Shown here: one piece after another, positions 1-64,000 of the stretch | Position numbering within the stretch: the stretch's first letter is position 1 | How the letters are laid out: every line of letters begins with the position of its first letter | NCBI GenBank assembly: GCA_964016885.1 | Contig: OZ024740.1 | Coordinates: 327,856,001 to 327,920,000, forward strand | Length of the DNA stretch: 64,000 bases | DNA from: Eledone cirrhosa | Taxonomy: Eukaryota | Direction of reading: 5' to 3' | Translations under genes and position numbers: made by a program | Notes under the pieces: model-generated | The model's database searches: none | Told to the model about the DNA's origin: nothing | The model's input: only the letters and a program-made list of their open reading frames with translations

Positions 1-844
1 TCTACTGGGAGCTTACTATAAACAATATCCTTCTGGAATCAATAAGTATCAGATATGAACTTGGGTTGATTCAATTGACTGTACTCTTTCACTAAGAATT
101 TGTGGCCTTTTACTAATGCTAAAAATAATTATTTCTTGAGAATACTTATTTTAACTTCATGAAAGATGAAGAATGAAAGTGTTGTTTAAAGATGAGATAA
201 TATAGATGACTCTGCTGTTAGCAGTATATTACATTCTTAGACAAGGGACTATTATTCTATTTGTTGCAACCTAGCTAATAAAATGATATGTATATATGTA
301 TAATATCTCCAATAGACACATAGGTTCATAAAGCTACTGCTTATGTGGTTTGCTTTCCTGAGTGATTATATGATTTTAACATTAAGCTGAATGTGACATG
401 CTGCTAAGACGTTTACGTTTAATAACTTTTTTTTTTTTCAACTATCCGCTTCTTATAGGATATTATAGTCATTAAGGATGTCATTTATGCATCAACTTTC
501 AAACTCCCATATCCTAAATTTTACACTAGCCTTTATTACTAAAAGAATATTTTGTTTATTTGTCATGGCTAAGTAAACTTAAACTGATGTGAGTAATTTA
601 GTGCTCTGTCTAAAGATACAGCAAAATATCCAGAAGTATATCTTAACTCAGTATTCATTAGTCCAAAATTATATTTCCTCAGTCACATCGCCTCTAAATA
701 ATGCACCATTCCTATTATGGCTATTGAATGTGTCTACAGTAAAATATATGATACAATCTTCCTGAAAACAAATTAATTTGAGATACCATGCTACTCTGGA
801 AAAAACATGTGTGCACATGTTTAAAAAATACAACTCTGTCTTCT

Positions 845-1275
845 ATCATCATCATGTTCCTGCAACTGGTGCAGCCAGTCATTGAGGTGCCACTCTAGAC
901 GTTTTTACAGTCAGCTGTTGCCACTAACCTCTATGCTCCATCCTTCATAGAAGGGTCTCAGTGTTGTGACCAGTCTAATTGTTGATGTTGTCGGACCAGG
1001 ATTTTCTTTGCCCTCCCGTGACTGTGTCCTGAAAGATGGTTTTTGATAAGGGGTTATGGCAGGATACATGACCATACCAAGCAAGCTTCTATCTTTTTAC
1101 CATCACAAGGAGAGTTTGCTGTCTGCCAGCATATTTGTTAACTTGCTGCCTGATAAAACTGTTTGTTTTGTGCTCCGTATAAGGGAAGCACTTGTGCTCG
1201 AATGACTGGATTCTTCATTCCATGTCAGCTGTGAAAGTCCAACTCTCACACTCATACAAAAGGATCAAAGTCACC
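845..1275 (-). mobile_element. RTE-type LINE 3' fragment (decayed)
   Basis: Minus strand reads ILLYECESWTFTADME*RIQSFEHKCF and a WYGHV-like segment, typical of RTE ORF C-termini. Ends in a (GAT)n tail. Confidence 0.75.
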
Positions 1276-2113
1276 AAGATATATATTGTTACTGATAATA
1301 GTCCAGTTATTTACTTACAGAAATATACTCTTCATGTTCTCTTACTATCTACTATCTTACTCTTATACAGTGATGACTATTCTTAATTTTTTTCTTTTCA
1401 TCTTAAAACTGTAACACTGCATCTAAGCAGCAACATTTGGGAATTATTGAGATCTTTAGATCCATTTACATTGATTTAATGTCCACTAGCAAAGTCATAT
1501 CAATAAAATACATGACATTTTTTATATTATATTATGTTTACAGAAACAGCTAACTTTATCTGTAAAACCTAGTGTATTAATTCAAGATGGAACAGTCAAA
1601 TCGAATGCTTGGAAACCAAATAGATAATTATTACCATCTCTTCAGAGTCACCATGTCTTTAGTTTAGTTTTTGTAACATGTAAGGGCAATAATTATAATC
1701 AGATATTCTACACAGATCAATACAGAAACTAAAAGACATTTAAAAATAGAGTCATAGTTTAAATCAAAATAGTCTAAAATGTTTGACGATAGTATGATCT
1801 TCACAAAATGGAGTCACTGCTTTAATTTTTTAACAAAAGAAACAGAAAAAAAACTTTCTTGATACAAAACTACAAGTTTACCAATGAAATTAATGAACTA
1901 CCTTTTAAGTATTGAAAATACAGTGCTAATAATACATTAGAGTAATATTCTGATAATAGACAAAATACATAGCATGAGAAGCCAGCATTGAAACAGCTTC
2001 TACACAATTGAGATATATTTATCAACCCGTCTAACCCAGTGGTGGCCATAACTGGACCCTAAAACCTAAGGTCATGCACACATATTAAGTGTATGAAATC
2101 TTAATTGTACTCT

Positions 2114-2116
2114 ATA

Positions 2117-2181
<65 letters not shown>
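2114..2181. repeat. (TA)n microsatellite; others at ~2572-2666, 3420-3508, 19468-19536, 41131-41209 (TA then GA)
   Basis: Directly visible dinucleotide runs. Confidence 0.95.
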
Positions 2182-2184
<3 letters not shown>

Positions 2185-2315
2185 GATAAATCTACCAAGA
2201 GTTTACGGTAGTGTCCAATCCGTATGAAGAACTCAATGTATTCCGGATATCATGGAAAGAAGAGATGTAATGAAAATCCAATTTCGGTGAAAGATAAACG
2301 GTATACAGAGTCAAG

Positions 2316-2574
2316 ATAAAATATTAAACAAATAATGAACAAACAATTCCTTATATTAAACAAAAAACATTATTTCTGAAGACGGCGTATATATGAGTTA
2401 GGTATGTATATTTAATCTTGATAATTTGTATAATTTTGTATAATTTTGTACATAGATCTGTTAAATATGCATACCAATTATAACACATATATGCCCTAGA
2501 AACGATCGTTAAATAGTGAACTTTTTTTGTTTAATATAAGGAATTGTTTGTTCATTATTTGTTTAATATTTTAT
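2316..2574 (+). ncRNA. Type I hammerhead ribozyme motif with very long stems I and II (Penelope-like element remnant)
   Basis: UAUUU-CUGAAGA (2376-2382), then stem II (2383-2498), GAAA (2499-2502), palindromic CGAUCG, UU/AAAUA. Stem I is extended by a perfect 52-bp pairing of 2316-2367 with 2523-2574. Confidence 0.7.
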
Positions 2575-2614
2575 ATATATATATATATATATATAATATA
2601 TTTATATATATATA

Positions 2615-2666
<52 letters not shown>

Positions 2667-3420
2667 GTTAGGGAAGCAGAAAATTGCTTATTGTGATCCA
2701 GTTCGTGGTTAAGAAAACCAGTTTCATGGACGGTTTCAACATACGGTTAGGGGTAACTCCACGAGTTTGTAAGAATTCCGTTCAATCTATATACCTATAT
2801 CCCTCCCTTCTCCTTCATTCCTCTTTTATTTCTTCGTTTTCTTCCTTCCTTCTCTCCCCTTTTTGGCTATCTTTTCTTTTCTTCTTTCTCTCCCCCTTCT
2901 TTGCTTTTATTTTTGTCATTATTATCTTTATCTTTATTTTTTACATATATATTTATCTCTTTATATCTCCCCCCCCCCCTCTCTCTATCCCTCCCACTAT
3001 GATCAATTTAATTCTCTTTAACTCACTACATTCAACGACATGAAGTCTACATATCAAAACTGATCAAGGAATCCTCCACCTCTACCCCTCCCTCCATCTC
3101 AGTTTGTCACTCTACTTCTTAACTCTTCTCCCCTTCCTCTCTCTATATACTATTCCGTTTGTCCCCTCACCTTCTAATTCCTCTTCCTCTCTCTCTATAC
3201 TAGTAAATACAATTCCAAAATATGTTTTTCTCTATATATTAAGAACTATTTCAAGAGTAACTTACTCACTATTTTGAAAATTTGGACATGAACAACAATT
3301 ATAATTGAGTGGCTGCTATTTGCAGTATAGCAATATAAGGTTGCACTTACCAATGAAACGGTCGTAAATACCTGGATAAAATCCTTCTCTTAATGCTTAC
3401 CTGTGTTTTCTCTTTTATAC
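2667..3420. mobile_element. Probable Penelope-like remnant between (TA)n tracts with degenerate hammerhead half
   Basis: GAAACGGTCGTAAATA at ~3355-3370 parallels GAAACGATCGTTAAATA at 2499. An upstream TATTTC-AAGAG at ~3247 looks like a deleted CTGAAGA core. Pyrimidine-rich body. Confidence 0.4.
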
Positions 3421-3440
3421 TATATTTATCTATATATATA

Positions 3441-3510
<70 letters not shown>

Positions 3511-3659
3511 GATGAGGGTATAAAAGCTGATCTTACCCAATTACACCTCTCAAAGTTGATGAAACACGACCGTGACCTCTGGCACCACGCAGTAATACAG
3601 AAGAACCGATCCCCCACGGGTACAAGCCGAAGCTGAAGCATATAGACAATATGCCCTCA

Positions 3660-3936
3660 CCCCCTCCCACCGCAAAGTGGTTGTGGAAGTGCCACGGCAA
3701 AAAAGCCCCCAGCCCACACTGTAAAGTGGATGTGTAGGCGCCACGGAAAAAAAACACCTAGTACTCATTGTAAATGAGGTTGGTGTTAGGAAGGGCATCC
3801 AGCTGTAGAAATCAAGCCAGAATCAGTTCCCGTATGAGCAAGACATGGTCAGCCGATCAGACACTGCCCACAACAGGACAACCCGTCTAACCCATGCTAG
3901 CGTGGAAGAACGGACGTAAAACGGTGATGATGATGA
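3660..3936 (+). mobile_element. RTE-tailed SINE / LINE 3' end
   Basis: GGAAGGGCATCCAGCTGTAGAA ... CCCATGCTAGCGTGGAAGAACGGACGTAAAACGG(TGA)n. The same tail recurs at ~15095, 17925, 21145, 24700, 25720, 43500 and 47265. Confidence 0.65.
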
Positions 3937-3991
3937 TATGTATATACTTGTGGAAAGCAGACATAAAAATGATGATGATAATGATGAGCTA

Positions 3992-4041
<50 letters not shown>

Positions 4042-5264
4042 CAGGGTGCAGACGATATTTGTTCGCAAGATTACTGTCTAGGAAAAAGTAACACAGTAGT
4101 TTTATTTTTTAAGATATATTTATCAAACTTGGGTTAGTTTGTCTTCATGACTTGTTCTTTCGATCTCACTCAATAAACCCGCCATTGGCTTTGATGACGG
4201 CCCCAAGGCGGCCTCGGAACCGGCTACAGGCCTTCATCACTGTCCCCCGACTTAGGCCCCTAAAGGCACTTGTGATCCTGGCCTTCAGATCGTCTTTCGT
4301 ATTGCAGCTAGATCTGTTGGTGTCTCATTCCACTGCGCTCCACACAAAGAAGTCAAGGGGGTTGCAGTCAGGCGAGATGGGAGGCCAGATGTCAGGTGAA
4401 GTGTGGTCGACGAAGTTCTCTGACAGCCAGGCTTGGGTCTTTCGGCTGGTATGGCAGGGCACTGAGTCTTGCTGCCACACATACGGCCTACCTGCAGCTA
4501 CCTGGTCGATCCAGGGCTTTACTACCTAACTCAGAACGCGGATGTAGCCATCGGTGTTCAGTTTGAGGTTCTCAGGGAAGAAGTGAGGTGGCATGACGCC
4601 ATCTTGACTGCTGATGACACCTAAGACCAATGTTGTCGCTGGAAACTTTGACTGCATGACTCTGGGCGCGTCTTTGGATGAGACAGCGAGCCACCTGTTG
4701 TTCTTGGAGTTGATCTTCTGGTCTTGGCAGAAGTTTTTCTTGTCGGAGAAAAACCACAGCATGTCTGGCCCCAGTGGGTGTTTCAACTTGTTGATCAGCT
4801 TCTTTGCGTGCTTCAGTCGCTTTTCTTCCATCGCCTTTCCATCTTGTACGAAACGTAGCGAATGTCTTCATGTACCACCAGCTTAATGAGCTTTTCATCC
4901 ACGCCTTTCTCCCTTGCAATGGCACGCATCGACTTGCTAGGTTCATGTGTTTTCCTCTCTGATGTTGCTTCGTAGTTGAATCCTGAATCTTCCAATTCCT
5001 TTCTGACCTTTTCCACCTTTCTCCTGCTGATGCTGAAAAAGTCCGAAATTTCCTTATTTGTCCTCCCTGCGCGGATTCCAAGAAGAACTCTGTGTCTCTT
5101 CCACAAATTTGGAGGTCCAAAATTATTCATAATCAATTATTCTGAAAATAAATAATGGAAATATAGTCACTGTTTTTTATGAAGACAAGAGTGACAACAG
5201 AAGTAAAAAAATTTGCATAAAATTAGCAGTTGAAAAATTGCGAACAAATATCGTTCACACCCTG
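4042..5264 (-). mobile_element. Full-length Tc1/mariner-superfamily element, DD37D (maT) family
   Basis: TA target duplication (4040-41, 5265-66). 27-bp TIRs CAGGGTGCAGACGATATTTGTTCGCAA / TTGCGAACAAATATCGTTCACACCCTG. Internal transposase remnant. Confidence 0.93.
4166..5136 (-). pseudogene. maT DD37D transposase pseudogene
   Basis: WFFSDKKNF ... WQQD-SVPCHTSRKTQAWLSENFVDHTSPDIWPPISPDCNPL-D, with exactly 37 residues between the second and third Asp. Interrupted by a frameshift near 4830 and in-frame stops near 4526 and 4326. Confidence 0.9.
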
Positions 5265-6147
5265 TATGTGTGTCTGTGGCTTCCGCAGACAGTGGAAGCT
5301 ACTTATAATCACTGGCATTATAAACCAATTATTGTCATCATCATCATCATCATCATTATCTTCCTTTTACCATGCTTGCATCAGTTGGACAGTTCTTATT
5401 ATCAAAAGAGCTTCACCCCTAAGTGATCATAATAAATAGCCACCTCTGTATAGATATATATGTATGTGTCTATATATGTGTGTGTGTGAGTGTATTGCGG
5501 GTATATATGTGTGTGTGTGTATGTGTGTTATATAATAGATAATTCTTTTGGCAATAAGAGAAATGTGGATAATTATCACAATAGTATTAACCTTTGATAT
5601 GTAACCTAAGCCTCCACAGCCAGCTATATTTCCTACACTACTTGAGACCACTTAACATATTCTAAGTACATTTCTCTTGTGAATAAGCAGCCATATATCA
5701 CTGCATCTAAAGCTAGGCAGTATAGTATCTACTTCCTTATCACATAACTGACCACTTAAGAAAACAGATGTTTATTTTATCTTTGTAATATTGGTATCTA
5801 TTAGTGAAAGTAAATATAATCTAAATTTCCAACTGAATGTATAATATAGACAACCTCTGTAGTGTTTACTGAAACTAAAGGTCAAACCACAACAAAAGAA
5901 AAAAATAATAATCCTTCTTCAACTGATTTTTTATAATAATTCTGCATTGTGATTATTTCTTATAGCTATTATGTCTAGAATTATGCTTTATGAGATTGAA
6001 AATTAGAATAAAGACATGTTTAAGATTTAGGTTGAGGTCACAATAAAAATAGCTTATGGGCAATAAATGAAATTATATGATTTAATTCATATTATTAATA
6101 TTGAAACACCAGATATATAATTACATTTTTATTTTGTCCCTTTGCAG

Positions 6148-6319
6148 GCAATCTGCTGTTTAAAAAGAGCCAATTATCTTTCTCCATTTGACATAAAAGT
6201 GTTGTACAATCTGGGATTAGTTCATCTACATATGCAACAATATGCATCTGCATTCCATTTTCTTAGTACTATGCTGAAATACAAGCCCAATGATCCTGAA
6301 GCATTCATGATGTTAGCTA
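6148..6319 (+). CDS. BBS4: BBS4 (Bardet-Biedl syndrome 4, BBSome TPR subunit) internal exon
   Basis: Acceptor tttgcag|GCA and donor GCTA|gtaagt. Peptide [40 protein letters not shown] closely matches the BBS4 TPR segment as I recall it ([40 protein letters not shown]). Upstream exons were not found and probably lie before the window. Confidence 0.95.
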
Positions 6320-6559
6320 GTAAGTGAATTTCACTCAATTCATTAATAATTTATGTTTGCTTCTTTTAGATTCTGCTGTTTTGTATTAATTTCATTCATG
6401 CTAACTTGTGTGCAATGGCCTTTTATCAGAGGTAACTCATAATTGGTAAAAAATATATTGTGGGTCATGTTTTGTACAAAAGTGTTCTAGAACACTGAAG
6501 TAAACAACTCTCTACATGATTGAGCATAAATTTAATTCAAACTGCACTAAATAAATTAA

Positions 6560-6725
6560 AAAAGAGCAAGATGGTTGGATAACATCCATGAGCTTGGCTG
6601 GTCTCACTTGGGGATCCAGCCGGATCAGTTGGAGATGGTTGCTTCTGACAGGACCCGCTGGAGGGAGTGTTTGAGGACTCTGCCCCACAACTCTCTCAGG
6701 AATAAGTGGGCGAAGAAGAAGAAAT
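6560..6725 (+). mobile_element. LINE/SINE 3' end with (GAA)n tail; second copy at ~38255-38320
   Basis: Shared GGAGTGTTT.AGGACTCTGCC....CTCTCAGGAATAAGTGG.CGAAGAAGAA at both loci. Confidence 0.55.
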
Positions 6726-7019
6726 AAAAATAAATAATTAATTGAATAAATCAATAAGTTACTAGGCATATCAGATGGATAAAAATATCAAATTGAGTAA
6801 AAACTAAGATTATGAAAAATTCTTGATCAATATGTATACAAGTTTCTCCTAAATACACAGATGTTACAGTAGCGTACTTCTGGGTCATATGGCCTACCTT
6901 GTATGTTACTTGTCTAGAAAATAATTCCCTGATCTATTTTATGATAGACTTGCTGTCACTCAGAAAGATAATCAAACTTTCCTAATTTCAACACTTCTAA
7001 CCAGCAAGACAAGGAAGCA

Positions 7020-7556
7020 GCCTCAGCTGGTAAATTGACCAAGTCATCAGATTAAATGTGTAATGATATTTGTTCTAATTTCAAATCCTGCCAATCAACT
7101 TTGCCTTTCATCCTTCAGGATCAATAAATTATCAGTCCAGGGTAGTAGTTCTTATTATTATCATTATTGTTAGTGCCAGACAACATGCTTTGCAGCATAT
7201 AATTCTATCCCTTTACATTCTGAGTTCAATTCCAGCTGAGTTTAGCTTTACCTTTCATACTTACGGTGTCGATAAAATAAAGTACCAGTAATGCGCTGGG
7301 GTCGATGTAATCGACTTTCCCTTCTCTTCAATTGTTGGAATTGTGCCAAATGTAGAACCCATTATTATCATATTGTTAGTACCAAACAACATGCTTTGCA
7401 GCATATAGTTAAAACCCTTTACGTTCTGAGTTCAAATCCCACCGAGGTTAGCTTTACGAGGTCAATAAAATAAAGTACCATTAATGCGCTGGGATTTGGT
7501 CGGCTTTTCCCTCCCCCAAAATTGTTGGCTTTGTACCTAAATCAGAATCATCATCA

Positions 7557-7610
<54 letters not shown>

Positions 7611-7990
7611 GCATCAGACGGTGGATTGGCAGTATTGGTACAGAGTTGGACACCATGCTTTCAGCATAGAGTTACGTCCCTATACGGACTGAGTTCAAAT
7701 CCCGCCGAGGTTAACTTTGCCTTTCATCCTTACGGGGTCAATAAAATAAAGTACCAGTAATGTACTGGGTTATTGCTGGCCTTGTGCCAAAAGTAGAAAC
7801 AATTATTAGCATCGGACAACTTGCTCTGTGGCATATAGTTACACCCCTTTATGGTCTGAGTTCAAATCTACCTGAGGTTAGCTTAGCTTTTCATCTTTAC
7901 AAGGTCAGTAAAATATAATAGCAGTAATTCACTAGGGTTGATTTAATCGAATTTTCACTTCTCAAAATTGTTGGCCTTGTGCTTAAATCA
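7020..7990 (+). mobile_element. Head-to-tail cluster of tRNA-derived SINEs (Meta/MESC-like core)
   Basis: About five copies of TTCTGAGTTCAAATCC (B box) ... GCCTTTCATCCTTACGGGGTCGATAAAATAAAGTACCAG with (ATT)n tails. Similar clusters at ~12010-12970, 20440-20820, 31860-32130 and 44020-45490. Confidence 0.8.
7620..7802 (+). mobile_element. Young full-length SINE with TSD
   Basis: GGTGGATTGGCAG...AAAGTAGAAACAA flanked by TTATTAGCATCAGAC (7605-7619) and TTATTAGCATCGGAC (7803-7817). Confidence 0.85.
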
Positions 7991-8059
7991 TCATCACTAT
8001 TACCATCACCACCACTACCACCACCATTACTTTGTCATACAGTTTAGATGATTAAGGCA

Positions 8060-8400
8060 TCAGAGTATTTAGTCATTTGTCAAATCACAAGGACCTCAGA
8101 CAGATAATACTTTCCTTAAAATGTGTGCAGTACCTATCAAGGTTGATTTTTATGATACCAACCTTGCATAGTATTCCCAACTGCTTTAAGTCTTGAAGTT
8201 TCAATGGGATTGACCCTAATGCCTCAATCACAACTGGTATCACTTTCTCATTACCATTGTGCACTCTAAACAATCTTGCCATTTCCTCTTTCAATTCAGA
8301 ATACTTAGTGATTTTCTCAACCTCTTTACTTGCTAATAATACAGTAATTGTTCCATTACTGTTGAATATCCATTCTTCCACAGTTTATATTTCTTGTCTA
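8060..8400 (-). mobile_element. RLE-bearing LINE 3' fragment (R4/Dong-like)
   Basis: EKITKYSELKEEMARLF...VIPVVIEALGSIP..LKQLG resembles the C-terminus of R4/Dong restriction-like endonuclease domains. Confidence 0.7.
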
Positions 8401-8466
8401 GTGCCTCTCAATTAGTCTTTTTACCATTTTTCCAATTTCCTCTAAACCATTGCTTGATTTTACTTA

Positions 8467-9202
8467 CCATATATACTCAAATATAAGCCAATCCAAATAT
8501 AAGCTGATGTCTGTGAAATAGGCAAAAATCCAAATCCAGTGAATAATTCAAGGCTGCTAAATGGCACAGTTTTGAAATTCTCATGAGTGGAGAATATATT
8601 TATGAAGTTTTAATATTTTGATATTTAAAATGTTTTAACCCTTTAGCATTTCCATTACTCTATATTTACTATTATATTTTCATGGTAAAGGCTTTACCTC
8701 TCATAATTATCTCACATAATATCGAATCTATAAGATTTTGATATTATTTATTTTGAGAACAATACCTTAACATAAGTATGAGAGGCCGGTTACAGCCAGT
8801 TTGAATAGAAAGAGATGAGAGAATTCTGGCCGGAATCGGCTGGTTTAATGCTAAAGGGTTGAGTATTGTTTAAAATATAGTTTCTGCTTCACAACTCCAT
8901 TATGTAATGATTTTTTACCAATTTCCAACCATTTTGAAGGCCATTTCATTCAAAACATATATAAAAAAAAAATAGAAAATACGAATTTCACATTGAAAGT
9001 GAAACCAGTGGAATATTCACTTCAAAAGTAAAATTAATGTAATATTCACCTACAAAGCCAAAATAATTTAGCACTTTATTTAGATAGAATTTTGAAGTTG
9101 GTGAAAATTGGCAAAATAATGACCCTGAACACACAAACCTACACACTTTATCATTGACTTTTTTTGTCACATATTTCTCAATTTATATATGAGTATATAT
9201 GA
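8467..9202. mobile_element. pogo/Tigger-like MITE, copy 1 (contains a piggyBac MITE)
   Basis: Begins TA-CCATATATACTCAAATATAAGCC and ends in the reverse complement TTTATATATGAGTATATATG. Colinear with 11081-11565. Confidence 0.7.
8639..8858. mobile_element. piggyBac-type MITE
   Basis: TTAA-CCCTTTAGCATT ... AATGCTAAAGGG-TTGA (right TSD mutated). Confidence 0.85.
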
Positions 9203-11080
9203 CAAATCTTGCCTTAATTGCATTTTCAATGCATCATTTTTCCACTATGGTTCTTTTGCTTTCCTTTGCTTAGTTTTCATCTGTTGCAATTTCTTCTCAA
9301 CAAGTTGAGCAACTTTTCGAATAAGGTACCTTATTTGTGTTATGTCCTCTATCATTATTATTTTTTTTATTCCTAAGAGGATCATAAGACAAACTCCTCA
9401 GATATGCCTTCCAGTGTGTCCCATCAAAAGCAACCATTTCCAAATTATCCCTTTGCATTCTGAGTTTGCTTATGATTACACTGGTACTAAGTTGCATTGT
9501 CCCTTGTATTTTACTTGTATAACATCAGTATCATGGTGAAAAGAAACTTTCTTACATGGATGGACAACTTGTGTTCTTCAACAATAAAACGTGTCCAGGC
9601 CTGCACCTTATAGAGAGGAACTTTCCAGAATCCCTGGATTCACAAGACATACAGAGAACCCATGTCTCTGTCCAAAAGCTACAGTTATAAGTAAATGAAT
9701 GAACATGCTAACATTTTCAGTATATATATCTAATAGTACATATAAGTATGTACTTGTAAGTATGTACCTGGCAGAGTTGTAAAGGCACTCTAGTAACATA
9801 CAATGTGTCTTAGGCATTTTAAACTTAGCAGAGCCCAGCTCCCTTTCCATGTCTGAACACAGCCAATTTCTTCCAGAGAAGGAGAAAATGTGATACAGAT
9901 GAAGTGAGAAAGAGATATTGAGGAAGAATCAATTCCAGTACTGGACTGGTACTTTATTTATCAATCTCAAAAGGATGAAAGGCAAAGCTGACCTGAACAG
10001 GATTTGAACTCAAAATGCAGAGCTTCAGAACAAATCTTGCAAAGCATTCTATCTGACATTCTAACGGCTCTACCAATTTGCCACCTCAATTAAAAATGAT
10101 TACAAAACAAAATATTTATGTTTAGCCTATTTAAATTCTATAATTGAATTATTGTGTACATTTTTTTTTACTTTCTTATACTTATAACCCTCATTATCTC
10201 CCCATCAGAGACTTGGTATATGACAGTTGAAGCTGTGACATAATTTGTTGTTATTTTTTCTTAAAACAGTATACCACACCTAGAATGGTAGATTGACAGA
10301 ATTAGTAGAGAATTGGATAAAATGGCATTGCAGTATTTGTTCTGGTTCTTTATGTTCTGATCCTGCCGAGATCCACTTTGCTTTTCATCCTTCTGGTGTC
10401 AGAAGTACCAGTCAAGTACTGGGGTTGATTTAACCAACTTTTCCTTTCCCCAAATTTGATGGCTTTGTGCATATATTAGAAATCAATATATACAAAACTT
10501 ATGATTGGCTTGTCAAATAGTTCACCGGTTACTCAGTATTAAAAGGTTAATTTTATTTATACACCAAACTGTATGCTCCCTTAAAAAAATACCTATCTAT
10601 TGAAAATCCAATGATTGCGTTTCGTTTTGTGTTTTTGTTAAGTCTTCATTTCCTTTTGGGGTTTTTTTTTTGTTACTCAAAGAAGTTTTCTGGGTGTGGT
10701 TTGTATATTGTGAGAAAATTATGAATGAAATTTGTAATGTCATTTTACAACTGCAAATAATCTGTTGAATTCTAAAGAGTTTTTGGTACTATAAACAAAA
10801 CAGTCTACTTTTAATGTTTCTTAAGTGCTCTTATATCGTTGCCAAGTTTTAGAGCAGAAAATGTTTTATAACTCTTGAACCACTTGAAGAATTTCACAGC
10901 TCTCATAATTCTCTCTTTTTAATTGGTTTAGTTATAAAGAAGAAATTGTCACTAAAACACAATACTATTAATGTAATTTACAGCTTGCTAACATTACTAG
11001 GGTATGGCCTACCTGAATGAAATGTCTATAATTTATATCCTACCACCAATAATAGACTGCATCTCTGGTAACAAGAATTA

Positions 11081-11565
11081 CTGTTTATCCTCGAATATAA
11101 GCTGAAACCCTGTGTATAAGTTGATGTAGCTAATCAACACATTATTTTAAGTGGCACAGTTTTGAAATTCTTGGGAGTGGAGAATACATTTATGAAGTTT
11201 TAATATTTTGATATTCAAAATATTTTGACTGTCATTTTGAGTAAAGTTTTTGTTTTCAAAACTTCATTTTGTAATGATTTTTTTACCAATTTGAAACCAT
11301 TTTGAAGACTATATTAATTCAAAACACATGGAAACGAATTTCATGTCAAAAGTTAAACCAGTGTAATATTCCCTCTAAAGTGAAACCGATGTAATATTTA
11401 TCTCCAAAGCAAAAATATTATTGCACTTCGTTTACGTAAAATTTTGAAGTTGCTGATTATCGGTAAAATATTGAACACGAATATAAGCTGAACACAGCCC
11501 ACCATTTTACTATGGATTTTTTTTGTCACATATTTCTCAGCTTATATACGTATATATATATATGG
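11081..11565. mobile_element. pogo/Tigger-like MITE, copy 2
   Basis: TA-CTGTTTATCCTCGAATATAAG ... CTTATATACGTATATATATATATGG-TA. Internal identity to 8467-9202. Confidence 0.7.
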
Positions 11566-11699
11566 TACATCAGTCAACATAGCTGTTGATAGATTGAAAA
11601 ATACAACTCATGGCAGTAAAGAAGAGGAAAAAGTTTATTTGAAGAGTGTTTTATATCCTGCTTCAGAGATATATTATTAGACCTCTGTCAGTTCCATTG

Positions 11700-11980
11700 A
11701 TGAGTGTCCTAGTTGTTCAAACAATGGAACAGCCTGCTCATGAAATGAATGTACAAAGTGGCTAAGCATACCACAAACACATGCATCCTTAGCATAGTTC
11801 CCAGGGTGATTCAACATGACACAGTATCTGATGAGTTCGGTCCTTTGAAATACAGGTAAAATTCATTTTTGCTATCTGAGTGGACTGTAGCAACATGAAA
11901 TAAAGTGTCTGGCTCAAAAACTCAATGCACCAGCAGGAGTCGAAATCATGACCTAATCATTAAGCCACATGCCTTCACTT
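11700..11980 (-). mobile_element. tRNA-derived CORE-type SINE
   Basis: Reverse complement of TTGAG.AAGACACTTTATTTCA.GTTG.T.CAGTCCACTCAG, the same core as 42625-42910. Confidence 0.65.
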
Positions 11981-13062
11981 GAGAGATGATAAGTATAGAT
12001 TAATATTATTATTCAAAGGAGAATGGATTAGCAAAATCATTAGAGCATTAGATAAAACTCCTTATGGTATTTCTTCTGGCTCTCTATGCTTTTAGTTCAA
12101 ATCCTTCCAAGGACAACTTTGCTTTTCATTCTTTCAGGGCCAATAAACAAGGTACCAGGGCAGTGGATTCGAAGAATGTTAGAAGGCTAACTGTGTTGCA
12201 TTGTGGGGTCTGTTTTGACTCTTTGCATTTTGCATTCAAATTGATTAGAAAAGCTGTAGTGGGTGGATGAAAATTGTGGCTGTCTTCTTCTGCAGTAGGG
12301 TAATGATAATCACCTACCTCAAAAAGGAATATTATTATTAGGTTATGTGCAAAGCATTTATGGTATTTAGTTACAGTCCCTTATATTCTCAGTATAAATC
12401 TCTTTGAAATCAACTTTGCCTTTTATCTTTCCATGAGGCAGTTAAATAAATACCAGCCAAGTATTGATGTTGACTAACTCCACCCAGAATTGTGACCCTG
12501 TGCCTACATTACAAATCATTATTATTCAAGTTATGAATATTATTATTATTCAAGTTATGAGGGTGGAGAAATGGATGAGTCTTTAGAATATCAGACAAAT
12601 GTGTTGTAGTATTTTTTCTGTCTCTTTACTTTTGGAGTTCAAATCCCACTGAGGTCAAGTTTACCTTTCACCCTTCCATGGTTCATAAAATGAAGTATCC
12701 ATTACATAGTAAGGTCAATGAAATCAACTTTCCCCTTCCCTGCAATTGCTGCTCTTGGATTATTATTCAAGTCATGATAAAGATAATGGCCCTATAATTA
12801 CACCTGGAATTACAAGAATAATTAATCATCTAGCTTTACCTTTCATCCATTCTGGGTCAATAAACAAAGTACCAGTCCATGGCAGTGAATTAACAGGATT
12901 GTTAAAGTACCAAACAAGATGATTTGCAGTATCTGTTCCGGCTCTTTCCATTCTGAGTTCAAATTCCACTAATAACTTTTAATATGTACAAGAGTTTTAA
13001 ATGTAATGGTTTAAATAAATTTAGAAGCCACTTTATTTAACCCATACTTTTTCTATTACTAG

Positions 13063-13132
13063 TTTGTTTAACATATCTTGATGATGCTGAGAATGCTAAG
13101 AAAGCATATGAACGTGCTATGATGCTTGATCC
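13063..13132 (+). CDS. BBS4: BBS4 internal exon (70 bp)
   Basis: Acceptor ttactag|TT and donor CC|gtaagt. The phase-1 junction with the previous exon gives (I)CLTYLDDAENAKKAYERAMMLD(P), matching the BBS4 'VALTNLED.ENAKRAY' segment. Absent from the ORF track because it is short. Confidence 0.92.
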
Positions 13133-13273
13133 GTAAGTAACTCCTTTATTGTATATCCCTTTTCAAGTGGTTTGTGTGGAAGGGGCGTCTGTGACTGCTA
13201 TTGCTGTAGTTGTTGTTTAGAATGGGTAGAATTCTCTTATTGTCATTTGCAATAGCATGTACTTTAGTTTTAA

Positions 13274-13439
13274 CCCTTTAGCATTTAAACCAGCCATACC
13301 TGGCCAGAACTCTCTCACCTCTTTCTGTTCAAACCAGCTAAAACTGGCTGCTCAAAATAAATAACATCAACATTTTGTAGATTCAGTATTTACTGTGAAA
13401 ATACAATAGTAAATATAGAATATTGTAAATGCTAAAGGG
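13274..13439. mobile_element. piggyBac-type MITE
   Basis: TTAA-CCCTTTAGCATTT...AAATGCTAAAGGG-TTAA. Confidence 0.88.
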
Positions 13440-16400
13440 TTAAAGCTTTATACCCATTTTCCCATGCAGGTATCATTTGAATGGTTTTGCAATATTGCAG
13501 CCATCTAGACATATGAATACTTTATACTTGTAGCATCAGCATTTACTATATAAAATGTGTCACTGCATTGGGTGATGTTTCTATCTTCTCTATTTTGCTT
13601 TAGATTTTGATTAGGCATCAGATAAAATGCTTTGCAGTATTTATTCCTTCTGAGTTCAAATTCCACCAAAACTAAATTTGCCTTTCAATTTCACAGAGTC
13701 AATAAAATAAAGTACTAGCATCAAATAGGATGCCTTACAGCATTAATTAGTTCCATCTCCTTGTATTCTGAGTTTAAATCATGCCATGATGTACATAGCT
13801 GATAAAATTAATCAGTCACCTAGTTTAACATCATCACCTGTTCTTTGGGTGCCTCTAACAGGTTCACTCTATTGTAAGTGTTCAGAGCAGGTCTATGAGG
13901 CCCCTGAAAATGAGTCATAGAGACGATCCTTCCTACTGATTCATCAATAATAGAAAAAAGAAACCTACACTGAATGTTTTTTGGTTGAAGTAATTCAGTA
14001 GTTAGATGCAGAAGATAAATACCAACATAGGTAAGGAAAATGTAGGGATTTTAGTATGTGCAAAGGTGATGAATTGGCAGAGTTGTTAAGAGGTCAAATT
14101 AAAAGTGCCTCAGTATTTATTCCAGCTCAAATCCCTCCAAGGTCTACTTTGCCGATCACTATCTCATGTCTCCTCAAGCAGGGCTTACTAAAGGCTAAAC
14201 AACATCTATGATATTCTTCTGCCATGAGTACCATCAGCACATTGGCATCAAATTATTCCCATCTTAATTTTAGGCAATTATAGTATGTATATATGTATGG
14301 TTGAGTGATTGGTGACTAAACCAGCTCCTCCCACCACACCCTGGTCTGGTGAGGAGTCTAAGTGGAACACCAGCAGTGCAAAAAAGAAGAGCTATTAAAA
14401 GAGTGGGCGAACTCTGAGTCAACGACCATTGTCCCCAACTATGGGTTAGATAGCCTCACCAACTCGCAATTGGCCAAATATGGTGTGTAAGGGATGATCA
14501 AAACCAATCAGAAAGTGGTGGAGGTCAATCAGGGAAGGGTTCCTCCAAACGGAGTGAGAAGTCCCTGGATTGGATTAGATTGGTATGTATGTGTGTGTGT
14601 GCCATAAGAACCCATCTTCTCTCCATGTTTGAACACAATTGATTTCTTCCAAAGGAAAGAGTGTTATACTGAGGAAGTGAGAAAGAGATATAGAGGAAGA
14701 ATTGACACTAGCACTAGGCGGGGGGGGGGGGGGGGTCAATGGGATTTTAACTTAGAGAGTGCAGAGAGCTAGAACAAATTCCTCAAGGCTTTCTATCCAA
14801 TATTCTAACATCTCTGCCAATCCACCACCTAGGCAATTATAGTACACTTCAAATATTTAAATTTAATCAACATAAGTGAACAGAGTTAAAATGAAAGTGT
14901 GGATGGGTGTTTTAATTGTTGTATTTTCCATGTTTTAGCTTTAAGTATTGTGTACCACACCTCTGACTGAAATTGTTGTATTGACTTATTATGTAACCTT
15001 CAAAAATGTATTTAGGCCACTCTATGTAACTGTGGCTTTTGTAATTTAGTGATCAAGTTGCTGGTTTGAATTTTAATATCATTGTCAGCATTATCATCAT
15101 TTAACATCCATTTTCCCTGCTAGCAAGGAAGGGTTTGGCTTGTCATCACAGACTGCATGCATTTTATCATGGCACCAACACTAAAGAAGATTTCATGTCC
15201 TTGGCATAGCTGAAGAGCCTTCTAGGCCCTTTCTTTGGCAGGTTTTCTATGGATGGATGCCCTTCTTATCACCAGCCAATTTACAGAAGTATATGGGGTG
15301 ATTGTTTATTTATGTGGATCACCAACACTTTGGAGTTGTCATTTCTATGGCACAGCTGAAGAACTGAAGAATTTGTAGTATCTTTACTAGTCAACAGATA
15401 TTTTATTTTTAATAAATCAATTCACAGTTGTATAAATAACATTACAAATATTGATGGAAATATGAAAGAAAAAGAAAAAAAGAAAAGAAAAGGATAAAAA
15501 CAAAACCAAGCAATGAACAGAGAGGGAAGGGGTAAAGAAGGGCTGATCTGATTGTATAGGAAAGTAGGAGAAAATTTGTAATATTAAGGTAAATCCTATA
15601 ATTTTCTATATGATGCAGTTACATATATGATGCAATGTCTTGTTAATTCAGTCTCATGTGGTACAGGATGTTAAGAAATACATCTACAAATAAATACACA
15701 TGCGTAGATAATAACACACACACACATACACATGCCTATAGATACATACACAAAACTCCATCTCCCTTAAATAGAGCACTGTTAGAAATCAAGAATGAAC
15801 ATTACACATACTAGTGAGAAGGGTAGGGAAGCAACACGCACACACATTGGTGTGAGGATATTATGGCTTAGTCAGAAAGAAACTACAGTACTCATGACCT
15901 TTGCTCCACCACCCTCCCTAGACATTGATACAGTTTATGTTCAACTTGAACATCTCCAAGAAGAAACAAATAAAAACATGAGTCAGTACTAAATTCTAAA
16001 TGATTGATACAATGGAAAGGAAGGATTGAGTTAGTGTGGAGTAAGACACAGTAGAGGGGAACAAGAAGGGAGATGAGTGTGTTGAGTGGCCTAAGTGGGG
16101 TTGGTGTATAACTAGTTAGTTCAAAGGGATAGAGGCCATTATTGTAGTGAATAAATAGACAGAGAAGATACAGTGTGTCTGTATGTTGGGGAGTGAGGTT
16201 TTACCACTTAGTCTGGATGTTTGGTTAAACCTAAAAGAAAGAGAGAGCAGTATTGGAAAGGACTATAAATGCCATAAATGAGAGGAAAAGGAGGTGGAGA
16301 GCAAGGACAAAAGAAGAAAACTAAACTACAACCATCAGTATTCTAGTCATATAATACCATGAATGTAAATTTTGGATTCAGTCTAGGATGTTTTTGTTTG

Positions 16401-16873
16401 TAGCAGCAGTGGCTAAGATCTGAGAGCAGTATAATGTAGGTCTTAATTGAGCTATATATTTAGGAATTAGATAATTATAAACCTTTCTGTAGTGTCTTGA
16501 AACTGTTAGTTTGATGAACATGTTCTACTACCAAGAACTTGGAATATATTCAGTTTCATTCCACTCCAAAACTTCATATGCTACTTGAAATATAAATATA
16601 CTTCAGTATTCTGGATATTTATATCTTCTGTCTTCCGCTCTCTTCTTTTCAATATTTGTATGTGTATATGTGATTGTGTATGTGTGCATGTATATGTGTG
16701 TTTGTGTACATGAATGTGTATGTATGTGTGTGTATGTACATGAATGTGTATGTGTGTGTATGTATATGTGTGTTTGTGTACATGTGTGTTTGTGTGCATG
16801 TAAGCATGCAATGTGTGTAATTGCTGCATTCAACAAAAATTAACATTTGTTACTTCCTGCTTTTCTCTCCTAG

Positions 16874-17012
16874 AGATGATCTGACTATTTGCCTGAACTA
16901 TGTCATCTATTTGAACAAACAAGGAATGCAGCAAAAAGCTGCCAGACAGTTTGATATCTTTGAACTGAAAAAGGATTCCTATAAATTAGCTGGCGGTGTT
17001 GTTGATCAAGAG
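16874..17012 (+). CDS. BBS4: BBS4 internal exon (139 bp)
   Basis: Acceptor tctcctag|A and donor GAG|gtaaag. The phase-2 junction stays in frame: DDLTICLNYVIYLNKQGMQQKAARQFDIFELKK..., similar to the BBS4 'LNYAVLLYNQG' segment. Confidence 0.9.
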
Positions 17013-17699
17013 GTAAAGAAAATTTAAACTCTACAATATTTTTTTCAATATTTTTTTTATATTTGTCATTATTTTTGTTTTTGTGAAAGTTAGCAGAAAA
17101 GCAGTGGATTAGCTGAATCGTTAGAACATTCAATAGAGTGCTTTGTGGCATTTGTTCTATCTATCAGTGTTCTCTGAGTTTAAATCCTACTGAGGTCGAC
17201 TTAGCCTTTCAACCTTTGGAGGTTAATAAAAAAAAAATACCAGTCCAGTACTGGAGTAGATTCTTCTTCTATATCACATTCTCACTTCCTCTATCACTCT
17301 CTCTCCTTTTTCGGGGGAAGAAATTGGCTGTGTTCAGACCTGGAGAGAGGATGGAATCAGTTAGTACATATATGTGCTTATGTATGCATATATCATCATT
17401 ATTTTATGCCTGTTGTTCCATGAGTGCATGGGCTAGACAAATCCTTCTCAGTTTCAATCGTTAAAATTGCAGGTGGTCTGAAAGTTGATGAGTGTATTTT
17501 AATGTTTGTAATTGTCTCTCATCCACTCTATTTCTTCCTATCAATCAATTCTTTGAGTCCACTCACTTCGAGCTGCTGCTGATTTCTGTCCTTTGAGGTA
17601 ATGTTTTACCCATCGCCGTTTTGATGGCATTTTGCTGTTTTAACAGCTTCCTTACGCTGAGTTTTTCCATTTTCCTACGAATATATATATATATATATA

Positions 17700-17903
17700 G
17701 GAAAAGAATCAGGACCCCGATGGCTGAGCTCCGACCATTTCGACTGCTAGATCCGAACTGAAGAGTTTTGATCTAGCTGTCAAAACGGCCGGATCTCCGC
17801 CATCGGGGTCCTGACTCTTTTCCCATTACCCACTCTACTACCCTAAATATTGAGTACTCAGGTGTGTTATGGTCCACCTGATATCTTACCACACCCTCTT
17901 TGT
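17700..17903. mobile_element. Fold-back element embedded in (TA)n (probable Penelope-derived)
   Basis: ~60-bp imperfect hairpin at 17700-17823 (GGAAAAGAATCAGGACCCCGATGGC.../...GCCATCGGGGTCCTGACTCTTTTCC). Tail ACTCTACTACCC..A.TATTGAGT is shared with ~19206-19229. Confidence 0.55.
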
Positions 17904-18391
17904 TATATATATATATATATCATCATTATCATAATTTAATATCCATTTTTTTCCATGGGTTAGATGGGTTGTCACAGAGACCCCTTCTTGCTCATATGGA
18001 TCTGTATTTTGGCTTGGTTTCTATGGCTGGATGTCTTTTCAACCACGTTACAGTATAGACTGGGTGCTTTTTATCTGGCACCAAAATAACCACCTTACAA
18101 GGTGAACTGGACACTTTTTGTTATGTCAACCACACGATCACCTTACAGTGTGGATGTGACACTTTTTGTCGTATCATTCATATATGTTAATAAGTAGGAA
18201 AGAAGATAGGACCCTGAGGACTACTTTAAGAGTATATGTATCTCAGGGCTGCTCAACCACTTACATGTTAATTTCTCGGACAAACAGTACAATTGCTTGT
18301 ATCAACTGGAGCACTTGTTGTCCAACAACATATCTTTGTGTGTGCATAAAATTAATTCTTTTTTTTTTTTTGTAATCTTTATTTTTGTTAG

Positions 18392-18775
18392 ATTTTGGTA
18401 ACTGCTAATCAGCTCAGCTTGACTGTCCAAGTTAATGAAAACCCAGTTCAGAAGAATCCCAATTCAGGAGATGCTTCAGAAATTCCAACATTGAAATCCC
18501 TGGCCAAAGAAAATAGCACCAATTTCGAATTCAAAGGCAAAATTAATCCCATTATAGGTGAATCTCCAACTACTGATGCAAAAAATTCTGTTGAAAAATG
18601 GGAACCATCCCATATTCTTAGTCCAAGACCAAAGCAAACAAGACTAACTAGTTTACCTCCTTTACAAACTAGTAGTGAACTTCTAAAACTGAGAGAAACT
18701 TTATCATTTTCTAAGACACCAGCTTTGATGAAGGAATCTGAAAATACTAATCCAAAATTTGAATCTCTAAAATAA
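18392..18775 (+). CDS. BBS4: BBS4 terminal coding exon (divergent S/T/P-rich tail)
   Basis: Polypyrimidine tract and ttag|ATT acceptor, phase 0 and in frame with the previous exon. Open for 127 codons to TAA (ILVTANQLSLTVQVNENPVQ...KFESLK*). Confidence 0.8.
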   Translation: MLVTANQLSLTVQVNENPVQKNPNSGDASEIPTLKSLAKENSTNFEFKGKINPIIGESPTTDAKNSVEKWEPSHILSPRPKQTRLTSLPPLQTSSELLKLRETLSFSKTPALMKESENTNPKFESLK

Positions 18776-19472
18776 TGAACAGAGAAGCCAGTGCATACAT
18801 TCTAGGTTGTAACGACTCATATCTACTGGCATTATAGGAAAGAAATATTTTAGGTCATTTAGTTTTTTTACAATTCCAGACACACACACACATATATATA
18901 TAATCATCATCATATATGTAGTCAGGTGTACAAATGTAGCAGATTTTATTTATGTGTTCAAAGATTTATTCCATCATTACTTGAAGTTCCTTACTTTTAT
19001 ACATTCATTTAGACAAATAGATAATATATGTATATGTATATAAATATAACTTTGATAGGTTTCTGCCAATATTGGCTCACTTAATAGCAACACTGGCCAG
19101 TTGGGTAAATATACAAAAGATGGTGAGAACTCAATAGCGGTTATGTTAACTCACTAACATTTTAGCAGTCATTGAAACGGCAAGAACTCTTTATCATATA
19201 GTCATACTCTACTACCCCAAGTATTGAGTGTTCTGTTGAGTGATGGTCTAACTAGTTTTAAACTGGTTCTATCCAGATATATATATATCTATATATAAGT
19301 AAAAACTTACTTATTTTAGCCAATTTAGTTATATCCCCACCAAAATGAGATTTTGGATTAAGTTTAATATATTTTATTACTTCTCTGAGTAGATAGTCTA
19401 TTAATATATTTTATCCTTTCATTAAGATGTTTAAGTATTAGAGACCATTAACTTTATAAAATTATATATTAA

Positions 19473-19532
<60 letters not shown>

Positions 19533-19650
19533 TATAAATGTAATCTGAGTTTTTTAATATTAATAATAATATTCGATTTGTTTGCAATTATTCAAACAGC
19601 CTCTTTTATAGGCCATGTCAGTAGAATGAACCCCTCATTCTCGCTCTTAT

Positions 19651-19733
19651 GTTGGCATGCAAACAGAACTGCAAACACTAATGTTTCTGGGTGTTTACCC
19701 TTCATCAGTGCAGTTTACTGCTTACCTGCCAAC
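19651..19733 (-). ncRNA. Type I hammerhead ribozyme motif
   Basis: Minus strand: GUUGGCAGGUAAGCAGUAAACUGCA-CUGAUGA-A-GGGU-AAAC-ACCC-A-GAAA-CAUUAGUG-UU/UGCAGUUCUGUUUGCAUGCCAAC. Stems I, II and III can all form; predicted cleavage between 19674 and 19673. Confidence 0.8.
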
Positions 19734-20191
19734 TGTCAGAGCTAGTGAAGATATATGATATTTTCTGAAATATACAGTGACTGATCAGCCTGATTTACAT
19801 ATTAGCAGACTGGCTGATCAGTCAGATCTGCATATTAGCAGACCCACTGATTATCATGTGGGCGATGTCGCAAAATAATTTTTTATTTTATAAATTAACT
19901 TAGTCTATGCCAACAATATATTCTGTAGAACGAAACAATAGAATCTGAAGAAACTGGTGATGGCCTTCAACAGTAAATAGTGAAGTACAAATGTCCTCAA
20001 ACTAGAATACATTATCTTGCCATCTGAAAGATAAGCCTAGCTTAGGAAAAGACATACATTCTCTATAAGTTTACTCTGCTATTCATATAATTAATATTTC
20101 AGAAAGTTTAAGGAGAATACACTTCCACTGAAGAGTTGCAATAAAAACAAAACATGTTTAGCTTTTCTTCTCTAATACTTGTCAATATTAA

Positions 20192-20396
20192 CACTTTAGT
20201 ATTTACATTACTCTATACTTACTATTGTATTTTCATGGTAAATGCTTTATCTCACATAATATTGAATCTATGAGATTTTGATATTATTTTGAGAACAATA
20301 CCTTAATGTCTGTATGAGCAACCAATTATGGTGGATTTTGAACAGAAAGAGGTGAGAGAATTCTGGCTGGACACTGCCAGTTTAAATGCGAAAGGG
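20192..20396. mobile_element. piggyBac-type MITE (diverged)
   Basis: TTAA-CACTTTAGTATTT...AAATGCGAAAGGG-TTAA. Body matches 8639-8858. Confidence 0.8.
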
Positions 20397-20632
20397 TTAA
20401 TGTATTATTGGTCATCAGTCCATTATTATTATCATTACTTGAGTTCAAGTCACACCGAGGTTAGCTTTGCCTTTCATCCTTACGAGGTCGATAAAATAAT
20501 GTACGATTAATACACTGGGCCGATTTGATCGACTTTCCCTTACCCTCAAAATTGTTGGCCTTGTGACTATATCAGAAACCATTAATATTATCATTACTTC
20601 ACTGCATATCTGGTATTATTTAATATTTTTAA

Positions 20633-20820
20633 GGTTGGTGGATTGGCAGTATCGGTAGAGGGTCGGACGCAATGCTTTGCAGCAAAGAGTTACGGCCCTT
20701 TCCATTCTGAGTTCAAATCTCGCCGAGGTTAACTTTGCCTTTCATCCTTACAGGGTCGATAAAATAAAGTACCAGTAATACACTGGGATAATTGCTGGCC
20801 TTGTGCCAAAAGTAGAAACA
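20633..20820 (+). mobile_element. Young full-length SINE with 18-bp TSD
   Basis: Flanked by ATTATTTAATATTTTTAA at 20615-20632 and 20821-20838. Confidence 0.88.
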
Positions 20821-23269
20821 ATTATTTAATATTTTTAACAGTACCAACATAAAATGTGCCTTCACACTTTTTATGATTTATTCTTTTATTCCTTTGCTGG
20901 CTTAAATCATTGTGGTATGGACCTTGCTGGTGCACCATCTTCTAAGGTATAAAGGTAACATGAGATGTTTTTATTAGAACACATTGAAAAAATGACTGAA
21001 AAATTATTTACATATTTATTTTTTATCATATTGATACTGAAATGTGCAATCTTAGGACATAAATACAGAAAAGAAATTCTATGAATTCTTCTCAAAATGT
21101 TGCCCATGATAATAATAACAGGGATTTATAATAAAAATTAATCATCATCATCATCATCATCATCATTTAATGTCTATCTTCCACACTAGCATGGGTTAAA
21201 CGGTTTTGTTCCATTTGATGCGGACAAACACTACACCCTCTCAAGACACACAGAAGTATATTCAGTTATGGAGTGAAAACATAATGTATTCAGCAACTAA
21301 ATTATTTTTAAATAGTAATATACCAAAGATTCTATATCTCTACATATTATCTTAACAAAACCACACAGTTATATTAATACTCCCCCCATTATCATGATAA
21401 TAGTAGTAATATGCCAATGGTTGTATTTTATGTCTGCACTTCATCATTATGCACTCTGGAACAACATTTTGTTTCTATTTGTAAATATATTATTGTAATA
21501 AACAAAAATTACCTTGTTTGTTCTTGAGTTGTCAATTATATTTATAAATCTATATAAGTGTGAAAGTTTGTTTGCTTATCTTGAAAAAATGTCAACATGT
21601 CTCAATAATAAGAATTGACTCAGGCATTGTTGACCTATCCAAGCATAGAAAGCAGACATAGACATATGATGATGATGGTGATGATGATGATTGTGGTGTA
21701 TCTGTGTGTATATATATGAGATATATATCGTTTTACAAAAACAATATAAAAGTAATTCATCATAATAAGCAAAACAAAAGGCTATGTAAAAGAATTTTCA
21801 AAAAAAAGATGTGTATACAAACTCCTATTGAGTAAAAAAGCAATGATTACACTAGAGGCAAATTATTCATTAAAACAAGACACCAAATACATTAATACAT
21901 TAAATTTTACGTATTAATGTATTTGTTGTCTTTTTTAATGAATATATAGGAAAAGAGTATTAGAATGGCAGAAATCTAGCTGAATTATCTAGGGGCACAG
22001 TCCATATATGAGCATGCAGTCAAAACAAGCAAAAATAAGCAAAAATATTTAATTAAAAAAAAAAAAGATTTGTTGTTTTTCTTGTCTATCATTGAAGTGG
22101 TCAATGATCTGGGATGTCTTGTACATAGTTAAATTTCTTCATTCCGGGGGGGGGGGGGGGTAAACAGGCCTGAAAAACAAAGGGGAGTAAGAAGGCAGTC
22201 TGACCTGTGAATGCCAAGCCAGTTAGGTGTGCACGCATAGCATTAAGAGAGATTTAATTCTATACAACTTTCTTTCATTTATAGAAACACTGCAAACTTC
22301 AATTCAAAGAGATAAAAATATATTTTTCACATGTAAGAATCAAAGAAGGTAGTTAGAAAGTTTAAGTTAAGTTTACCTAATCTAACTCTTGGCTAAAGAG
22401 CAAAGCATTTATATTTTAATGCTAATTCAGTTCCTGAAAAAGAAATCTAGATATCAATTACTCTAATGCACAGGAAGGGCACCTCATACACTAATTTATT
22501 TGTATTTTCTTTTATATTCAGACACCAAAAAATGAACCCTAGTCTAGTAAGGTGTTATAGCCATCTGTTTGGGCAGTATGTATATTTTAACAAGAGTAAA
22601 AATATTCTGGTTTTACCTAAGGAAGATTAGGAACTGTTTATAATAGTGTACGTATGCAAAGATCCACCTAAGTGTATTTAGAATGTGTAAATAACAAAGA
22701 AAAAGTTCTATTTCTACCTAAGTAATCTTGGGGTTTCCTCTATTTTAGTTTGTAATTGGGAAGGAGATAAAGACGAGATATACCCCCCCCCCCCTCCCCT
22801 GGTCGTGAGAGGGTTTGAAGGTAATATATGTCCTATATATTCTGTGTTAACAAGTTCAGCCTTTTTGTTTAACAATTGGTCCTTTGCAAACAGCATCTGA
22901 ATCGTTTCCTCTGATCATAAATTGCATGGACGGCATGTAGGAAGGATAGCAGGAAGCTGCCACTGTCAGGGAAGTAGCTTTGTTCGATGGATTGAAAAGA
23001 GGTGGGTAGAAACTCCATAAAATGCACATAGTATAACCTATGGACACACAAGAGATGTGAGATTGCAGGCAAACAAACAGACAAAATAGATTGTATGTGT
23101 AGTAGATGCACAGAAGATGTAAGCAATCAGAGCACATGTGTAACAGATTCACTCAATTGCCAGGAAGACTCCCTAGATGTTCTTAACAGCTTTTTTACTA
23201 AACAACAGTGGGTTAGGATGTTCTAAAAGTATGGTATCCAAAGTAAGAACAATATGGAAGAAGTTTAAA

Positions 23270-23700
23270 GAACTAATGTCTCTGCTCACAAATGAGGGCT
23301 TCACTTTCTGAGTGAAGAGTAAACTGTATGTGAAGGATGCCTGCATGTGAATTGCAATGTTACATAGCAGTGAGATATGGGCTTTAACTACAGAAGACCT
23401 ATGAGGGCTAAAAAGAAATGAAGTAAGTACGCTCTGATGGATGTGTAATGTCAGTGTGTATGAATGACGTAGCATAAGTGAGCGAAGAGTAAAACTAAGT
23501 GGGATTGGATGTAGGATGCAAGAGAGAAGACTTCATTGGTATGGGCATGTAGTGCATATGGAAGATAGCTATATAAAAATATGCAGAGAAATTTCAATGG
23601 ATGGGACTTGTGGAAGAGGCATACCTAGGAAGACATGGAATATCATTAAAAAGCTGAAATAACAAAGGACTGCAAAGAGTGACAACATGCTAGACAGACG
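23270..23700 (+). mobile_element. RTE LINE 3' fragment (a minus-strand fragment abuts at ~22940-23270)
   Basis: Decayed MLHSSEIWAL ... RRLHWYGHVVHM ... RGIPRKTW motifs. Confidence 0.7.
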
Positions 23701-24749
23701 ATCTGCCTACAACTTGATTCATTCACTTTGCCCCTGTCACTGCCACTCCTTAATAACAGTTACCTCCATTTTCATTTCCCACCCTCCACTATCACTCCTT
23801 AGCTATTCTCACAAACACTGTATACCTCCCAGCACATACTTCACCACACCTACTCCTTAAATCCAAGCTCCTCACTCTACTTCAGACCACCTAAAGTCCT
23901 AACACATCAGTTTTAACTTACACACCCTTCTACCTCACCACTACCCCAACCCTCTCAGTAATGGACTGTACCTGTAATTCAAAGGGTCAGCCTTGTCACA
24001 CACTGTGTCATGATGAACCTTTCCAAGAATTACTGTATGGTTACACATGGCCGAGGAATAATCAGCCACTTAATTTTATGTACTGTTGATCAAACAACTG
24101 GCACATTCATCAAAACCAACAGAGGTTCATTCTCTCTCTTCTTTTCTTTTCTCTATATATATTATATTAACAAAACTATTTTTCAATACTAAAAGTTAAA
24201 GATTATAGTGGTGCAATTTGAGGGTGATTTCGATGAAAATTCTAACAAGTTCAGTGCCCAGTCAGAGACTCCCTTGATGGTTTATATCCTGCCAGTTTGC
24301 AGCTATGAGGTACCTATTTTCACCTGAGATACAAAGTATAAAAAATGGTACAAATTTCATTTGTTGTTGTCTAGCTCTAGGTCAGCTTTTGTCAATCAGG
24401 CTTACGACCAGATTCATTCCAGCCATTATCAAACCATTTTTAGTTTGTCTTTTCCATAGTGTGTATAAAACCATATTATCTAATGAATCCTTTATGAGGT
24501 ACTAATTTAGAGCCAATGTTCAACTATAGTAACACCCTTCACATGTTTCAACTAATTGTACCAATCTTTAGAATCCACCCACGACCATTTATCTTGGCAA
24601 TGTAGGTCCAGCTACAACTATAATACCTGGCCAGTTTTTTTAGTTACTCTATGTGTCAGATGACGAAAGACAACAACAAATGTCAAGTTATTGTGAGACC
24701 CATCCAACCCATACTAGAATGGAAAAGCAGACATAAAAATGATGATGAT

Positions 24750-25712
24750 TGACACCATAATCAGCATTGATCCTGTCCTCACTGGGGCTTGGCTGACTCC
24801 AAAGCATGGCATCTGCATTCACTGCTCTCCAATCGTCCTGAAAGCTATATATGAGTGCCTGGAGACCAAGCATGCAGACCTGATGATGACGATGGAGAAA
24901 TTACGCCTCATCGATGCACTCCTCCTGAGGAACTGTTTTTCTTTCCCCAAATTCTTCTTTACGCTACGTGGCACATCTTGCCACCCTCGAGCAGATGAAC
25001 TCATCAAACTCGATGCTGTCCCAAACTCATCTGCAATGTTTGATTTGACAGCACCTGCTGGCAACAGATGAAACTCCCTGTGAGTTTGGTGACCTCAGCC
25101 TCCAATCCACTCTTGATTTAGCATTGCTAACCTATCTCTCCTCAATCTCCTCCAGCCACACTCTCATCAATGAGATCCTCTCCAAGACAACAGAACCTGA
25201 TGTGGCTCAAAAGCTGTAGTCAGCTCTGGTTGATTGGACCAACGAAGGGATTGCCGTCCCCAGTATACCAATGTCCAGTATGACTGGGATGACAGCAACT
25301 GCATGTCCACCTTCAGGTAGATTGATTCTTCCTTGGACCAACAGTGTCTCACCTGCCTACACTCCGCCTCACAACCAAACAGTAGCACTTGGCTCAATTC
25401 AGTGCTTTCCTTTCGAGGGGGGCAAATCCCTAATTTTAGGACATGATGTACTGCCACTAGTTCTCAGCCCCCAGCCTTGTCACTTCACTCATAAACCAGG
25501 GCTCTGCTGCCCATAATGCAGAGGAGAGAAAGATAGTTAAATACTGGGTCCTGACTAACTGCTTCCTCTCCGTTGAAACCTCTGGTGTCTTTGGTCCCTA
25601 CACTGATGATTTCCTCCGTAAAATCGGAAAGACGTTGGCCCACTTGAGGAGGGAGCCCTGTGAGGTAGGATGGCTGTTGCTGTGAATGTCTCTGGCCATT
25701 CTCTGCAGTAAT
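24750..25712 (+). mobile_element. CRE-clade non-LTR retrotransposon fragment (decayed, internally deleted)
   Basis: CSPI...LRLIDALLLRNCFSFPKFFFTLR, then HSASQPNSSTWLNS, then VETSGVFGPYTDDFLRKIGKTL...REPCEVGWL..MSLAILCSN. These resemble the CRE post-RT region and C-terminal 'VETLGPWG...LSLAVQRGN' motifs. Confidence 0.75.
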
Positions 25713-26775
25713 CATCATCATTACTGTTTAACGTTCATGTTTCCAAGCTGGCATGGGTTAGACGAGTTATCCTATTGTGAGCAATGCCTGGTCAGGTGAC
25801 CATGTCTTGCTCACACAGAACTCTTTTACCATTTTGTTTGCGGGGGCATGGCTGAGGCACTGCTCAGACTGGGGTGTAGTGTCAGTCTCTCCCCTCTTTT
25901 TTTCTTTCTTTGTTAGATACTTTTTTCTTTTTTGTTCCCTTGTTCCCTTGTTTTTATATAAACAGCTTTGTCAAATAAGTAGATAACACTATGAAAAAAC
26001 AACAAAAATAAAACATGAAATTCTATATGACAGATCTACTTATTTTTCAGGGAAAGGAAGTAAAGCATTTGTACTTCATACTGAAACAATTAGGTATGCT
26101 CCTGTTGTTAATCAACCTAGACCCCCCCCCCCCCCCGTCTTCTCAAACCACTTCCTACCACAGTAGAATATAAAGGATGTCATAAGTGTGAATATAAAAC
26201 AGGTTGTATTAAGTGTTGATCAAGACTGACTTAAAGCTAAACAAGAGTTAATAGATCTATGAATGTGACTAAGCATGAGTAAATATTTACATTTAGTCAT
26301 CGGGCTATTTCTTACTTTCATTTCCTGTGTAAATATCCACTTGTCTTTATAACTGTACCAGTAAATAACTGAAATTGTGTTGATATTTATCTCCCTGTGT
26401 GGTTAGTTGTCTATTTGGCTACCCATCTGTTTGTCATTTACTTGAATGCCTATCTAGATCAATACTCTTGTCCTTGTTTTTAGCATCCGATTCTTAAAGC
26501 TGGCATGGTTTCGGCAAGTTTACTGTATAACATATTGCCACTGTTTTTCATCTTTTAGTATCTCATTCTTGGATCTAAAATTATCACATTTTCACACATC
26601 TTACTTGGTCTTACTCTAGTGATGTCAACAAATTGGACTTTTCCATCAAAGACTTTGTCATATCTTTATATTTCATGTCCATAAAAACTGATGCCCAGCT
26701 ATTCCCTGAGCTTACTTAAGTTCTTCTTTCTTGTAGATTAGCATTACACAAGATAACTATTATTATAAGTGTCGG

Positions 26776-26863
26776 TGGATTGGCAGTATCGGTAGAATGT
26801 CAGACACCATGCTTTGCAGAATAGAGTTATGGCCCTTTACGTTCTGAGTTCAAATCCCGCCGA
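26776..26863 (+). mobile_element. SINE 5' tRNA head, truncated at the Helitron junction
   Basis: TGGATTGGCAGTATCGGTAG...TTCTGAGTTCAAATCCCGCCGA, then an abrupt switch to Helitron coding sequence. Confidence 0.85.
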
Positions 26864-27614
26864 AGAATTTTAGGAACAACATAAGAAATTATAATTCTGC
26901 CTTTGCATTTGCTTCTTTTGGTGCCAATATCAAACCTCCACCGGGACGTGGCCCTTATTGCTTCCAGTTACAAGGTCAAATATATCATTATGCCAGCAAC
27001 TTGCATCCAAACGAAAATGAACAGAGAAGATATGGTTAGCTCTACATCATTGAAACAAATGAAGCTATCCATACCCGAGCAAATGCTAATGAAAATGCCA
27101 ATTGCTTATTATCGGTGTTTGAACAAATAATGGTTTCAATGAATAATAATCCTTATGTAGCAGCATACAATAATATGAGAACTGTTGAAATGCAAGAACA
27201 ACAGCGAGCTGCAATAGAAAATATCCCTTCTAGAAAAGTAACCATGAAATTCATAGCAGGCCATGATGCAAGAAGATACAATAATCCAACGAACAATGAG
27301 GTTGTAGCAATTTTTGTTGGTGAAGATGGAGCACCGCCACTACATCGTGATATTGTTGCATATCCTATAGGACAACATAAAGAGAGAGAATATCGTACAT
27401 TTCTTGCCACTTAGACCCCATGGTATATCCTCTTCTCTTTCCAAATGGCGATCAACGATAGCATATTAACATGACGCACGTACAACATCACCAAACAAGA
27501 GTTCGTAACAAAGTGACAATGCAGGAATTCTACGCATTTCGCTTGGCCATAAGAGGCGGTTTCAGTGTAATACATCGAGCGGGAATTATTTCATCAATAC
27601 ATTGTTGATGCATA

Positions 27615-27996
27615 TATAGGGAAGATACTGGGTTGTATGAATGTAACAAGGCAATTTAGCGTAGATACTGGCGGTGTATGAATGTAACAAGGAGACATGG
27701 TTTGTGTGTATAATATTTAATTAACAATCATGGATATATATAGAACAGTATAGTTGACATGTCAAAGTAATAGATGATAGAATGAAGCAAAGTTAGTAGT
27801 TACCGTTTTGATTGCCAGGCAAACGCGAGACGCCTGGCGAAGGCCAGGCGCCGGAAGGGCAAATGAGAGGCAGAGAACTTAAAGTTGTTAGTTTTATAGG
27901 GTTCTGACCGGAAGTTAGAGAAATGGTTCTACTTCCCGTCTAGATGTTGTTAATCTATTGGGGTTGTGAGTCACAACAAGGGAAGCCACTGCTACA
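27615..27996 (-). mobile_element. Solo LTR (Gypsy-like) inserted in the Helitron
   Basis: Interrupts DAY|VKVE. 4-bp TSD CATA (27611-14, 27997-28000). Minus strand begins TGTAGCAG and carries TATAAAA; the other end reads TATA, probably a mutated TG/CA terminus. Confidence 0.75.
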
Positions 27997-29688
27997 CATA
28001 TGTTAAAGTAGAGGGATGTTGCTTGAATTTCATTGAAAATAACCAAGCACAGTTAAGAGTAGCAATGTACTCTGGCCTCATATTGTCATATGCTTATCAT
28101 GTTGCATGAAGAAGATAAAATTAGAACAAAAGAACAAATTGATAACATTGTCTCTGCTGAGATTCCGCCCATGGAAGAACCGGAGTTGAGGGAGTTGGTT
28201 CGAACACTGATGATACATGAACCTTGCGGAGTATCAAATCCGAATTCTGTCTGTATGGTCGACGCACAATGTCAGAAGAAATTCCCTAAGGAATATCAGG
28301 AAGATACCATCAACAATGTTTCAGGATATCCGGCATACAGAGGGAGAAACAATGGAGGAGACACAGTACAAGTAGGAACTCATCAAGTGGACAATAGATT
28401 TGTTGTTCCATATAATAAGTATCTGTTGAAAACTTATCATGCACACATTAACGTTGAAGTGAAAAGTGTGAAATATCTTTTCAAGTATGTCTATAAAGAA
28501 CATGATTGCGCAATGATGGAAGTGAGGAATGATATTACAAATAACAACAAACAAATCAATGGAAATGAATACAATGAAATAAAACAATATATTTTGTGCA
28601 GGTACGTGTCTCCACCTGAAGCATTTTGGCGATTATCGGAGTTCAAAATGCATGGGCAGTCCCACACAGTATACCGTTTGTCTCTGCATTTACCTGATGA
28701 ACAACGAGTGTACTACAGAGGAGAGCAACGACAATCAGCTGCATGAGCACAAGAGCGTGACACACATTTGACAGCTTGGTTCAAGCTAAACCAATCTGAC
28801 GAGAATGCTAGAAATCTTCTGTACTGTGATATTCCTCAACAATATGTGTTTCAGAAAAAGAGTACCAAATGGACTTGGCAAGTACACTTCCATAATATTG
28901 TAACCAGAATGTACTCAGCAAGTCCACGCAACGCAGAAAAATTTCATTTGAGAATACTACTCCTGCATGTTCCTGGCGCAACTTCTTTCAATGATTTAAG
29001 AACTGTTGAAGGTGAAGAATTTGAAACTTTCAAGGAGGCGTGATTGAGACTTCTTGATGATGATAATGAACTACAAGATACTTTGACAGAGGTAACAGCA
29101 TATCAAATGCCTCGACACATTCTAAACATATTTGCTATGATTTGCCTCTTCAGTCAACCCATCAATGCTTTACAACTGTGGAATGAAAACAAACAGTTCA
29201 TGATTGAGGATCTTTTGCAGACAAATGACAACACAACAGCTGAAAATATTGCTCTTCAGTTGATGAATGCCATATTTAGAGAAAATGACATGCATTGTAG
29301 CATGTTTGGCCTTCCTGATCCAGTCGGAGACCCCCTTCAAAAGAACCTTATGCGGAAAACCCAATCATAGATCCAAATTTATTGAACAATGTAAAAGAGA
29401 AGCATTTAATTGCGTGATTGATGCTACATTAACAGTTAACAGAGAAGAAAAAAATAATAGACTGTTCTATTTGGATGCGCCAGGAGGATCAGGAAAAACA
29501 TTTTGTTCAATATGATTTTCGATCACCTTACTGCTAACAATATAACAGTAAGTACATCTGCCTGGACTGGCATTGCTGCAACACTCTTGAAAGATGGTAA
29601 AACTCTTCACAGTATATTCAAGCTTCCAGTTCCTTTGAGTGAAACAAGTGTGTGCAATGTTCCTCCAAATTCTGATCAAGGAAACATT

Positions 29689-30261
29689 TGTAGTGACCTA
29701 CATTCCGCGGGCTCACATACATTCTCTGTGCGCGATTTGGCTCAGTTCAGCCAATCAGCGCCAGTAGAAGAGGATGTATCCCTACGCGCCCTGAGGAAGA
29801 AATTCCCCGCGAAGATTTGAAGAATCTCTCTCTTGTACCGGAAACTTCAAGCCAGCAACACGCATAATGTAACGGTGAGATTTGCACCCTAGCCTCGCCG
29901 GCTTAACGGCACATTCCCTTTTGTAACTTCTTTTTATCTGTAACTTCAACCATATAAATAAACAAACATTTCATCTCTAATTACTGCTGTTGAAATCATT
30001 ATTATGTTACTCGTGTCTCAATGACATCTATAATCCATGCTGCTGGAATTGGCGACCTGACGAAAGGAATATTGTAAATAGATGGTAAATAGATCGAGGG
30101 ACCTTCCCTCACGTCTATGTCAACAAGATAATCCAACGAGGATACTATCACTTACCACACTGGCAACTAACGACCTTCAATCATCTACCCTGTTAAAGTA
30201 ACGACCACTGATTCTACCACCCTGCTAAAGTGGCGACTACTCTATAACCAATACTGCTAAA
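29689..30261 (+). mobile_element. Solo LTR (Gypsy-like) inserted in the Helitron
   Basis: Interrupts DQGNI|LRRVKVFIID. 4-bp TSD CATT (29685-88, 30262-65). Termini TGTAG...CTAAA (degenerate CTACA). Internal AATAAA at ~29956. Confidence 0.75.
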
Positions 30262-31301
30262 CATTCTTAGGAGAGTAAAAGTCTTCATTATTGACAAAGC
30301 TTCAATGATACCAGCTTATGCTTTGCATGCAATAGATAAATGTTTAAGAGATATTATGAATAGTGATAGTATATTTGGTGGAAAAATTATCATACTAGGA
30401 GGGGATTTTAGACAAGTTCTTCCAGTTGTTCCCAGAGCTCCCCCTGCAGCTGTACTTGATGTCTGCCTCAAACGCTCCTCTCAGTGGGATCATTTTCATC
30501 AAATGAAACTCACAGAAAACATGAGAACAAATGAACAAAATTTTTCAAGGTGGCTACTACAACTTGGAAGTGGATTTCTATGAAGCTCTCTTGATAATGT
30601 CGCAGAAGATACTATTGATATTCCTGAGGCATGCATATGCAACAATTCTTTGGAATCTGATATCTTTGATAATTGCACAGCAGAAGAAATGAAAGCCAGA
30701 GTGATCTTATCCCCCAAAATTTCAGACTGCTTAGCAGTAAATGAAGAAATTCTAAGAAGATTGCCCACTGAAAATAAAACATATCTAAACACCGACTCAG
30801 TAACTTGTGATAATGAAGAAGGTCAGAATTATCCCATGGAGTTTATAAACTCTTTTACACCTTCTGGAATGCCTCCCCATCGACTGAACCTAAAAGTTGG
30901 AGCAATTATTATGCTGCTTAGAAACCTCTCTATAACACAAGGGCTATGCAACGGAACTCGCCTGGAAGTACTTCAGCTCCACGAGCATAGCATCGAAGCG
31001 TCAATTATAAGTGGATCTCACTCACAGACGAGATTACTGATTCCAAGAATCAAACTCTATCCAAGCGATGCAAACATTCCATTTGTTCTGCATAGGACCC
31101 AGTTTCCAGTTCGTCTGTCCTATTCTATGACAATCAATAAAGCACAGGGGCAAACATTCAACAGAGTTGGCATACACTTGCCACAGCCATGCTTCACTCA
31201 TGGCCAGTTATACGTAGCATTTTCAAGAGCAAGGACGATGAACAGTGTGAGGGTTAAAGTGATACCTCAAATCGATCCATGGCCGCAGAAGGGGAATCAC
31301 C

Positions 31302-31603
31302 GGCACTACAACGCTATTAGCTGTCAGTCGTGAAAGCAGGCGAAGGTGACGTCATTCGTCATCGTTTATTTCCGTATTACTACTACCACGCGTAAGTGGA
31401 GTTTTCACGCGCTTTTTATTTTTTTTATTAAAGCATATCGATGTAAGTGGAGTTACTTACATGAAAATATAGGAAAATTAGAAAACAAATTTAAGTTAAT
31501 TAGAAAAAAAAAACTCCACTTACGCGTGGTAGTAATACGGAAATAAACGATGTTTTGCTTTCATCGGCTGCTTTCGACTGACAGATAATAGCGTTGTAGT
31601 GCC
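31302..31603. mobile_element. MITE with 8-bp TSD and GG termini (Merlin-type)
   Basis: TSD GAATCACC (31294-31301, 31604-31611). Long imperfect TIRs GGCACTACAACGCTATTA.../...TAATAGCGTTGTAGTGCC. Confidence 0.85.
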
Positions 31604-32410
31604 GAATCACCTTTACTAGAAATATTGTATATAGGGAAGTGCTTTGAAGGATGTTTTTTATGTGTACTTTTATGAAATTAATTTTAAATAAACTTACATT
31701 ATTATACATAAAATAAAGGAAAATATAATTCTTTATTCACCAAAATACTGCAAATCAAACAACTTTGATTAACTGATAAATAAATATTCAGTGAACAATA
31801 TTTAAATTTCAAAAATTATGCGTGAATTTTTTCACGGTCCAGCTAGTTATTATAAGTGTCGGACAACATGCTTTGCAGCACACAGTTACAGCCCTTTATG
31901 TTCTGAGTTCAACCTCTGCTATGGTTAGCTTTACCTTTCATCCTTACGGAGTCGATAAAATAAAATACCAGTAATACACTGGGGTCAATTTAATCGACTT
32001 TCCCCTTCCCCTAATTGTTGGCCTTGTGCCTAAATGCTCGATAAAATAAGTGCCAGTAACGCACTGGGGTCAATTTAATCGACTTTATCCTTCCCAAAAT
32101 TGTTGGCTATGTGCCTAAATCAGAAACTATTATGTAATAAATTTTCTTTCACCTATATTTTCAGCACTAAAAAAAAAGAGTAGAAAAGGGGATAGGGGTA
32201 ATAAAAGAAAATTGATATGGTAGACCCTCACTCAATCACCTGCCACAAGGGACGCTGGGCTACTTATAATATTCAATAGGATTATTACATTTAATTTTAA
32301 AGTAGCACAATTAAAAAAATATATACCATGCAGTATAATCTGCTATCTGCATTTGTTATTTATTTATTTAATCATTGTCAAACATAAACTGCTTAGCTAA
32401 AACGTATGCA

Positions 32411-32928
32411 CGAGGGTCATGAAAAGTTCATAGCTGACTATGATTGATGCTAGAGCTGTGAAATCTTGCATGCACTAATTTTAACTTTGCATTGTTTCTT
32501 TCCAGGAACTAATTTGAAAAATAAAGTAAATTTATAGAACACCCCACTCAATTAGTAAGAACAAATTTTCCTCCCTCTGAAGTAGGGCAAACTACCCACC
32601 CTTTTCTATAAATTTAGTCGTTTTCAACTGGTTTGAAGGTCATTTTCGTTGATAACACGCGAAAAAAAAAAATCGTTGGGAAAACTTCGAGGTGTGGAGA
32701 TATCCAAGGGGGAGGGGGGACACCCCTCCGTTCTCTGGGAAAAAAGTTGATTGCCAACATCTTGGAGGCTAGATAAGTTGATAGCACACGAACAAAAAAA
32801 AAACTATGAAAATTTTTTTTACCTCTGAAATCGAGTGGGGTGTTCTATAATAATACCAAAAACAAACCTGATTTTGTTATTCCATGAGAGTATCATGGTC
32901 AGCCTATGAACTTTTCAGCCGACCCTCG
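32411..32928. mobile_element. Mariner-type MITE with nested TIR element
   Basis: CGAGGGTCATGAAAAGTTCATAGCTGAC ... GTCAGCCTATGAACTTTTCAGCCGACCCTCG-TA. A nested element at 32532-32850 has TIRs TTATAGAACACCCCACTC / GAGTGGGGTGTTCTATAA. Confidence 0.75.
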
Positions 32929-34310
32929 TATGTATCTTTATTGAAGTGGATCAAATCCACACGCTACTACCATAAATGATAGTTAAGGGTCAGTCCGCCT
33001 CATGGTCCGTGGCCGACAGGATGGTGACGCGCTGGAATAGCCACTCCACTTCACGGACTTCGTACCTGTGGCCACCCTACTCCGCTCTGATAGCAGTTAG
33101 AAGGGATGTGGTCAACACTCTGCCATTAGCTCAATCTGATAACCATGAAAGAAAAGGCAATCACTATTAGTAATTTTCCTTTTTGTAGCTTGCGGAAAAG
33201 TAATAGTATTAAATATGAAAAAAGGTGCGGAGGAGGGGGTGAGGATTTTAATTTGTTATCAATTTTTCTTTGTCAGTTTCAACTTTTATTTTTTCAATAG
33301 TAGATACACAAATTCTACTAATTTCTTTTTTTATTTATTCGGTTAAATATTTAGTGTCTAAGAAAAGAAAGAAAAAGAACAGGGTAGGAAATTCTGTATA
33401 TATTAAATTAAGTTTTGTTTATAAAACATTTTTTTAAAAGAATTACTGACAGTAGAAGAAAACGAAAATATCTCGTCTGATACGCGGGATTCATTTTGTA
33501 TGTACATACACGTTAGAATTAGGGTTCCTTCGTCGGATCGAGTTTGTTTACATATGAGCGAACTTGCTAAATGAATAGAACTCAAACGAGATCTATTCTT
33601 AATGATACCTTCTCCCCAAATATATCAAGCCAATAAGGGACCCTTTACGAAGTCGCTCGATTTGCTAAAAATAACAGCCAAATCTCTCCCCACCTCCCTC
33701 GTCTAAAATAAAGAATGATGTATTTGGACAAAAAGACGGGGCTGGTCGGGGTCAGACAGCAACGAAAGAAAGAAAAAGTTACAGAAAAACTTTTCACCCA
33801 CAAAGATCGAAAATTGTTTTTCTTAAATAAATCACGAAAAAACCCCAGCTCATGGGAAAAAATTAAAATTCTAACAAATATGCGATTTGTCGTCATTACA
33901 GCTTTGTAGATAAATAATACGATATAATGTTTAAAATACCTGAAAATGTAATTTCATTCAAAATTTCTTAACGTACGAATGCAATCATATCTATTTAGAA
34001 GAAAACAATGCTCTTTAGTTGAGCTATACTTTATATTCTAAATTTAGCTGTCATAAATGATATCTAACTTAACTACGAAAACATTTATTTTGAGAAGCGT
34101 AGTTTGATGAAATCGACTCAGGTATTTGGTTGAATAAGTATTATGTAAACAATCAGAATAAAAATCAGTCAACCTTTGTTAGCTACATTTATATACCGCA
34201 AGTATTTTATCTTCTTATCTACTGACTCGTTAATAAAACAAAACCCTTTGTTTGTTTACCTTTTACAGTTAAGGTAGAGCTTTATTGGAGTACGCTAATT
34301 AGTGACACTA

Positions 34311-34411
34311 TAGGGTGTCCACACAAAATGCATACACACTCTGATTACCTGCACGGGCAATATTTATTAGAATGCTGTTGAAGTGTGCATACATTTTTGG
34401 GGGACACACTG
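34311..34411. mobile_element. Tc1-type mini-MITE; partial inverted copy at ~41985-42060
   Basis: TA-TAGGGTGTCCACACAAAATG...CATTTTTGGGGGACACACTG-TA. Confidence 0.7.
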
Positions 34412-35852
34412 TATATTTGTTACGAGCTTCGCTGCCACTTTAAAGAATCATCTCAGGTGACCGATATGGCAACATTCTTTTACATATGAATAACAATTAT
34501 CCATCTTATAAGAAAAAACGTTCAAAACACTAAAACCAAAATATATATTTTTTTTAAATAAAAGAAGAAAAATGTGAAATTAACTGAATGAAATAGTGTG
34601 ACGGCACACCGGTGTATTGAACCTAACAAGCGTCGTTTTCGTGCTCGAAACTTTAACGTAATATATGCTTTAGGAGAATTATTTATATACCTCTACATTT
34701 CATCTCCTCCGATTAAATGTGAGGTATTATGCTTAAATAAGAAATTATTAACGGCAAATTTGTGAAATTGCGTTAGACAAATTTCCGTCGGAAAATTTCT
34801 GATGTATGCAAACGGTCTCTAGAGAAATATGCAAATGATATTTATTATCTTTCATCAACAAGTTCAACGGAGGAAAAAAATACCAAGAAACAATGGCAGC
34901 TCTAAAACTTATGTGAGACAATCACGTTTAGATGATGGTGTTGTATAAATAATAAAATCATAATTTTCCCACATAACTGGATGCTTGTAAATGACTAAAG
35001 CAGCAAATATAATAGAGTATAACCAAATTAAAATTGTCTCTTATATCATAAACATGAGCCGATCAACAAGAAAATAGCGATATAATAATAAGCAGAAAGA
35101 AAAAAATCCAAGAGACTTGCTTGTTGAATAAACAACTCTCCAAATCGTTGTGAGCTAAGAAAGGTCTATAGTATAAATAATTGTTTCTAGTTTAGGCACA
35201 TGACAGTAATTTCTCATTCTCCATCAAGGGCGAATCACTAAGCACACCTGCCAACTCGGACTTGAACCAGCAGTCAGTGTTGTCGATTTACTCATTCAGC
35301 AAGTCGGAGACTACTACCGCAACCATGTCTGATATTCTTCTCTCTCTGAACTTTATCGTTTCTCTCCTATTTATCTGCTGTATATCTTCCTACAGTGCAC
35401 AAAATGCAAGTATGTTTGTCTTCTTTCTTTATATATCACTACTGTTGCTCAATTAAACAATTGTTGCACACAATATTTATTAAATACCATTTTCATTGTA
35501 AGACACGCAAGTTTGATTCTCTCACAGCCACAACATAATAATATATACACATAACGATGACAATAATATACGCGCGAGTGTGTATATATGAATATACGTA
35601 TATATTTATATATATACACGTGTGTCTAAGTATAAACGTATGTATATATCTATATCTCTATATATATATATACACACACACACATGCGTTTGTATATATA
35701 TATATATATATATACCAACGCGCGCGTGTGTATATATATATATAAATATATATATATAGAGAGAGAGAGAGTGAGATATATATAGATATATACATACGTA
35801 TACTATATATATATATATATATATAGTTGCGTATATATAATTTTTAACGAGT

Positions 35853-35989
35853 TTACATTATGAATCAAACGTCCTCGAAGTCGAATTAATGCTAACATTA
35901 ATAGTGATACATAATAATAATAATGCTTTCTTTATTATTATGTATCACTATTAATGTTAGCATTAATTCGACTTCGATTCATAATGTAA
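35853..35989. repeat. Long palindrome / hairpin
   Basis: Perfect 46-bp stem 35875-35920 with 35932-35977 and an 11-nt loop, extended by TTACATTATGAA / TTCATAATGTAA. Confidence 0.9.
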
Positions 35990-36518
35990 TAAAATTATTA
36001 TCATCATTGAAACTGGAAAAACTTTTTATGTCCAAGAAAGGATACGATTTTTAATCTCTGTTATATACGTAGTTACACTAACGTTAAGGTTGACTGCTTA
36101 TGTATAACCTTACATTAATTACGGAGCCAACAAAAGAGCTTCTATGTTTAAGGGGCCGTTCGATTTTATGGACATTGCTGCTAAATCTCTTTTATTTACT
36201 CTTTACCTACTGGCCTGAAAAGGGTGAGGACACATTCGATAATGTTGTCCAAGATACGCTAGGCTTGAGAGAAGGACAAGACGGTCATAGCATGAAGTCG
36301 TTCAAACAATACAACTACCGTAGTTAATAGGCATGTTTTATACGCTTTGCTTTTTGCTGCTTAATATTATATAAAAGCACCACGTGTATAATTTCTCTTT
36401 GCCCCTTCATCATACCTAATATATATGTATATATAGAAATATGTACGCATGATAATATATAGATTTAAACCTGTTTTAAATAATATATATGTATATGTAA
36501 ACACATGTATGTACGAGA

Positions 36519-37671
36519 CTTGCTACCCGGCATTGCCTAATAAATATTGCGCTGAATTGGTTGCTAGTTTGTTTTAACAAATACACCTTTTTACAATATA
36601 TATCGTCCACTCCATCTTGAACTTCCAACCGAACCCCTTGCAGTTATGGATATATATATCACGAAGTATACTGCTCTTGCCTGGTATACCTTTATCTAAT
36701 TTAATTTTATTCCTCGTATGTACAATTTTAAGAAGTGAACGGTATATTTATATATTATTTTCGGTTAACTGGATCTCTAAATAGGAATTTACCCGGTGTT
36801 TGGGATATAATGTACCAAATTGGTGACCCTTTTTGTTTTTAATAAGGAAGAGATTCTTTTGCCGGTCCCAGTAAAATAGACGTTCAGGCTATTTTGCCTG
36901 TAAGAGTGTCAGACACCATGCTTTGCAGCAGAGAGTTGCGGCCCTTTATGGTCTTAGTTCAAATCCCGCCGGAGTTAGCTTTGCCTTTAATCCTTAATAG
37001 GTCGATAAAATAAAGCACCAGTAATGTACTGGGATCGATTTAATTTACTTTCCCCTCCAACCAAAATTGTTGGCCTTGTGCCAAAATCAGAAACCATTAT
37101 TATGAAGGCAGGTAATGTTAAAAACAACAACACAGATTTAACACAAGTTCATTTATTTTCACCACCAATTGTTAAGAGATTTAAACCCTAACACCAACAC
37201 TAACGCTATTTATATTTATCGGGGACAAGTAAAATAAGCCTTAAAAGCATGTTTGTCTAGTTTACCGGGACTGGTAAAGTAGCCTATTCGTTTTAATAAA
37301 TCATGGTAATTTTACTGGATGGTACCAATTGGAACACTTTAAAAACAAGTCTGGATGGAAACATTTGAAAATGACAGTGGATGGTTAGAGGTGCATCATT
37401 CTTAAAAGAAGAGGGTATGTGGTATCAGTTTGAGTGCTGTTAAAAAGATGGTGGACGGACACAGTTGGAGCAATGTCAAAAAAAGGAGGTGAATGTGTAC
37501 AATCGGAATGCAGTTAAAAAGGAGTGTCCACAAGTGGAGTACCATTCAGAAAGGGAGGATGGTCACGGTTAAAGACAAAGATTGAAAGAGAGGGGGAGAG
37601 ATGGATGTTGGGGACACATTTCACAAAAATTGTATGTATGAGAGGGAGACATAATATATAATTATGTAAGA
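36519..37671 (-). mobile_element. Probable non-autonomous Helitron, containing a MITE (~36850-37288) and a SINE (~36900-37100)
   Basis: Minus strand starts A|TCTTACATAATTATATA (TC 5' end) and ends GGCAATGCCGGGTAG-CAAG|T (small hairpin plus degenerate CTAG). Confidence 0.5.
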
Positions 37672-37775
37672 TATACAGGCACAAGCTAGCCATTGAGTAT
37701 AGTAACCATAGTGTAGCAAAAACTCTTTAATAATTACAAATATGAAGGCAGTGTAGGAAAGAAATAGTTGTTTAA

Positions 37776-37967
37776 CCCTTTAGAATTTAAACCGGCCGTG
37801 TCTAGCCCAAATTCTCTCACCGTTTTCTATTCAAATCTGGCGACTAATACCGACGTTAAGGTATTCTCAAAATAAATATCAAAATCACAGATTCGATATT
37901 ATGTGAGGTAAAGCCTTTACTGTGAAAATATAATAGTAAAATATAGAGTAATGTAAATGCTAAAGGG
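37776..37967. mobile_element. piggyBac-type MITE
   Basis: TTAA-CCCTTTAGAATTT...AAATGCTAAAGGG-TTAG. Confidence 0.82.
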
Positions 37968-38635
37968 TTAGATCTTGAGCAGAAATTGCTTGTTAATTTG
38001 ATTGATGGTCTATGTGACCGTTCGTTGTTAAGTTATCAATAGCTGAATACATGGAAGAGTTAGATGCAAAGTTCCTGACATGGAAGAAAAATCTATAACC
38101 AAAAGCCCTAAAAATAAAGTTTTAATAAATAGGAAATTAAACAGGACTATGATAGTCAGGCTGTGATTTATATATCAGGGGTGAGCAAAAATTCCATCGG
38201 GTATACTGTGTAATCTATGGACACAAGAGATTTTGGATTACAAGTAGATTAAATGGAAGGAGTGTTTAAGGACTCTGCCTCCATGACCCTCTCAGGAATA
38301 AGTGGACGAAGAAGAAAAGAAAATTCACAACTTTGCTATATCTGTAGTTCAATATTCAATCTATTTATTGTTTTTATGGTTCCCTAGGTTATTTTATTGT
38401 TTTAAGGATATCTGTTAAGTAACTTTACTTTATGTAAAAGCAAGCCATTGAAATAATGTTCAACTATAGCAATAATCTTTTCAAATTCTTGTCTACTGCC
38501 CTGCTCATATTTTTCAAAGGTTGCAGAGAGATCACCTGATAAAATAAAAGCTAATAAATTACTAATAGAAGTTTCTTAGAAAAGTAAACAAAAAAAAAAC
38601 TTTTACAAAAGTGAAGACTATATGTTCTACATTAA

Positions 38636-38832
38636 CCCCTTAGCATTTACTATAGTATTTTCGTGGTAAACACATGGTAAAAACATTTTATATATGGAAT
38701 CTACGAGATTTCAATGTTATTTATTTTGTGAATAATACCTTAACATAAGTATGAGTGGCTAGTTATGACAGGTTTGAGCAGAAAGAGGTGAGAGAATTCT
38801 GGCCGGATATGACTAGTTTAAATGCTAAAGGG
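38636..38832. mobile_element. piggyBac-type MITE
   Basis: TTAA-CCCCTTAGCATTT...AAATGCTAAAGGG-TTAA. Confidence 0.85.
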
Positions 38833-39057
38833 TTAATAGTACCCTATTTTTTTTCCAAGTTAACAAATGTTGAATACATCTCACAAATACAAAAGCACCT
38901 AAAACTTAGCAAATAATTAAAATCAAGTCAAGCTCTTCTTATTTGGATGTGTAAATCATGAAGAAAGCTTAGACTCTGTATATCTGCCATATCAGATGTT
39001 ATTTCTTCTATTGATTTCAACAAAGATATTTCAGAGCTGGTTTACACACATATATAT

Positions 39058-40014
39058 ACTAGACATGAAAAATGCGCAAGCTCAAAAGTGCCACAGAATG
39101 TTATAATAAACCTTCAAAAGTGTGGGACTAGAGTTGTTGCTAAAAAATATTGTAATCATTATATATCGTACATTCTGTGGCATCCTTTATAAAAATAGCT
39201 TAAACCAACGAAGCCTTTATTTTTACGCTATTTCACTTAGTTAATTCTTAGAGTGTAACATATAAAAATATCATTTACAACTATAAAATAAATTAATTAA
39301 TATAATAACAGAGCTGCGGAGCTGAAATTTAGGAAATAATGGAGTATCGGATCCTGAGTTGGAGCCAGTCAATTTTTGGCCGACTACGCAGCCCTGTATA
39401 ATACATTTCATATTAAAGTTATTAATAAACCTATTTTACACTTCATGCAAATTACCACGAGATATTGATATTAGATATAAGATACAGCGCAATATCTACA
39501 GCTGTAAAAGTACGAAAGCGAAGTAATAATAAGTGGCTTAAGGTAATTCCAATATGAAAGTTTGTAGTGATAAAAATTTGATAATGCAATACGATTGTTA
39601 ATATTATAGTTCTATGAAAATGTAACAATAGATAACTAAATTATTTTACTATTAGTATATTTAAGAAATTATCATTATAGATTTGATCGTTCATATAAGC
39701 ATCATATTAAGTTTCAACACAATTATTTTGTTACTATGAGTATATGATAATAATATTACGTAATTATTTATAGCTGTTATTACATTAAACATAGATGTAT
39801 TTATTTTTATATGTTACACTCTAAGAATTAACTAAGTGAAATAGCGTAAAAATAAAGGCTTCGTTGGTTTAAGCTATTTTTATAAAGGATGCCACAGAAT
39901 GTACGATATATAATGATTACAATATTTTTTAGCAACAACTCTAGTCCCACACTTTTGAAGGTTTATTATAACATTCTGTGGCACTTTTGAGCTTGCGCAT
40001 TTTTCATGTCTAGT
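39058..40014. repeat. Element with perfect 213-bp inverted arms
   Basis: By eye, 39058-39270 is the exact reverse complement of 39802-40014. Termini ACTAG...CTAGT; 531-bp AT-rich spacer. Confidence 0.92.
39309..39396. mobile_element. hAT-type mini-MITE in the spacer
   Basis: CAGAGCTGCGGAG...CCGACTACGCAGCCCTG with 8-bp TSD TATAATAA / TATAATAC. Confidence 0.75.
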
Positions 40015-41131
40015 TTAATATTTTTTTAAGGCAACGCTTGTAATAACTCTAGTTAAACAGGATATATATTAATAATAAATTATCGTTGTAATGTAATTAG
40101 ATTATGTAATTGTTATTATAAATTATCTTATAAATATTAGTGTAAGATGTATAAAAATATTTTCAGACTTTTAATATAAACAACTACAAAAAACAATCAA
40201 TATTAAATCAATATATTATACATAATAGAAAACATAAAATATACAATACAAAAACAAAATATTTACATACAATTGCAATTATCAGTGTATATACATTTTC
40301 TTTATATTCCCTGAGCAAATTAATAAGATTTGTTTTTATTGTACATAATTTGATGACTTGTTGGAGTGTATTAAAAGATAGCAACAATTTGTGATTAAAT
40401 TGTTATCTTAAGCAACTCACTTTTTAATAGTTGTTGGCTGAGCGAAATTGTAAAAGCCTATGAGCAAATATAAAAAAAAATACACAAACAACATTTCCTT
40501 GTGTTATTACAACATTAGATAAAATAATTGAGCAATGTCGTTATATTTTGCTCTTATTGCACATTAATAGTGTTTCTATTTTTCGGCACAAATCCATTAC
40601 GGCAGTCCATTACTGGTACTTTATTTTATCGAATTAGTAAGTATGAAAGTCGAAGTTAACCTCGGCAGGATTTGAACTTAGAATGCAAAGGACCATAACA
40701 ATACTGCAAAGCATGGTGTCTGACGCTCTACCAATACTTGTGTTGAGCTGGTCATTAATTTATGGTGGTCGTGCGTGGAGTAGAGCAATCGCTAGTTGAA
40801 ATATTATGAACAAAACATTTTTATTTGCCGAAGAACATATTTTCAATACTGTTTGTGAATGTGACGAAGGAAATACATTCTGATATGGAACAGTGTACAA
40901 AGTGTGTCTGTGAATAACATAATGTTACCTCATGTTGTTGTCAAGACATAATGGATTTCGTATATCCAGTTAGAAGATGAAACCTAGCCATCTCGGATTA
41001 GTTATATTTCATGCCATGTGTAAACGTGTTTGAGGATAGCAAAATATGCGCGTTAATTATAATAATTAGTTAATAATATTACAAAATATACCTAATTAAA
41101 CTCTTTGCTTGAAATTTTATCTTTCTTCGTT

Positions 41132-41213
<82 letters not shown>

Positions 41214-42624
41214 TCTAGTCCTTCGCTCAAGATTAATCTATAAGTTTAGATGTTTGCCTTCGTTTAAGTAAATATTACAGTAAGATTTTTAATATAAACA
41301 ACTACAAAAAACAATTAATATTAAAACGAAAAAATTATCAATGATAAAAGAAGCGGATGCAACTTTTTTTTTTATAAAGTTATATTCCTGTTTCTTTAAA
41401 GAACATTTCATTTTTGTTCTATTGTAGGCGAAATAATGCAATGGTTTAATAGGGAAGATATAACTTACGAATTATGTCTCTAACCGTGTAACGCTTTTTA
41501 AGTAGATAACTACAATTGAAAATACTAAAGAAATGGAACCAACAATTCAATTTGAAAGTCGTCTAGTGACAGTGTATTACTGGTACTTTATTTTATCGAC
41601 CCCGTAACGATGAAAGGCAAAAATGCAAATGCTTAAAATTTAAATTGCCTTAATTCTATCGTCTGCTGTTTCATTAAAGGGAGATTATCGTCTGTATTTA
41701 ATTCTATCGTCTACTGTTCCACTAAACAGATATACCTCCACTATCGTCTCTATTTATACATTTTAACTTATAACTTATACACATTTGATTTGAAATATTT
41801 TATCTAGTCCCCCCTCTCAATATTATGATGATTTCTTTCGAATGAAACAGTTCTAGTCCTGTAGAAACCATTTATATATATAATTGAACTGAGTTAAAAA
41901 TTCACAATATTTATAATTAAATAAGCTCATATATATATGTGTGTATTTATCTGTTTATTGTATTATATATAATGTGTGTATATACAGGATGTCCCCCAAA
42001 AATATATACACACTTCAACAGCATTCTAATAACTATTGCCTGTACAGGTAATCAAAGTGTCAATCGAATGTTAGTTTCGTGTTTTAACAGTACAAATTTA
42101 CAATACACACATAAAACCAGTGTATATACATACATGAGTGTGTATACACATACATGAATGTGTATATACAATATATATGTATATATATATATATAGACAC
42201 ATATATTCACGGTGCAACGGTACATTAAAATATAGATGCGGGAGAGGGGGGTGTGTATATATAGGGGCGCTGGGGATAAAGGAGTGTAAAGCGTGTGTAA
42301 TTGATATATTGAAGGAGAGGAGCGTGCAGCGATAGAGTAACAAATATATAGAGAGGGGGAGAGATGGTATTGAAGGGGAGGAGTGCAAAGCGAAAGAATA
42401 GAGACGGAACAGATAGAGAGAAACAGGCGTAAGTAACAGTGGAAGAGATATAGAGAGAGGTACTCTGATTGGTTGAAAATTAGCCAATGACATACGATCA
42501 CCACCACCACGGCTATCCCCGAAAAATTTTTTAAGAAGCTATGCATATATGTTAGAACACGAAAAGTGAACATTCTGTTGTTTCACACTTTTCGTGTTCT
42601 AACAGATATATATATTTACTATAA

Positions 42625-42912
42625 AGGTGCATAGCTTAATGGTTAGTGCATCGGGCTTACAATCATGAGGTTGTGAGTTCAATTTTCGGACTGGGCTTTG
42701 CGTTGTGTTCTTGAGTAAGACACTTTATTTCACGTTGTTCCAGTTGTGTCAGCTGTAGAAATGAGTTACAATGTCACTGGTGCCAAGCTGTATTGGCCTT
42801 GGACAACATTGGTGGCATGGAGAGGGGGAGACTGATATGCATGGACGACTACTGGTCTTCCACAAACAACCTTGCCCGGACTTGTACCTCTGAGGGGAAC
42901 TTTCTAGGTAAT
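42625..42912 (+). mobile_element. tRNA-derived CORE-type SINE
   Basis: tRNA-like head (TAGCTTAATGGTTAG...GTGAGTTCAATT), then TGTGTTCTTGAGTAAGACACTTTATTTCACGTTG...CAGCTGTAGAAATGAGT. Confidence 0.75.
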
Positions 42913-43599
42913 ACTAAATACCTCAAACATTTTGTATGAGGTTCTAACAACTCTGGCAATGTATTGCCTAAGTTGTATTGGACAGGAATTGAACTGGTGG
43001 TTAGGGTAGAAGAATGAAACTAAATACTCTACTTCTACTCCTTCATTGTCTTTTATCAACTTCAATATCACCTGTCAATCTTGGAATCAATAATTTAAAT
43101 ACCAGTAACATACTAGGTTAATTCAATTTACTATATACATTTCTTTACCAGACTTAACATTGTGTCTAGTCTAATGTGACTTGTTATAGAACTCTATCAA
43201 ACATTTCCTGAGAAACTTACTAAAAAATAGTTTAATTTTCATGTTATTCTAAATGTTATGTGTCAAAGTTTCCATCAACATTTAACAAAATGTCAAAATA
43301 TTTAAGAGAAAAATAAAAAGGGATTTCAAGAATTGCTCAATTGAGTAGATCTACCAGAAATATTTTCATTGGACTGTTCATAAGTTCAAATAATGTTTTG
43401 TTTTTCACATAGACGTAAAACCTGTTATTGTTTGCTTAACTGTGTACAGTACGGTTTATTCAAGAGACCTTGAATAGTTTCACTACTACTTGTTCAATCA
43501 TCATCATCTTTTAACATCCATCTTCCATGCCTGCATGGGTTAGATGAGTTATGTTATGAGGCTAATCAGATCTGGTGACCCATGTTTTTTCCTATTACA

Positions 43600-43810
43600 C
43601 TACAGCATGTACTGGGAGCTTTTCTTGACATACCACCACTAATACTTTACAGGGTGGACTGAGTGTTTTTCTCATGGTACCAACACTACCACTTCACAGG
43701 CTGGACCAAATGCTTCTTGTTGCAGTACCAGTATGACCACTTCACAGGGTGGGCTTCTTTTTTGTTGTGATACCAGTGCAACAACCTTAGAGTGGACTGG
43801 GTGTTTTTGT
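43600..43810. repeat. Degenerate ~45-50 bp tandem repeat inside an RTE-tailed element (similar at ~18040-18170)
   Basis: Recurring ACCACTTCACAGGGTGGACTG.GTG.TTTT units. Confidence 0.6.
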
Positions 43811-44930
43811 CATAGCTCTAACTCTGTGGAGACTGTCCTCTCCATGTTTGTTTCATCCTGTAAATGTGGCATACTGACAGAGAACTTTATTTTGCATTAT
43901 CCCCTTTGAGCGATTTAACTGTGTGAGGTCAGTTTTAACCACAACAGCCAAAGATTTCCTAGATCTTCCTCTTCCATAATATCCAACAACTTTGAGCATC
44001 CTGCACTTTTTTATGCTGCTGAGTCAACTTTGCCTTTTATCCTTCTCTCACGGTCGATAAAATAAATTACCTGTCAAGTTTTGGGGTCTATGTAATCAAC
44101 TTCTTCCTTCCCACAGATTGCTGGTCTTTTGCCTAAATTAGAAATGATTATTGATATTAGTAGTAGTAGTAATAAAGCCCTGTGTGGCTAACAAAAATAA
44201 ATAAACTATTATTTGTAGTTGTAAGAGTAGAGGATTGGCAGAATCGGTAGTGTCAGACGAAATATTTTGCAGTATTGAGTTACAGCTTTTTTTATGTTCA
44301 AAGTTCAAACCCAATGTGGTTGATAAAATTAAGTACCAAGTACTGAGGTTGATATAATTGACTTTGCTCTTCTTCCCCCAAAACTGCTGGCCTTGTGCCT
44401 AAATTAGAAACCTAATTTATTAGTAGTAGTAGTACGGCAATGTATTAGCAGAATAGTTAAAGCATCAGACAAAATTGTAGCATTTAGTTAAGGCCCTTTA
44501 TGTTCTGACGTCAATTCATGCTGAGTTTAACTTTGCCTTTCATTTCCAGGGTCAATAAAATAAAGTGGCGGATTTAACTGTTCACAACTGTATCGTTTTA
44601 TAACTATACTGCCTCAGTGTGAGTGCGTGTCTATGAAACATATACACCAGGTCTGAATACAAAGGAACCAAAGTCTCAATCAATACAGTATGATAGACTT
44701 TTCCCTACCCCATAATTACTGACCTTGTGCCTATGATAAAACAATTATTAATAATATTAAGTATAAAGTTAGCAAGTGACAGATGCCTTTTCATTTTCTT
44801 CTGCTTGTATTCTTGGTTCAAATCCAGGAAGTTGTTAAGTTCTTCTGCCAGGGGAAGTGTTGATTCTTCCCCTTTGGCTAAAAGTGAAGCTAGGTTAGAA
44901 AAGTAGGGCTAGTGATTGGGCTTGAGGCAA

Positions 44931-44961
<31 letters not shown>

Positions 44962-45304
44962 AACGTGTCGCTCTTCAGCAAGTATTAATTATGACATTCA
45001 TCCTTTTAAGGTCAGTGAAATAATTGCCAGTCTTGTAACTAGTTGTAATTCTTTAGGCTATACCTGTTCCGTACAAATTTGTGGCCAATGTATGAAATCA
45101 TTAAATCACTGGACAAAATGCTTTGCAACATTTAGTTATGGCTCTTTATGTTCTGAGTTCAAATCTCACTGAAGTCAACATTCCCTTTCATACTTCTGAG
45201 GTTGATAAAATAAAGTACCAATCTAGTACTGTGGTTCATTTGACTGACATTCCCCTCTTCACAATTGCTGGCCATGTGCCTAAATTAGAAATCTTTATTT
45301 GACA

Positions 45305-45485
45305 TGGATTGGCAGTATTGGTAGAAGGTCGGACGCCATGCTTTGCAGCAAAGAGTTACGTCCCTTTATGGTCAGTTCAAATCCCGCCGAGGTTAACTTT
45401 GCCTTTCATCCTTACGGGGTCGATAAAATAAAGTACCAGTAATACACTGGGATAATTGCTGGCCTTGTGCTAAAAGTAGAAACAA
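45305..45485 (+). mobile_element. Young full-length SINE with TSD; further copies at ~46570-46745 and 52530-52700
   Basis: Flanked by TTATTTGACA (45295-45304, 45486-45495). Confidence 0.85.
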
Positions 45486-46261
45486 TTATTTGACAGTAAT
45501 ATTGTCTATTATGACTACCTGTTGATCTATCAGCCAACAAACAAGCCTCTTGATTGGCTAACAATACCAGCCAAATCTCCTAACCATTTAAACAAAGTAA
45601 GGATACATGGGAAAATGTATTTCTAGATACATGAAAAGATTTGATTGTCTTGTCTTCACTATAAAAACTTCTGTGAACATAGGCTTGCTTGAAAAGGGTT
45701 CATTTGGGACTAAAAAACAAACCACACTAGAATCACAAATGTATTTCTACTTTTGTTGAGAACACAATGAGAATAATTTAAAGATCCGTGACACCATCTT
45801 ATGATACATGTTGAACTTAAAGAACTTAAACTTTATCTATATACCTTCATCATCATCTTATATATCCTATTTCAATCATCTAATCTTATTACTTATGTTC
45901 ACTTAGAGATAAATATATTTATTTTTTTTGTTTCAAGCATTCTGCATGTGATAAACAATATCACTTACTTGACCTTTTCAGATCAGTGTTATCTATCAAA
46001 ACTTGATTAACTTTATTACTTTCATAGCAGAAGGAGAAGGAAACTTTGATTTTTATGTTTTTCTGAAATGCTAAATTCTATTCAAGGAAAATGTACATTT
46101 GGTAAGAAGTTCTGTGCTTGTTTGCTGACAAACACTGTTAATTTGTATGAGAGGCAGTGTGGAAAGGGAAGACAGAAAGCAGTTGGTTCATATGAAAAAT
46201 GTAAAGGACCTAACTTCACACACAGTCACATGACACATACACAAAGCCTTTTAACAATATA

Positions 46262-46470
46262 CAGGGTGTATCATAAATGCTATATTTCAAAAGGCTATAT
46301 ATTTTAAACAAATGACCATATAATCATGCGGTAACTTGTAGAATACATGCCTGATAATAAAGTTTTATGAATTTAAAAAAAACTTTTATAAATTTTTATA
46401 ATGTTATTTACATATTGAGCATTTGTAAAAATTGTAAATAAAATCGGATGATTCATTTTGATACAGCCTG
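46262..46470. mobile_element. Tc1-type MITE
   Basis: TA-CAGGGTGTATCATAAATG...CATTTTGATACAGCCTG-TA. Confidence 0.75.
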
Positions 46471-47167
46471 TATATATATATGAATACTTACAAAGTTAAA
46501 CTCATATAAACAGGAGTTACTCCCCTTGACTAACCATAGAATACTAAGCTTAATTACTCCCCGCCACCCGCAGTATCGGTAGAGGGTTGGACGCCATGCT
46601 TTGACGCATAGAGTTACGGCCCTTGCAATTCTGAGTTCAAATCCCGCCGAGGTTAACTTTGCCTTTCATCCTTATGGGGTCGATAAAATAAAGTACCAGT
46701 AATGTACTGGATAATTGCTGGCCTTGTGCCAAAAGTAGAAACAATTAATCTTAGGAGATCTCATACAAAGTAATGTCAGTCATCATATCTACTTGCCTGA
46801 TGAAAAAAAAAGTACAAAGAAGACAATAATAAAATTTTATGGCTAATACAGTGGCATGCTTCGAAACCTAAGGTAGAAATCAACTGTGTAGACCAAACAT
46901 TAATATGTATATATATGTGTGTGTGTATGCATATATATCCATATGTGGTTGACGGCTGAGAGAAAAGAATACTCAATACCGAAGTAGACTTGAATTATTC
47001 ATTTTATTAAGGCTAAATAATGGTTTCTTTATTTAATAATAATGGTGAGTCTTGTTATTGTGGAGTTTCACCAGAATAACAAGGCTCACTATTTAGACTT
47101 AATAAAATGAATATATATTTATATATATATTGAGTACCTTACTTACTGTGGTCACCCCCGATTGAAC

Positions 47168-47193
47168 CTGGGATACACACACACACACGCACA

Positions 47194-47225
<32 letters not shown>

Positions 47226-48343
47226 GATAGATACACATGTATACATATATACATATATATCAACATCATCATTTCTATGTCCATTTTTTCCATGCTTGCA
47301 TGGGTTGGACTTGTCAGTACAGCATCTCCCTTTGTCATCACCTCTGTGAGTTTCCTGGCTTTATTTCACCCAGCAATCATTGTTCATGCACATCACATGT
47401 CCATACTAATGCAGTCTTCTCCCCTGCACACCACCTCAAATTCCTCTTAAACCCAGCTTCTCCCTCAACTCATCCACTTTCTTGCACATCCAACAAACCA
47501 TGGTTGCTTCATTTCTCTTCAGTATACACGTCTTCTGCAGTCACAGCCTATGTTTCACTACCATGCAGCATCACACTTATACACAGGCATCATACAGCTG
47601 CCCTTTCATATGTAGGGAGAATCGTTTTGTTGTGAACAGTGGGGGTAGCCCTCTCAACCTTTTCCATCCTATCTTTATCTTAGCTATTATGCTCTCAGAG
47701 CACCCTCCTCATATGAGTATTTTGTGTATCTAGAAATATATGGTATGTTTATTGATAAACATTTTGGAAGACTTCAGCTATGAATTTGAAAACTGATGAC
47801 GTAGCGCCATCTAGCGGATTCCAGCAGAAGAAAGGGTGGGAAACTGTCAGTGATGAACATTGTTTCTGTCTCTGAAATAACGATATATATATGAATGTAT
47901 GTATAGTATATTTGATAATATACTGTATGTTTAATTAAAAACATTTTGAATACCATTCGCTATGAATTTTCAAGTAGTGAATGGTCTTCAAAATGTTTTA
48001 AATTAAACATACTGTATACTAATACCGAATTTTTGCTGGACTGGCAACTGCTCTGTTTAATCAGCTCTTAAACATTACTGAAATTCTATAAGAATCCAGC
48101 TTCTATAATTCTCAGCAAAAGTGAAGGAGTAAGTAGTCTTGATAACCGCTAATGAGCGAGAAACAGGACTGTCAGTTACTCCCCTTTGTTTTTGCCGAGA
48201 ATAAGTGACATAGTGACTACTTTAAAATTCATAGCGAACTGTCTTCAAAAGGTTTTTAATTAAACATACAGTATATTATCAAATATACTGTACATACATT
48301 TGTATATACATCACTATTTCAGAGCACCAATAACCAATACTAA

Positions 48344-48382
<39 letters not shown>

Positions 48383-48730
48383 TCATCATCATCATCATAC
48401 ATCCGCTTTTCCTTGCTCTGCAAGGGTGGGACAAATATATATATAATATATAGATTTGTTTGTATTTGTTTATACATATGTAGTCTAACCATGCTAGCAA
48501 GGAAGTTAAATAATGATGATGTATATTTATAAGTATGACTCAAATTATATTGTGCAATTTTTGCTAGATGCGAAAACATATTACGTGATAATAATGTTAT
48601 AATGAAACTCATAAAAAGTGTGCTTGATGTACAATAAATGTAATAGCTATAAGGTTAATGTCCTGAAATTGTCAACATGGTTATAAATTAAAAACTGGGA
48701 CACACACACACACACGCACATATGTGTGTG

Positions 48731-48770
<40 letters not shown>

Positions 48771-49882
48771 TACACATGTATACATATATACATATATATC
48801 AACATCATCATTTCTATGTCCATTTTTTCCATGCTTGCATGGGTTGGACTTGTCAGTACAGCATCTCCCTTTGTCATCACCTCTGTGAGTTTCCTGGCTT
48901 TATTTCACCCAGCAATCATTGTTCATGCACATCACATGTCCATACTAATGCAGTCTTCTCCCCTGCACACCACCTCAAATTCCTCTTAAACCCAGCTTCT
49001 CCCTCAACTCATCCACTTTCTTGCACATCCAACAAACCATGGTTGCTTCATTTCTCTTCAGTATACACGTCTTCTGCAGTCACAGCCTATGTTTCTCTAC
49101 CATGCAGCATCACACTTATACACAGGCATCATACAGCTGCCCTTTCATATGTAGGGAGAATCGTTTTGTTGTGAACAGTGGGGGTAGCCCTCTCAACCTT
49201 TTCCATCCTATCTTTATCTTAGCTATTATGCTCTCAGAGCACCCTCCTCATATGAGTATTTTGTGTATCTAGAAATATATGGTATGTTTATTGATAAACA
49301 TTTTGGAAGACTTCAGCTATGAATTTGAAAACTGATGACGTAGCGCCATCTAGCGGATTCCAGCAGAAGAAAGGGTGGGAAACTGTCAGTGATGAACATT
49401 GTTTCTGTCTCTGAAATAACGATATATATATGAATGTATGTATAGTATATTTGATAATATACTGTATGTTTAATTAAAAACATTTTGAATACCATTCGCT
49501 ATGAATTTTCAAGTAGTGAATGGTCTTCAAAATGTTTTAAATTAAACATACTGTATACTAATACCGAATTTTTGCTGGACTGGCAACTGCTCTGTTTAAT
49601 CAGCTCTTAAACATTACTGAAATTCTATAAGAATCCAGCTTCTATAATTCTCGGCAAAAGTGAAGGAGTAAGTAGTCTTGATAACCGCTAATGAGCGAGA
49701 AACAGGACTGTCAGTTACTCCCCTTTGTTTTTGCCGAGAATAAGTGACATAGTGACTACTTTAAAATTCATAGCGAACTGTCTTCAAAAGGTTTTTAATT
49801 AAACATACAGTATATTATCAAATATACTGTACATACATTTGTATATACATCACTATTTCAGAGCACCAATAACCAATACTAA

Positions 49883-49913
<31 letters not shown>

Positions 49914-50252
49914 CATCATCATCATCATACATCCGCTTTTCCTTGCTCTGCAAGGGTGGGACAAATATATATATAATATATAGATTTGTTTGTATTTGTT
50001 TATACATATGTAGTCTAACCATGCTAGCAAGGAAGTTAAATAATGATGATGTATATTTATAAGTATGACTCAAATTATATTGTGCAATTTTTGCTAGATG
50101 CGAAAACATATTACGTGATAATAATGTTATAATGAAACTCATAAAAAGTGTGCTTGATGTACAATAAATGTAATAGCTATAAGGTTAATGTCCTGAAATT
50201 GTCAACATGGTTATAAATTAAAAACTGGGACACACACACACACACGCACATA

Positions 50253-50296
<44 letters not shown>

Positions 50297-51728
50297 TACA
50301 CATGTATACATATATACATATATATCAACATCATCATTTCTATGTCCATTTTTTCCATGCTTGCATGGGTTGGACTTGTCAGTACAGCATCTCCCTTTGT
50401 CATCACCTCTGTGAGTTTCCTGGCTTTATTTCACCCAGCAATCATTGTTCATGCACATCACATGTCCATACTAATGCAGTCTTCTCCCCTGCACACCACC
50501 TCAAATTCCTCTTAAACCCAGCTTCTCCCTCAACTCATCCACTTTCTTGCACATCCAACAAACCATGGTTGCTTCATTTCTCTTCAGTATACACGTCTTC
50601 TGCAGTCACAGCCTATGTTTCTCTACCATGCAGCATCACACTTATACACAGGCATCATACAGCTGCCCTTTCATATGTAGGGAGAATCGTTTTGTTGTGA
50701 ACAGTGGGGGTAGCCCTCTCAACCTTTTCCATCCTATCTTTATCTTAGCTATTATGCTCTCAGAGCACCCTCCTCATATGAGTATTTTGTGTATCTAGCA
50801 ATATATGGTATGTTTATTGATAAACATTTTGGAAGACTTCAGCTATGAATTTGAAAACTGATGACGTAGCGCCATCTAGCGGATTCCAGCAGAAGAAAGG
50901 GTGGGTAACTGTCAGTGATGAACATTGTTTCTGTCTCTGAAATAACGATATATATATGAATGTATGTATAGTATATTTGATAATATACTGTATGTTTAAT
51001 TAAAAACATTTTGAATACCATTCGCTATGAATTTTCAAGTAGTGAATGGTCTTCAAAATGTTTTAAATTAAACATACTGTATACTAATACCGAATTTTTG
51101 CTGGACTGGCAACTGCTCTGTTTAATCAGCTCTTAAACATTACTGAAATTCTATAAGAATCCAGCTTCTATAATTCTCAGCAAAAGTGAAGGGGTAAGTA
51201 GTCTTGATAACCGCTAATGAGCGAGAAACAGGACTGTGAATTACTCCCCTTTGTTTTTGCCGAGAATAAGTAAGTGACATAGTGACTACTTTAAAATTCA
51301 TAGCGAACTGTCTTCAAAAGGTTTTTAATTAAACATACAGTATATTATCAAATATACTGTACATACATTTGTATATACATCACTATTTCAGAGCACCAAT
51401 AACCAATACTAATATATGTATATATATATATCATCATCATCATCATCATACATCCGCTTTTCCTTGCTCTGCAAGGGTGGGACAAATATATATATAATAT
51501 ATAGATTTGTTTGTATTTGTTTATACATATGTAGTCTAACCATGCTAGCAAGGAAGTTAAATAATGATGATGTATATTATTAAATATGACTCAAATTATA
51601 TTGTGCAATTTTTGCTAGACGCGAAAACATATTACGTGATAATAATGTTATAATGAAACTCATAAAAAGTGTGCTTGATGTACAATAAATGTAATAAAAT
51701 TGTCAACATGGTTATAAATTAAAAACTG
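47168..51728. repeat. Three-copy ~1.53-kb tandem duplication
   Basis: Units at ~47168-48695, 48696-50224 and 50225-51728 are nearly identical, with junction microhomology CTGG. Copies differ in microsatellite length and a few SNPs/indels. Confidence 0.95.
48108..48202 (+). ncRNA. Variant hammerhead-like motif (U3-A8 core); copies at ~49647-49741 and 51173-51267
   Basis: UUGAUAA-C-CGCU-AAUG-AGCG-A-GAAA-CAG-GA-CUG-UC/AGUUACUCC. Distal stem I ATTCTCAGCAAAA / TTTTGCCGAGAAT and GGAGTAA / TTACTCC; the proximal part of stem I is imperfect. Confidence 0.5.
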
Positions 51729-52329
51729 GAAGGCTCTGTAATTGATTATTTTCTTTTCTCTGTTTGTTTGTCAATAACTACACTTTCCACATATATTCCA
51801 CTCCATGGTTAAATTCTTAGTTTATTAGGAAATAAGTATGCAAAAAAAAAAATTATTTTTGCTCTTTTATGAGTGAATAATAATTATAATATATTAATAT
51901 TCGGATTGTTTACAAGCAAATAGCCTCATAAAACAGCACATGGTAGCAAGCGAGGAGAATACACAATCTTGACAAGGAGCAAGACACTTCGAAACAATTC
52001 GAAAAAAAATGACAATATCTACCAAGTGGTTGGTGTTGTATGAGGTTGTTTACTTGTAAACAAACTAAATATTAATAGTATGATTATTATATTATAATTA
52101 TTCACTTAGGAATACAATTATACAAAAATCCTCAACCCCATCCACATTAGTATGGATAAGTGTATATCACCACATTCATAAATATATATCTAAGGAGTTG
52201 ACTGATTCTGTACTTGCTGTATATATTTCAATTAATTTTCTTCCTATATCCCATGGCATCTTTTTGGAAGATTTTCTCCATACCTGCCCTACACCTAGAG
52301 CAGTGTACTTGTCACCCCCACCCCCTCTC

Positions 52330-52437
52330 ACCATGACATACTCCCCCTTTCCCCCCAACCATGACATACTCCTCCTTTCCCCAACCATGACATACTCCTC
52401 CTTTACCCCAACCATGACATACTCGCCCTTTCCCCCA
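52330..52437. repeat. Minisatellite, 4 x ~27 bp
   Basis: ACCATGACATACTCC.CCTTT.CCCCA repeated. Confidence 0.85.
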
Positions 52438-53048
52438 TATGGTAAGAAGAGGTCTTCAGTAGTCAATGACCAGCAACCTTCTTTGTGCTGGTACCATGAT
52501 AACATGCATACAGTATACACAGTAAAGTCTATCGGTAGAAGGTCGGATGCCATGCTTTGCAGCATAGTTACGCCCCTCTATAGTCTGAGTTCAAATCCCG
52601 CCGAGTTTCTCTTTGCCTTTCATCCTTACGGGCTCAATAAAATAAAGTACCTGTAATGTACTGTGATAGTTGCTGGCCTTGTGCCAAAAGTAGAAGCAAT
52701 TGTTATCATAAGTTTGCTTTAAATCTGTGATGATATTTAATTTCCCAATCAAGTCAAACTTCAGATTAAATGTGCTTTGGCCGAGTAATATTTGGTGAAA
52801 TGCCAATCTCCTTCAAATAACATTCTAAAGTTTTTATGAGTGACCTCCATTGTATCATTTTAGCATTTTTGTATCACACCCTAGCAATTTTAACTTTAAC
52901 TTAGAGTAGTTGTCTACTTTTTTATTTTCCTTGATTCTGGTAAAAATGATTCCCTGGTACTGCCACATCAATTTAGCCAATACTTGTTCTTATTTTTATC
53001 CACCATCATGTCAAAATTTCTGTGCTGAATAACACTAAATGTTTGAAC

Positions 53049-64000
<10,952 letters not shown>

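What the first reader, a model, noticed from the sequence alone, without database searches (positions are those of the whole stretch)
26760..31862. SINE head fused to a Helitron body, enclosed by a 16-bp retroposon-type TSD
Seen: TTATTATAAGTGTCGG occurs at 26760-26775 and again at 31847-31862, starting on the base right after the Helitron terminal CTAG. Between the copies lie the tRNA-derived head of the local SINE, cut just after the B box at 26863, and a 5'-truncated Helitron. Other young SINEs here have TSDs of the same TTAT-initiated type (7605, 20615, 45295). Known: Helitrons make no TSD and insert at A|T, whereas LINE-driven insertions make TSDs and can form template-switch chimeras such as U6-L1. 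Inference A: a LINE reverse transcriptase copied a Helitron template (RNA or ssDNA) from its exact 3' end, then switched to SINE RNA, so a DNA transposon was retroposed. Inference B (more mundane and still plausible): the Helitron landed at the A|T between the SINE 3' end and its TSD, and a later deletion removed the SINE tail and Helitron head. Pol III read-through is unlikely because TTTT follows the junction at once.
Basis: partly seen in the sequence, partly recalled or inferred. Interest (0 to 1): 0.72.

Follow-up and report, generated by a model that had tools for sequence, protein, structure and literature searches.

The report
Helitron borrowing a SINE's target duplication
A rolling-circle DNA transposon (Helitron) sits fused to half of a short retroposon (SINE) inside a 16-base duplicated target site, most likely because it landed right at the SINE's end, as several intact copies in this genome did, and about 1 kb was likely deleted afterwards; this is an ordinary nested insertion that only looks like a retro-copied DNA transposon.

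Summary
The anatomy is real. A 16-nt repeat found only 4 times in the 3-Gb assembly brackets a SINE head joined to a Helitron lacking its first ~911 nt, and CTAG touches the right copy.

The family comparison favours model B. Of 101 copies with both ends, 6 start exactly at a SINE 3' end (one ambiguous); chance is 0.12% per A|T site. L191 is the intact precursor: repeat, whole SINE, whole Helitron, CTAG, repeat, though that repeat is low-complexity. 5'-cut copies are common; none of 18 others has a TSD or a SINE head. The window copy also carries a second, 353-nt deletion. It has no tail, and three AATAAA signals precede CTAG. The fusion was found only once.

Model A (LINE template switch, ~6%) is not excluded: no other allele could be seen.

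Verdict: ordinary nesting plus deletion. The by-product is that this Helitron family shares the SINE's target and so fakes TSDs.

The parts
26760..26775 (+). Left copy of the 16-nt target site duplication, most likely made by the SINE insertion. Its last 3 nt (CGG) also fit the SINE head.
   Evidence: Exact repeat; 4 copies genome-wide
26776..26865 (+). SINE head with A box (26781-26792) and B box (26848-26857), cut after CCGAAG; about 93-95 nt of SINE body and tail missing
   Evidence: BLAST to local SINEs; variant count; box names are from recalled Pol III consensus
26866..31846 (+). Helitron lacking its first ~911 nt. It resumes inside the Rep-helicase coding region, the gene is broken, and the 3' end is intact.
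   Evidence: Colinear with up to seven other long copies at 85-98%; PIF1 and Pif1_2B; Helitron_like_N in the full copy L063
27616..27996 (.). Nested ~381-nt high-copy insertion, apparent 5-nt duplication CATAT (limits approximate)
28081..28082 (+). Junction of a 353-nt internal deletion that removes the EFQKRGLPH Rep motif; imprecise join near a shared CAT
29689..30258 (.). Nested 570-nt high-copy insertion, apparent 7-nt duplication AAACATT
31302..31603 (.). Nested 302-nt fold-back element with terminal inverted repeats and an 8-nt duplication GAATCACC (hAT-like; label recalled)
31687..31784 (+). Three AATAAA signals at 31687, 31712 and 31779, between the helicase stop and the element end
31821..31846 (+). 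Helitron subterminal hairpin (31821-31836) and terminal CTAG (31843-31846)
   Evidence: DNA fold z = -2.9; same end in 125 other copies
31847..31862 (+). Right copy of the target site duplication, abutting CTAG
31855..32127 (+). Older 5'-cut SINE with a duplicated tail (period 85); its first bases lie inside the duplicated target

Best explanation
The 16-nt duplication most likely belongs to the SINE, the Helitron likely landed later at the A|T between the SINE's last base and the right copy of that duplication, and a deletion of about 1 kb likely then removed the SINE tail and the Helitron head. Steps: (1) a SINE retroposed onto the 5' junction of an older SINE and duplicated 16 nt (repeat shown; mechanism from established knowledge of LINE-driven insertion). 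(2) A full-length Helitron integrated at ...AGAAACAA|TTAT... without a duplication of its own, so CTAG abuts the repeat (shown for other copies, inferred here). (3) About 95 nt of SINE and about 911 nt of Helitron were lost by end joining near the shared word CGAAG (missing lengths shown, mechanism inferred). Whether the loss came during or after integration is not known. The product is a dead, single-copy fusion.
For: Landing site: 5 of 82 distinct Helitron 5' ends sit exactly at a SINE 3' end, and 8 of 82 within 12 nt. Chance is 0.12% per A|T site, 0.10 expected, P = 7e-8. In the enlarged set, 6 of 101 two-ended copies are at the SINE end (L274 ambiguous), 3 lie 3-12 nt into the tail and 1 lies inside the SINE end. 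Intact precursors: L191 shows a 12-nt repeat, whole SINE, whole Helitron, CTAG and the repeat again; L098 (11 nt) and L133 (10 nt) are similar. Shared target: SINE ends are followed by TTAT in 72 of 84 cases, and the window's flank ranks 40 of 71 among the family's own 3' flanks. Deletions: 22 of 125 3' ends have no 5' end in the DNA fetched. For 21 loci examined (18 distinct 5'-cut copies) the longest flank repeat within 320 nt before the break was at most 7 nt, against 16 here, and none had a sense SINE head. The window copy has its own second deletion. My rough product of these rates (19 cut copies x 6% x an assumed 10-40% of breaks falling inside the SINE) gives 0.1-0.4 such loci expected, so one is unremarkable.
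Against: No allele with the whole SINE or the undeleted Helitron was seen. The repeats around the intact precursors are (TTA)n-rich and low-complexity, so they are weaker TSDs than the one here; L050 has none. The junction is not a clean microhomology join: the 5 nt GATCT that should follow CGAAG are missing, and the local likeness is reached by 3-4% of random window pairs. Divergence cannot order the two insertions: Helitron 79 of 3611 sites (2.2%); SINE head 1 of 90 against its 25 nearest copies and 6 of 90 against all 187.
Confidence: 0.88

Rival explanations
1. Model A: a LINE reverse transcriptase primed on a Helitron read-through RNA (or single-stranded DNA), copied about 4 kb, switched to the middle of a SINE RNA and closed the insertion with a 16-nt TSD. 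A donor flank starting TTAT could have paired with the nicked target and given the exact CTAG|TSD boundary.
For: The order TSD, small-RNA head, 5'-cut long element, TSD is that of known chimeras. Internal switching is described for U5 and U3 (PMC4476161, passages). Priming without a tail is described (PMC5322556, abstract only). Many family copies have TTAT-like 3' flanks. Unchecked earlier notes report tRNA, U6 and U1 fusions to SINEs in this genome. The ages of the two parts are compatible.
Against: There is no poly(A), (TTA)n or SINE/LINE tail after CTAG. Three AATAAA signals lie 68-160 nt before the end, so a processed mRNA would be expected to stop short of CTAG (inference). None of 18 other 5'-cut copies has a TSD. 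No second fusion appeared among 40 scored of 2420 candidates; the four hits fetched among those reaching furthest across the junction were plain SINEs. In the earlier notes the SINE is the 3', priming partner. PMC4476161 describes L2 and RTE LINEs as needing their own 3' end. The intact precursor of model B exists.
Confidence: 0.06
2. The SINE-Helitron junction is an assembly error that dropped about 1 kb; the real locus is whole SINE plus whole Helitron inside the TSD.
For: No contig bridging 26865|26866 was listed in three runs of one sample, and depth just right of the junction equals that of one non-bridging contig.
Against: The tool states that contigs drop variants and that a hole proves nothing; both sides of the junction are high-copy repeats. 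Contigs end exactly at this copy's private insertion boundary 29688, which hints that this copy is in the sample. Real 5'-cut copies are common. This rival would still make the TSD the SINE's.
Confidence: 0.04
3. The two 16-mers are not a TSD but a chance likeness between (TTA)n plus a SINE head on the left and (TTA)n plus a 5'-cut SINE on the right.
For: Both copies lie at SINE 5' junctions and partly resemble SINE sequence.
Against: The 16-mer is exact and occurs only 4 times in the assembly. By my reading the left copy differs from the usual SINE head at three places. The same pattern with a TSD is seen at 7605.
Confidence: 0.02

Closest known systems
Canonical TC...CTAG Helitrons (Helraiser, PMC4778049, passages; bat Helitrons, PMC4224331, passages)
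   Same: TC and CTAG ends, subterminal hairpin, Rep plus Pif1 helicase, insertion at A|T, no TSD, and a preference for AT-rich DNA that is strongest on the 3' side.
   Different: This family's preferred flank (TWWWTATWAWT-like) overlaps the local SINE's TSD start, so about 6% of copies sit exactly at a SINE end. This copy has lost its 5' end.
Template-switch or ligation chimeras: U6/L1, U5/L1, U6/L2, U6/Mon-1 (PMC4476161, passages) and Alu/L1 (bioRxiv 10.1101/2025.02.02.635956, passages)
   Same: A small-RNA-derived head joined to a 5'-cut long element inside one TSD.
   Different: There the 3' partner is a LINE, a SINE or a poly(A) mRNA with a priming tail, and the Alu is mostly full length. 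Here the 3' partner is a DNA transposon with no tail and the SINE is cut in half. The word Helitron does not occur in the bioRxiv text.
Tailless retropseudogenes (PMC5322556, abstract and outline only)
   Same: TSD-flanked copies without an oligo(A) tail show that a tail is not always needed.
   Different: Described for therian L1 and mostly small RNAs; whether this genome's LINEs can do it was not tested.
Nested transposon insertion followed by deletion (general knowledge, recalled)
   Same: All parts and steps seen here.
   Different: Only that the nesting is at the exact TSD boundary, which mimics a chimera.

Membership tests
Canonical Helitron (TC...CTAG type) | 3' CTAG preceded by a short hairpin | tested here: met
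Canonical Helitron (TC...CTAG type) | 5' TC end | tested here: inconclusive
   Absent in this copy; present in 101 family copies, a few with a changed base
Canonical Helitron (TC...CTAG type) | Rep (Helitron_like_N) and Pif1 helicase coding | tested here: met
   PIF1 in the window copy; Helitron_like_N 9.7e-54 in full copy L063; part of Rep is deleted in the window copy
Canonical Helitron (TC...CTAG type) | Insertion at A|T without TSD | tested here: met
   For the family: 3' flank starts with T in 69 of 71; 5' flank mostly ends in A. The 5' side cannot be read in this copy.
Canonical Helitron (TC...CTAG type) | Clade placement by Rep-helicase tree (Helitron1 versus Helentron) | not tested
   No tree built
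LINE-made chimeric retrocopy | One TSD around both parts | tested here: met
   model B gives the same picture (L191)
LINE-made chimeric retrocopy | 3' partner ends in poly(A) or a LINE/SINE tail | tested here: not met
   CTAG abuts the TSD; AATAAA signals upstream are not followed by a tail
LINE-made chimeric retrocopy | 5' partner joined at its RNA 3' end (usual; internal joins known for U5 and U3) | tested here: not met
   SINE cut at about base 96-98 of 191; PMC4476161 passages
LINE-made chimeric retrocopy | Both parts arrive at once (empty allele versus fused allele only) | not testable with these tools
   One informative sample, contigs only
LINE-made chimeric retrocopy | Recurrence of TSD-flanked 5'-cut copies of the template | tested here: not met
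   0 of 18 distinct 5'-cut copies
LINE-made chimeric retrocopy | Loss of introns from the template | tested here: inconclusive
   The one long gap (353 nt) is coding and is not GT..AG; I saw no intron that could have been lost but made no full gene model
tRNA-derived SINE | A and B boxes, tail, TSD, high copy number | tested here: met
   box motifs recalled
tRNA-derived SINE | Demonstrable tRNA homology | tested here: inconclusive
   ARAGORN found none; Rfam none of note

The most novel reading that the evidence does not exclude
A LINE reverse transcriptase copied a Helitron read-through RNA or single strand from its exact CTAG end, primed by the donor's TTAT flank, and then jumped into a SINE RNA: a rolling-circle DNA transposon moved by retrotransposition.
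Probability: 0.06. Interest if true: 0.75.

Novelty: new member of a known kind. Interest (0 to 1): 0.17.

Why it matters
As a locus it matters little: it is a dead nested insertion. It does carry a practical warning. This Helitron family and the local SINE share a TTAT-rich target, so Helitrons land at SINE ends about 50 times more often than A|T sites predict, and a later deletion then produces a convincing fake 'retroposed Helitron'. TSD-based calls of chimeric insertions need the family's intact copies as a control. If model A were true it would be a DNA transposon moved by a LINE, which my six paper searches did not turn up.

Tried and rejected
Allele test: the run search gave 3 holders, all one sample, plus 3 RAD-seq runs added by species label. 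Laying X1-X4 and X1-X3 plus X5 showed the left flank running on into the SINE head (to 26800-26802, no substitutions, one 4-nt gap). No empty, SINE-only or bridging record was listed. The joints 26863 to about 31925 come from other SINE copies. Inconclusive.

Second allele in the assembly: the left flank is single-copy.

Targeted search for SINE end plus Helitron start (35 matches; 21 of the 30 loci read, the other 9 being neighbours in one array; the last 5 matches read): it added one more exact case (L239), which is left out of the unbiased counts.

SINE inserted in front of an existing Helitron: rejected for the exact cases I read in full (L050, L051, L133, L137, L191), since no copy of the Helitron's first bases precedes the SINE.

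Pol III read-through SINE: TTTT follows the junction and the fusion was found once.

Dating by divergence: uninformative.

Correction: my notebook entry 2 calls the 353-nt deletion a CAT microhomology join; on re-reading it is imprecise (an extra AT is kept).

Papers: six searches, judged by listing and start of abstract, showed no LINE-retroposed Helitron and no Helitron preference for SINE ends. The library lacks most subscription papers. PMC12001565 and PMC13282606 (passages) added nothing decisive. No supplements were read; target-site tables there could bear on the novelty of the target overlap.
Full report
1. Observation. The 16-nt repeat is exact at 26760-26775 and 31847-31862, cannot be extended, and its right copy starts on the base after CTAG. 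It occurs 4 times in the 3.0-Gb assembly, twice here. The right copy continues as an older 5'-cut SINE, 31855-32035, so the target was the 5' junction of an older SINE; the SINE at 7605 shows the same pattern. The species is not given.

2. The Helitron. The body 26866-31846 is colinear with up to seven other long copies at 85-98% identity and differs from their majority at 79 of 3611 sites. It encodes PIF1 pieces; the full copy L063 gives Helitron_like_N at 9.7e-54. The family begins TCTATATATTAATAC and ends in a hairpin plus CTAG. The window copy starts at base 912 of the full copy, inside coding sequence. It holds three nested insertions and a separate 353-nt deletion through the Rep motif.

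3. The junction. The window reads CCCGCCGAAG then AATTTTAGG. The Helitron reads CACGAAGGATCT then AATTTTAGG in five of six other copies, with two substitutions in the sixth. The SINE has GAAG at this place in 12 of 202 copies. Both parents therefore share CGAAG near the break, but GATCT is missing, and this degree of likeness is reached by 3-4% of random window pairs. The join fits imprecise end joining and does not separate the models. No other place spans the junction among 40 scored of 2420 candidates; four of the hits that reached furthest across it are plain SINEs.

4. Where this family lands. I collected copies by their own ends (fetched). Of 82 distinct 5' ends, 5 lie exactly at a SINE 3' end and 8 within 12 nt. 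In 536 kb of background, which includes the Helitron loci themselves, there are 130 SINE ends for 52,543 AT dinucleotides per strand, or 0.12% per site; 0.10 exact cases were expected, P = 7e-8. The enlarged uniform count gave 125 distinct 3' ends: 101 with a 5' end, 22 without, 2 too near an edge. Of the 101, six sit at the SINE end (L050/L089, L133, L137, L191, L275, and L274 with a worn 5' end), three lie 3-12 nt into the tail and one inside the SINE end. Loci from the targeted search were left out of these counts. L191 reads 12-nt repeat, whole SINE, whole Helitron, CTAG, same repeat; L098 and L133 are similar with 11 and 10 nt. These repeats are (TTA)n-rich, which weakens them as TSDs, and L050 has none. 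The likely cause is a shared target: SINE ends are followed by TTAT in 72 of 84 cases, and the window's flank is an average site for this family, rank 40 of 71, while 5.6% of background sites score as well. Helraiser likewise prefers AT-rich DNA on its 3' side (PMC4778049, passages).

5. How often the 5' end is lost. I examined 21 loci with an intact 3' end and no clear 5' end; two proved to have worn 5' ends and two are one duplicated locus, leaving 18 distinct 5'-cut copies. The longest repeat of the 3' flank within 320 nt before the break was at most 7 nt, and none had a sense SINE head there; the window gave 16 nt. Three of the 22 were not in this set (L116, L185, L189). Caveats: some 5' ends may lie beyond large insertions, and break positions in the low-complexity interior are approximate. 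With 19 cut copies, 6% at SINE ends and an assumed 10-40% of breaks inside the SINE, 0.1-0.4 such loci are expected (my estimate); one is seen.

6. Model A at its strongest. Internal switching occurs for U5 and U3 (PMC4476161, passages). Tailless priming exists (PMC5322556, abstract). A read-through RNA ending in a TTAT flank could give the exact boundary (inference). Unchecked notes report tRNA, U6 and U1 fusions to SINEs in this genome. Against it: there is no tail; the helicase stop lies 177-194 nt before the end in two full copies and three AATAAA signals lie 68-160 nt before it; no other cut copy has a TSD; in the noted chimeras the SINE is the priming 3' partner; and L2 and RTE LINEs are described as needing their own 3' end. 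I did not identify the SINE's partner LINE.

7. Alleles. Only one sample holds the flank. Its contigs run from the left flank into the SINE head, but no listed record bridges the junction. The tool warns that contigs show presence, not absence. This neither supports nor refutes a model and leaves a small chance of assembly error. Divergence cannot order the events.

8. Comparison and verdict. The family meets the tested features of canonical TC...CTAG Helitrons (no tree was built). The locus fails three tested features of LINE-made chimeras: tail, join at the RNA end, and recurrence. Six paper searches, judged by listing, showed neither a retroposed Helitron nor this target overlap; supplements were not read. 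Model B 0.88, model A 0.06, assembly error 0.04, chance repeat 0.02. The locus is an ordinary nested insertion plus deletion; interest 0.17.

Noticed in passing
L032, L035, L123, L135, L165 (3' flanks); L037, L104, L123, L129 (5' flanks): The Helitron also lands in SINE tails in the opposite orientation (AAT runs), and 9 of 54 3' ends are followed within 45 nt by a sense SINE.
   Followed up: partly
L119, L118, G000:C1:410290136-410306486, L181: Tandem arrays of the Helitron's first ~66 nt (53-nt unit in L181), several kb long; those in L118, L119 and L181 end in a Helitron 3' end.
   Followed up: no
   Followed up: no
window 27616-27996 and the copy in L067/L068: Two unrelated insertions (381 and ~815 nt) at the same Helitron base, both with an apparent CATAT duplication.
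   Followed up: partly
L044, L045, L065/L066, L252: Head-to-tail Helitrons: TC directly follows a CTAG, in two cases of a different Helitron end.
   Followed up: no
L051: Helitron at an exact SINE end whose 3' terminus is replaced by a SINE head across a shared GAATT/GGATT-like word: the mirror image of the window's junction.
   Followed up: partly
L217, L218: Sequence after two SINE ends (a TSD in L218) looks like the Helitron's own 5' end, a further sign of overlapping target motifs.
   Followed up: no
window 7560-7990: SINE inserted on the 5' junction of an older 5'-cut SINE with a 15-nt TSD, the same geometry as the finding's target.
   Followed up: partly
window 31302-31603: 302-nt fold-back element with terminal inverted repeats and an 8-nt duplication, high copy by read depth.
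   Followed up: no
window 53049-64000: At least 11 kb of TA-rich microsatellite running off the window end.
   Followed up: no
L253 and L254; L188, L189 and L257: Duplicated loci carrying the same Helitron insertion (inverted pair 76 kb apart; three copies on one contig).
   Followed up: no
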